A stretch of 7,842 bases of DNA from the IMG/VR virus record IMGVR_UViG_2541047931_000013. One strand, written 5' to 3'. The notes below the pieces were generated by a model that was not told the DNA's origin, did not search any database, and worked only from the letters and a program-made list of their open reading frames with translations. Numbering within the stretch: position 1 is the stretch's first letter; every line of letters starts with the position of its first letter. This stretch comes from a virus (Duplodnaviria; Heunggongvirae; Uroviricota; Caudoviricetes). Positions 1-7,842 of the stretch are shown in pieces. Both the position numbers and the translations under genes were made by a program.

Positions 1-651
1 GTGAACAACATCTTGAGAAAATCGCCAATCGAACGGCTTTGTTCATCTGTATCGATTACCCCTCATGAAATGGCTGTGGCCTTGGCTGGCCTAAACCCAT
101 CTATGCGCATTAGCGATGTGCCTGAGGAAAATTTCGAATATGTCGATTTTGTCAGAACTCATCTTGCCAGAGCTATCAAGGTGTACAGAGGTGAAAAAAC
201 TAGTAAAGACGAGCCTTGCCATGCCCTTGATATTTTCTTAGCTTCTTACCCATTTATTGACACAAATACACCAGAAATAATTGTTCAGAAAATATCAGAA
301 GCGATTGATGATTTGCGTGGCACCAAGGGCTGGGAAGAAAAAGCCCGAAACCTTGGAGGACTCCAGTTAGTAAACTACATCAAAGAAACCAACCGCAGCG
401 GACGTGGGCAGCATAGAAAGCAGGATGAGGAAAACGGGACAATGAAAATGATGGGGTTGATAGTACATCTGCTGATAAAAAAATCAGGCTCATCTTCCTA
501 CATCCAAAATGGGAAACCTAATCGCACAGCTATATACCGTGACATAGAAACCTTAATCAAGGATGAAGGGATATCCCATAAAGGAATAGCAAAAGCCACA
601 TTCCTAGAAAAAATCTCACGGGCTTTATTAGCTGTCCACGATCTCGACTAA
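1..651 (+). CDS. hypothetical protein, low-GC cargo gene; 5' end probably lies outside the window
   Basis: ORF open from base 1 (GTG) to TAA at 649-651. Sample 60-nt lines hand-count at roughly 30-40% GC versus about 55-63% in the helicase gene. No family recognised by eye. The position upstream of alpA matches the variable cargo slot of integrative islands. Confidence 0.5.
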   Translation: MNNILRKSPIERLCSSVSITPHEMAVALAGLNPSMRISDVPEENFEYVDFVRTHLARAIKVYRGEKTSKDEPCHALDIFLASYPFIDTNTPEIIVQKISEAIDDLRGTKGWEEKARNLGGLQLVNYIKETNRSGRGQHRKQDEENGTMKMMGLIVHLLIKKSGSSSYIQNGKPNRTAIYRDIETLIKDEGISHKGIAKATFLEKISRALLAVHDLD

Positions 652-1123
652 TCACTTTTCACGCCCCTCCAAAGCAATGGCGGGGCATTACCTGTTTACC
701 CATCTCCACCAGCATAGATAATTCTATGCCTAGCCATTGCTATATCTGTTCGGCTTAGTTCATCTGTAATCACCCCATCTCTAAAAGATACGCCAGCTAT
801 CATTAGCCATTTTAAGCCATCATGAGCCATTATAAACCGACTCAACCAATTGAATAATAAAAGATAAAAGGAAATGTAAAAACATGATGAATGACGATGA
901 AAGATATAACTCTTTGATAAAACAATGATTTTTTTAAACTGGTAACTAATTGAAAATAAAGAAAATAATTATCCCACCTGCATTTGCAATCTTTCAGTGG
1001 ATCGGTATTTTTTCAATAGATTTATAATTTCTTTCAATAGATTCTAGTCTTAATAGAAATACTGTATGGGCAACCACTAAACTTTAAGTAACTTCATGAG
1101 CTATCAGAGAGGTTACTAGAGAT
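652..1123. promoter_or_regulatory. AT-rich non-coding control region upstream of the alpA-like gene
   Basis: About 470 bp with no convincing ORF. Four AGC(C/T)AT repeats at exact 10-bp phasing (795-800, 805-810, 815-820, 825-830). Perfect -10 hexamer TATAAT at 1023-1028, flanked by the 12-mer TTTCAATAGATT at 1011-1022 and 1032-1043. SD GAGAGG at 1107-1112 ahead of the ATG at 1124. Confidence 0.4.
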
Positions 1124-1342
1124 ATGACAGCACACAAGCCAGCATCATCAGCTATCCCAACAACTGGATACATCCGTCGCTTTCGCATGCCGGAATTGCT
1201 AGGTGTTTCACTGCCTACTATTGATAGATGGGTTAAAAATGGCACTCTTCCACGCCCAGTGAAGCTAACAGATAACGTGACTGCGTTTGATGCGGTGGAA
1301 ATTAATAACTGGCTGGCAGAACGCCGAAACACATCAGCCTGA
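1124..1342 (+). CDS. alpA: AlpA-family phage transcriptional regulator / excisionase-like (winged-helix) protein
   Basis: 72-aa product with the motif IRRFRMPELLGVSLPTIDRWVKNGTLPRPVKL...DAVEINNWLAER, typical of the AlpA/Vis family. SD AGAGGT lies 10 nt upstream. Size and position are typical for island regulators. Confidence 0.8.
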   Translation: MTAHKPASSAIPTTGYIRRFRMPELLGVSLPTIDRWVKNGTLPRPVKLTDNVTAFDAVEINNWLAERRNTSA

Positions 1343-1416
1343 TTAAATGACTACGGGGGATGACGTTCAACCCCACCAGCAAACAAAAGTAACTTAATTT
1401 AATAGCAGGTGTTTTT

Positions 1417-2115
1417 ATGAAACTGCGAAAAACGCCCGTACAGGGGCAGGGCTTCGTTCGGCCTGAAACCAGCATGAGCGATATTCTGGTTCGCCACAAA
1501 GCGGAGTCGCGCATTGATTCCCGCTTATTTGCTGAGCGTATTGGCATAAAGCACAAAAACCTTTATTCGCTCATTCAGAAGCACAAAACCGGATTGCGTG
1601 AACTGGGCATCCTTCCGTTTCAAACGGAGCGATTAAAAACCCGTCAAAACGGGGAGCGTGAACATAAGTTTGCCCTCCTGAATAGCGATCAGTTTGATTA
1701 CATGTGTCGCATTGTGCGCGGTCGTGATGATGAACGCATGAACCGCTTCAAGCTGGATGTTACGAAGGCATTCGCAAAACATCGCGCTACCGAGCCTGTA
1801 CGCCGTGAATATCTGCCAGGCTATCACGAAAGCCGTGACGGGCTTAAAGCACTGGGCGCAGAACGTCACCATTACATCAATCTGGCACGCGCAGAGAACC
1901 GTGTTACAGGTCTGGTAACTGGCGAACGAGGCACAGCCAGCGAGCAGCAGTTAGGCTTGCTGATTGTCATGCAGAAAATCGAACAGGCCGCATTTGAGGA
2001 GGCGATACAGAACGGCATGACACCTACCGAAGCAGTGCGGGAGGTTGCCCGACGCATGGAGACATTCGCCAGCCTGATGACATCTGAGCCGTATCTGGGG
2101 GTAAATCATGCTTAA
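1417..2115 (+). CDS. Rha-family phage regulatory protein (antirepressor-type)
   Basis: N-terminal IDSRLFAERIGIKHKNLYSLIQKH...EHKFALLNSDQFDYMCRIV...RFKLDVTKAFAKH fits the Rha (Phage_pRha) pattern. SD AGGTG lies 5 nt upstream of the ATG. The stop overlaps the next start (ATGCTTAA). Confidence 0.7.
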   Translation: MKLRKTPVQGQGFVRPETSMSDILVRHKAESRIDSRLFAERIGIKHKNLYSLIQKHKTGLRELGILPFQTERLKTRQNGEREHKFALLNSDQFDYMCRIVRGRDDERMNRFKLDVTKAFAKHRATEPVRREYLPGYHESRDGLKALGAERHHYINLARAENRVTGLVTGERGTASEQQLGLLIVMQKIEQAAFEEAIQNGMTPTEAVREVARRMETFASLMTSEPYLGVNHA

Positions 2116-2449
2116 GGATTTCGCCGCAATTATTCCGGTATCACCTGGCATTATTGGCGGACATGAAACAGCCATTGTCAGCGCCAGAGCGTTACATAAG
2201 GCGCTTGGTGTGAAGCGTGATTTCACTACATGGATTAAAGGGCGTATTGATCAGTACGGATTTAAAAATGGCGTGGATTTTGAGTTTGTAGAAAATTTGA
2301 CCTCCCCCAATCCGGTGAGCGCAAAATCTCGCCAACGTGTAGAGCACGACTACCTGAGTACCATCAACATGGCGAAAGAACTTGCGATGGTCGAGCGTAC
2401 CGAACAGGGCCGCGCTATTCGTCAGTACTTCATCAAATGCGAGGAGTAG
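2108..2449 (+). CDS. AntA/AntB-type antirepressor, N-terminal domain only (ends at an in-frame TAG)
   Basis: ARALHKALGVKRDFTTWIKGRIDQYGFKNGVDFEF ... MAKELAMVERTEQGRAIRQYFIKCEE matches the AntA domain. SD GGGGG lies 6 nt upstream. The frame continues into ORF 2468-2851 after a single TAG. Confidence 0.7.
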   Translation: MLKDFAAIIPVSPGIIGGHETAIVSARALHKALGVKRDFTTWIKGRIDQYGFKNGVDFEFVENLTSPNPVSAKSRQRVEHDYLSTINMAKELAMVERTEQGRAIRQYFIKCEE

Positions 2450-2467
2450 CTACACAAAGTAGCGCCA

Positions 2468-2851
2468 GTGCGTTCCGCAGCGTTACGCCGTGAACTGAAA
2501 GCCCGTATCACCGTTGCCAGCTACTTTAAGCCGATGTGTGCCGCGCTGGAGGCGTACCGCGCTGAACTGGGTAAAAACACGCTCCAGCACCACTACACCA
2601 CGGAAGCCAATATGCTGGCGCGTATCGTGCTGGGTGGCATGAATGCAAAACAGTGGGCGCAGGCGAACGGCATCACAGGCGAACCACGCGACCACATGAG
2701 CACGCTGCAGCTTGAGCACCTTTCTTACCTTGAGCAGAGCAATATCACGCTGATTGAGTTAGGCCAGGACTACCACCAGCGGAAAGCTGAATTAATTCGT
2801 CTTTCGCAACGCTGGTTAGCCCGCCGCATGGAGGTGAGCAGCCATGCGTAA
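2468..2851 (+). CDS. antirepressor C-terminal-domain protein; probably the C-terminal half of the AntA-like gene split by an amber codon
   Basis: Same reading frame as 2108-2449 (2468 minus 2108 = 360). EANMLARIVLGGMNAKQWAQANGI...RDHMSTLQLEHLSYLEQSNITLIELGQ resembles the C-terminal region shared by phage antirepressors. Own start is a GTG with no SD at proper spacing. Confidence 0.5.
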   Translation: MRSAALRRELKARITVASYFKPMCAALEAYRAELGKNTLQHHYTTEANMLARIVLGGMNAKQWAQANGITGEPRDHMSTLQLEHLSYLEQSNITLIELGQDYHQRKAELIRLSQRWLARRMEVSSHA

Positions 2852-3401
2852 ACCTGTCTTTTATGCCGGTCGCACTGAAATCTCTGTCATTAAATTCGAT
2901 GACATTCAGGTGCGCATAGTGAGTATCAACGGCGAGCCGTGGTTTGTTGGCGCTGATGTGTGTGCCGCGCTGGAAATCAGCAATGTTACTGATGCCGTTT
3001 CAGTTCTGGATAACGATGAGGTAATGACCCTAGCTTTAACCGAGGGTCATTCCGGTAAGCGTGGTGGTGCCAGAAGCTGGAATGTTGTCTCTGAATCAGG
3101 TTTCTACAAACTGATCGCCCGCAGCCGTAAAGCTTCCACACCAGGCACATTTGCGCACCGTTTCAGTAACTGGGTATTCCGCGAGGTGATTCCTTCAATC
3201 CGCAAAACGGGGGGTTATGGTGTTCCGTTTGCCATGCTGAATGATTTCAGTAAACGTCAGGCTGCATATCAACAGGAAGCCAGCAAACGCGGTTACAGGT
3301 TACAGCAATGCAAAGAGGCAAAAGATGCACTGGAACGAGAAGAGCGGGCGCTATGGCGTAAATATCAGCCTGATTTTCTGGAGGGTGAAAGCAATGTGTA
3401 A
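2844..3401 (+). CDS. Bro-N domain protein (phage antirepressor-like)
   Basis: VIKFDDIQVRIVSINGEPWFVGADVCAALEI...FYKLIARSRKASTPGTFAHRFSNWVFREVIPSIRKTGGY is the Bro-N signature. SD GGAGGTG lies 7 nt upstream. The ATG overlaps the previous stop. Confidence 0.75.
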   Translation: MRKPVFYAGRTEISVIKFDDIQVRIVSINGEPWFVGADVCAALEISNVTDAVSVLDNDEVMTLALTEGHSGKRGGARSWNVVSESGFYKLIARSRKASTPGTFAHRFSNWVFREVIPSIRKTGGYGVPFAMLNDFSKRQAAYQQEASKRGYRLQQCKEAKDALEREERALWRKYQPDFLEGESNV

Positions 3402-4431
3402 CGATCCGAACGTTACAGAAAGAAAAAGCGCCCCGTTGCTGGATAACAGGCAAAACAAAGGCGACCGGGATAGGTCGCCAGTGGGAACAAAGGAAATCAA
3501 ACGCATCGCCAACAATGCCAGATTTGCGGCTGGTGGGCAATGTGATCAGTGTGCTGGCTTGCTGGTGGGCTATTCCTGCTCTTTAGCATCGCCATACTGC
3601 GATGTTTTCCAGGTATGCGATTCCATTTTTGTGCGCCTGTACTCTTTTAAGAACTTCTCAAGGACAAACGCACATGGCGCAAATCTTTCCTGTTCTTGTT
3701 CGCTTACCGCATTTTTGCGTTGTTTTTTCCTGGATGAGGATAATTTCTTTAATGATTTGTCAGTCATCGTAGATACCTGTAACCCTGTGCGCCACAGTTC
3801 ACCGCACCACGGCGCTGGTGATGGTTACTCCTGCTCTTTGGCCTTCCGGCGCTGTTCATATTTTAATTTGCGTCCACAGGCATCTAAGACCCATGCGGAA
3901 AAATTAGCACTAGGATTAGTTAATTTTTCTTGTTCAACACTGGCATCAATCCCATCTATAAGCTCGTGCGGGAATCGAATATTTTTCTTTGCTGATTTGT
4001 TGTTTGTGTTTCCGCTAGACATTGGTACACCTCACTTAAATGGATTTGATGGGCGCACACAATACAGCAAAAAAAGTGAGAAGTTAAGTATTGACATGTG
4101 CGCACACATGATTTTAATCTGTGCGCACAGTTTGGGTTGCATTGCTCAAATTAAGCAACGCCCCGCAGTGCTCGCAACACATGCAGGGCGTCTAACCACC
4201 AACGATAGAAAGCGTATCGAGGTAGCTATGTTAAATCATACCACACACCCGCAAGGGCGGGACTCGCACAACCTGAATAAATACATCTGGCGTTTTATCG
4301 CCCTGAGCACCGCACAACCACGCGTAATACACATCGAGGCCGCCAGCGAACAGGAAGCCCGTCAGCAATCCCCGGCTGGCTGCGTGATGGTATTTACTGC
4401 CCGCATCCGTCAGGGGGAATACTATGCGTGA
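3394..4431 (+). CDS. alternative model: long + strand ORF (345 aa), possibly a shadow of - strand genes; mutually exclusive with the - strand small ORFs and with the 4228 start
   Basis: ATG at 3394 with SD GGAGGG 8 nt upstream, overlapping the Bro-N stop (ATGTGTAA). Frame open for 345 codons. The product is about 5% Cys and F/S/L-rich in its middle part, which looks like antisense translation of K/E/A-rich coding. Confidence 0.25.
   Translation: MCNDPNVTERKSAPLLDNRQNKGDRDRSPVGTKEIKRIANNARFAAGGQCDQCAGLLVGYSCSLASPYCDVFQVCDSIFVRLYSFKNFSRTNAHGANLSCSCSLTAFLRCFFLDEDNFFNDLSVIVDTCNPVRHSSPHHGAGDGYSCSLAFRRCSYFNLRPQASKTHAEKLALGLVNFSCSTLASIPSISSCGNRIFFFADLLFVFPLDIGTPHLNGFDGRTQYSKKSEKLSIDMCAHMILICAHSLGCIAQIKQRPAVLATHAGRLTTNDRKRIEVAMLNHTTHPQGRDSHNLNKYIWRFIALSTAQPRVIHIEAASEQEARQQSPAGCVMVFTARIRQGEYYA
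3445..3479 (-). terminator. putative Rho-independent terminator for - strand transcripts
   Basis: Perfect 7-bp GC-rich stem GGCGACC (3460-3466) / GGTCGCC (3473-3479) with 6-nt loop. On the - strand it is followed by UUUGUUUUG. No T-tract on the + strand side. Confidence 0.4.
3570..3767 (-). CDS. small basic protein (65 aa), paralog B of a tandemly duplicated pair; possible DNA-binding protein
   Basis: ATG at 3767-3765 with AGGT 7 nt upstream. C-terminal AKEQE shared with the 3825-4022 product. An interrupted inverted repeat CTGTG-CGC-CACAG (3785-3797) lies just upstream. Confidence 0.35.
   Translation of the reverse strand: MTDKSLKKLSSSRKKQRKNAVSEQEQERFAPCAFVLEKFLKEYRRTKMESHTWKTSQYGDAKEQE
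3825..4022 (-). CDS. small protein (65 aa), paralog A; putative ribbon-helix-helix-like repressor divergent from the replication operon
   Basis: ATG at 4022-4020 with GAGGTG SD 5 nt upstream. KNIRFPHELIDGID...NFSAWVLDACGRKL has a strand-helix-helix layout resembling CopG/Arc-type proteins. Candidate -10 TATTGT / -35 TTAACT on the - strand at 4059-4064 / 4082-4087. Confidence 0.4.
   Translation of the reverse strand: MSSGNTNNKSAKKNIRFPHELIDGIDASVEQEKLTNPSANFSAWVLDACGRKLKYEQRRKAKEQE
4053..4130. promoter_or_regulatory. back-to-back divergent sigma70-like promoters overlapped by palindromic operator-like sites
   Basis: + strand: -35 TTGACA (4091-4096), 16-bp spacer, -10 TTTAAT (4113-4118). Perfect palindromes TGTGCGCACA (4097-4106, in the spacer) and CTGTGCGCACAG (4119-4130, over the predicted start). 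Half-site GCGCACA at 4053-4059 overlaps the predicted - strand start. Confidence 0.5.
4228..4431 (+). CDS. small protein (67 aa), first gene of the replication operon; possibly Icd-like (unverified recollection)
   Basis: ATG at 4228 with SD GAGGT 4 nt upstream. Product MLNHTTHPQGRDSHNLNKYIWRFIALSTAQPRVIHIEAASEQEARQQ... has ordinary composition. Its stop overlaps the next start. About 100 nt downstream of the predicted + promoter. Confidence 0.45.
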   Translation: MLNHTTHPQGRDSHNLNKYIWRFIALSTAQPRVIHIEAASEQEARQQSPAGCVMVFTARIRQGEYYA

Positions 4432-4681
4432 TGAACGATTTATTCTTCTGGAGCAAAAATTCAGTGAAGCGCCAAAAAATGAAATTGATGCTCTTTTGCA
4501 TATCGCGAATATGCTAAAAGTAGCAACGTTCCTTATAGTTTCGAATCTGGAGCATGAAACGGCGTTAGATATACTGAACAGTGCTGTCGATTATTCTGAA
4601 TATATTGCCGAGGATAAATACAGGCAATTACCAGATTTGTTAGCCCATAAATATAAAGAAGAACCTCACACCGGGAAATAA
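4424..4681 (+). CDS. hypothetical protein (85 aa), low-GC
   Basis: ATG at 4424 with SD AGGGGG 6 nt upstream, overlapping the upstream stop. Sample lines hand-count at roughly 35-38% GC. No family recognised. Confidence 0.55.
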   Translation: MRDERFILLEQKFSEAPKNEIDALLHIANMLKVATFLIVSNLEHETALDILNSAVDYSEYIAEDKYRQLPDLLAHKYKEEPHTGK

Positions 4682-4683
4682 AC

Positions 4684-4986
4684 ATGAAGAAGATTAAATT
4701 TACTGGCTTAAATGCCAGCGGACAGACTCACCCGAAAATCAGGATCGGGGATATTTTCCGGGATAAATATGGTGACAGCGTGGTTATTAATTCCGTGTAT
4801 GAACGGCACATTACATACCGCCGCGCAGGGTACGACTATGACTGTGTGATGCCCGTTCATCAGTTCCGGCGTGATTTTTCACTGGTATGTGCAGCACCAC
4901 GCAGTAAGCCCACCAGTAAAGAGAAAGCACGGGCAAATATTCAGGTAATAAAGAACATGATTAACGCATTCAGGGGCAAGAAATGA
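4684..4986 (+). CDS. hypothetical protein (100 aa), low-GC; possibly DUF4222-like (unverified)
   Basis: ATG 2 nt after the upstream stop; weak SD GGGAA. Its stop overlaps the helicase start (ATGA). IGDIFRDKYGDSVVINSVYERHITYRRAGYDYDCVMPVHQFRRDF is vaguely familiar from small proteins next to island primase genes. Confidence 0.55.
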   Translation: MKKIKFTGLNASGQTHPKIRIGDIFRDKYGDSVVINSVYERHITYRRAGYDYDCVMPVHQFRRDFSLVCAAPRSKPTSKEKARANIQVIKNMINAFRGKK

Positions 4987-7109
4987 AACGCGCACCGAAT
5001 TTAAAGCACCAGCCGAAAGACAAAATGACGGAGGTGATTATCTTTGCGGGTAGTGATGCCTGGGCACATGCGAAAGAGTGGAGCGAATGGGCCGGAAAGC
5101 ATATTGCGGCAGATGATACACATCCAGTTATTCTTGGACCGGAACAACTGGCGAGTCTGGCAGACACGCAAATCATCGACAAAGGGCGCTATTACGTGCG
5201 CGTTTATCGTGCTGGTGAAATATCAGAGCAGCACCTTACACAGATAGCGACACTGCTTGCAGTGGCGGGTGTGAAGGAGGCGCGTTGCTACCGCAGCTTT
5301 GTTGATCAGCAGCCGGAGGACTGGACACCGCGCATGGCTGGACTGAAGGATGATGCGGAACGCGGTAACAGTCTGGTGATCAACCTTCCGGCGAAGACAA
5401 ATTTCACCGGAAATTATGATGACGAATTAAAGCCTCGTGTTGAAAGTCGCGTCGATGGTGTTTTCTGGGTAACGCCCAAAGTGGACAAGCAGTCAGGCGA
5501 AATTATCCGGCCTGAGACGTGGTTATGTTCTCCGCTTGAACTACTGGGAACAGGAACAATCGGCAAAGAGCATTACCGCGTGATGCGCTGGAAAAAACCA
5601 GCAAACCATGAGGTCATTACAATGGCGGTCCCGTGCGGAGGCATTGGTGACCGTGACGGCTGGCGGTTGCTGAAAGACCACGGCCTTAACGTGACGACCA
5701 ACGGCAAATACAGGGCTATCTTGGCTGACTGGATGCAGTTAAGCGGAAACCATGAGGAATGGCAGTTAAGCACAACAACGGGGTGGCATTTTGGTGCGTA
5801 CATCATGCCGGATGGTTCGATCATCGGTGAATCAGAGAAACCCATCCTGTTTACCGGAAAAACTGCCGCTGTTAATGGCTATTCCGTGGCGGGAACAGCG
5901 GAGGGCTGGCGCGATACCGTGGCACGGCTGGCTGGTGGTAATCCGTCCATGATGCTGGGTGTGGCGGTATCGCTATCTGCACCATTAATCGGGCTGGTGG
6001 GTGCTGACGGCTTCGGGGTTCATCTTTTTGAGCAATCATCAGCAGGTAAAACCACCACACAGAACATTGCATCAAGTTTATGGGGAGAGCCGGACGCGCA
6101 ACGGCTGACCTGGTACGGAACGGCGTTAGGTATCGCCAACGAGGCCGAAGCACATAATGACGGGCTGTTACCCCTGGATGAAATAGGCCAGGCCGGAAAC
6201 GCACGGGAGGTGTCCACGTCAGCCTATACGCTGTTTAACGGTTCCGGGAAATTACAGGGGGCGAAGGACGGCGGCAACAGGGAGATAAAACACTGGCGTA
6301 CGGTGGCAATCAGCACCGGAGAAATGGACGTTGAAACATTCCTCAAAACGGAAGGGATAAAAATTAAAGCGGGACAGCTTGTCCGTCTGCTTAACGTACC
6401 GATGGAAAAGGCCTCGCAGTTTCACGAATACAGCACCGGAAAGGCGCACGCAGACGCGTTAAAAGATGCCTGGACAGAAAATCACGGGGCGGCAGGTCGT
6501 GAGTGGGTTAAATGGCTGGCAGGCCACCAGCAGGAGGCAAAGGACGCGGTAAGGGCATGTCGCGAGCGGTGGCGCAACCTGATACCGGAGAGCTACGGCG
6601 AGCAGGTTCACCGTGTGGGGGAAAGATTCGCCGTACTGGAGGCCGCGCTTGTGCTTTCCGGTCATGTTACAGGCTGGGATGTTCAGGCGTGCCGTGATGC
6701 AGTTCAGCATAACTTTAATGCCTGGGTGAAGGAATTCGGCACGGGCAACAGGGAATTTAAACAGATGGTTGAACAGGCTGAGGCGTTTTTGTCGTCGTTC
6801 GGGTTCAGTCGATACCTTCCCTATCCAAACAGCGACGAGCGTGATTTACCGATTAAAGACCTTGCCGGATACAGAAAGGGGAGTATCAGAAACGAAGATG
6901 ACGAGTTCCGTTTTTACACGTTCCCGCATGTGTTTGAGGGTGAGATAGCACAGGGATTTAATCCGTCTCACTTTGCCCGCGCGTTGAGTGCAGCCGGAAT
7001 GCTGGAAGCGGGAGGCGACCGCCGTTACAAGAAAAAGGCGCTCGGCAGGATTGGCGGGAAGCAGCATATTTTTTACGTGCTGATGTTCCAGCCTGAAGCA
7101 GAAGATTAA
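4983..7109 (+). CDS. replication primase/helicase-like protein (P4 alpha-like / DUF927-type, SF3-type P-loop NTPase)
   Basis: 708-aa ORF at about 55-63% GC. Walker A-like FEQSSAGKTT (about 6021-6059) and Walker B-like LLPLDEIGQ (about 6160-6190). SD AGGGG lies 6 nt upstream. Overall resemblance to replication proteins of enterobacterial integrative elements. Confidence 0.85.
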   Translation: MKRAPNLKHQPKDKMTEVIIFAGSDAWAHAKEWSEWAGKHIAADDTHPVILGPEQLASLADTQIIDKGRYYVRVYRAGEISEQHLTQIATLLAVAGVKEARCYRSFVDQQPEDWTPRMAGLKDDAERGNSLVINLPAKTNFTGNYDDELKPRVESRVDGVFWVTPKVDKQSGEIIRPETWLCSPLELLGTGTIGKEHYRVMRWKKPANHEVITMAVPCGGIGDRDGWRLLKDHGLNVTTNGKYRAILADWMQLSGNHEEWQLSTTTGWHFGAYIMPDGSIIGESEKPILFTGKTAAVNGYSVAGTAEGWRDTVARLAGGNPSMMLGVAVSLSAPLIGLVGADGFGVHLFEQSSAGKTTTQNIASSLWGEPDAQRLTWYGTALGIANEAEAHNDGLLPLDEIGQAGNAREVSTSAYTLFNGSGKLQGAKDGGNREIKHWRTVAISTGEMDVETFLKTEGIKIKAGQLVRLLNVPMEKASQFHEYSTGKAHADALKDAWTENHGAAGREWVKWLAGHQQEAKDAVRACRERWRNLIPESYGEQVHRVGERFAVLEAALVLSGHVTGWDVQACRDAVQHNFNAWVKEFGTGNREFKQMVEQAEAFLSSFGFSRYLPYPNSDERDLPIKDLAGYRKGSIRNEDDEFRFYTFPHVFEGEIAQGFNPSHFARALSAAGMLEAGGDRRYKKKALGRIGGKQHIFYVLMFQPEAED

Positions 7110-7132
7110 CTTCCCTGTGTGAGGTAAAAAGT

Positions 7133-7257
7133 TGCGGGTTATGCGGGTTATCCTGTGCATAAGTTAATTAACTGAATGATTAAAAAGGAAATTAATAACC
7201 CGCACGTAACCCGCAAAACGGCAGTTATAACCCGCAAATGTGCGATTGTAACCCGCA
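7133..7257. repeat. iteron array around an AT-rich core; putative replication origin
   Basis: 9-mer TGCGGGTTA twice in tandem (7133-7141, 7142-7150). Its reverse complement TAACCCGCA four times (7196-7204, 7207-7215, 7228-7236, 7249-7257; spacings 11, 21, 21 bp). The AT-rich stretch 7151-7195 between the two sets contains the palindrome GTTAATTAAC. Confidence 0.55.
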
Positions 7258-7319
7258 AAATTTCACTGTAAGAGTGTAAACAAGCGTAACTATCACGTTA
7301 AAACCGGAGAACAAACAGC

Positions 7320-7748
7320 ATGACGGCGCAAATATCAGCTTACGGGCGGCTGGTGGCTGACCCGCAGTTAAAGACCACCAGCAAGGGCACACAAATGGCG
7401 ATGGCGAGTATGGCGGTCCCCCTTCCATGCAATCAGACAGATGACGGAACGGCGACGATGTGGTTATCCGTCCTGGCGTTTGGCAGACAGGCTGACGCAC
7501 TGGCAAAACACCACAAAGGCGAACTGGTGAGCGTGGCCGGTAACATGCAGGTGAGCCGGTGGACGGGCCAGAACGGCGAAACGAGGCAGGGATGGCAGGT
7601 TATCGCAGACAGCGTAATCAGTGCGCGAACGGCGCGACCGGGCGGCAAAAAAGGCCAGCAGGGGCAGGCTACTGATGCACTGAACAGGGCAAAGCAACAG
7701 ACAGGCCAGCACGATGATCTGAACCGCCCCGGGAATCCTGGAGACTAA
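7320..7748 (+). CDS. SSB-like (OB-fold single-stranded DNA-binding) protein, 3' end disrupted by IS insertion; native sequence ends at 7719
   Basis: AYGRLVADPQLKTTSKGTQMAMASMAV...WLSVLAFGRQADALAKHHKGELVSVAGNMQVSRWTGQNGETRQGWQV matches the SSB OB-fold pattern. SD GGAGA lies 9 nt upstream. From codon 134 the ORF reads into the IS inverted repeat and stops at 7746-7748. Confidence 0.7.
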   Translation: MTAQISAYGRLVADPQLKTTSKGTQMAMASMAVPLPCNQTDDGTATMWLSVLAFGRQADALAKHHKGELVSVAGNMQVSRWTGQNGETRQGWQVIADSVISARTARPGGKKGQQGQATDALNRAKQQTGQHDDLNRPGNPGD

Positions 7749-7842
7749 ACTTCCTGAGAAAGAGGTAAACAGGATGACTAAAAATACTCGTTTTTCCCCC
7801 GAAGTCCGTCAACGGGCAGTCCGTATGGTTCTGGAAAGTCAG
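7720..7842 (+). mobile_element. left end of an IS3-family insertion sequence (IS629/IS1203-like), continuing beyond the window
   Basis: Starts TGAACCGCCCCGGGAATCCTGGAGACTAAAC, which I recall as the IS629 left inverted repeat. orfA begins 54 bp in. Exact identity is from memory and unverified. Confidence 0.75.
7774..7842 (+). CDS. IS3-family transposase OrfA, N-terminus only (truncated by window end)
   Basis: Translation MTKNTRFSPEVRQRAVRMVLESQ is a typical IS3-family OrfA helix-turn-helix N-terminus. SD AGAGGT lies upstream at 7761-7766. Confidence 0.8.
   Translation, partial: MTKNTRFSPEVRQRAVRMVLESQ

Follow-up and report, generated by a model that had tools for sequence, protein, structure and literature searches.

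The two adjacent open reading frames (ORFs) at 2108..2449 and 2468..2851, both on the plus strand of the 7,842-nt stretch of DNA analyzed here (the window), are very probably the two halves of one AntA-family gene that was inactivated in the lineage of Escherichia coli UMEA 3271-1 by a G-to-T change at position 2447. The window is 100% identical to scaffold KE702258.1 of that strain (GCA_000461115.1), where both ORFs were called by gene callers and deposited as hypothetical proteins (ERB24868.1 and ERB24869.1). Both entries derive from a single disrupted antA-family gene and should instead be annotated as a pseudogene. The biological weight of the finding is small: a gene of an accessory island has become a pseudogene in one strain lineage. 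Both the gene family and the type of island are known, the pseudogene is of an ordinary kind, and no new genetic arrangement is involved. As in the nonsense pseudogenes of prophages and islands in E. coli draft genomes, one base change has created a stop, the gene hit belongs to a mobile element and is not essential, and the allele is confined to one lineage; nothing sets the TAG allele of antA apart from that class.

One substitution in a normally undivided gene

The interrupted gene spans 2108..2851 (+), or 247 codons if intact. Both ORFs lie in the same frame, as the preliminary description had stated: translation from ATG 2108 gives 113 amino acids before the TAG at 2447..2449, six in-frame sense codons follow at 2450..2467 (CTA CAC AAA GTA GCG CCA, encoding LHKVAP and normally codons 115–120), and a second ORF runs from GTG 2468 to the TAA at 2849..2851 (127 amino acids, codons 121–247). 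Intact proteins read ELHKVAP at this place, with the six residues after the Glu identical to those encoded here.

Among complete genomes, the closest relative of the island was found in E. coli ExPEC XM, with 99.6% identity over 6,950 bases. This genome has a single 744-nt coding sequence at the corresponding place, annotated as an "antA/AntB antirepressor family protein" (WP_050436474.1), which is collinear with the interrupted gene and differs from it by three substitutions and no indel. The preliminary description had left it to an alignment with intact homologs whether a sense codon occupies the position of the stop; in ExPEC XM, it is GAG. Because the two sequences differ at this site only by GAG, without an indel, the lesion is one G-to-T transversion at 2447, which turns Glu114 into an amber codon. 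The product after repair, at 247 amino acids, has the length of the annotated WP_050436474.1, as expected from the earlier size estimate, and the two proteins differ at no position other than I8L and T179N. With TAG at codon 114, the window allows only the N-terminal 113 amino acids to be made.

More distant islands in PapRG-04-4 and in O104:H4 2011C-3493 also carry GAG at this codon, and their genes are single coding sequences for proteins of 266 amino acids. We further compared an 81-bp query centered on the stop site with 5,426 complete E. coli genomes. The segment was found in 93 of them, none with T at 2447; no match was identical to the query, and the ten best were one base off. At the protein level, all of the best 120 matches listed were 229–283 amino acids long. 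We aligned 35 of these 120, which came from about ten enterobacterial genera (Escherichia, Salmonella, Citrobacter, Klebsiella, Yersinia, Pectobacterium, Serratia, Enterobacter, and Pluralibacter), and all 35 were single proteins of 241–283 amino acids. The column of the stop holds E, A, or K in these homologs and follows the motif F-I-x-C-E-E, in which C-E-E is invariant. According to the preliminary description, homologous elements with the same two separate genes would have indicated a true two-gene arrangement; no relative has the split, and all annotated relatives have single coding sequences. Together with the GAG of ExPEC XM, the single-gene state of the relatives supports its proposal that a gene normally encoding both domains in one product has recently suffered a nonsense mutation.

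The second ORF is no gene of its own. It is a mechanical GTG ORF covering the stranded C-terminal remainder, and its independent translation is unlikely. The absence of a Shine–Dalgarno sequence for GTG 2468, pointed out in the preliminary description, was borne out by the pairing energies: the best upstream anti-Shine–Dalgarno pairing is −1.0 kcal/mol, and the GAGGAG noted there (2441..2446) lies 21 nt 5′ of the GTG. An internal in-frame ATG at 2534 offers no improvement (−0.6 kcal/mol). The eight gene starts scored in the window range from −4.3 to −10.6 kcal/mol. Among the genes of this block, antA itself has a good Shine–Dalgarno sequence before ATG 2108 (GGGGGUA, −9.7 kcal/mol), and its start overlaps the stop of the upstream Rha-family gene, rha (1417..2115, +), as ATGCTTAA. 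The downstream bro-N gene (2844..3401, +) keeps a strong Shine–Dalgarno sequence of its own (GGAGGUG, −10.6 kcal/mol, 7-nt spacing), and its ATG overlaps the antA stop as ATGCGTAA. The overlap is 8 nt at both junctions, suggesting coupled translation of rha, antA, and bro-N. A Rho utilization tract (C-rich and G-poor) 3′ of the stop, as a source of polarity on bro-N, was looked for, and no clear skew was seen.

The three differences between antA and its ExPEC XM counterpart are all non-synonymous (I8L, E114*, and T179N), whereas 8 of 9 differences in bro-N and 10 of 11 in the DUF927 gene are synonymous. The second rare substitution in antA, at 2643 (+), changes ACT (Thr179) to AAT (Asn) in a column that is invariant in the 35 homologs. 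We considered whether T179N reflects relaxed constraint after inactivation and rejected this explanation; one of 195 genomes (NZ_CM163382.1) has Asn at this position in an intact gene, and T179N is therefore no proof of decay following the nonsense mutation. Independent disruptions of antA occur elsewhere in public assemblies, namely a 16-nt deletion between CGCGCTG repeats, present on four contigs, and a frameshift in another representative. These alleles are consistent with antA being a dispensable accessory gene.

Alternative explanations of the stop codon

The preliminary description had also allowed for a sequencing error. A true genome with GAG and an intact gene would fit with UMEA 3271-1 being a draft assembly and with a single-base change that is absent from complete E. 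coli genomes. However, the exact 127-amino-acid product occurs on contigs of GCA_000461115.1, SRR958727, SRR4067481, SRR29117206, and SRR30350110, the ends of which differ, and the SRR958727 contig bearing it is common to three samples; the TAG itself was confirmed in three contigs. The 113- and 127-amino-acid products and the TAG are thus found in the GenBank assembly and also in independently assembled SRR contigs with different boundaries, and the change is a substitution, unlike the typical homopolymer-type assembly error. As the allele is present in assemblies of several sequencing accessions, a one-off sequencing or assembly error is unlikely, and we regard an intact gene in the true genome as extremely improbable. 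The accessions with the TAG allele, at least five in number, may represent different isolates or one strain sequenced repeatedly; the TAG-bearing sequences are otherwise identical and do not indicate how far the allele has spread. In terms of contigs, the intact 247-amino-acid allele is found on 730 and the split one on approximately seven.

Two further observations were given little or no weight. The exact 113-amino-acid product is present in ten places, but seven of these are short Logan contigs that end in G, the wild-type base; they stop one base past codon 113 because the last 31-mer with the allele-specific A (2417) ends at 2447. Similarly, the SRR30350110 contig differs from the window by three SNPs, which might have marked an independent isolate. 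This is weak evidence and may be assembly noise, since the SNPs lie 40–70 nt from the contig end and inside a duplicated YlcI-like region (3939–3969 of the window). An exact 37-mer of the TAG allele had no match in JGI metagenome contigs and none in IMG/VR, although the latter result is uninformative, as the wild-type 37-mer was also absent from IMG/VR.

Two other explanations take the TAG as genuine and give it, or the ORF behind it, a function. The stop might be decoded by a suppressor tRNA or through leaky termination, as the preliminary description had considered for an amber-suppressor host, so that functional protein of full length is made, perhaps in small and regulated amounts. The halves are indeed still in frame, and the downstream one has acquired no further stop or frameshift; this lack of decay is also expected of a young TAG allele that is (nearly) identical to the intact alleles. 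In E. coli, a C after UAG makes for comparatively weak termination, and a trace of full-length product is therefore possible. Nevertheless, the stop is conserved in no relative examined, and nothing in the window favors recoding: no tRNA gene was found there, the RNA of 2420–2540 (121 nt) folded no better than shuffled sequences (z = −0.24), leaving no significant structure downstream of the stop, and an Rfam scan, which covered immunity RNAs such as C4/CI, returned nothing at gathering thresholds. We accordingly hold suppression or programmed readthrough to be exceedingly unlikely. Alternatively, a 113-amino-acid AntA protein and a 127-amino-acid C-terminal protein might both be made, the latter by termination and reinitiation at GTG 2468; the two would then function independently or together in a complex. 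The GTG is 18 nt past the stop and hence within reinitiation distance, both ORFs were predicted by gene callers as ERB24868.1 and ERB24869.1, stand-alone families of AntA domains are known (phrog_6904), and some short representatives of the C-terminal half consist mainly of that domain. Many of these short representatives look fragmentary, however, including one that begins within the AntA domain, and in 102 long representatives, the C-terminal module always follows another domain. Moreover, such an arrangement was seen in no homologous island examined, the GTG lacks a ribosome-binding site, and the break falls inside what is predicted to be a continuous helix rather than in a linker. A functional split is very improbable on these grounds, and an inactivated single gene remains our preferred explanation of the two ORFs.

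Domain architecture and predicted effect of the truncation

The 113-amino-acid fragment (2108..2449, +) contains the full AntA domain and approximately 15 residues of the next long helix. Its assignment to AntA in the preliminary description agrees with a Pfam match (PF08346) of 84.3 bits (cut-off, 27; E-value, 9e-24), which covers residues 24–98 and the full model (1–68), and with matches to phrog_5817/377, "anti-repressor Ant". The antirepressor name of this AntA subfamily is inherited from P1/P7 Ant, and we found no publication on this subfamily. The C-terminal half had been called "antirepressor-type". This was loosely right in that the half is a module found behind AntA, Rha, KilA-N, and Bro-N domains, but it has no Pfam or NCBIfam domain: searches with the 127-amino-acid half and with the repaired 247-amino-acid protein gave no match outside AntA, and the ANT/KilAC-type antirepressor domain (PF03374) was not detected by Pfam in this half. 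The only phrog match of the half is to the C-terminal part (121–225 of 243) of phrog_2657, "transcriptional regulator".

Used as a library-wide HMMER query, the 127-amino-acid half returned 258 representatives, the best 150 of which we examined. The module was located at the C-terminus in 102 of these 150, which were at least 190 amino acids long, and its N-terminal partners in the 102 were Rha (46), AntA (24), KilA-N (21), and Bro-N (3). The same C-terminal module thus stands behind different DNA-interactive N-terminal domains, indicating that the C-terminal half is a shared, unmodelled module of the "Bro network" that is normally not free-standing. Its occurrence in Rha-, KilA-N-, and Bro-N-headed proteins is typical of the domain swapping described for that network (PMC10111431). 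Within this island, BLASTP detected no similarity of the AntA C-terminal half to the C-terminal half of the neighboring Rha protein or to the Bro-N protein. Of 769 matching phage records, just one, that of Edwardsiella phage EPP-1, reached at least 80% coverage of the query (89%, in one piece); the other phage matches listed had coverage of up to 57%, all in the N-terminal part. The recognition of an unmodelled C-terminal module common to Rha-, AntA-, KilA-N-, and Bro-N-headed regulators is a point of the analysis that can be reused.

An AlphaFold2 model of the intact 266-amino-acid form (mean pLDDT, 81) comprises an N-terminal alpha/beta domain (17–114), a continuous helix (118–172), and a helical bundle (179–265). 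The stop corresponds to residue 133 of this form and would therefore lie early in the predicted helix and not in a linker. The AntA domain is predicted to fold as a beta-hairpin plus winged helix, as in KilA-N/APSES and DdrC. Searches of PDB by sequence and profile yielded no significant solved relative.

Incidentally, the model of the intact protein is similar to DdrC of Deinococcus radiodurans (PDB 7qvb, 7udi, and 8u0g) at the structural level over both domains. Homology is unproven, considering that identity is 12–19%, TM-scores are 0.3–0.42, and neither phmmer nor a profile of the 35 sequences found DdrC among PDB sequences even at E-values up to 10. DdrC also differs in setting, being a chromosomal damage-induced nucleoid protein and not a mobile-element regulator. 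[quoted passage not shown] The predicted DdrC-like fold is the sole unexpected by-product of this analysis; DdrC was described in 2022 without known structural homologs, and the fold, if confirmed, would tie it to a large family of mobile-element proteins.

The intact gene would encode a 247-amino-acid, DNA-interactive Bro-network regulator with two domains, AntA and, after a helix of approximately 55 residues, the C-terminal bundle. With translation from ATG 2108 ending at codon 114, the resulting 113-amino-acid fragment would keep the DNA-binding domain and lose the long helix and the bundle, which, by analogy with DdrC, would be required for dimerization and full DNA binding. Since the fragment would lose dimerization on the same analogy, we expect the allele to be null or strongly hypomorphic. 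On the other hand, phage proteins consisting of a stand-alone AntA domain exist (approximately 95 amino acids; phrog_6904), and the fragment could thus retain some activity. It is even conceivable, albeit very improbable, that the allele is not simply dead: the 113-amino-acid product, a complete AntA domain similar to the naturally stand-alone AntA proteins, might bind the usual DNA or protein partner of the intact protein despite lacking the dimerizing bundle, and regulate the island or its helper phage in a dominant-negative or otherwise altered way. Low-level readthrough at UAG-C might supply full-length protein in trace amounts. Such a dominant-negative effect, if real, could explain the persistence of the allele in a lineage.

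The island and its Bro zone

The island is inserted between yicC and dinD. Its genes are, in order, an integrase, a 216-amino-acid ORF, alpA, rha, antA, bro-N, two small minus-strand genes (YlcI/DUF3950), an Icd-like gene, a DUF4222 gene, a DUF927 primase-type gene, ssb, a ProQ/FinO gene, and three large uncharacterized genes. The order int, orf216, alpA, rha, antA, bro-N, icd-like, DUF4222, DUF927, and ssb was read from two of the loci examined. The alpA-type regulator (1124..1342, +) opens the rightward gene block; its Pfam matches are weak for Phage_AlpA and faint for HTH_17, and relatives are annotated as HTH regulators. The assignments of the two genes flanking antA rest on Pfam matches to Phage_pRha (31 bits; relatives annotated as Rha family regulators) and to Bro-N (E-value, 5e-18). 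Relatives of the AntA/AntB family typified by WP_050436474.1 share the insertion site and both neighbors, with rha upstream and bro-N downstream.

Gram-negative PICIs follow a four-zone plan comprising integration, Bro, replication, and late zones (Mageeney et al. 2023, PMC10111431). The present island has an inward-pointing integrase with alpA, a Bro zone, and a primase-based replication zone, and, judged from this gene layout, it is of the Gram-negative PICI type, with antA in its Rha/AntA/Bro-N Bro zone. It departs from the published elements (PMC10111431) in its distal part, where the three large uncharacterized genes stand and no phage late genes, such as those for capsid or packaging, were recognized. 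At exactly the same junctions, sister islands carry a GIY-YIG nuclease gene in place of antA. This points to a second observation of wider use, namely that cassettes of the PICI Bro zone are swapped at fixed junctions within the ends of genes.

Disruption and replacement of antA

Two proteins from public assemblies that share a 90% cluster with the window's 113-aa product represent independent disruptions of antA, additional to the TAG in the window. P0122, encoded on four contigs, is a 172-aa frameshifted product that arose by loss of the 16 nt between two direct repeats of CGCGCTG, and P0128 is a 140-aa product that also results from a frameshift. Because further independent disruptions occur in these assemblies, the sequences suggest that antA has been repeatedly lost.

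In addition, sister islands in eight complete genomes (e.g., VTB96815v) carry a GIY-YIG nuclease family gene in place of antA (window 2108–2851; compared locus L020 2108–2884), while the rest of their sequence is 97–99.8% identical. The 5' junction of this replacement lies exactly at the position of the antA ATG, with the overlap with the rha stop codon retained; at the 3' junction, the gene overlaps bro-N as antA does, and the terminal ~40 nt of antA are common to both genes. Judging from these junctions, the swap looks like a cassette exchange with breakpoints fixed inside the gene ends.

Modular ends of the Bro-zone genes

In the O104:H4 island, where antA directly follows alpA without an intervening rha, the antA 5' end was almost identical to the leader and first 17 codons of the window's rha (MKLRKTPVQGQGFVRPE; window 1380–1470; compared locus L003 2900–2990). 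PapRG-04-4 has the same layout, but its antA shares only the coding part PVQGQGFVRPE with the 5' end of the window's rha, whereas the leader and first codons differ. From these alignments, we infer that the 5' end of the first Bro-zone gene is constant, irrespective of the domain downstream.

The C-terminal module of antA (window 2468–2851) had no model in Pfam or NCBIfam, and comprised 258 representatives at 50% clustering. Among the best 150 of these, 102 were full-length members, with N-terminal partners including Rha (46), AntA (24), KilA-N (21), and Bro-N (3). The module is a candidate for definition as a new domain family.

Region downstream of bro-N and distal part of the island

Directly downstream of bro-N, the minus strand (3397–3518) contains four terminator-like hairpins facing bro-N; across region 900–3600, nine terminator-like sites were observed against 3.1 expected from shuffles. 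A stop-free plus-strand frame of 396 codons (3241–4431) crosses two paralogous minus-strand YlcI/DUF3950-like genes of 65 aa each (3570–3767 and 3825–4022), and its 3' end (~4228–4431) corresponds to an Icd-like gene annotated in relatives, with lengths varying widely from 204 to 555 nt. No C4/CI-type RNA was detected by Rfam.

The match to the closest islands breaks off at ~7700–7719, just within the end of ssb (window 7700–7842; compared locus L014 15307–16418). In UMEA 3271-1, the stretch between this break and the ProQ/FinO gene holds a 23-codon ORF followed by part of an rve_2 transposase gene, whereas in ExPEC XM ssb directly adjoins ProQ; the intervening stretch is probably an IS remnant. 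In the distal part of the ExPEC XM island (L019 4842–12189), the site where PICIs usually have late or accessory genes is taken up by three large genes in a row. Their products, of 843, 686, and 918 aa, bear the annotation "bacteriophage protein" or hypothetical. These three genes may represent defence cargo.

Follow-up and report, generated by a model that had tools for sequence, protein, structure and literature searches.

What are the three regulator-like genes that stand between alpA and the replication genes of this DNA, and what might they do for the element that carries them? The window, by which the whole stretch of 7,842 nucleotides is meant, is an EcCIMP1-like satellite island of the PICI type at yicC|dinD in E. 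coli, and its trio of genes has the arrangement already published as the Bro zone of PICIs (PMC10111431). The features concerned are these:

1124..1342, + strand: alpA, 72 aa (Pfam Phage_AlpA, 26.4 bits; RefSeq annotation of the 99.5%-identical island of strain M21170)
1417-3401, + strand: the trio of Rha, AntA and Bro-N genes, between alpA and the replication genes
1417..2115, + strand: Rha-family gene, 232 aa (Pfam Phage_pRha, 31.0 bits, residues 33-120)
2108..2115, + strand: 8-nt overlap of the Rha stop and AntA start, ATGCTTAA, read from the sequence
2108..2449, + strand: 5' part of the AntA gene, 113 aa, AntA head only (Pfam AntA, 84.3 bits; phrog_5817)
2447..2449, + strand: premature in-frame TAG, E113*, where relatives have GAG
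2468..2851, + strand: 3' part of the AntA gene, a 127-aa ORF in the same frame, with an all-helical DdrC-like C-terminal domain, unannotated
2844..2851, + strand: 8-nt overlap of the AntA stop and Bro start, ATGCGTAA, read from the sequence
2844..3401, + strand: Bro-N gene, 185 aa (Pfam Bro-N, 65.9 bits; phrog_2593, 5e-55)
3394..4431, + strand: long frame of 345 codons, coupled to the Bro stop by ATGTGTAA and part of ORF 3241-4431
4983-7109: primase, in the replication zone
7320-7748: SSB, in the replication zone

The gene order, combined from the window and the RefSeq annotation of the M21170 island, is int, a hypothetical gene, alpA, the Bro-network genes, an icd-like gene, a DUF927 primase and SSB. 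In the M21170 island the integrase lies directly upstream, the distance from int to the last island gene between yicC and dinD is about 19-20 kb, and no structural or lysis genes are annotated. The element has the gene content expected of a PICI, namely int, alpA (a regulator/excisionase-type gene) and primase/replication genes without structural or lysis genes, the expected size being about 10-20 kb. The trio is co-oriented between int/alpA and primase/SSB, which is the position of a Bro zone. The initial annotation had called the element satellite-like, and its gene order indeed matches that of EcCIMP1, an experimentally mobilised PICI. The trio had also been placed directly after alpA; it does adjoin alpA on the same strand, but 74 nt separate the two genes and they do not overlap. 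Neither a promoter nor a terminator was detected in a scan of this 74-nt gap. The island cargo proteins gave zero Pfam matches. The sole Rfam match in the window, CRISPR-DR10 at 656-698, is a chance match.

All three are real conserved genes. Pfam HMM searches confirm the Rha, AntA and Bro-N domains that had been proposed, the scores all exceeding the curated cut-offs (the Rha score marginally, the Phage_pRha cut-off being 29.9 bits), and PHROGs concur. RefSeq already gives the genes these family names, NCBIfam has no model for any of the three proteins, and PDB sequence searches with Rha and Bro returned no match. At least 1000 contigs carry the identical Rha protein, and 732 carry the Bro protein. 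Across many genera the Rha protein is found full-length at 61-99% identity, always in the same slot, with its context kept in Morganella, Klebsiella and E. coli. Its disordered leader (residues 1-20, motif GQGF..PE.S.SDI) is followed by the pRha head (~24-100), a long helix and a DdrC-like helical C-terminal domain (~105-222). The Bro-N protein consists of its head (residues 22-117) and a C-terminal tail of ~60 residues without a Pfam match.

The middle gene is broken. The description of three consecutive genes holds insofar as Rha, AntA and Bro-N stand in a row, but the stretch contains four ORFs owing to the split of the AntA gene. In the M21170 island the gene is intact (744 nt, 247 aa); WP_050436474.1 is one accession of the unbroken 247-aa protein. 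Here its 5' ORF matches phrog_5817 over profile positions 12-110 of 210 only. All 80 complete E. coli genomes that share this junction carry GAG in place of the TAG (best match 70/71), and the truncated product is present on 13 contigs (ERB24868.1, E. coli UMEA 3271-1) as against at least 730 for the intact protein. The stop codon is private to a minor lineage, and the AntA member is knocked out or truncated here through a recent nonsense mutation. Programmed read-through and a functional gene split are rejected as the default because GAG stands in 80/80 complete genomes and the GTG at 2468 has no ribosome-binding site in front of it. The in-frame TAG at 2447-2449 had been overlooked earlier.

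The genes of the trio are joined by 8-nt ATGCNTAA overlaps, at 2108-2115 and 2844-2851, in agreement with the overlapping stop/start codons noted before. The first of these, ATGCTTAA, suggests translational coupling. The coupled chain continues past 3401 with the frame 3394-4431, whose ATG at 3394 lies in an overlap with the Bro stop (ATGTGTAA). Within this frame two small genes (3570-3767 and 3825-4022) are encoded antisense to it; it also crosses a promoter/operator region at 4090-4129 and ends as the Icd-like gene (4228-4431). It occupies the slot of the Phage_ASH/Eta-like long ORF of related islands, where Phage_ASH has a long ORF to itself, beside Rha orthologues and downstream of the Rha/AntA genes. 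Comparable long frames occur at this position in other genera. Since Pfam finds no match in frame 3394-4431 or in those counterparts, the label "Ash/Eta-like" is one of position.

The trio had been seen as a diversified set, and sister islands on the same backbone bear this out, carrying Rha-T5orf172-Bro or AntA-Bro instead. Cassettes are swapped at gene boundaries: a T5orf172 nuclease gene takes the place of AntA, or Rha is lost. In the T5orf172 variant the breakpoints lie at 2115 and 2807. Identity to the window ends at 2115, so the ATGCTTAA overlap is the exact recombination breakpoint, and from 2807 on, the ~45 nt at the 3' end of the AntA gene are also present in the T5orf172 cassette. 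Further cassette-exchange breakpoints lie at 1475 and 2369. Loss of Rha keeps its 17-aa leader, and this disordered leader is conserved on whichever gene stands first. The alpA and primase regions remain ~99% identical while the cassettes are swapped or lost. The proposed interpretation is that specificity changes by cassette exchange at conserved gene junctions. The full trio is rare, as only 10 of 5426 genomes cover at least 80% of window positions 1100-4700; related modules are present in ~1,500 E. coli genomes. Related islands sampled hold zero to two such genes, three in a row being the high end; many lack Bro-network genes altogether, and some have a Rha+KilAC protein in the same slot. 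The Bro gene of the strain MS 196-1 island has an internal stop. Individual members are dispensable, since related modules usually hold zero to two of these genes and two of the members, AntA here and Bro in MS 196-1, can carry an internal stop. A tblastn search of phages found only distant relatives (<60% identity), with the exception of Edwardsiella phage EPP-1 (63% for AntA), and no donor or helper phage could be named from it.

In Gram-negative PICIs and HE-PICIs the Bro zone lies between int/alpA and the replication genes and encodes DNA-interactive proteins that swap domains (PMC10111431). Position, Pfam families (Phage_pRha, AntA, Bro-N), dynamism and domain swapping are the same as in the window, the dynamism being seen here as swaps between otherwise similar islands and as one C-terminal domain on four different heads. 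A long Ash/Eta-like ORF adjoins the zone in relatives. The window island differs from Bro-zone PICIs in its yicC|dinD site, in having no Rfam C4 or isrK immunity RNA, and in its three genes in a row. The finding alone matters little, because it is a widespread published feature of enterobacterial phage satellites. In the cited literature no functional test of any enterobacterial PICI Bro-zone gene was found, and this island family supplies natural isogenic variants, namely Rha-AntA-Bro, Rha-T5orf172-Bro, AntA-Bro and the nonsense allele. From the precise junction-to-junction exchange and the conserved leader of the first gene, the way in which "domain swapping" comes about can be approached concretely.

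An unannotated helical C-terminal domain is common to the Rha and AntA proteins; in other proteins the head joined to it is of the Rha, AntA, KilA-N or Bro-N kind. The link between the Rha and AntA copies is visible only by profile methods and structure, as BLASTP of the two C-terminal halves finds nothing and the hhalign probability is 19%. The C-terminal tail of Bro does not match the profile of the shared domain. The Bro-N protein is without it, and therefore the trio is not uniform. In both models DdrC is the only strong structural match of the domain; its helical bundle and the head/long-helix/bundle architecture of the proteins are like those of DdrC. Conserved basic residues (R13, R74, R105 and K106) are compatible with a DdrC-type dimer and basic grooves. 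The modelled structure points to DNA binding via the DdrC-like C-terminal domain.

Building on the observed domains, context, mosaicism, shared fold and nonsense allele, the best explanation is that the trio is a PICI Bro zone whose products are most likely dimeric DNA-binding regulators made together with AlpA, a reading given an even chance of being right. Each protein would be modular, with a DNA-recognition head (Rha, AntA or Bro-N), to which Rha and AntA would add the shared DdrC-type helical domain. The genes, chained by 8-nt overlaps to one another and to the downstream Icd-like/primase genes, are probably co-made with AlpA, because the 74-nt gap shows no promoter or terminator and the overlaps follow. 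Gene layout likewise argues that they are probably co-transcribed with alpA. By analogy with EcCIMP1 and other PICIs, this co-expression would take place once a helper phage switches the island on. The products may then bind DNA as dimers in a sequence-specific manner; candidate targets, as with PLE CapR, are helper-phage, rival-element or island DNA.

EcCIMP1 is a PICI of E. coli MP1 mobilised by phage Kapi1, for which helper-dependent induction of alpA, excision and packaging in helper virions have been shown (PMC11773190). The order of EcCIMP1 is like that of the window: int, alpA, an AntA/AntB-family gene, DUF4222, an icd-like gene, a DUF927-type primase and PerC. Its 277-aa "antirepressor" is the AntA head plus the C-terminal domain of the broken middle gene of the window (phmmer 7e-34 and 6e-52). 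In contrast to the window, EcCIMP1 has one such gene, with no Rha or Bro-N gene, is integrated at tRNA-Thr, and reaches a DNA identity of only ~70% over parts. CapR of the Vibrio cholerae PLE is a satellite-encoded Bro-network protein that represses the capsid promoter of the helper (PMC8096241). It is related to the DNA-binding domains of T5orf172 homing nucleases, and it is a T5orf172 cassette that replaces AntA in the sister islands. Host, helper type and island family differ between PLE and the window.

A different role is suggested by satellites that act on the immunity of their helpers: P4 epsilon inactivates P2 C, and RS1 RstC inactivates CTX RstR. The three proteins would then be, as the initial annotation suggested, antirepressors that bind and so inactivate the immunity repressors of different helper prophages, the diversified set widening the helper range. 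This is unlikely. PHROG and RefSeq names do read "anti-repressor", and relatives of the AntA head in Stx2a phages, at 49% identity, are annotated as antirepressors. However, the term "antirepressor-type" used in the initial annotation proves to be a database label. P22 Ant and P1 Ant1/Ant2 bear this label too and also belong to the wider Bro network, in which phage regulatory domains are shuffled; the trio has no domain in common with P22 Ant (P22_AR_N plus P22_AR_C) or P1 Ant1 (KilAC/ANT domain only). These two were the validated antirepressors scanned. BLASTP of Bro against P22 Ant and of AntA and Bro against P1 Ant1 gave E >= 0.07, and Pfam finds KilAC, P22_AR and Phage_ASH (PF10554) in none of the three proteins. 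The Rha+KilAC protein that fills the slot in related islands does share the KilAC domain with P1 Ant1; related islands also carry a separate Ash-family ORF, labelled a helper-prophage derepressor in one paper, which weighs against such a role for the trio. The genes for P22 Ant and P1 Ant are controlled by Mnt/Arc/sar or c4 RNA, whereas an Rfam search of the whole window at E<=1 finds no C4, isrK or other RNA. A LexA-box pattern has three one-mismatch matches, none near the module, with 2.4 expected by chance, and so neither of the two antirepressor controls searched, a LexA box above chance and a c4-type RNA in Rfam, is present. Timing is a further objection. The trio probably lies in the alpA operon, which in PICIs is switched on by an already induced helper, and derepressing that same helper would therefore come too late, although antirepression could still work once the island has moved into a new lysogen. 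An arms race over helper specificity would be expected to cause just such cassette turnover, and the presence of a Kapi1-like prophage in only 2 of 21 other EcCIMP1-carrying strains suggests several helpers. Nevertheless, the shared C-terminal domain resembles a DNA binder, and protein-binding antirepression is judged less likely than DNA-binding regulation.

Somewhat less probable still is a module for interference or competition, which would bind, or in the T5orf172 variant cut, the DNA of helpers or rivals and thereby bias packaging or block competitors. Precedents are PLE CapR, ICP1 Odn and the literature on nuclease boundaries, and the T5orf172/GIY-YIG nuclease gene of the sister islands has the same 3' tail as the middle cassette, but a nuclease domain is present in none of the three window proteins. 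The AntA C-terminal domain and the T5orf172 protein match the PADLOC candidate-defence models PDC-S22 (4e-10) and PDC-S57 (9e-8). Such models are neighbourhood-defined candidates, so these matches, which may only reflect the defence cargo of the islands, are not accepted as evidence of a defence function. It is improbable that the proteins serve the island's own cycle with no phage target, through excision, recognition of the replication origin or control of the Icd/primase operon. The genes are tightly coupled in translation, in a chain that leads from Rha via the long frame ending in Icd to the primase operon, and their slot between alpA and the replication genes is conserved; both would fit, but many related islands lack these genes entirely, and core cis-acting functions would not tolerate the cassette swapping seen between nearly identical alpA and primase regions. 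Least credible of all, and very improbable, is the view that the island gains little from these genes, which would be Bro-network cassettes that propagate themselves by recombination or homing, as selfish elements or passengers in decay. Their resemblance to homing endonucleases has been remarked on (PMC10111431), and the rarity of the full trio, the nonsense mutation in AntA and the internal stop in the Bro gene of MS 196-1 are in keeping with decay; yet the Rha protein stays full-length in a constant slot across genera, and intact alleles vastly outnumber broken ones.

The DdrC likeness is a new side lead. DdrC of Deinococcus radiodurans is a chromosomal, DNA-damage-induced nucleoid protein, whereas the trio is satellite-encoded. 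Its C-terminal domain dimerises by domain swapping, and a basic groove that binds DNA lines the dimer; the binding is not sequence-specific, and the wHTH domain is believed to make no contact with DNA (PDB 7qvb, 7udi and 8u0g; PMC9303277, PMC11347143). According to the structural papers it has no sequence homologues outside Deinococcus (PMC11347143). Tentatively, the C-terminal domain of Rha and AntA may be a true homologue of DdrC, in which case DdrC would be a domesticated phage Bro-network protein and, conversely, the proteins of satellites and phages would be domain-swapped dimers of the DdrC type. If this were true, nicks, ends or the topology of DNA might be what the proteins recognise, the exchangeable head contributing specificity, and possible targets would be, for example, helper replication or packaging intermediates. 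If confirmed, the link would show where DdrC, with no homologues reported beyond Deinococcus, came from in evolution, and a large, uncharacterised class of regulators in phages and satellites would gain a model of structure and biochemistry. The profile of the domain ranks DdrC first in the PDB at E 0.41, which is not significant alone, and the mixed profile gives E 0.8; the ubiquitin matches of the mixed-domain profile in the PDB are spurious. Searching BFVD by fold yielded nothing further except KilA-N proteins and a few viral proteins without names. In the alignment at E 0.41, the motif NRxVLG...RDxLT..L.LAY corresponds to DdrC 153-191.

The Rha, AntA and Bro-N domains that the initial annotation assigned to the three genes following alpA are all confirmed by Pfam, and PHROGs is concordant on each. 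The Rha score of 31.0 bits compares with a Pfam cut-off of 29.9 bits for Phage_pRha. The overlapping stop and start codons are likewise present, both junctions of the trio being 8-nt overlaps.

Features of the window (coordinates, strand, description)
1-651, plus: gene of unknown function, 216 aa
1124-1342, plus: alpA
1417-2115, plus: Rha-like ORF (Phage_pRha, 31.0 bits, residues 33-120)
2108-2115, plus: Rha/AntA junction, 8-nt overlap ATGCTTAA
2108-2449, plus: AntA head ORF (Pfam AntA, 84.3 bits)
2468-2851, plus: AntA-frame remainder, 127 aa, same frame as 2108-2449, without Pfam match
2844-2851, plus: AntA/Bro junction, 8-nt overlap ATGCGTAA
2844-3401, plus: Bro-N ORF (Pfam Bro-N, 65.9 bits)
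3479-3460, minus: strong terminator
3570-3767 and 3825-4022, minus: two 65-aa genes, 255 nt apart
4228-4431, plus: Icd-like gene
between the Icd-like gene and the primase, plus: 85-aa gene, then DUF4222 gene
4983-7109, plus: DUF927 primase
7320-7748, plus: SSB

An 8-nt start/stop overlap, ATGNNTAA or ATGNNTGA, recurs at junctions 2108, 2844, 3394 and 4424, and because it is reused many island proteins end in ..HA or ..YA. The DUF4222 and primase genes overlap by ATGA. Judged from these junctions, nearly the whole stretch from Rha to primase may be one translationally coupled chain.

The trio is real, but its middle gene is not intact: an in-frame TAG at 2447-2449, overlooked in the initial annotation, interrupts the AntA-like gene. 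The window is 99.5% identical to a chromosomal island of E. coli M21170 that is flanked by yicC and dinD and follows a tyrosine integrase. The antA/AntB gene of that island is uninterrupted, with 744 nt (247 aa) and GAG as codon 113. A 71-nt probe spanning the stop was compared with 80 complete genomes carrying this junction, and none was identical to it (best match, 70/71). The exact 113-aa and 127-aa products (ERB24868.1 and ERB24869.1 of E. coli UMEA 3271-1) are present on 13 and 5 contigs, respectively, versus at least 730 contigs for the intact protein. The middle gene of the window is therefore a recently truncated copy, and the TAG is, on these counts, a rare, recent allele.

The M21170 island is annotated in the order int, hypothetical gene, alpA, Rha/AntA/Bro, two small minus-strand genes (one of the YlcI/YnfO family), Icd-like gene, DUF4222 and DUF927 primase, followed by SSB, ProQ/FinO, PerC and finally cargo, and its annotation contains neither structural nor lysis genes. 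The same architecture is found in EcCIMP1, an E. coli PICI whose induction, excision and transduction by phage Kapi1 under AlpA control have been demonstrated experimentally (PMC11773190), and the proposal of a satellite-like element thus holds. EcCIMP1 has a single AntA/AntB gene, labelled 'antirepressor', after alpA, with the same head and C-terminal domain as the middle gene of the window. Gram-negative PICIs consist of four ordered zones, and the marker Pfams include Phage_pRha, AntA and Bro-N (PMC10111431); a 2026 survey of Enterobacter satellites likewise lists BRO, AntA/AntB and Rha genes. The trio is therefore an instance of a published feature whose genes RefSeq already names, and its novelty is low. 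Beyond the window, the distal zone of the M21170 island (24342-31689 of that locus) holds three large abutting or overlapping ORFs of 843, 686 and 918 aa with no Pfam or PADLOC match, which might represent a novel defence system.

The module is variable: in other E. coli islands with the same backbone and site, either a T5orf172/GIY-YIG protein of 258 aa stands between Rha and Bro, or Rha is missing and the module consists of AntA (274 aa) and Bro. The cassette breakpoints between the window and these sister islands coincide with gene boundaries. Identity to the T5orf172 variant is about 99.8% up to 2115, the Rha stop; the sequences are unrelated over 2116-2806 and identical again from 2807, so that the nuclease gene ends with the ...QRWLARxMEVSSHA tail of AntA. 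This T5orf172/MUG113 (GIY-YIG-type) protein, found in place of AntA in strain 3908 (5107-5883 of that locus) and at least seven other genomes, retains the C-terminal ~14-21 residues of AntA and matches the PADLOC candidate model PDC-S57. Identity to the AntA-Bro variant ends at 1475, so that the N-terminal 17 residues of its AntA are those of Rha. Independently of these cassettes, a second block (3551-4160/4185) also varies; within it lie the small minus-strand genes together with a promoter/operator region.

Complete genomes seldom have the full trio: among 5426, at least 80% of window 1100-4700 is covered in 10, and a related piece of some kind is present in 1545. Islands with related primases in other genera have none or one such gene each, with AntA plus the C-terminal domain in two Rahnella, Bro in Pectobacterium and Rha plus KilAC in Winslowiella. 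Rha orthologues (61-99% identity) occur across Enterobacterales, and in the inspected contigs of Morganella-, Klebsiella- and E. coli-type orthologues they all occupy the same place: int, hypothetical gene, alpA, sometimes a small hypothetical gene, Rha, AntA or DUF4222, a long Phage_ASH ORF, small genes and primase. The first Bro-network gene after alpA, whichever its family, opens with a similar leader of about 20 residues (..GQGF..PE.S.S.I), predicted to be disordered by AlphaFold (pLDDT ~33); a degron, a docking motif and a translation signal are possibilities.

Positions of the leader
window, 1417-1485: on Rha
E. coli MS 196-1 island, 4416-4475: on AntA
Rahnella locus, 3289-3360: on AntA
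Pectobacterium locus, 4507-4580: on Bro

The 127-aa ORF matches the C-terminal half of phrog_2657, and the Rha protein matches its N-terminal two-thirds. The helical C-terminal domain that this ORF represents (C-domain), so far unannotated, is scarce: HMMER, run in full over 1.84 billion representatives, found only 258 clusters with it. Among 105 full-length C-domain proteins, the N-terminal Pfam domain, or head, is Phage_pRha in 46, AntA in 24, KilA-N in 23 and Bro-N in 3, indicating one C-terminal module with interchangeable heads. The C-domain also occurs alone, in proteins of ~157-159 aa without a recognisable head (P0076, P0082, P0090, P0095; 383 sequences belong to one of the clusters). 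Persistence without a head is thus possible, a point relevant to whether the 127-aa ORF might still function.

In profile-profile comparison the link between the Rha C-terminus and the C-domain is weak (E 0.0012, probability 19%; core HHY..N..NR..G...R..QL), and the Bro tail does not match the C-domain profile. AlphaFold2 gives a confident six-helix model of the C-domain (pLDDT 95.9) and, for Rha, a model of two domains (pLDDT 77.6) preceded by a disordered leader of 20 residues, the latter model from an alignment without any protein used for the former. The evidence for a single fold common to Rha and AntA is good. The top PDB match of the C-domain-only HMM is DdrC of Deinococcus radiodurans, non-significant by itself (E 0.41) and falling on the most conserved motif of the family, NRxVLG...RDxLT..L.LAY, against DdrC 153-191. 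DdrC, a DNA-binding protein that forms a domain-swapped dimer, is reported to have no identifiable sequence homologues outside Deinococcus, with phage relatives unmentioned (PMC11347143). The evidence for true homology to DdrC is moderate, and this relationship is the sole lead here that might surprise a specialist.

Taken as a whole, the trio is best read, with about an even chance of being right, as modular DNA-binding regulators made together with AlpA and exchanged as cassettes. Each of the three proteins would be modular and would bind DNA, with Rha and AntA presumably forming DdrC-like dimers that differ in their recognition heads. The proteins would be produced along with AlpA once the island is activated by a helper, and could regulate via helper, rival or island DNA, as PLE CapR, a satellite regulator, acts on helper DNA (PMC8096241). 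Cassette exchange would then change specificity. Interference or competition, in which the nuclease variant would take part, is improbable, and a role in the island's own cycle somewhat more so; that the genes are selfish or decaying passengers is very improbable.

The satellite context and diversification on which the initial annotation built its interpretation hold, but the antirepressor mechanism is unsupported. The two validated antirepressors scanned by Pfam, P22 Ant (P22_AR_N and P22_AR_C) and P1 Ant1 (KilAC/ANT domain only), have no Pfam domain in common with the window proteins, and BLASTP found no similarity of Bro to P22 Ant or of AntA and Bro to P1 Ant1. Nor is the window Rha similar by BLASTP to P22 Rha (pRha and ORF11CD3), which is not a validated antirepressor. 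No LexA box occurred above chance and Rfam gave no c4-type RNA, so neither of the two controls looked for, the SOS type and the antisense-RNA type known from antirepressors, was detected. The nearest phage relatives of the trio proteins are distant. The label thus derives from family names, not tested homology. Action on helper repressors would fit the Rha plus KilAC protein in the slot of one related island, and cassette turnover would suit a contest over helper specificity. However, the PICI alpA operon is activated by an already induced helper, a timing that favours manipulating the helper over waking it. Furthermore, Ash-family genes are labelled helper-prophage derepressor in one survey of such elements, and islands with Rha orthologues have a separate Ash-family ORF. 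Antirepression is unlikely, though less so than the other alternatives to modular DNA-binding regulation.

Downstream of the trio, an ATG at 3394 overlapping the Bro stop (ATGTGTAA) opens a 345-codon plus-strand frame (3394-4431) that spans the whole 'intergenic' region antisense to the two small genes and terminates as the Icd-like gene. Frames of comparable length (232-481 aa) are found in Winslowiella, Rahnella, Pantoea and further loci; in the ones checked (L006, L009 and the Rahnella locus L014), they start at the stop of the preceding Bro-network gene or overlap it. In islands with Rha orthologues the position is held by a Phage_ASH protein. The arrangement resembles the P4 eta/kil design, but the frame in the window has no Pfam match, and Rfam finds no C4 RNA. 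The two 65-aa genes have common 3' ends (..KEQE) and short DNA repeats (3568-3587/3823-3842; 3744-3760/3984-4000), pointing to a tandem duplication. YlcI/YnfO (59 bits) and DUF3950 match the second gene (3825-4022) alone.

Between this second gene and the Icd-like gene, the palindrome TGTGCGCACA occurs twice behind a -35 hexamer of consensus sequence, TTGACA (4090-4129), an arrangement that looks like a switch through which a repressor controls the primase operon of the island. Sister islands carry a replacement of block 3551-4160, and where part of it can be aligned the identity is only 69%. In the AT-rich sequence preceding alpA, a TATAAT is flanked by the direct repeats TTCAATAGATT (a pair with a distance of 21 nt) and by the related TTAATAGAAAT (1008-1060); these repeats are candidate binding sites for AlpA or a helper-encoded activator.

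Follow-up and report, generated by a model that had tools for sequence, protein, structure and literature searches.

Both strands of the same DNA appear to be in use in the immunity region of an E. coli phage-satellite island. In the window, by which we mean the whole analysed stretch of 7,842 nucleotides, a 345-codon ORF on the + strand passes antisense to orfA and ylcI, then through a divergent promoter/operator region and leader hairpins, and ends in an Icd-like domain. We think it fairly probable, on comparative grounds, that both strands are functional and that the + ORF is an eta-like read-through frame in which translation, and not the peptide, matters. In the comparative signature, amino acids are constrained in the - frame and only openness, phase and start in the + frame, with P4 as a mechanistic precedent. 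The two strands' readings are probably used at different times. The initial annotation had regarded them as mutually exclusive, which no longer holds, as the - strand gene is real and the + frame seems to be selected to be open.

A long + strand ORF starts at the stop codon of a Bro-N gene

According to the ORF listing of the window, + frame 1 is without stops across 3241-4431 (396 codons). From the ATG at 3394 it comprises 345 codons, as initially described, with the stop at 4429-4431. The ORF follows a Bro-N domain gene (2844-3401, + strand; Pfam Bro-N, E 5e-18) and overlaps with its first codons, within ATGTGTAA, the stop codon of that gene at 3399-3401. With GGAGGG upstream of the ATG, both the strong SD and the start/stop overlap noticed earlier are present, and the long ORF is predicted from this arrangement to be translationally coupled to Bro-N. 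Such openness had been judged rare in random sequence, and the calculation agrees: base composition gives P ~5e-7 for 275 open codons in 3402-4227, and 0/20000 shuffles of this interval were stop-free.

The middle part of the + product had been described as F/S/L-rich with about 5% Cys. Residues 60-210 are indeed rich in these residues (S 14.6, F 11.3, L 10.6%), and their Cys content is higher than stated, at 7.3%. Strand composition switches over 3500-4024, in keeping with a real - strand gene, and the + transcript has a modest C-over-G skew. Both 65-aa ORFs of the - strand share third codon positions with the + frame, which coordinate arithmetic confirmed. The ylcI product has a family match (below); for the 345-aa + product the Pfam and NCBIfam models gave none outside the Icd-like part, the match to NF033153 being limited to residues 297-340.

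The - strand gene ylcI evolves as a protein-coding gene

The gene at 3825-4022 on the - strand encodes 65 aa of the YlcI/YnfO type (DUF3950). NF041551 matches 3828-4022 of this strand with 59 bits (cut-off 30, E 3.5e-16) and PF13132 (DUF3950) matches the same interval with 28.3 bits (cut-off 25). The protein carries the motifs RFP ... NFSxWV.DAC, lies in the family size range of about 60-70 aa and is strongly conserved across genera of Enterobacterales, R16, F17, P18, F41, S42, W44, V45 and C49 being invariant in the alignment. Its SD is strong (GAGGTG).

Scoring substitutions across orthologues, an approach proposed at the outset, separated the two frames. Where a third position is four-fold in the - codon and two-fold in the + codon, transversions are common (11/11 columns, mean minor fraction 0.23), whereas in the reverse case, two-fold in the - codon and four-fold in the + codon, they are rare (0.087). 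The pN/pS ratio is 0.31 in the - frame and 0.44 in the + frame. Judged by these patterns, the shared third positions of ylcI evolve by the code of the - frame, and the comparison shows 3825-4022 to behave as a genuine member of the YlcI/YnfO family, with purifying selection acting on its - frame.

The predicted model of YlcI is ribbon-helix-helix-like, and we regard the protein as a putative immunity repressor; its profile found no match among PDB sequences. The suggestion of a divergent repressor-like module on the - strand has therefore gained substance in this gene, its purifying selection, its putative operators and its terminator.

The - strand unit probably includes orfA and ends at a terminator

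A gap of 57 nt separates ylcI from the second - strand ORF, orfA (3570-3767), which follows it in the same phase and would encode a basic helical small protein of 65 aa. Two 65-aa ORFs with good SDs had been reported on this strand; both ORFs are there, but the SD of orfA is weak (AGG). Its homologues form 38 clusters of 58-74 aa and were found only in Escherichia, being absent from the ylcI loci of other genera. The gene sits after ylcI-type genes of different alleles, and in one locus, L002, its homologue is intact though unannotated. It matches phrog_21027, a PHROG with function unknown, and no Pfam or NCBIfam model. The coding test, which combined pN/pS in both frames with transversions at shared third positions, had too few informative sites for orfA, and the AF2 model is of low confidence (pLDDT 66). 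We consider orfA probably protein-coding.

The two - strand ORFs had also been taken for tandem repeat copies. We dropped this idea, as BLASTP found no similarity between their products and the common sequence amounts to only ~20 nt at the 3' ends and a 17-mer. Their assignment as a type II toxin-antitoxin pair was likewise set aside, as there is no toxin signature and orfA matches no Pfam or NCBIfam toxin family.

The terminator earlier attributed to this strand was recovered as a hairpin with a T-run at 3479-3460. The Rho-independent terminator of the - strand unit occupies 3450-3479 (- strand) and consists of GGCGACC-TATCCC-GGTCGCC followed by TTTGTTTTGC.

A putative repressor-controlled promoter and a nested Icd-like gene

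The last 67 codons of the long + ORF are a real Icd-like gene (4228-4431, + strand), with its own SD and ATG and with the frame and stop of the long ORF. NF033153 matches 4228-4428 with 68.6 bits (cut-off 25, E 3.5e-19). The ATG of the next gene, at 4424, overlaps the stop of the Icd-like ORF, and the genes after the putative promoter (below) form a replication operon (icd-like, hypothetical, DUF4222, DUF927 primase).

A divergent promoter had been proposed here. The consensus promoter scan of the region reported none, while inspection by eye gave a putative icd-primase promoter at 4091-4118 (+ strand), with -35 TTGACA at 4091-4096, a 16-nt spacer and -10 TTTAAT at 4113-4118; TTGAC is conserved at this position in most loci. 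Three putative operator copies accompany it: O3 (TGGGCGCACA, 4050-4059) adjoins the ylcI start, O1 (TGTGCGCACA, 4097-4106) lies within the promoter spacer, and O2 (TGTGCGCACA, 4120-4129) is directly past the -10, 23 nt from O1. Their position and number (three) are conserved across loci, and the operator core co-varies with the N-terminal residues of YlcI that precede the IRFP strand.

Between this region and the Icd-like gene lies a conserved, structured mRNA leader (4160-4219, + strand). Its first hairpin (4160-4189) is followed by the motif TCTAACCACCAAC (4191-4203) and by a second hairpin (4203-4219) that borders directly on the SD GAGGT. Alignment and RNAalifold revealed compensatory changes in 8/13 pairs. 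A C4/CI RNA had been expected upstream of icd. Rfam gave no match at gathering score in the whole window, and no C4 or isrK match even at E <= 10 in 3300-4500.

The + frame is kept open across genera

We compared 37 loci from other genera that were picked solely by YlcI, that is by the - strand protein, and gene-caller bias is thereby excluded. The + frame has no stop inside ylcI in 33/37 loci, versus 20.7 +/- 2.2 in synonymous shuffles (maximum 28 in 2000), although this and the following statistics overstate independence, since the loci are phylogenetically related. The codons that would create + strand stops are rare: T precedes CA codons in 4/105 cases in ylcI versus 24.7% in control genes, and T or C precedes TA codons in 1/17 versus 62%.

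Past ylcI, a stretch of 100 codons lacks stops in 16/36 loci, versus 1 and 2 loci for the remaining frames, and the 59 intergenic codons lack them in 26/36, versus 4 and 0. The other two frames hold 3.6-5.7 stops in diverged and AT-rich genomes, and Arsenophonus, Proteus and Xenorhabdus still have + ORFs that reach 300-723 codons. Phase between the + ORF and the Icd-like domain is kept in 21/27 loci despite at least 10 spacer lengths, and among the long-ORF loci of other genera 20/24 have an SD and start codon where the upstream gene stops. When E. coli loci were picked by orfA instead, all 11 of 11 had + ORFs of 309-805 codons with the Icd-like domain at the end. The domain is out of phase in 6/27 loci and a few loci carry stops; thus the arrangement is not obligatory.

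By this comparative evidence, the + frame is shown to evolve under selection to stay open, to keep phase with icd and to start at the gene junction. Part of the stop deficit inside ylcI could be compositional or ancestral. It had been reasoned that homologues of the 345-aa protein across divergent elements would speak against the - strand genes; long + ORFs do occur across genera, yet the - gene is real.

Translation of the + frame, rather than its peptide, appears to matter

We suggest the following course of events. The - strand would carry an immunity module of ylcI, probably with orfA, ending at the terminator at 3479-3450. YlcI would act as a ribbon-helix-helix-type repressor on three TGTGCGCACA operators bracketing the -35/-10 of the replication operon promoter, and this repression would keep the island quiescent. 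The 345-codon ORF would be the counterpart of P4 eta, and the nested 67-codon Icd-like ORF (ATG 4228) that of P4 kil. The short form would be made from the internal, repressor-controlled promoter, while the long form would be translated only on transcripts arriving from the upstream alpA/ant/bro operon, with ribosome handover at the Bro-N stop (ATGTGTAA). Ribosomes following RNA polymerase would then shield from polarity or termination ~830 nt of antisense-oriented RNA that would otherwise go untranslated; Rho as the terminator of untranslated read-through is a guess. In this way induced transcription would pass through the immunity region and reach icd and the primase genes independently of the repressor, and would oppose ylcI transcription. 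The binding of repressor to operators, the promoter, the protection from termination, the interference with ylcI and the translation of the long ORF are all inferred steps, the last from sequence conservation.

The closest competing explanation also has both strands coding, but lets the + product act as a protein, namely as a long Eta-like Icd/Kil division inhibitor whose extension modulates activity, localisation or stability. The evidence of openness and of the junction start fits it equally well, the extension would always be attached to a functional Icd-like domain, and P4 Eta, which has the same C-terminal domain, is a real translated product according to PMC10111431. However, the + frame extension has no amino-acid conservation between genera, and at two-fold sites inside ylcI the + amino acids change freely. 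The long ORF varies from ~250 to ~800 codons among loci, with unrelated inserts. Those nucleotide elements that are conserved, namely the terminator and the CTAACCAC-bearing leader hairpin, fall in different + frames from locus to locus. Two strings that had looked like conserved peptides of the + frame, 'KTKA..GRQ' and 'RLTTN/SNHN', were rejected for this reason, being really the - strand terminator and the leader-RNA hairpin; the A-run and GC hairpin of the terminator give 'KTKA..GRQ' in relatives and fall in another frame in the window. Hence we find a role as a protein unlikely, and the notion of an atypical Cys-rich protein whose sequence matters is not supported, as the + frame shows no amino-acid constraint.

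Still less probable, in our view, is that only the - strand is coding and the long + frame is a functionless shadow ORF. Such a frame would arise from the stop-poor, shared-third-position antisense of K/E/A-rich genes, with gene callers extending the Icd-like gene upstream. The antisense-type composition of the + product (S, F, L, C) and the lack of any family match outside its Icd-like part fit this origin, as does the obedience of third positions to the code of the - frame. In addition, where ylcI has no icd beside it, most copies likewise lack stops in the + frame (5/~8 clusters), and in an identical genome PGAP annotates only the - strand genes and the short icd. However, the frame is also open across ~440 nt that hold no - strand gene (P ~5e-7), and this recurs in diverged, AT-rich genomes. 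Synonymous codons that would create stops are rarer than in control genes, icd stays in phase despite indels, the SD and start codon are conserved at the stop of the upstream gene, and the sampling by the - strand protein leaves no room for gene-caller bias.

That only the + strand is coding, for a Cys-rich 345-aa protein with both 65-aa - strand ORFs spurious, we regard as highly improbable: the long ORF with its good SD and start/stop overlap and its many database 'homologues' speak for it, but ylcI belongs to a curated family with a score above cut-off, is strongly conserved across genera, has substitutions that obey the code of the - frame, and comes with a ribbon-helix-helix-like model, co-varying operators, its own SD and a terminator.

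The read-through reading, with translation rather than the peptide under selection, is thus the one we retain. It predicts that a stop introduced in the + frame, silent on the - strand, should block induction. We advance more tentatively, as a possibility somewhat less secure than this reading itself, its general form: a repressor gene (with its partner) fully embedded in a translated ORF of the opposite strand, with synonymous codons that avoid opposite-strand stops and ribosome-coupled read-through that overrides the repressor and silences it. This conserved arrangement would belong to a widespread family of Enterobacterales satellites. To our knowledge, convincing selection on both strands of one bacterial DNA is rare and often disputed.

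Annotation of such regions is inconsistent

Miscalling by annotation pipelines had been anticipated, and PGAP calls do differ between genomes. Elsewhere than in the identical genome, PGAP names + ORFs of 300-480 aa 'Icd-like protein', and in L002 it places an 'incomplete Icd-like' pseudogene on the + strand over the orfA homologue, abutting ylcI. Confusion is propagated by hundreds of 300-480-aa 'Icd-like proteins' in public databases, by homology-based pseudogene calls opposite real small genes, and by the Pfam family Ash and PHROG 'repressor' labels, which rest on translations across regulatory regions. Our literature search on YlcI/YnfO/DUF3950 or 'Icd-like protein' found nothing describing the present arrangement.

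Comparison with known systems

The nearest parallel is P4, whose mechanism we take second-hand from PMC10111431 and PMC4825925. The former, summarising Forti 1999, states that translation of Eta from the late promoter prevents immunity termination and that Kil is a truncated form. In our own searches, residues 146-193 of P4 Eta (ORF199) matched NF033153 (E 1.2e-20). In P4 Eta an Ash segment precedes the Icd-like domain; this segment is what results when the stretch with the CI RNA and seqA, matched by Rfam C4 and isrK, is translated. The eta ATG overlaps the stop of the alpA homologue (ORF88) as ATGA. In both P4 and the window, a long and a short ORF have a common frame, stop and C-terminal Icd-like domain, the ATG of the long ORF overlaps the stop of the upstream gene, and the long ORF, located upstream of the primase operon, extends across the immunity determinants together with an internal promoter (both putative in the window).

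The two differ in what is crossed. In P4 the immunity determinants are RNAs of the same strand (CI, seqA, seqC), none of which is in the window, whereas here the long ORF crosses, in antisense orientation, one or two protein genes with putative operators. Since there is no CI/C4/isrK-type RNA here, the termination mechanism that Eta counters in P4 cannot operate here. The Ash segment of P4 Eta (PF10554) is absent from the window ORF, and the upstream partner is Bro-N instead of an alpA homologue. A tblastn search of P4 with the window's Icd-like protein gave no match at E <= 1e-3, the relation being seen only via the NF033153 model; in the phage collection the same protein found one induced-prophage record (16.5 kb), which is not P4.

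The immI region of phage P1 (c4 antisense RNA, icd, ant) has a small Icd-type gene at the head of an operon under immunity control, and the NCBI name of the window's Icd-like gene derives from that system. P1 immI differs in having a C4 RNA, none being found in the window by Rfam, and in having an antirepressor downstream of icd, where the window has replication genes. For YlcI, the systems to compare are ribbon-helix-helix repressors with divergent promoters, such as Arc and Mnt of P22, CopG and ParD-type antitoxins. Excludons and convergent overlapping units are like the window in their opposite-strand overlap and in that expression of one unit is expected to oppose the other. The window differs in its complete overlap and in having an antisense transcript that is itself an open, stop-free and apparently translated frame, a feature outside the excludon concept. 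Taken with P4, our comparison suggests that antisense protein genes here replace the immunity RNA, and that P4-like/PICI-like satellites may swap RNA immunity for a protein repressor while retaining an eta-type override.

A putative repressor gene on the minus strand

Two 65-aa ORFs lie in one phase on the minus strand, 57 nt apart, at 3570–3767 (orfA) and 3825–4022 (ylcI), and a terminator-like hairpin with a T-run is found on the same strand at 3479–3460, so the initial annotation was right to give this unit its own terminator. It had also spoken of repeat copies; when the two ORFs were compared with each other no repeat relation appeared, and we rejected the idea. The product of 3825–4022 passes the curated cut-offs of both NCBIfam YlcI_YnfO_N and Pfam DUF3950; its homologues form 115 clusters across Enterobacterales, and the RFP and FS.WV..C motifs are invariant.

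Coordinate arithmetic confirmed the earlier remark that the plus frame shares third codon positions with both minus-strand ORFs. In a codon alignment of 33 distinct ylcI genes, all from other genera, we asked which frame's code rules these positions. Where the third position is four-fold degenerate in the minus and two-fold in the plus frame, purine/pyrimidine polymorphism was common (11/11 columns, mean minor fraction 0.23), with plus-frame swaps K/N, F/L, H/Q, C/W, R/S and I/M; where the degeneracy is the reverse, it was rare (0.087) and found mostly at Ile codons. The pN/pS ratio was 0.31 for the minus and 0.44 for the plus frame, and GC and AT skews reverse sign exactly across 3500–4024. 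These patterns argue that the minus-strand reading is real, at least for 3825–4022.

Predicted promoter, operators and leader

The region between ylcI and icd (the short Icd-like ORF starting at ATG 4228) has a conserved layout: a TTGAC(A/G) −35 element directly followed by an operator of GTGT-N-ACAC form, a second copy 23 nt beyond the first and a third adjoining the ylcI start. In the window, the putative promoter consists of TTGACA (4091–4096) and TTTAAT (4113–4118), and the predicted operators are TGTGCGCACA at 4097–4106 and 4120–4129 (O1, O2) and TGGGCGCACA at 4050–4059 (O3). The operator core covaries with the YlcI residues preceding the IRFP strand, and every pairing was seen again in different genera: AKKN with TGTGCGCACA, (G/L/Q)YKG with TGTTTAAACA, TTKG with GTGTAT(A/G)TGCAC, and AKKH with GTGGGTNCACAC. 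The covariation looks like that of heteroimmune repressor/operator cassettes, with YlcI as the predicted binding protein. Taken with the family matches and the third positions obeying the minus-strand code, this layout bears out, for ylcI, the repressor-like minus-strand module proposed earlier.

The icd mRNA leader (4160–4219) is structured, and its conservation extends from Escherichia as far as Morganella and Xenorhabdus. It consists of a GC hairpin showing compensatory changes, TCTAACCAC(C)AAC as a motif, and a small second hairpin that abuts or encloses the SD. The leader matched no Rfam family.

The plus frame is kept open across related loci

Plus frame 1 of the window is free of stops from 3241 to 4431. 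Counted from ATG 3394, which is preceded by GGAGGG and overlaps the Bro-N stop as ATGTGTAA, the ORF has 345 codons, so this part of the initial description holds. The 275 open codons across 3402–4227 have a probability of about 5e-7 by base composition, and none of 20000 shuffles was stop-free. S, F, L and C abound in the middle part of the product, as had been noted, with Cys at 7.3% and not at about 5%. The final 67 codons correspond to a recognised Icd-like gene, which has an SD and an ATG (4228) of its own.

Since gene-caller bias was to be avoided, 37 loci, all from other genera, were gathered with the YlcI protein alone. Inside ylcI, the shared-third antisense frame lacked stops in 33/37 loci, and the other two antisense frames contain 1–11 stops; synonymous shuffling of ylcI left 20.7 ± 2.2 stop-free loci (maximum 28 in 2000 trials). 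A plus-strand stop is created when a T-ending codon precedes a CA codon or a T/C-ending codon precedes a TA codon; such pairs made up 4/105 (CA) and 1/17 (TA) in ylcI, against 24.7% and 62% in 22 ordinary genes taken from these loci, in which just 17% of 65-codon windows were stop-free in this frame. As the loci are related by descent, nominal P values are optimistic, and a portion of the stop deficit within ylcI may be ancestral.

The frame was also followed outside ylcI. Over 100 codons past the ylcI stop, 16/36 loci were stop-free in the shared-third frame versus 1 and 2 in the other two, and over 59 intergenic codons 26/36 versus 4 and 0; in most loci there is no minus-strand gene in these flanks to account for the open frame. 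The resulting plus ORFs reach 300–723 codons, the AT-rich genomes of Arsenophonus, Proteus, Morganella and Xenorhabdus included. Of the 27 loci with an Icd-like domain downstream, 21 have this domain in phase (chance being one third), with spacers of at least 10 different lengths, all congruent modulo 3. The domain is out of phase in the remaining 6/27, stops are present in a few loci, and in loci lacking icd the antisense ORFs are mostly short. Where there is a long ORF, 20/24 loci have a start codon, preceded by a good SD, that either overlaps the stop of the plus-strand gene before it or lies directly against it (ATGA, TAATG or ATGnnTAA). All 11 E. coli loci picked by the OrfA protein have plus ORFs of 309–805 codons ending in an Icd-like domain, and the long E. 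coli ORFs persist across differing repressor alleles and operator sets. Judged by these patterns, the plus frame appears to be no chance shadow.

In three Pectobacterium loci (L013, L014 and L016) icd is out of phase with the antisense frame. That frame nevertheless remains free of stops through icd, which it crosses in another frame, and continues into the reading frame of the following gene; the ORFs have 292–300 codons.

Within ylcI the plus-frame amino acids vary freely in the 33-gene alignment. Two candidate peptide motifs were rejected: 'KTKA..GRQ' is the A-run and GC hairpin of the minus-strand terminator read in differing frames (QNKGDRDRSPV in the window's plus frame), and 'GRLTTN' versus 'ASNHN' is CTAACCAC(C)AAC after the covarying leader hairpin, a stretch with a 1-nt indel that is compensated upstream. 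Since the apparent motifs are nucleotide elements in varying frames, selection seems to keep openness, phase and initiation, not sequence. We hold each of two narrower claims very probable: ylcI is a genuine gene, and the plus frame is selected to stay open. The two readings had been posed as mutually exclusive; this either/or premise fails, while the repressor-like module and the predicted annotation trouble survive.

orfA and annotation of the overlap

orfA has 38 homologue clusters (58–74 aa), all from Escherichia and of unknown function in PHROG. Its position is constant, 57 nt past a ylcI-type gene, even where the ylcI allele is only 35% identical to that of the window. An intact homologue, left unannotated by PGAP, lies in L002, a locus picked for its DNA similarity. 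The structure model is of low confidence. orfA, a coding candidate, is probably a real gene. In Xenorhabdus and Morganella loci (L036, L038), a 113-aa minus-strand gene with a CxCx5CxH (SWIM-like) motif follows ylcI in the same phase and in the place of orfA, about 220–570 nt downstream of the ylcI start, and the plus frame is open across it.

The annotation trouble foreseen for this region is real. NCBI names plus ORFs of 300–480 aa 'host cell division inhibitor Icd-like protein' (proteins P0043, P0076, P0132 and others), and in L002 a PGAP plus-strand 'incomplete' Icd-like pseudogene (2992–3337) covers the intact orfA homologue and abuts ylcI. In the related locus L003, icd is annotated as 134 aa, its start set against that of ylcI.

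The surrounding island

The window matches E. coli SCU-105 (NZ_CP051738) at 99.3% identity from position 2369 onward, and the counterpart in that genome is a section of an island adjoining a tRNA-Gly gene. There, a plus-strand block (integrase, hypothetical gene, AlpA-type HTH gene, AntA/B, Bro-N) is followed by two small minus-strand genes and a second plus-strand block (Icd-like, hypothetical gene, DUF4222, DUF927 primase, SSB, ProQ/FinO). The window island is a P4-like/PICI-like satellite, and the satellite zones of PMC10111431 (integration, Bro/immunity, replication) fit its gene order. It is mosaic, since collinearity with NZ_CP051738 is lost upstream of 2369. Across 3394–4431 a single difference was found (3622, T in the window, C in SCU-105), which alters one residue of orfA. 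The AntA/AntB-family gene is broken by a nonsense codon at 2447–2449 (TAG, against GAG in NZ_CP051738) into ORFs 2108–2449 and 2468–2851. Rfam int-alpA RNA matches above gathering occur in three related islands (L003 521–588, L033 5206–5275, L006 6021–6088); the window has no Rfam match to this RNA.

A model for the use of both strands

Building on the observed evolutionary signatures and domain relationships, we propose that in the quiescent state ylcI (and orfA) would be transcribed leftward up to the terminator, and YlcI on O1–O3 would close the putative icd-primase promoter. Upon induction, RNA polymerase coming from the alpA/ant/bro operon upstream would run in and ribosomes would re-initiate at 3394. 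The translated transcript would evade polarity or termination, by whatever presumed agent ends untranslated RNA, for about 830 nt, and read-through would allow expression of icd and of the replication genes irrespective of the repressor. Such convergent transcription would be expected to lower ylcI expression. We infer repressor binding, the promoter, termination of untranslated transcripts and this interference from sequence. Under this model the two readings would therefore alternate in time, not in coding. We lean towards the full scheme, a repressor module antisense inside an eta-like read-through ORF with both strands used, with less confidence than towards its two parts.

Comparison with P4 eta/kil

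In satellite phage P4 (NC_001609), the start of ORF199 (eta) overlaps the stop of ORF88, the alpA homologue, as ATGA. Eta residues 22–146 are Pfam Ash, and their coding stretch overlaps Rfam C4 (CI RNA) and isrK (seqA-like) matches; residues 146–193 and the window's 67-aa protein are matched by one Icd-like model. According to the passages of PMC10111431 that cite Forti et al. 1999, a promoter within eta yields transcripts ended via CI/seqA interaction, Kil is a truncated form of Eta, and full-length Eta is translated solely on transcripts of the late promoter further upstream, in coupling with the alpA homologue; this translation blocks termination and so permits expression of the genes beyond. 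Background on CI/seqA/seqC comes from PMC4825925.

Pfam Ash (PF10554) itself corresponds to a translation of the P4 CI RNA/seqA region (L041, i.e., P4, 8171–8767, minus strand, with Rfam C4 and isrK matches). Where PHROG labels Icd-like proteins 'transcriptional repressor' (phrog_6196, phrog_1743), the name probably stems from the historical annotation of a 'cI gene product' ORF in P4. In some E. coli relatives (protein P0042, loci L045 and L050), a ylcI/orfA module lies in tandem with a CI-RNA/Ash module, both within one unbroken plus ORF of 486–805 codons with an Icd-like domain at its end.

The window resembles P4 in its coupled start, internal putative promoter, nested Icd-like ORF and downstream primase operon. 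It differs in that no CI-type RNA (Rfam) and no Ash domain (Pfam) was found in the window, and an antisense protein repressor module stands in that place. The arrangement is a new version of the P4 eta/kil design, with protein genes embedded antisense.

What the first reader, a model, noticed from the sequence alone, without database searches (positions are those of the whole stretch)
4053..4130. Switch-like region: back-to-back promoters overlapped by TGTGCGCACA palindromes
A near-consensus + strand promoter (TTGACA, 16 bp, TTTAAT) has a perfect 10-bp palindrome in its spacer and a perfect 12-bp palindrome (CTGTGCGCACAG) over the predicted start. A third half-site (GCGCACA, 4053-4059) sits at the predicted start of a divergent - strand promoter. 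A related interrupted repeat CTGTG-CGC-CACAG (3785-3797) precedes the second small - strand ORF. This is the architecture of a repressor-controlled genetic switch gating the replication operon, comparable to the Stl-type repressor region of staphylococcal islands; the regulator here is unidentified.
Basis: partly seen in the sequence, partly recalled or inferred. Interest (0 to 1): 0.65.

Follow-up and report, generated by a model that had tools for sequence, protein, structure and literature searches.

The report
Repressor switch of a phage satellite
The palindromes are three binding sites for a tiny repressor encoded next door, which most likely keeps the replication genes of an E. coli phage-satellite island switched off; this class of island was thought to have no such repressor.

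Summary
Three 12-bp sites sit in the 205-bp gap between a leftward 65-aa gene (3825-4022) and the rightward icd-like/primase operon: ATGGGCGCACAC 4049-4060, ATGTGCGCACAC 4096-4107 and CTGTGCGCACAG 4119-4130.

Across 93 related loci the gap keeps the same layout. The repeat sequence changes whenever the N-terminal strand of the adjacent small protein changes (24 strand types, each with its own motif). All 14 loci with the strand SAKKNIRFP, from at least five genera, keep the three TGTGCGCACA sites at fixed spacing (47-48 and 23 bp). Their flanks are only 43% identical.

One island has a near-identical backbone but a swapped cassette. This rules out AlpA, Bro, the primase and the other flanking genes as the specificity determinant.

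The small protein (DUF3950, YlcI/YnfO family) models as a ribbon-helix-helix fold. I read the region as an Arc/Mnt-style repressor switch over back-to-back promoters. No binding or promoter activity has been measured.

- The conserved -10 is TAATCT (18-bp spacer), not TTTAAT.
- The "half-site" is a full site.
- The 3785-3797 repeat belongs to the neighbouring orf2 allele, not to this switch.

The same module is present, undescribed, in the prototype Gram-negative PICI EcCICFT073.

The parts
3825..4022 (-). Gene for the 65-aa candidate repressor (DUF3950, YlcI/YnfO family; predicted ribbon-helix-helix). The predicted DNA-reading strand is SAKKNIRFP, residues 10-18.
4030..4033 (-). Shine-Dalgarno GAGG of the repressor gene, 7 nt before the ATG at 4022.
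   Evidence: Read directly from the sequence. The CCT columns are conserved in all 7 orthologues.
4049..4060 (.). Operator O1, ATGGGCGCACAC. It matches O2 at 11 of 12 positions and overlaps the -10/start region of the leftward promoter.
   Evidence: A site is present at this offset in all SAKKNIRFP-type orthologues. It is a perfect palindrome core in Serratia, Rahnella and Klebsiella.
4059..4064 (-). -10 of the leftward promoter P(-), TATTGT.
   Evidence: The register TA[T/C]N[G/C]T is conserved in all 7 orthologues. In the 59-aa subfamily the equivalent hexamer is TATACT.
4082..4087 (-). -35 of P(-), TTAACT, with a 17-bp spacer.
   Evidence: Only semi-conserved (mean identity 0.60), so this is the weakest assignment.
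4091..4096 (+). -35 of the rightward promoter P(+), TTGACA.
   Evidence: TTGAC is invariant in all 7 orthologues (identity 1.00). TTGAC or TTGAA is kept in front of the variable operator in nearly all long-intergenic types.
4096..4107 (.). Operator O2, ATGTGCGCACAC, which fills the first two thirds of the P(+) spacer.
4115..4120 (+). -10 of P(+), TAATCT, with an 18-bp spacer.
   Evidence: NANNNT lies 18 bp after the -35 in all 7 orthologues: TAATCT, CATGCT, CATACT, CAAGGT, TATACT. The tool scan did not call TTTAAT.
4119..4130 (.). Operator O3, CTGTGCGCACAG. It overlaps the end of the -10 and the predicted start of the rightward transcript (about 4127).
   Evidence: The O2-O3 spacing is 23 bp in all 7 orthologues.
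4129..4222 (+). Leader of the rightward transcript. It has a 5' hairpin (4129-4152) and a covarying hairpin (4158-4191). These are followed by the invariant UCUAACCACCAACG, the hairpin CGAUA-N7-UAUCG (4203-4219) and the SD GAGG (4219-4222).
   Evidence: The fold gives -31.8 kcal/mol, z = -1.98. Six of 15 consensus pairs show double changes in 51 sequences. The leader is about 88-90% conserved in more than 1400 E. coli genomes.
4228..4431 (+). First gene of the controlled operon: Icd-like protein.
   Evidence: NCBIfam NF033153 scores 68.6 bits against 25. RefSeq annotation.
4424..7748 (+). Rest of the rightward operon: 85-aa ORF, DUF4222, DUF927 primase/helicase (4983-7109) and SSB (7320-7748).
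   Evidence: Pfam hits. RefSeq annotation of the identical island.
3570..3767 (-). orf2, a 65-aa basic protein downstream of the repressor gene on the same strand and probably co-transcribed. It is not linked to operator type.
   Evidence: phrog_21027, unknown function. Its allele varies independently of the operator type. It is absent from several types.
3460..3479 (-). Terminator-like hairpin plus T-run that would end the leftward repressor-orf2 transcript.
   Evidence: 7 pairs, 6 of them G-C, then TTTGTTTT. No T-run follows on the + strand.

Best explanation
The window is part of an EcCICFT073-type phage satellite (PICI-like island) integrated at a tRNA-Gly gene of E. coli. The gap 4023-4227 is its control region.

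The leftward 65-aa gene encodes a ribbon-helix-helix protein. As dimers, it binds three 12-bp sites with core TGTGCGCACA.

- O2 lies in the spacer of the rightward promoter (TTGACA, 18 bp, TAATCT). O3 lies over its -10 end and start site. Occupied, these two sites block RNA polymerase and keep the icd-like/DUF4222/primase-helicase/SSB operon silent in the integrated state.
- O1 is a slightly weaker site. It lies over the -10/start of the divergent promoter (TTAACT, 17 bp, TATTGT), so the protein limits its own synthesis.
- Repressor gene plus operators form an exchangeable specificity cassette, like a lambdoid immunity region, with at least 24 specificities in the family.

What is shown: the sites, their conservation, their covariation with the protein's N-terminal strand, the fold prediction and the conserved promoter registers.

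What is inferred: binding itself, the sign of regulation, and how induction overcomes it. For induction I suggest AlpA-driven rightward transcription from the alpA-rha-bro operon. It would read through the convergent repressor gene and the operators, and/or the Rha/AntA/Bro proteins act as anti-repressors.
For: 1. Site reality. There are 3 matches against 0.47 expected. Site identity is 0.84-0.91 against 0.43 for flanks in 7 orthologues; p = 1e-9.

2. Orthologues with the same strand. Fourteen loci carry the strand SAKKNIRFP, including Serratia, Rahnella, Enterobacter, Klebsiella and an AT-rich metagenome contig with proteins 58-79% identical. All keep three sites at offsets of about 26, 73 and 96 nt from the repressor ATG, with spacing 47-48 and 23 bp.

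3. Covariation. Across 93 loci and 24 strand types, each type has its own repeated motif at the same positions. Examples are SQTVAARVP with GTGTTCAACAC, SKKLEARVP with GTGGCTGACAC, YKGIRFP with GTGTTTAAACAC and QKKIRFP with GTGTACCCCCAC. A locus's own motif occurs at least twice in 90 of 92 loci. A foreign motif does so in 104 of 2944 combinations, all but one pair of types between types sharing the strand.

4. Mosaic test. L008 matches the window at alpA 100%, bro 99%, orf85 99%, DUF4222 100% and primase 100%. Yet it carries a different repressor and different repeats, with the swapped block at about 3540-4160. Conversely, L030, L042, L057 and L075 share only about 3830-4400 with the window.

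6. Promoters. The -35 TTGAC is invariant and both -10 registers are conserved.
Against: No experiment supports the model: binding, promoter activity and start sites are all unmeasured.

The repressor gene and operators are physically adjacent, so some co-inheritance is expected from linkage alone.

The -10 elements are weak (TAATCT, TATTGT) and the 18-bp spacer is suboptimal.

Published work on EcCICFT073 explains induction through the activator AlpA without invoking a repressor (PMC6092414).
Confidence: 0.75

Rival explanations
1. The small protein binds the sites, but as the autoregulator of a self-contained two-gene module such as a toxin-antitoxin or addiction pair. The module would be RHH antitoxin plus orf2 toxin, and control of the replication operon would be incidental.
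Against: orf2 has no toxin family hit. It is absent from several types: L005, L017, L024 and most short-intergenic loci. Its allele varies independently of the RHH allele. Two of the three sites lie on the core of the rightward promoter, not the leftward one.
Confidence: 0.08
2. The sites are bound by a different factor (AlpA, the primase/replication initiator as iterons, a host protein or a helper-phage protein), and the adjacent small gene merely hitch-hikes.
For: Adjacent loci co-inherit by linkage. AlpA is the known regulator of these islands. Satellite origins do contain repeats.
Against: L008 has identical AlpA, Bro, DUF4222 and primase but different repeats. The same repeats occur with primases only 45-86% identical and with different Bro and orf2 alleles. 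A host or helper factor would not explain 24 motif types that track the strand sequence of one island protein, across genera as far as Pasteurella.
Confidence: 0.05
3. The protein binds the sites but activates the rightward operon instead of repressing it, or acts as an excision or replication accessory factor at these sites.
For: Some RHH proteins activate a neighbouring promoter; Mnt at Pmnt is an example (own knowledge). P(+) has a weak -10 and an 18-bp spacer, which might need help.
Against: The sites occupy the spacer and the -10/+1 of P(+), positions that exclude polymerase. The controlled operon starts with a putative cell-division inhibitor and a replicase. These must be silent in the integrated state, since uncontrolled EcCICFT073 replication impairs growth (PMC6092414).
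Confidence: 0.07
4. The palindromes act as RNA or DNA hairpins (terminator or attenuator, or a processing site) and not as protein-binding sites.
For: The scan flags 4095-4110 (CATGTGCGCACACATG followed by ATTTTAAT) as terminator-like on the + strand.
Against: In orthologues the sequence is conserved, not just the pairing. In many sister types the repeats are asymmetric 11-mers in direct or inverted orientation and cannot form hairpins. The stems are only 5-6 bp.
Confidence: 0.03

Closest known systems
Phage P22 immI region: Mnt and Arc ribbon-helix-helix repressors at the divergent Pant/Pmnt promoters (own knowledge)
   Same: The regulators are small (53-82 aa) RHH repressors. The promoters are back-to-back and a few bp apart. 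Short symmetric operators lie in the spacer and over the -10/+1. The repressor gene is autoregulated. The strand NIRFPHE resembles Arc's NLRWPRE, and one sister type hits Pfam Arc at E = 0.0057.
   Different: No curated Arc or Mnt family match reaches threshold. There is one repressor with three sites, not two repressors with one site each. The controlled operon encodes an Icd-like protein and a replicase, not an antirepressor. The host element is a satellite, not a phage.
Stl / Rpr master repressor of SaPIs and Gram-positive PICIs (PMC6092414)
   Same: It is encoded divergently from the replication operon, between the int side and the pri/rep side of a phage-inducible island. Its presumed role is to keep the island quiescent.
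   Different: Stl is a much larger helix-turn-helix protein relieved by binding a helper-phage protein. Here the protein is a 65-aa RHH with no sequence or fold relation to it. Induction of the Gram-negative islands is reported to go through the activator AlpA.
EcCICFT073, prototype Gram-negative PICI (PMC6092414; NC_004431.1)
   Same: The gene order is the same: int, alpA, two small leftward genes, icd-like, DUF4222, primase, SSB, PerC. Its YlcI/YnfO gene (L103 9474-9653) faces an intergenic region with the same layout and its own repeats, GTGGGCCACAC.
   Different: It has a different specificity type. EcCICFT073 carries capsid genes where this island carries three large unknown ORFs. The small gene and its sites are not mentioned in the papers I could search. 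The 2018 paper states that a global repressor in these elements is 'unclear'.
Lambdoid immunity regions (imm cassettes: repressor plus operators exchanged as a block; own knowledge)
   Same: The structure is mosaic. The DNA-reading part of the repressor and its operators swap together while flanking genes stay the same. Many specificities occur in one population.
   Different: The repressor fold is RHH, not HTH. The cassette is only about 0.3-0.6 kb, and no Cro-like second regulator is evident.
P1/P7 immI (c4 RNA-icd-ant) and P4 CI RNA immunity (PMC10111431)
   Same: An Icd-like ORF opens the controlled operon. A structured, highly conserved leader precedes it.
   Different: No Rfam C4 or isrK match, even at E <= 10 on the region. 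Here a protein repressor with DNA operators is present.

Membership tests
DUF3950 / YlcI-YnfO family (PF13132, NF041551) | Score above the curated cut-off of the family models | tested here: met
   PF13132 scores 28.3 bits against 25. NF041551 scores 59 bits against 30. phrog_949 matches at 9e-28. All 115 homologue clusters carry PF13132 or are named YlcI/YnfO.
Ribbon-helix-helix (Arc/MetJ/CopG) DNA-binding proteins | N-terminal strand followed by two helices (beta-alpha-alpha), structurally superposable on solved RHH domains | tested here: met
Ribbon-helix-helix (Arc/MetJ/CopG) DNA-binding proteins | Significant sequence match to a curated RHH family or to a solved RHH protein | tested here: not met
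   For the window protein the best RHH-clan hit is HicB_lk_antitox at E = 0.22. There is no PDB sequence hit at E <= 10, and hhalign against Arc gives probability 5.5%. Sister types reach only sub-threshold scores: HicB 0.0027, Arc 0.0057, RHH_1 0.02.
Ribbon-helix-helix (Arc/MetJ/CopG) DNA-binding proteins | Intertwined dimer whose paired strands read the major groove of short repeats | not testable with these tools
   Only single-chain prediction was available. The indirect support is that repeat sequence tracks the 9-residue strand across 24 types.
Repressor-operator switch at divergent promoters | Repeated sites overlapping core promoter elements of both promoters, conserved in orthologues | tested here: met
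   O2 lies in the spacer, O3 on the -10/+1 of P(+), and O1 on the -10/+1 of P(-). Registers and spacing are conserved in 7 orthologues.
Repressor-operator switch at divergent promoters | Demonstrated binding and repression | not testable with these tools
   Needs EMSA or footprinting and reporter assays.
Gram-negative PICI (EcCICFT073 type) | Conserved order int - alpA - (regulatory zone) - primase/replicase - SSB - PerC, integrated at a specific site, without phage lysis or tail genes | tested here: met
   The island lies at tRNA-Gly with this order, gene for gene as in EcCICFT073.
Gram-negative PICI (EcCICFT073 type) | Induction, replication and packaging dependent on a helper phage; packaging or capsid-redirecting genes | not tested
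   No capsid, terminase or rpp-like gene is recognisable in the 25 kb inspected. The cargo is three unknown ORFs.
Stl/Rpr master repressors of Gram-positive PICIs | Homology to Stl/Rpr (HTH repressor) | tested here: not met
   No HTH family hit. The fold is RHH. Only position and orientation are shared.
C4 / CI / isrK immunity RNAs | Match to Rfam RF01695 or RF01394 | tested here: not met
   No hit at E <= 1 on the whole window or at E <= 10 on 4090-4450.
Type II toxin-antitoxin pair with RHH antitoxin | Obligate partner toxin gene in the same operon, from a recognisable toxin family | tested here: not met
   orf2 has no Pfam or NCBIfam hit. It is missing in several types and assorts independently.

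The most novel reading that the evidence does not exclude
The DUF3950 (YlcI/YnfO) ribbon-helix-helix protein is the missing master repressor of Gram-negative PICIs, including the prototype EcCICFT073. It would define at least two dozen 'immunity' specificities through exchangeable repressor-operator cassettes. Helper-phage induction through AlpA would then work by overriding it, for example by convergent read-through transcription across the repressor gene and operators, or through the Rha/AntA/Bro proteins encoded just upstream.
Probability: 0.4. Interest if true: 0.75.

Novelty: new member of a known kind. Interest (0 to 1): 0.55.

Why it matters
The literature I could search says that a global repressor in Gram-negative PICIs is 'unclear' and that they are controlled by the activator AlpA (PMC6092414). 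A 2026 survey still lists YlcI/YnfO only as a 'prophage-associated protein' (PMC13612085).

The data here would do three things:
- give a function to a domain of unknown function that is widespread in Enterobacterales and Pasteurellaceae;
- identify a concrete, easily testable candidate for what keeps these satellites silent;
- reveal an immunity-type diversity that could govern which satellites can coexist or be co-induced.

The small orthogonal repressor/operator pairs could also be useful as synthetic-biology parts. The mechanism itself, an RHH repressor on divergent promoters, is textbook.

Tried and rejected
- A scan of species-representative genomes with the Icd-like alignment gave only one locus. 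The viral-contig scan supplied the 80 loci that were used.
- Rfam gave no C4, isrK or CI-like RNA. The only full-length weak hit, the R1162-like antisense RNA, is far below threshold.
- The terminator-like call at 4095-4110 was rejected as a hairpin function (see rivals).
- The fourth 'related' repeat (3785-3797) was rejected. It is present with four other repressor types that share the orf2 allele, and absent from four loci with the window-type repressor.
- AlpA, Rha/AntA, Bro, orf2, orf85, DUF4222 and the primase were rejected as specificity determinants.
- P0043 loci (same strand, Citrobacter) were uninformative because an IS element replaces the upstream region.
- EcCIMP1 has the Icd-like gene but no annotated YlcI gene; an ash pseudogene lies upstream.
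- The 'transcriptional repressor' label in Pasteurella phage Pmp7 belongs to an over-long Icd-like CDS on the other strand, not to the RHH gene.
- Seven literature searches found no functional description of this protein or of these sites.
Full report
**1. Observation**

All the described elements are at the stated coordinates. TGTGCGCACA with at most one mismatch occurs three times in the window, at 4050, 4097 and 4120. Shuffles give 0.47 on average.

Read in the register of the wider family, the units are 12-mers:
- O1 ATGGGCGCACAC, 4049-4060
- O2 ATGTGCGCACAC, 4096-4107
- O3 CTGTGCGCACAG, 4119-4130

The start-to-start distances are 47 and 23 bp.

**2. Context**

The window is 99.9% identical to an island integrated next to a tRNA-Gly gene in E. 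coli SCU-105. Its gene order is:
- int, a hypothetical gene, and the AlpA-type HTH gene;
- Rha/AntA-AntB and Bro-N;
- two small leftward genes, orf2 at 3570-3767 and the YlcI/YnfO gene at 3825-4022;
- then rightward Icd-like, an 85-aa ORF, DUF4222, the DUF927 primase/helicase, SSB, ProQ/FinO and PerC.

This matches gene for gene the prototype Gram-negative PICI EcCICFT073 (NC_004431.1). EcCICFT073 also carries a leftward YlcI/YnfO gene facing an Icd-like gene.

**3. Comparative anatomy**

I anchored on the conserved Icd-like protein and collected 80 loci from viral contigs, plus E. coli loci. In all of them a small leftward ORF starts 136-205 nt upstream of the icd ATG.

The gap keeps one plan:
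- a site next to the leftward -10;
- an A-tract;
- TTGAC or TTGAA;
- a site in the spacer;
- a -10-like hexamer;
- a site at the start point;
- then a conserved leader.

The repeat sequence differs from type to type. Counting 93 loci, there are 45 distinct proteins and 24 distinct 9-residue N-terminal strands, and essentially each strand has its own repeated motif. A locus's own 10-mer occurs at least twice in 90 of 92 loci. A foreign motif does so in 104 of 2944 combinations. All but one pair of types among these involve types that share the strand.

**4. Orthologues of the window type**

I retrieved loci for more distant homologues of the window protein. Proteins 58-79% identical that keep the strand SAKKNIRFP all keep three nTG[T/G]GCGCACAn sites. 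They come from Serratia, Rahnella, Enterobacter, Klebsiella and an AT-rich metagenome contig. The sites lie at the same offsets, with spacing 47-48 and 23 bp.

Mean pairwise identity by column class:

| Columns | Identity |
|---|---|
| Three sites | 0.84-0.91 |
| + strand -35 | 1.00 |
| All other columns | 0.43 |

The difference between site and non-site columns gives p = 1e-9.

Close relatives with other strands have other 12-mers:
- YKGIRFP: GTGTTTAAACAC
- QKKIRFP: GTGTACCCCCAC
- LKKGIRFP (Pasteurella): GTG-N6-CAC variants

**5. Which gene sets the specificity**

L008 has the window's backbone: alpA 100%, bro 99%, orf85 99%, DUF4222 100% and primase 100% identical. It nevertheless carries a different small protein and different repeats. 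The divergent block runs from about 3540 to 4160.

Conversely, L030, L042, L057 and L075 share only about 3830-4400 with the window. They have other orf2, Bro, DUF4222 and primase alleles, yet the same protein and the same sites.

The only gene that always travels with the site type is 3825-4022.

The interrupted repeat at 3785-3797 behaves the opposite way. It accompanies the orf2 allele in loci with four other repressor types. It is missing from four loci with the window-type repressor. It is therefore not part of this operator set.

**6. The protein**

It belongs to DUF3950, the YlcI/YnfO family. No function is attached to this family in any source.

The sequence evidence is only sub-threshold, so the fold assignment rests on the model and on the pattern NIRFPHE-helix-loop-helix. 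In an Arc-like alignment, residues 12, 14 and 16 of the strand would face the DNA (own knowledge of Arc). R16 is invariant, and most motifs share GTG...CAC ends. Both points fit that alignment, but this is inference.

**7. Promoters**

For the rightward promoter, TTGAC is invariant. A hexamer of the form NANNNT lies 18 bp downstream in all seven orthologues; in the window it is TAATCT, 4115-4120.

For the leftward promoter, TATTGT (4064 to 4059) is conserved in register, and TTAACT (4087 to 4082) is semi-conserved. The two -35 elements are 3 bp apart, back to back.

O2 abuts the -35, O3 overlaps the -10 end and the start, and O1 does the same for the leftward promoter.

**8. Mechanism (inferred)**

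The protein represses the icd/replication operon through O2 and O3, and it limits its own synthesis through O1. O1 is imperfect in E. coli.

The leftward transcript would end at a terminator-like hairpin at 3479-3460. No + strand terminator separates the alpA-rha-bro operon from the convergent repressor gene. AlpA-activated transcription could therefore run across the repressor gene and the operators into the replication operon. That would reconcile a repressor with the published AlpA-dependent induction. This last step is speculation.

**9. Novelty**

The papers I could search describe AlpA as activator and call a global repressor 'unclear'. They propose immunity RNAs in the Bro zone, or list YlcI/YnfO without a function. 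None mentions these sites or an RHH repressor.

In several records the gene is hidden under an over-long Icd-like CDS on the other strand.

The mechanism is a known kind, close to P22 Mnt/Arc and to lambdoid immunity cassettes. The assignment to this family and to these satellites appears new.

This specificity type occurs once each in 69 of 5426 complete E. coli genomes. The Icd-like/leader part occurs in 1429.

**10. Limits**

Everything is comparative or predicted. Linkage contributes to co-inheritance, the fold model is a monomer of moderate confidence, and the promoter assignments are by consensus and conservation only.

Noticed in passing
window 4156-4227: The leader of the rightward operon is much more conserved than the operators: about 88-90% in more than 1400 E. 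coli genomes, and recognisable in Pasteurella. It has a hairpin with compensatory changes (6 of 15 pairs), an invariant UCUAACCACCAACG, and a second hairpin abutting the SD. There is no C4 or isrK hit. The only Rfam hit is a weak full-length match to the R1162-like antisense RNA (18.3 bits, gathering 55, E = 0.79). Function unknown; it could be a translational or processing element for icd.
   Followed up: partly
window 3785-3797: The interrupted palindrome CTGTG-CGC-CACAG, 18 nt upstream of orf2, travels with the orf2 allele and not with the repressor allele. Its resemblance to the operators looks coincidental, or it serves orf2.
   Followed up: yes
window 3570-3767 (-) and 3825-3860 (-): orf2 (phrog_21027, unknown function) and the repressor both end in ...KEQE. 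The basic tail RRQRRKAKEQE and the DNA just after the stop codon are conserved across otherwise different repressor types. This looks like a recombination joint for cassette exchange.
   Followed up: partly
L004, L016, L029, L048, L056, L059 and others (repressor ORF): Some alleles are 99-106 aa because of an insertion of about 40 residues (…ARRQAEGSGENPLVSSLDALAQVEK…) before the conserved tail. Its meaning is unknown.
   Followed up: no
L001 17846-25193 (same island, downstream of the window): Three consecutive large ORFs (843, 686 and 918 aa) occupy the place where EcCICFT073 has capsid genes. They have no Pfam or PADLOC hit. They may be uncharacterised cargo, for example a defence system.
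   Followed up: partly
L002 3052-3456; L004 2877-3395; L104 4435-5109; L105 3634-4608: Over-long 'Icd-like' CDS calls, labelled 'transcriptional repressor' or 'hypothetical protein' in the two phage records (L104, L105), run across the intergenic region and sometimes across the repressor gene on the other strand. PHROGs label the Icd-like family 'transcriptional repressor'. These annotations hide the real small gene.
   Followed up: partly
phage records (lambda, DE3, Stx phages): Lambda-like phages carry a 43%-identical YlcI/YnfO homologue near the right end of the genome, mostly unannotated. Whether it also has cognate repeats was not examined.
   Followed up: no
L096 815-1105; L097 837-1106: In the Serratia and Rahnella loci, a gene with Pfam PF25738 ('Derepression') follows the icd-like gene.
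   Followed up: no
window 656-698 (-): Weak Rfam hit to CRISPR-DR10 (21.4 bits, gathering 39, E = 0.39) on a GC-rich hairpin. Probably chance.
   Followed up: no

Follow-up and report, generated by a model that had tools for sequence, protein, structure and literature searches.

An AT-rich cassette gene and a core rgdR orthologue upstream of the replicase in the probable early operon of an Escherichia coli PICI

RgdR (ECs1581 in E. coli O157:H7 Sakai, C1493 in CFT073) is the only characterised DUF4222 protein (PMC3378721). The published protein has 99 aa and a pI of 10.09, and its relatives in EHEC and UPEC are transcription co-regulators that increase LEE1 expression, decrease motility and bind DNA weakly and non-specifically, phenotypes that were obtained by expression from plasmids in EHEC and UPEC (PMC3378721). 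Residue 20 alters RgdR activity in a context-dependent manner (PMC3378721), and the RGD motif is conserved in EHEC and not family-wide (PMC10877973). RgdR has been reported in all analysed E. coli PICIs. In Gram-negative PICIs, the operons have AlpA as master activator, and an arrangement of pri-rep followed by the ori has been described (PMC6092414). A cloned fragment of the prototype EcCICFT073, described as ‘rep gene and putative ori’, confers replication on a plasmid, the presence of rgdR on this fragment being unstated (PMC6092414).

The window analysed here, the whole stretch of 7,842 nucleotides, matches islands of avian and extraintestinal E. coli strains at 99.8-100% identity, with 99.9-100% for the chromosomal islands of SCU-105 and GF4, whereas the work on RgdR was carried out in EHEC and UPEC. 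The element is found essentially unchanged in dozens of sequenced E. coli genomes. We consider it likely, with a probability of about 80%, that the window represents an early operon, activated by AlpA, of a PICI from E. coli, in which the 100-aa gene (ORF100) is the core gene rgdR and the 85-aa gene (ORF85) is a cassette of a variable array. The features that bear on this reading are the following:

Positions 1124 to 1342, + strand: alpA-type HTH regulator gene (Pfam Phage_AlpA with E=6e-6, which passes the cut-off; the GF4 locus, 100% identical, has it annotated as an AlpA family regulator)
Positions 4228 to 4431, + strand: Icd-like gene, 67 aa (NCBIfam NF033153 phage_ICD_like, E=3.5e-19)
3' end of the Icd-like gene with its Shine-Dalgarno sequence, + strand: left linker, where homology to CFT073 and 03_3503 runs as far as 4417
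Positions 4424 to 4681, + strand: ORF85, 85 aa, a small gene of family D (PHROG 24341, E=5.2e-17; PHROG 2512, E=1.3e-16; neither with an assigned function)
Positions 4659 to 4683, + strand: right linker, formed by the last ORF85 codons (...KYKEEPHTGK and the stop) and the spacer before rgdR (blastn and DNA alignment)
Positions 4684 to 4986, + strand: ORF100, rgdR orthologue, 100 aa, pI 10.2 (DUF4222; SH3/Tudor-like barrel and C-terminal basic helix)
Positions 4983 to 7109, + strand: Pri-Rep replicase, DUF927 primase/helicase, 708 aa (Pfam DUF927, E=1e-46; PHROG 1139 DNA primase, E=4e-174)
Positions 7124 to 7269, no strand given: putative replication origin, with TAACCCGCAA iterons, four of them direct and two or three inverted, 3' of pri-rep

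The genes of the window are arranged in the order alpA, antirepressors, two antisense YlcI/YnfO genes, the Icd-like gene, the small-gene array, rgdR, pri-rep, ori and ssb, and all genes 3' of alpA lie on the + strand except the two YlcI/YnfO genes. Two features of Gram-negative PICIs are present, namely an AlpA regulator with a co-directional operon, and pri-rep followed by an iteron-containing putative ori; we infer that the TAACCCGCAA iteron region is the origin. The SCU-105 and GF4 islands encode int, AlpA, antirepressors, an Icd-like protein, a hypothetical protein, DUF4222 and DUF927 proteins, SSB, ProQ/FinO and PerC. Their integrase gene adjoins tRNA-Gly in SCU-105 and yicC in GF4, such that the same block is found with different integrases and attachment sites; the window itself ends short of the integrase. 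The 19-25 kb that were read contained no phage structural genes; beyond that stretch lies the far end, which has large hypothetical cargo genes. Across the whole window, Rfam gave no match at E <= 0.1 (a C4-like antisense RNA ahead of the Icd-like gene was among those sought), and no promoter-like or terminator-like site was found on the + strand within 4424-4986.

The prototype EcCICFT073 shares with the window the order alpA, small genes, rgdR, pri-rep, ori iterons, ssb and perC (PMC6092414). Furthermore, its Icd-like protein is 95% identical, and the same array includes a homologue from family D with 38% identity. In contrast to the window, where the array consists of one gene, EcCICFT073 has four (families B, C, D and E); it also has another class of replicase, and the window has extra antirepressor genes. 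The replicase 3' of rgdR is of the DUF927 type in the window, RepA in O157 and of the P4 type in CFT073. The architecture of the window is also that of the capsid-encoding islands of O157 and 03_3503.

A first-pass annotation of this DNA had singled out ORF85 and ORF100 as a low-GC pair, coupled to its neighbours at both ends, inside a GC-richer replication operon. The two ORFs and both overlaps were confirmed: the ATG of ORF85 at 4424 lies before the TGA of the Icd-like gene at 4429-4431, giving an 8-nt overlap, and ORF100 and the 708-aa DUF927 gene overlap in the ATGA at 4983-4986, while 2 nt lie between ORF85 and ORF100 (TAA AC ATG). The proposed GC content of ~35-38% for both genes held for ORF85, which at 37.2% (GC3 32.6%) is the lowest among the coding stretches of the window, but not for ORF100, which at 45.5% (GC3 50.5%) is unremarkable. 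The estimates for the flanks also needed correction, as the Icd-like gene has 55.4% GC rather than ~50% and the helicase 53.6% overall rather than 55-63%; the whole window has 49.0%. A sliding-window analysis, which had been suggested as a check, showed a trough from ~4440 to 4700 that corresponds to ORF85 only and leaves ORF100 outside. By percentile rank, ORF85 was at the 4.5th percentile of all 258-nt windows, ORF100 at the 27th of 303-nt windows, and the combined stretch 4424-4986 at the 9th. Only the non-coding DNA upstream of alpA was equally low in GC (window starts 667-983). Homologues of ORF85 have 43-45% GC (GC3 35-44%), and genes of families E and G have 40%.

ORF100 scored 65.2 bits against Pfam DUF4222 (PF13973; cut-off 27), with residues 17-68 aligned to model positions 1-52 of 53. 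Over 98 aa it is 65% identical to the RgdR locus protein of O157 TW14359 and 64% to C1493 of CFT073, and beyond near-identical copies its identity to other proteins is at most 87%. Like RgdR, it has ~100 aa, a pI of ~10, the same Pfam domain, 64-65% full-length identity and conserved core residues 20-68, and its gene lies directly 5' of, and overlaps, a PICI replicase gene. Unlike RgdR, it has a one-residue insertion near the N-terminus and IGD at residues 20-22 in place of the name-giving RGD motif, which matters for T3S activation; other PICI RgdR alleles have RGD, HGD, NGD or PGD at these residues. Because of this replacement, and because residue 20 matters in a context-dependent manner, the regulatory activity of the window's RgdR may differ or be absent. 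The earlier description of both genes as having no known function thus applies to ORF85, which belongs to an uncharacterised family, whereas the function of ORF100 is not wholly unknown because its family, RgdR/DUF4222, has been characterised (PMC3378721, PMC6092414).

In 11 of 11 related loci, rgdR was found directly before the replicase gene, whatever the replicase type (DUF927, RepA or P4/D5). This constant position suggests that rgdR is a core PICI gene and not an insert, ‘always’ here referring to the examined loci together with the statement in the literature. Narrow DUF4222 patterns detected 2 loci among GTDB species genomes, and the established range comprises Escherichia, Shigella and Salmonella. 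The overlap of the rgdR stop with the replicase start was 4 nt long (ATGA or GTGA) in all 11 loci; since it is kept in every locus, translation of Pri-Rep is probably coupled to that of rgdR. The first ~120-160 aa of Pri-Rep constitute a domain common to RepA-type and P4/D5-type PICI replicases, with 42-62% identity between types over ~125-166 aligned aa. We propose that RgdR would modulate host transcription rather than replication, in a host background that we take to be LEE-negative. One possibility is that RgdR is a Tudor/KOW-like factor that binds RNA polymerase, which, if true, would explain its pleiotropic transcriptional effects.

ORF85 encodes an acidic protein (pI 5.1) with three helices (residues 2-12, 20-39 and 44-78 in the AlphaFold2 model, pLDDT 88.8), and its predicted fold is a generic three-helix bundle. 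The family recovered grew with the depth of the search, from 2 near-identical fragments in a word-index search to 11 representatives in a full HMMER scan and 243 clusters, in E. coli and Salmonella, in a profile search. Aligned members are 31-47% identical to ORF85 and share nine invariant columns (M1, D3, R5, F6, L9, A23, L51, Y57 and R67). Beyond near-identical copies, ORF85 is at most 51% identical to anything, and no other member seen is as AT-rich or as diverged; at the level of megablast it is carried by 46 of 5426 E. coli genomes, and PGAP annotates it as WP_001336359.1. PHROG 24341 aligns over its full length with residues 1-68 of ORF85, and PHROG 2512, which corresponds to a 154-aa C-D fusion found in O157 and 03_3503, aligns with them over its C-terminal half; unlike both, ORF85 bears a foreign C-terminal tail from family E. 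With the ORF85 model as query, Foldseek found no match below E=0.4 in PDB or BFVD, profile searches of the ORF85 and RgdR families against PDB sequences gave chance-level matches only, and no Pfam family was found for the array genes of families A-G, ORF85 included. An origin or iterons inside the AT-rich ORF85 were also considered and rejected: the sequence holds just short two-copy chance repeats, and the iterons sit 3' of pri-rep.

We examined by hand what lies between the Icd-like gene and rgdR in 11 loci, corresponding to about 9 distinct islands. This interval forms a variable array that contains 1-4 genes from at least 7 small-protein families, mostly acidic and helical; in the window island, ORF85 is its sole occupant. 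Homologues of ORF85 were always located within this interval in the examined loci. In three loci (L003, L004 and L007) ORF85 was missing and another small gene filled the slot; one of these, L004, has a helicase 5' part 100% identical to that of the window, yet a different slot gene and an RgdR with only 53% identity. The question of whether related elements lack the two genes, raised by the first-pass annotation, therefore receives a divided answer, with ORF85 absent from three loci and ORF100 retained in all.

At the DNA level, homology to other PICIs ends at 4417 and restarts at 4659-4664 (blastn and DNA alignment). The Icd-like gene is 88-90% identical to those of CFT073 and 03_3503 up to 4417, its part of the window has matches in more than 1000 E. 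coli genomes, and its 3' end contains the Shine-Dalgarno sequence CAGGGGGA at 4411-4418. The right linker is homologous to the tail of an unrelated gene, a member of family E, found just before rgdR in O157, CFT073 and 03_3503, and residues 71-85 of ORF85 share 60% identity with the final 14 residues of a 77-aa protein of O157. The breaks in DNA homology at 4417 and 4659 thus argue that ORF85 is an exchanged cassette, and, as judged by sequence comparison, it is a chimera of a diverged AT-rich D body and the tail of a family E gene. We propose that recombination in two conserved linkers would swap the cassettes, with the 3' end of icd and its Shine-Dalgarno sequence as the left linker and the last ~25-45 nt of any gene preceding rgdR as the right one. 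ORF85 itself would be an early accessory protein, dispensable and acting through its binding to a protein of the host or of the helper phage.

The first-pass annotation had suggested that the pair was acquired separately, which fits ORF85 with its deviant GC, its breakpoints at 4417 and 4659 and its patchy occurrence, but not ORF100 with its ordinary GC and its presence in every locus. In its full form, that of one horizontally acquired two-gene module inserted in the replication operon, for example for interference or anti-defence, we regard this explanation as quite unlikely, even though several observations speak for it. The nearest relatives differ by segment, being CFT073-like at the Icd-like gene on the left and XJ6.1-like at the helicase on the right, with 4418-4983 different from both; since this stretch has its own closest relative, ORF85 and ORF100 do form one mosaic block in the window island. 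Between an Icd-like gene with ~90% identity to CFT073 and a helicase with 100% identity to XJ6.1, ORF85 has no DNA match and rgdR matches at 50-80%, both alleles are distinctive at the protein level, ORF85 is AT-rich, and RgdR alleles seem linked to the type of the upstream gene (family A with HGD, family E with RGD). However, rgdR occupies the same place in every related island, and there was thus no insertion there but allele replacement at most. Furthermore, the DNA of the ORF85 3' tail and rgdR is 74-77% identical to other PICIs, which puts the right edge of truly foreign DNA inside ORF85 and not after ORF100. The interference or anti-defence role, which ORF85 may still have, was likewise not supported: PADLOC defence-protein models (E <= 0.1) gave 0 families for ORF85, ORF100, the Icd-like and both YlcI-like proteins, the ORF85 model had no informative fold match, and tblastn against 50,697 phage records found no match for ORF85 or ORF100.

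The other role that had been suggested, a replication accessory pair, was weakened as well, and we consider it unlikely that the two proteins assist Pri-Rep, for example as origin-binding factors or a loader adaptor. Such a role would explain the tight translational coupling, as both genes lie directly 5' of pri-rep and the ATGA/GTGA overlap is kept in all loci; RgdR binds DNA weakly (PMC3378721), and the N-terminal domain common to all replicase types after rgdR is a possible partner for it. However, the L004 island lacks the ORF85 family beside a helicase 5' end identical to that of the window, which argues against a replication role for ORF85. For RgdR, divergence was uncorrelated with that of the replicase N-domain (Spearman rho 0.13, p 0.43), and the recombination joint lies exactly at the gene boundary, with the helicase 100% identical to XJ6.1 from 4984 onward. 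The cloned rep and ori fragment of EcCICFT073 makes a plasmid replicate, its rgdR content being unstated (PMC6092414), and the known RgdR phenotypes are transcriptional. That ORF85 is no gene at all, but merely an AT-rich spacer open by chance, is extremely improbable: although it is short, without a Pfam family and of a composition atypical of E. coli coding DNA, it belongs to a conserved family with invariant residues in 243 clusters, its fold is confidently predicted, a good Shine-Dalgarno sequence (GGGGGA) lies 6-12 nt 5' of its start, the start overlaps the preceding stop, and PGAP calls it as a gene.

We therefore return to ORF100 as a core rgdR gene and ORF85 as a cassette. Because ORF100 is a fixed core RgdR orthologue and only ORF85 is swappable, the finding is mostly ordinary: ORF100 is orthologous to a published PICI regulator, and ORF85 is catalogued in an uncharacterised family. 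As a tentative and rather doubtful extension, the stretch from the Icd-like gene to rgdR may be a dedicated cassette array of the PICI early operon, a repertoire for host takeover, helper manipulation or counter-defence comparable to the anti-defence gene clusters of phages and plasmid leading regions; if so, ORF85 would be a new small protein inhibitor. The array with its defined linkers provides a concrete candidate set for proteins of satellite-helper or satellite-host interaction. Moreover, the finding that rgdR adjoins every replicase type and assorts independently of it, together with its SH3/Tudor-like fold, narrows the hypotheses for the mechanism of a virulence-relevant regulator.

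The two small genes that the first-pass annotation had read as an insert in the replication operon lie where it had placed them, and their coupling at both ends is borne out by the coordinates and overlaps of the reading frames:

3570-3767 and 3825-4022, minus strand: antisense YlcI/YnfO genes
4228-4431, plus strand: Icd-like gene (stop TGA 4429-4431)
4424-4681, plus strand: ORF85, 85 aa (stop TAA 4679-4681)
4684-4986, plus strand: ORF100, 100 aa, starting 2 nt past the ORF85 stop
4983-7109, plus strand: DUF927 replicase (the helicase, pri-rep), 708 aa

The ORF85 ATG at 4424 sits 8 nt within the end of the Icd-like gene, and the stop of ORF100 shares an ATGA at 4983-4986 with the 708-aa gene's start codon. 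A purine-rich run resembling a Shine-Dalgarno sequence lies before each of the starts (ORF85, ORF100 and the 708-aa gene; CAGGGGGA, CCGGGAAA and CAGGGGCA), and no promoter-like or terminator-like sites were found on the plus strand within 4424-4986. Overlapping or abutting reading frames are chained in a co-directional block downstream of alpA. Termination-reinitiation would carry translation from the Icd-like gene through ORF85 and rgdR (ORF100, see below) into pri-rep, and replicase synthesis would hence depend on the upstream frames. A single plus-strand frame, open for 396 codons (3241-4431) from the end of the BRO-N gene into the Icd-like gene, crosses both antisense genes and also spans ~140 'intergenic' codons before the Icd-like gene. 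Translated, it reads as repetitive, Cys-rich sequence with CSCSL motifs; it matched no Rfam family, and annotators elsewhere have called 135-157-aa, even 477-aa, 'Icd-like' proteins from it.

Chromosomal islands matching 4100-5100 at 99.9% identity occur in 46 of 5426 complete E. coli genomes, many of them of poultry or extraintestinal infection origin, and 4400-5600 matches strain GF4 at 100% identity. The twin islands of SCU-105 and GF4 are annotated in the order integrase, hypothetical, AlpA-type HTH, antirepressors, two antisense YlcI/YnfO genes, Icd-like, hypothetical (ORF85), DUF4222 (ORF100), DUF927, SSB, ProQ/FinO and PerC, after which come large cargo genes. A Pfam scan of the window (AlpA, AntA, BRO-N, DUF4222, DUF927, SSB) agreed with this annotation; the Icd-like gene was identified by an NCBIfam scan, and the 708-aa protein matched PHROG 1139 (DNA primase). 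EcCICFT073, the prototype of the Gram-negative phage-inducible chromosomal islands (PICIs), shares this architecture, as do the capsid-encoding islands from O157:H7 and 03_3503. Upon helper phage induction AlpA activates the PICI operon, and the replicon consists of pri-rep and ori (PMC6092414). Consistent with this layout, a TAACCCGCAA repeat cluster lies just past the helicase at 7124-7269, in the AT-rich gap before ssb, with four direct copies (7195-7258, part at 21-nt spacing) and two or three inverted ones (7132-7151); these iterons are probably the island's replication origin. The Icd-ORF85-rgdR-DUF927-ssb block is 99.3-99.8% identical across islands with different integrases and attachment sites, adjoining tRNA-Gly in SCU-105 and yicC in GF4, and the antirepressor and YlcI cassettes also vary among these two islands and the window. 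A GAG to TAG change relative to SCU-105 (2447-2449) cuts the AntA/AntB antirepressor gene, 274 aa in SCU-105, into ORFs 2108-2449 (113 aa) and 2468-2851 (127 aa); the GF4 slot holds a quite different GIY-YIG gene. The final ~125 nt of the window (7716-7842) are 99% identical to the end of the IS629 (IS3 family) found in many Stx phages, and homology to the twin islands ends at 7719. Thus, an IS seems to have inserted within the last ssb codons, its DNA replacing the ssb 3' end.

The compositional break was confirmed for ORF85 (~4440-4700) but not for ORF100. ORF85 has a GC content of 37.2% (GC3 32.6%), at the 4.5th percentile among all 258-nt windows of the stretch, where only the non-coding DNA upstream of alpA is as AT-rich; ORF100 has 45.5% (GC3 50.5%), at the 27th percentile of sliding windows. 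The earlier values, 35-38% for the two small genes and 55-63% for the helicase, were wrong, the helicase being at 53.6% (GC3 56.7%), the Icd-like gene at 55.4% and the whole window at 49.0%.

We read 11 related loci: SCU-105 and GF4 (near-identical twins), 03_3503, JNEC-KY174, XJ6.1, CFT073, O157 TW14359, Shigella flexneri, E. albertii, two metagenome/assembly contigs (counted together below as L008/L009) and one Salmonella contig. In 11/11, a DUF4222 gene (frameshifted in JNEC-KY174) immediately precedes the replicase and overlaps it by 4 nt (ATGA or GTGA), irrespective of whether the replicase is a DUF927 protein, a RepA-family helicase or a P4/D5-type primase. By this conservation rgdR is a core gene, not part of an insert. 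A domain of ~120-160 aa at the N-terminus (TEVIIFAGSDAW...) is common to the three replicase classes at 42-62% identity, and past it they are unrelated; the domain matched no Pfam family and always follows rgdR (window 4983-5462; L002, one of the 03_3503/O157 TW14359 pair, 5255-5707; L005, CFT073, 5464-5952). From locus to locus, RgdR divergence did not correlate with that of this domain (Spearman rho 0.13, p 0.43, for pairs that are not independent). In XJ6.1 the helicase is 100% identical from 4984 onward and RgdR just 53% identical. Recombination therefore falls exactly at the rgdR-replicase junction, and there is no pairing of particular rgdR alleles with particular replicase alleles.

ORF100 scored 65 bits against Pfam DUF4222 (cut-off 27) and aligns over 98 residues with the O157 TW14359 protein (65% identity) and with C1493 (64%); its pI is 10.2, and on these alignments we assign it as rgdR. 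Among DUF4222 proteins only RgdR (ECs1581; 99 aa, pI 10), encoded in O-island 51 of O157:H7, has been characterised. It is an activator of the LEE1 promoter and type III secretion and a repressor of motility, with weak, non-specific DNA binding, and its CFT073 orthologue C1493 has the same activities (PMC3378721; PMC10877973). Residues 20-68 form a core nearly invariant among RgdR alleles; the RGD of EHEC RgdR is IGD in ORF100 and HGD, NGD or PGD in further PICI alleles. In an AlphaFold2 model (pLDDT 73), the strands of a five-stranded SH3/Tudor-like barrel fall within residues 24-69, and a helix comes after them at 79-97; such a Tudor/KOW-like fold would be in keeping with RNA polymerase or nucleic acid as a binding partner. 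By analogy with EHEC and UPEC, RgdR would most likely act as a small basic co-factor altering host transcription. A distant DUF4222 gene (3441-3725; 32% identity) lies beside a primase-like gene on the 10,790-bp E. coli 'plasmid' NZ_CP148328.1 (PLSDB), which may be an excised circular satellite assembled as a plasmid.

The interval between the Icd-like gene and rgdR, where ORF85 homologues were always placed in the loci read, holds one to four genes from at least seven families, which we label A-G (ORF85 being D).

Genes between the Icd-like gene and rgdR
Window and twin islands: D
XJ6.1, E. albertii: A
JNEC-KY174: A + B-like
03_3503: C-D fusion + E
O157 TW14359: F + C-D fusion + E
CFT073: B + C + D + E
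Shigella flexneri: C + D + E
L008/L009: C + F + D + G
Salmonella contig: at least D, directly before rgdR

Family D occurs in 8/11 loci and is missing beside a helicase with a 100%-identical 5' part, and is thus common but dispensable. CFT073 has C and D as two overlapping genes of 73 aa apiece (L005 4492-4927), but O157 and 03_3503 have a single 154-aa frame (L002 4263-4727; L011 3833-4297), reflecting either natural gene fusion/fission or different start calling. Array genes are AT-rich in general (D homologues 43-45% GC, GC3 35-44%; families E and G ~40% GC), and the window's D allele is the extreme. The Icd-like gene is 88-90% identical in DNA to CFT073, 03_3503 and O157 up to 4417, a breakpoint in the Shine-Dalgarno sequence 7 nt before the ORF85 ATG; homology returns at 4659-4664, in the last ORF85 codons, and from there extends across rgdR and into the N-domain of the replicase at 74-77% identity. 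Since the ORF85 tail (...KYKEEPHTGK) is homologous to that of the unrelated family E protein preceding rgdR elsewhere (...RYKEQHTGE), ORF85 is a chimera of a diverged D body and a conserved linker before rgdR.

These breakpoints bear on whether ORF85 and ORF100 were acquired together as one module. Block 4418-4983 is a single mosaic block with distinctive alleles, which lends the proposal some support, but it fails on the universality of rgdR and on a right-hand breakpoint within ORF85; among the loci read, related elements lacking the gene exist for ORF85 (XJ6.1, E. albertii and JNEC-KY174 carry A instead) but not for rgdR. A replication-accessory pair, also suggested initially, is disfavoured by XJ6.1, which lacks D beside the identical helicase and carries the divergent RgdR, by the lack of co-divergence between RgdR and the replicase N-domain, and by the reported replication of a clone with the EcCICFT073 rep gene and putative ori (PMC6092414, which does not state whether rgdR was on the fragment). 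For an interference, defence or anti-defence role there was no positive evidence, a PADLOC search giving no match.

ORF85 itself matched no Pfam family; its two PHROG matches, to 24341 and to the C-terminal half of 2512, are to families with no assigned function. An exhaustive HMMER scan returned 11 representatives, and a profile search 243 clusters, all E. coli or Salmonella, of ~73-77 aa or, with an added N-terminal domain, ~144-149 aa. Nine alignment columns are invariant among sequences 31-47% identical to ORF85. It is a new, diverged member of a catalogued yet uncharacterised family. AlphaFold2 folds this acidic protein (pI 5.1) with confidence into a bundle of three helices (pLDDT 88.8), and fold and sequence searches of PDB and BFVD gave no meaningful match. 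ORF85 would most likely be a dispensable early accessory protein acting by binding a host or helper-phage protein, a general mechanism to which we give a probability of roughly 0.4, any specific target being much less probable. This reading draws on its small, acidic, all-helical and allelically diverse character, its presence or absence between otherwise identical replicons, and the recombination linkers on both sides.

We found no description of the cassette-array organisation of the Icd-rgdR interval and its linkers in the literature searched. The family of ORF100 has been published, as has its occurrence among E. coli PICIs, and the cassette array represents mosaicism of a kind expected for satellites.

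Follow-up and report, generated by a model that had tools for sequence, protein, structure and literature searches.

In the staphylococcal SaPIs, iteron sets around an AT-rich centre form the replication origin, which directly follows the 3' end of rep and is recognised by a C-terminal winged helix (PMC9371898). For Gram-negative phage-inducible chromosomal islands (PICIs), two iteron sets that flank an AT-rich region immediately 3' of pri-rep have been described (Fillol-Salom 2018, PMC6092414), and a pri-ori fragment of one such island, EcCICFT073, supports plasmid maintenance (PMC6092414); the position of the origin downstream of pri was restated in later work (PMC10111431). EcCIEDL933, a capsid-forming PICI (cf-PICI), was reported to be excised, replicated, and packaged upon induction by a helper phage (10.1101/2022.09.08.507074). 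The cf-PICI paper makes no mention of an origin or of iterons, and the 9-mer with which the present work is concerned is absent from the text and supplements of Fillol-Salom 2018, Fig. 2a of which might still draw an origin of the TAACCCGCA type. A literature search for the 9-mer in an origin context, or for DUF927-type origins in enterobacteria, found no description.

Iteron plasmids such as pSC101, F, P1, R6K and RK2 place direct initiator sites, phased with the helix, beside an AT-rich unwinding element and a DnaA box, and their Rep proteins are WH-WH initiators that recruit the host DnaB. Unlike in these plasmids, the initiator of the locus described here appears from its sequence to be a helicase itself, and its sites form inverted sets.

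We analyzed a stretch of 7,842 nucleotides, referred to here as the window, in which an earlier note had proposed a PICI-type origin for the adjacent helicase gene at positions 7133 to 7257. This proposal is supported, because the Rep protein is homologous to initiators of staphylococcal islands, the layout is conserved in 22 of 22 relatives, the C-terminal domain (CTD) of Rep covaries with the iterons, and this domain is predicted to form a winged helix that resembles the one of SaPIbov1 Rep. As to the extent of the candidate, there are two iteron modules, one of which lies outside the window. We regard 7133-7257 as the probable place at which Rep binds iterons and DNA melts in the origin of the island itself, namely, the rep-proximal module of the two, here referred to as module A. 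It counts against this assignment that the only tested Gram-negative PICI origin, that of EcCICFT073, uses a helicase of a different family (D5_N/Pox_D5). The origin layout has already been published for Gram-negative PICIs, and the classification of the origin described here as a Rep-iteron origin of the PICI/SaPI type is well supported; the optional splitting of the modules, the matched specificities of CTD and iteron, and the DnaA box appear to be undescribed until now, and the quantised arm spacing of 54 or 64 bp is counted among the new points.

The island and its replication genes

The window represents the left part of an E. coli island of the Gram-negative PICI type. Positions 1 to 7700 are 99.5% identical to an island of approximately 20 kb between yicC and dinD in ExPEC/APEC strains, the intact gene order of which is int, a hypothetical gene, an alpA-like HTH gene, Rha, AntA, Bro-N, Icd-like, DUF4222, DUF927, ssb, ProQ/FinO, PerC, and three large genes; this island type has no capsid genes and no packaging genes. 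The replication region recurs in ETEC1749 as part of an island at tRNA-Gly. The unidirectional int-alpA-...-pri/rep-ori arrangement at a specific att site, as in Gram-negative PICIs, was thus found at two places (yicC/dinD in ExPEC XM and tRNA-Gly in ETEC1749). Diverged copies of the module, with 86 to 93% DNA identity, reside in three kinds of element: cf-PICIs of the EcCIEDL933 type, located between roxA and phoQ in O157:H7, the iterons of which are identical to those of the window; PICIs embedded in a prophage terL gene; and a degraded PICI that keeps a prohead protease/capsid fusion gene and no other packaging genes. Among 5,426 complete E. coli genomes, approximately 785 have a match to part of 6900-7420, and 132 of these to most of it; a megablast search with rep and the origin against a phage collection gave no match. 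The genes of the replication module in the window are as follows.

4983-7109, plus strand: rep, encoding a 708-aa DUF927 (MCM-like AAA+) initiator-helicase (Pfam DUF927, 1e-46)
6702-7106, plus strand: part of rep coding for residues 574-708, the predicted winged-helix origin-binding domain (predicted fold)
7320-7748, plus strand: ssb of the replication module (Pfam SSB), with its 3' end replaced by an IS3-family insertion from approximately 7700

The match to intact islands stops at 7700, where the IS3-family element has inserted (orfA from 7775), and the tip of the SSB protein is changed from ...DDPYGDGIPF to ...HDDLNRPGNPGD. Because the insertion replaces the conserved C-terminal tip, the SSB of this island copy probably cannot dock partner proteins. 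Further upstream, the 396-aa mechanical open reading frame at 3241-4431 does not represent a single gene; the Icd-like cell-division inhibitor annotated in intact islands accounts for no more than its last ~67 codons, and relatives have an annotated YlcI/YnfO-family gene on the other strand of this stretch.

The iteron array and its AT-rich core

The earlier note had described inverted sets of 9-bp iterons, two in tandem and four more, on either side of a 45-bp AT-rich stretch. The coordinates given below confirm this exactly.

7115-7132, no strand assigned: leader motif CTGTGTGAGGT followed by an A-run, between the rep stop codon and the first iteron, conserved in relatives
7133-7141, plus strand: iteron L1, TGCGGGTTA, exact match
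7142-7150, plus strand: iteron L2, TGCGGGTTA, abutting L1, exact match
7151-7195, no strand assigned: AT-rich core, presumed DNA-unwinding region, 24% GC, low duplex stability
7154-7162, minus strand: DnaA-box consensus TTATGCACA (TTATNCACA), the only exact consensus match in the whole window
7196-7204, minus strand: iteron R1 (TAACCCGCA on the plus strand), exact match
7207-7215, minus strand: iteron R2, exact match
7228-7236, minus strand: iteron R3, exact match
7249-7257, minus strand: iteron R4, exact match

The array thus begins 23 bp past the stop codon of the 708-aa gene and consists of six perfect copies of TGCGGGTTA/TAACCCGCA, two of which abut each other and are followed by the 45-bp core and the four inverted copies. 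From start to start, the copies are separated by 9 bp, by a 54-bp gap, and then by 11, 21, and 21 bp, which agrees with the earlier description of four copies about one or two helical turns apart. The unit is 9 bp long, and weak preferences stretch it to 10 to 11 bp. With at most one mismatch allowed, the window holds 7 matches when 1.97 are expected, a number that was reached in 0 of 200 dinucleotide-preserving shuffles. In the 35.7-kb locus L025, which contains the intact island copy, 11 exact copies were found when 0.27 are expected, and all of them fall into two clusters. The seventh, one-mismatch copy of the window, at 7358-7366 inside ssb, was rejected as a site; it reflects coding sequence, because it is also kept in L006, an element that uses a different iteron.

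The layout was compared across 22 relatives, comprising E. coli variants from annotated genomes, 12 loci from other species or genera (E. albertii, Winslowiella, Cedecea, Rahnella, Pantoea, Citrobacter, Pectobacterium, Tenebrionibacter, Apirhabdus, and an uncultured Enterobacteriaceae bacterium), and 5 loci obtained via protein hits. In all 22, which represent about a dozen enterobacterial genera, an abutting pair, an AT-rich spacer, and a spaced inverted array follow directly after rep. The first iteron lies 22 to 30 bp past the rep stop codon in every relative except L020, where a different module comes first, and 16 of the 22 have exactly four array copies at 11/21/21 bp. While the sequence of the core diverges, the arm-to-arm distance that it sets (start to start, from the second left to the first right iteron) is held at 53 to 54 or at 64 bp, values that are one helical turn apart. 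The 9-mer itself differs by lineage, with at least eight sequences among the relatives: TAACCCGCA, TAACCCAC(A/T), TGAACCACG, TGAACCAAC, TGAACCGAC, TGGGA(C/T)AAG, TGAGGCAAC, and TGAGACAAC; the origin of E. albertii has iterons of the TGGGACAAG type. The earlier note had asked for the conservation of the 9-mer in related elements, and in comparisons of the window with four diverged relatives that share TAACCCGCA, 0 mismatches were found in the 54 iteron columns compared to 14 to 24 in the other 98 columns of 7110-7262 (Fisher p 2e-3 to 1e-5). The sites are conserved while their flanks drift and all copies change in concert, as would be expected of sites at which one protein binds.

These data also bear on the idea that the repeats arose by chance, are what is left of decayed repeat DNA, or mark a packaging (cos/pac) or recombination site with no part in replication; this idea can practically be dismissed. 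Satellites do carry cos or pac and att sites, and nothing more specific speaks for such an origin of the repeats. The shuffles, by contrast, never reproduced the count, the sites are perfectly conserved while the flanks diverge, and the layout is kept across genera with changed sequence and in a position tied to the rep stop codon. Moreover, the array is also present in an island type that is devoid of any packaging genes.

With 24% GC compared to 49% for the whole window, the core at 7151-7195 is the presumed unwinding region. The 30-bp stretch from 7169 has a duplex stability of -30.5 kcal/mol, which is ~2.8 SD below the window mean of -41.0 (SD 3.8), although it ranks only fourth among the least stable duplexes of the window. 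The DnaA box is located four bases past the left iteron pair, at the edge of the core. It has the same position in all origins of the TAACCCGCA type, including a perfect TTATCCACA in L004 despite a diverged spacer, matches the consensus at 8 of 9 positions in two TAACCCACT-type origins, and is absent from origins with other iteron types; a lineage-specific role for the host DnaA is therefore plausible. The palindrome GTTAATTAAC, to which the earlier note had drawn attention, is present in the core at 7163-7172, but relatives do not share it, and it was discarded as a functional element. A potential IHF site (WATCAANNNNTTR) matches at 12 of 13 positions at 7169-7181 and has similar counterparts in approximately 10 of the 22 origins; in AT-rich DNA, this is unconvincing, and the candidate was discarded.

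Outside the array, a yryGTGwGAG motif plus an A/T run, similar to the leader of the window, is found in nearly all 22 loci whatever the iteron type. A TTTTCTGGCTGGC motif that follows module A is conserved in five non-E. coli loci (L006, L010, L012, L014, and L017), independently of iteron type. An Rfam scan of the window found no RNA family, so that no known structured RNA accounts for the repeats. The first 65 nt of ssb contain a Chi sequence, GCTGGTGG, at 7349-7356 on the plus strand and an inverted copy at 7375-7382 on the complement, 18 nt apart; the pair may simply reflect the ssb coding sequence (RLVA / TTS), which is conserved in relatives.

Rep and the domain that tracks the iterons

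In a phmmer search against the PDB, Rep matched 8tch (SaPIbov1 Rep) with an E value of 2e-14 over residues 214-603 and 5dgk (Cch) with 9e-4, and a Foldseek search with a model of the full-length protein matched SCCmec Cch (5e-8). Based on the DUF927 domain, these sequence matches, and the match to the Cch fold, Rep is a homologue of the self-loading initiator-helicases of staphylococcal islands (SaPIbov1 Rep and SCCmec Cch). The earlier note had referred to a rep/primase and helicase gene; the initiator-helicase part of this description is borne out by homology, while "primase" is a database label (PHROG 1139) that comes with no demonstrated primase signature. No Pfam hit to D5_N or Pox_D5 was obtained for this Rep. 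For the N-terminal ~140 residues, there was no Pfam match, and Foldseek with the full-length model returned nothing on this domain.

The full-length AlphaFold2 model, built with 42 close homologues, was poor (pLDDT 59.6, with values of less than 50 for the ATPase and the CTD) owing to a shallow alignment. When residues 574-708 were modelled with 53 more diverse sequences, a pLDDT of 78 and a pTM of 0.70 were obtained. This model starts with two long helices, which are followed by a strand, two further helices, and a beta-hairpin, with the predicted winged helix comprising a helix at approximately residues 661-670 and a beta-hairpin wing at approximately residues 683-702. The best structural match of the predicted winged helix is SaPIbov1 Rep. 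An HMM profile of the CTD searched against PDB sequences gave only chance hits and reached no solved winged helix, and the Pfam family HTH_56 ("Cch helix turn helix") scored below threshold on the CTD, at an E value of 0.018. Since neither search gave a significant match, the homology of the CTD rests on the comparison of folds, and its assignment as a winged helix is a prediction of moderate confidence.

Which part of Rep tracks the iteron type was assessed with 20 full-length Rep proteins. In a Mantel test of iteron Hamming distance against protein distance, residues 621-708 gave an r of 0.79 (p 0.0002), compared to an r of 0.06 (p 0.22) for residues 1-140 and 0.20 (p 0.02) for the ATPase. 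Identity in the CTD separates pairs with the same iteron from pairs with different iterons with an AUC of 0.995, and the best-covarying stretch, residues 660-700 (AUC 0.998), spans the second helix and the wing. The E. albertii Rep illustrates this well, being 96% identical to the window Rep over residues 141-570 and only 33 to 34% identical over 621-708, and its 9-mer is unrelated. Conversely, Rep proteins that share TAACCCGCA are only 42 to 63% identical over the N-terminal 140 residues, and one with a 91%-identical N-domain uses TGAGGCAAC. When the iteron was predicted from the CTD cluster before the DNA was read, 3 of 3 predictions were correct, and two novel CTDs had novel iterons. The earlier note had proposed to look for iteron binding, by EMSA, in the N-terminal domain, and the correlations given above point away from this domain and to the CTD.

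The sequence coding for the CTD and module A are only 23 bp apart, and linkage could explain part of the covariation. Three observations argue against this: the distant second module carries the same 9-mer, ssb does not covary although it starts 63 bp past the last iteron, and a concerted change of 6 to 11 dispersed copies needs selection. As judged by covariation, then, the determinant of iteron specificity is the CTD of Rep, that is, its last ~90 residues. It is very likely that the 9-mers are binding sites for this domain and that they belong to the origin of the island.

None of the DUF4222, Icd-like, and SSB proteins tracks the iteron type. This is relevant to another explanation, which the earlier note had named as the one that could overturn its proposal, namely, that the repeats serve as the operator or promoter of ssb, located downstream, and that the protein binding them is a regulator distinct from Rep. 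The repeats do lie in the 210-bp gap upstream of ssb, and a weak promoter-like match was found on the minus strand at 7272-7245. However, no sigma-70-like promoter was found on the plus strand in the interval from rep to ssb or, with both modules scanned, in the corresponding regions of the relatives. The repeats follow rep whatever is located downstream, be it ssb, a small ORF, Fic, a capsid-protease gene, or nothing, and in approximately 650 E. coli genomes the 5' end of ssb has a match while the region that precedes it here has none. Furthermore, iteron type tracks the CTD of Rep, and SSB identity does not follow the iteron: an element whose iteron differs has an SSB with 88% identity, and one that shares the iteron has an SSB with 75% identity. 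With the promoter lacking, the downstream gene varying, and the other proteins of the module failing to track the 9-mer, we consider regulation of ssb a highly improbable function of the repeats. Scans for terminators, in the origin of the window and in the two modules of the relatives, found nothing on the coding strand.

The locus therefore resembles SaPI origins in that it has a homologous initiator, lies immediately downstream of rep, and has at least two opposed iterons on each side of an AT-rich centre; a C-terminal winged helix as the origin reader is predicted with moderate confidence, and cognate specificity of CTD and iteron is suggested by covariation. The iterons are 9 bp long here and not penta- or hexanucleotides (5 to 6 bp) as in SaPIbov1, SaPI1, and SaPI5 (PDB 8tch), a difference of degree and not of mechanism. 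Unlike in SaPIs, the arms are asymmetric (two abutting copies versus four at 11/21/21 bp), there is a DnaA box and a second, mirror-image module that is sometimes kilobases away, the N-terminal domain of Rep is different, and the island is of an alpA-regulated type in a Gram-negative host.

With EcCICFT073, the island shares the architecture int-alpA-...-DUF4222-pri/rep-ori-ssb-perC and the position of the origin directly after pri/rep, where iteron sets surround AT-rich DNA. The initiators differ: EcCICFT073 Pri is a 584-aa protein of the D5_N/DUF5906/Pox_D5 (P4-alpha-like) type with iterons of the GTCTACC type, whereas Rep is a DUF927 protein, and only residues 1-165 can be aligned. Over these N-terminal ~165 residues (4983-5480), Rep is 42% identical to the N terminus of Pri (L019 8242-8740). 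Since the remainder of the two proteins is unrelated, the N-domain is a module common to two helicase families.

The second iteron module

Every related element has a second iteron cluster, either adjacent to module A or 2 to 11 kb away at the right end of the island. In most non-E. coli relatives and in EcCIEDL933-type elements, this module B is located 30 to 170 bp past module A and consists of 1 to 3 spaced copies (21 bp apart), a spacer of ~50 to 85 bp, and 2 to 3 abutting inverted copies, a layout that is the mirror image of module A. A GTTTTGT(A/T)TATATATA tract with 23% GC is conserved at its end. In the island type of the window, module B has three spaced sites, a spacer of ~85 bp, two abutting inverted sites, and GTTTTGTATATATATA; it is located 10.8 kb from module A at the right end of the ExPEC XM island (L025 32031-32184), and the window ends before it. 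In the ExPEC XM genome (NZ_CP025328), this module is covered by 4176480-4176760. The corresponding distances are 10.1 kb in ETEC1749, 8.2 and 7.9 kb in two terL-embedded cf-PICIs, where module B is found ~280 bp before the prophage gene resumes, and 2.2 kb in E. albertii. Second iteron clusters were located at the following positions.

L025: 32031-32184
L001: 30435-30588
L003: 17491-17645
L004: 17193-17346
L006: 7454-7483
L002: 12393-12548

A division of this kind is known from P4. The alpha protein of P4, which acts with ori and crr, is reportedly a multidomain initiator with a C-terminal winged helix that binds the origin. As in P4, there are two separate cis elements with the same short iterons here, one of them directly 3' of the initiator gene, and in intact islands and relatives the second is 8 to 11 kb away. 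According to the P4 annotation (NC_001609), crr is the element that adjoins the 3' end of the alpha gene; it opens with a pair of repeats at a distance of 9 bp, behind which inverted copies are located, and the origin proper, with the same repeats, is 4.5 kb from crr. There are also differences. Alpha is an SF3, D5-like (D5_N/Pox_D5) helicase, whereas Rep has a DUF927 domain; the P4 iterons are 8 bp long (TGTTCACC), and P4 crr is a duplicated 120-bp unit. In addition, the modules are adjacent in many relatives of the element described here, so that, unlike in P4, their separation is optional.

The existence of two modules raises the question of which one is melted. Module A could be an auxiliary Rep-binding cis element (crr-like, or acting in copy control or "handcuffing," as a roadblock, or in autoregulation), with melting and loading taking place at module B. 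A second cluster of the same iterons in every related element is consistent with this, as are the P4 precedent, in which the cluster immediately 3' of alpha is crr and the origin proper is 4.5 kb away, and the conserved tract of low GC content with which module B ends. In SaPIs, however, the Rep of which is homologous to the one described here, it is the cluster adjoining the 3' end of rep that serves as the origin, and its AT-rich centre melts (PMC9371898). The spacer of module A also has the lower GC content (24% versus 35% in module B), it has the DnaA box, and the arm distance of module A is held to whole helical turns, as for a melting unit. We consider a purely auxiliary role of module A unlikely, and it is likely that module A itself is the site of melting and loading.

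By analogy with SaPI Rep and P4 alpha, Rep would bind the iterons of module A through its winged helix once the island is induced. The four copies at 11/21/21 bp would be presented on one face of the helix, with the abutting pair 5 or 6 turns off, and Rep oligomers, as in the systems with which we compare it, would form on either side of the core, open the duplex there, and self-load as the replicative helicase, while the island SSB would coat the unwound strands. More speculatively, the host DnaA might assist via the box at 7154-7162, and the second module might act jointly with module A, as do ori and crr in P4.

It is conceivable, if somewhat doubtful, that the two modules make up a split, two-part origin, in which mirror-image halves of one Rep specificity are positioned either side by side or approximately opposite each other on the excised circle, bracketing ssb and the cargo or packaging genes. 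Rep might then loop the DNA in a P4-like manner or load one helicase per half-origin, with DnaA having been recruited in the E. coli lineage, and the CTD-iteron pairs, of which there are at least eight, could represent a swappable incompatibility cassette and a readable winged-helix code.

This work assigns a concrete origin and a DNA-binding domain to the commonest replication module of capsid-forming and helper-embedded PICIs in E. coli and enterobacteria; hundreds of E. coli genomes contain this DUF927 Rep module, and homologues number approximately 1,900. The combinations of CTD and matching 9-mer, at least eight in number, provide material for studying how winged helices read DNA, could help to predict incompatibility or cross-replication between coresident satellites, and could be a source of orthogonal replicons for delivery vectors based on PICIs. 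That the two modules can lie apart would matter when islands are trimmed to a minimal replicon.

Two further observations concern individual loci. In L013 and L017 (Pantoea rodasii and Apirhabdus), the rep frame is interrupted, with 130 to 176 open codons before the stop, and full iteron sets are retained. In L025, three large co-oriented genes (844, 687, and 919 aa; 23342-30689) are located where cf-PICIs carry their capsid and packaging genes, and these may constitute a cargo or defence module.

Follow-up and report, generated by a model that had tools for sequence, protein, structure and literature searches.

[quoted passage not shown] This is the best explanation of the data. The window, i.e. 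the whole stretch of 7,842 nt that was analysed, is a part of this island, which adjoins yicC, and its last 123 nt belong to the inserted element. The case for the transposition is built on the junction between ssb and the IS, on the far end of the IS with its copy of the target duplication, and on comparison with islands in which ssb is intact.

The junction between ssb and the insertion sequence

The features around the junction are the following.

7320..7719, plus strand: native part of the island ssb, comprising codons 1-133 and the first base of codon 134, and encoding the OB fold and a short linker
7320..7748, plus strand: chimeric ORF of 142 aa, SSB(1-133) followed by LNRPGNPGD, with the stop codon TAA at 7746-7748
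7717..7719, no strand: left ATC of the 3-bp target-site duplication, whose right-hand counterpart is found beyond the window, at 11609-11611 of the scaffold L003 described below
7720..7842, plus strand: first 123 nt of IS629, identical in 122/123 positions to the annotated IS629 of LC567824.1
7720..7744, plus strand: IRL, the left terminal inverted repeat of IS629, which spans about 25 bp, starts with TG and agrees with the right repeat in 23/25 positions
7720..7748, plus strand: IS-encoded tail (NRPGNPGD) and stop codon TAA of the chimeric SSB
7774..7842, plus strand: first 23 codons of IS629 orfA (MTKNTRFSPEVRQRAVRMVLESQ), co-oriented with ssb and identical to OrfA of LC567824.1

From 7710 to 7760, the plus strand of the window reads cacgatgatc/tgaaccgccccgggaatcctggagactaa, with the slash at the junction. 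In a megablast comparison of window positions 7100-7842 with 5,426 complete E. coli genomes, 92 genomes aligned with 97.7-100% identity. All these island genomes cease to align at query base 620, equivalent to window position 7719, apart from two cases that stop at 601 or 618. In turn, the segment 7720-7842 alone matches 23,338 places in 3,606 E. coli genomes (median 3 places per genome, up to 50), and these are annotated as IS3 family transposase. The breakpoint is therefore exactly 7719/7720. Upstream of it, the 7320..7719 segment is 100% identical to intact genes annotated as single-stranded DNA-binding protein in E. coli GF4 and four other genomes.

Codon 134 (CTG, Leu) straddles the junction, with only its first base, at 7719, being native. 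Past the junction, the ORF continues for 29 nt, 28 of which belong to the left inverted repeat of the IS, and its translation ends in ...QHDDLNRPGNPGD. The C-terminus of the chimeric SSB is thus QHDD-LNRPGNPGD, with Asp133 as the last native residue. A first-pass annotation of this DNA had already placed an IS left terminus at 7720 within an SSB-like ORF, and had taken the residues after about Asp133 to be IS-encoded up to a stop at 7746-7748. The first claim is confirmed by the alignment of the first base of an annotated IS629 at this position, and the second is borne out by the sequence and the ORF translation. The coordinates of the junction, the ORF and the IS are not attributable to chance.

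The first-pass annotation had also assigned the insertion to the IS3 family, as IS629-like, and here the comparison allows greater precision. The IS629 left end, TGAACCGCC..., begins at 7720. The LC567824.1 feature, annotated as "insertion sequence:IS3 family IS629" in the Stx2a-converting phage Stx2_499, has a length of 1310 bp, and a search of a phage collection aligned its left end to the window with 99.2% identity and a sole mismatch at position 7800 (C for T). The right end, which is available from L003, is identical to the same IS629 in 220/220 positions, so that the comparison covers 343 of the 1310 nt (123 on the left and 220 on the right). The left repeat TGAACCGCCCCGGGAATCCTGGAGA and the reverse complement of the right repeat (IRR, from L003), TGAACCGCCCCGGGTTTCCTGGAGA, form the imperfect TG...CA pair of the element. 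A GAGG Shine-Dalgarno sequence for IS629 orfA is present at 7762-7765, and the orfA start lies 25 nt past the chimeric ssb stop. IS3 family elements carry orfA and orfB, which are joined by a programmed -1 frameshift to yield a DDE transposase. Of this coding region, the window contains only the 23 orfA codons, and a scaffold gap of 865 N takes up the site of the frameshift along with the bulk of orfB. Judged by the sequence of its two ends, the inserted DNA is IS629, of the IS3 family, or one of the near-identical isoforms IS1203 and IS3411. These two have been named as isoforms of IS629, for which target duplications of 3-4 bp have been described (PMC3271280).

Look-ups of the exact chimeric protein returned matches on 4-6 contigs, one of which is the 542-kb scaffold KE702258.1 of GCA_000461115.1 (L003). 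Its segment L003:2682-10523 is the window, with all 7842 positions identical. The window end at 7842 coincides with the start of the 865-N gap inside IS629, and the right edge of the window is therefore an assembly break and not a biological boundary. On the 3' side of the gap, L003 resumes at IS629 position 1091 and runs up to ...GGCGGTTCA, then ATC, and then CGTACGGGGACGGGATACCGTTTTAA. The latter, 26 nt in length, is the displaced 3' end of ssb, and agrees with the intact allele in 26/26 positions. The contexts of the two ATC copies are ...GATGATC/TGAACCGCC on the left and ...GGCGGTTCA/ATC/CGTACGGGG... on the right, whereas the unoccupied site in GF4, GATGATCCGTACGGGG, has a single ATC. Thus, a scaffold identical to the window supplied both features that the first-pass annotation had recommended to look for downstream, namely the right end of the IS and the duplicated target site. 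Distal to the IS, 8,818 nt, beginning with the ProQ/FinO-like gene, are colinear with the intact GF4 island (123 mismatches, no gaps). With both IS ends, the ATC repeat and the colinear distal genes in hand, the event is best described as a simple transposition without a deletion or rearrangement boundary.

It could be asked whether the junction between ssb and the IS is merely a chimeric contig end, created in assembly at a collapsed multi-copy IS. The window does end exactly at a gap inside the IS, and IS629 is a multi-copy element. However, the same junction is found in four independent assemblies or read sets (GCA_000461115.1, GCA_002001765.1, SRR958727 and SRR29117206), and beyond the gap the right end of the IS is followed by the matching ATC and by precisely those 26 nt that ssb lacks, a succession that is not to be expected of a random mis-join. 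In view of the recurrence in independent sources, we reject an assembly chimera, which we regard as extremely improbable. There is a very slim chance that the IS end marks a rearrangement boundary instead, caused by an IS-mediated deletion, an inversion or recombination between IS629 copies, with the distal part of the island lost or moved. IS629 is a mediator of deletions in O157 genomes, and the window stops inside the IS. Nevertheless, the perfect 3-bp direct repeat that flanks the two IS ends is the mark of a simple insertion, the distal region is colinear with GF4, and the size of the gap in L003, 865 N where a complete IS629 would require 967 nt, is consistent with a single complete copy. 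On the strength of the ATC duplication and the colinear distal genes, this explanation was also rejected. The earlier concern that the insertion may sever the element from its distal genes was, in the physical sense, mistaken, since at least 8.8 kb are colinear after the IS.

That LNRPGNPGD is a natural variant of the SSB end, and its resemblance to the IS a coincidence, has a negligible probability. In its favour, NCBI holds the chimeric protein under the plain name "single-stranded DNA-binding protein" (WP_021568521.1), as an ordinary SSB without a flag. Yet the DNA from 7720 is IS629, the genomes that carry the island diverge from the window at 7719, the C-termini of the SSB family are of a different kind (see below), and the exact chimeric protein is present on 4 contigs (4-6 across look-ups), compared to 414 contigs for the intact allele. 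This possibility was discarded as well, on account of the divergence at 7719, the identity with IS629 and the family ends. Within the preferred reading of a simple transposition, the IS copy itself may be internally deleted or otherwise altered, as its positions 124-1090 fall in the assembly gap.

The transposition was probably recent, because the duplication is perfect, the ssb fragment has not decayed, and the flanks are 100% identical to intact islands. The earlier suggestion of recent mobile-element activity fits with the perfect ATC duplication and the intact displaced fragment. Among complete E. coli genomes, of which 5,426 were compared, no copy of the junction was found. Its absence there and presence in a handful of draft assemblies make the insertion usable as a lineage marker.

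The island and its replication module

In and around the window, the island has the following features.

Just upstream of the window (in L003 and in the GF4 island, L001): P4-type integrase
1-651: 216-aa protein
1124-1342, plus strand: AlpA
After AlpA in gene order: Rha, AntA and Bro-N proteins
Minus strand: small YlcI/YnfO-like genes
Between the YlcI/YnfO-like genes and the DUF927 gene in gene order: DUF4222 protein
4983-7109, plus strand: DUF927 protein (primase-helicase), 708 aa
7133 and 7142, minus strand: tandem iterons
7197, 7208, 7229 and 7250, plus strand: iterons, three at 21-nt spacing
Beyond the IS, outside the window: ProQ/FinO-like gene, followed by a PerC-like gene

Six copies of AACCCGCA (TAACCCGCA) are clustered at 7133-7257, in the 210 nt that separate the DUF927 gene from ssb; by chance, the entire window would be expected to contain 0.28. 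The minus-strand iterons are set apart from those on the plus strand by about 45 nt of AT-rich spacer. The cluster is probably the replication origin of the island. In Gram-negative phage-inducible chromosomal islands (PICIs), a primase (DUF927 proteins included), an SSB and an ori form the replication module together, and pri, the primase gene, is followed by the ori on its downstream side (PMC10111431).

The island is not uniform across genomes. Two segments of the window, 2116-2806 and 3551-4160, are without counterpart in the GF4 island, which is otherwise 99.2-99.9% identical. In place of the AntA-domain gene (2108-2449) and a gene for a 127-aa protein (2468-2851) in the window, GF4 has a GIY-YIG nuclease gene, and the region of small minus-strand genes also differs between the two. 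These differences represent mosaic exchange in the "Bro zone". A mechanical ORF of 396 aa on the plus strand (3241-4431) is probably no real gene; RefSeq instead has small minus-strand YlcI/YnfO-like genes and, in the related island, a plus-strand Icd-like gene. No Rfam family reached its gathering threshold anywhere in the window, and hence no P4-type C4/isrK immunity RNA was detected at this stringency. Farther distal, outside the window, three large genes follow one another (843, 686 and at least 918 aa; L003 13237-20429, L001 11246-18593), which are "hypothetical protein" in RefSeq with no Pfam match on record, and are possibly island cargo or a defence module.

Where the island is intact, ssb is followed at a distance of 37 nt by the start of the ProQ/FinO-like gene. 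A consensus scan found no plus-strand terminator-like site between the two genes, and no plus-strand promoter-like site upstream of the intact ssb, the scan being silent on where ssb transcription starts. The result weakly fits co-transcription of ssb with the downstream gene. The 1.3-kb insert parts ssb from the ProQ/FinO-like gene and may lower or rewire the expression of the latter. In view of the 37-nt spacing and the lack of a plus-strand terminator-like site within it, the insertion may be polar on the distal genes. Alternatively, the downstream genes could still be expressed, either by read-through or from an outward-facing promoter of the IS.

Loss of the SSB tip and its predicted consequences

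Bacterial SSBs are homotetramers that bind single-stranded DNA (ssDNA), and their C-terminal tip is contacted by partners such as the chi subunit of pol III, DnaG, PriA, RecQ and ExoI. The ORF 7320..7748 matches the Pfam SSB family PF00436 over residues 4-99 with 60.3 bits (cut-off 26). Matches to solved bacterial SSB structures are weak but significant, with a best E of 4e-10 and an E of about 3e-5 to PDB 1EQQ/1EYG (OB fold). A tblastn search of 50,697 phage records with the intact SSB found distant relatives only, with at most 32% identity and mostly in phages of Gram-positive hosts.

The uninterrupted ortholog of GF4 (WP_001580978.1) has 141 aa and ends in QHDD-PYGDGIPF. It is identical to the window protein through Asp133, and its last 8 residues, PYGDGIPF, are replaced in the window by 9 IS-encoded residues. 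The native end is typical of the family. Among the 5.8 billion proteins searched, 740 were recovered as relatives, and of the best 120 cluster representatives, 106 end in IPF (GDNIPF, GDGIPF, GDDIPF, EDEIPF and others). Another 7 have close variants (LPF, VPF, APF, ISF, LSF) of the pattern [ILVA][PS]F, which brings the total of IPF and its variants to 113/120. The remainder are one protein with DDF and 6 that are partial or visibly disrupted. A C-terminus like LNRPGNPGD was found in none of the 120 best representatives. The first-pass annotation had named intact homologs with the window's C-terminus as evidence that would speak against an insertion; neither these representatives nor the GF4 ortholog provide such a case. 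The amphipathic IPF tip is present in the SSB family and lost in the chimeric allele.

The E. coli SSB tip, DDDIPF, is needed for every partner interaction that has been examined, and C-terminal truncations of this protein fail to complement the wild type. Even the exchange of the penultimate Pro to Ser in ssb-113 causes conditional (temperature-sensitive) lethality (PMC3632105). As the sequence shows, the island ssb was entered by IS629 at an ATC that lies 26 nt short of its end, and this triplet is now present twice. The ORF is read from Asp133 into the IS inverted repeat, gains LNRPGNPGD and terminates, with the codons for the native PYGDGIPF end moved about 1.3 kb downstream and lacking a start codon. 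By analogy with the E. coli variants, the chimeric SSB, whose OB fold is kept along with most of its linker, probably still oligomerises and binds ssDNA, while the loss of the acidic tip with its terminal Ile-Pro-Phe-COOH would abolish the docking of partners, and turn the protein into a ssDNA coat without recruitment. The prediction of retained ssDNA binding and lost partner recruitment draws on E. coli SSB genetics. Going by the motif alone, the tip of the island SSB would dock the same partners as the tip of E. coli SSB. These partners may be host proteins or the DUF927 primase-helicase of the island itself. The product had earlier been described as probably altered or nonfunctional. It is altered, in that the tip has been replaced, but nonfunctional is too strong a term for a protein whose OB fold is intact and whose linker is largely preserved.

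As the chromosomal ssb is separate and unaffected, no effect on the host is expected. The cell is probably indifferent to the insertion, and any cost would fall on the replication module of the island. The occurrence in several isolates (4-6 contigs) indicates that the IS-bearing allele is at least tolerated. A step further, there is a slim chance that the tip-less SSB is not a dead gene, and that it is a tolerated or even selected variant. If so, it could interfere in a dominant-negative manner with replication and repair in the host or in a helper phage, or evade a defence system that senses SSB. A literature search for dominant-negative SSB tails returned nothing relevant. The notion of a selected variant derives from a few other ssb alleles that are independently disrupted near their 3' ends; instead of random decay, these might reflect selection that has acted repeatedly against the tip. 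In P0009, a fusion that has a PF20441 match, ...QHDDP134 is followed by 68 unrelated residues; P0127 and P0129 diverge after ...TDAL120 (residue 120); P0038 ends in ...PYGDG-NTVLSNE; and P0095 diverges after ...GGKK.

With simple transposition as the preferred explanation, neither the IS nor the type of event is new. The insertion is an ordinary gene disruption and has little general significance. The value for annotation lies in WP_021568521.1, which has been deposited as a normal SSB even though its last nine residues are IS-encoded and the docking motif is gone.

Relation to known elements and SSB variants

The inserted element shares with the IS629 of LC567824.1 the start base, the TG...CA repeats, the 23 OrfA residues and the short duplication. 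Over the compared parts, no difference in kind was found, with positions 124-1090 being unassembled in this copy.

With respect to the order and content of its genes, the island matches the description of Gram-negative PICIs (int, alpA, Bro zone, primase, ori, SSB; PMC10111431). The layout is also the unidirectional one of PICIs, as AlpA, the DUF927 protein and SSB are all encoded on the plus strand, with the iterons between the DUF927 gene and ssb. In contrast to the Gram-negative PICIs, the island has no identified capsid, packaging or redirection genes, and neither these nor phage-late genes are evident in its annotation, the distal region included. As packaging and late genes were not identified and dependence on a helper is only putative, we call the island PICI-like and do not claim membership.

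The chimeric SSB can be compared with truncated or altered forms of E. coli SSB (tip truncations, ssb-113 and SSB+Gly), with which it shares the retained OB fold and the loss of the amphipathic tip. Unlike the E. coli gene, the island ssb is an accessory gene, its product is only distantly related to the host SSB, and the linker is short (about 34 residues). In further contrast to the E. coli truncations, the tip of the island SSB has been swapped for 9 foreign residues and not merely deleted. With these differences, the chimeric allele is a natural counterpart of the SSB C-terminal truncations made in the laboratory, and it could serve to test the role of the SSB tip in the replication of a PICI-like island.
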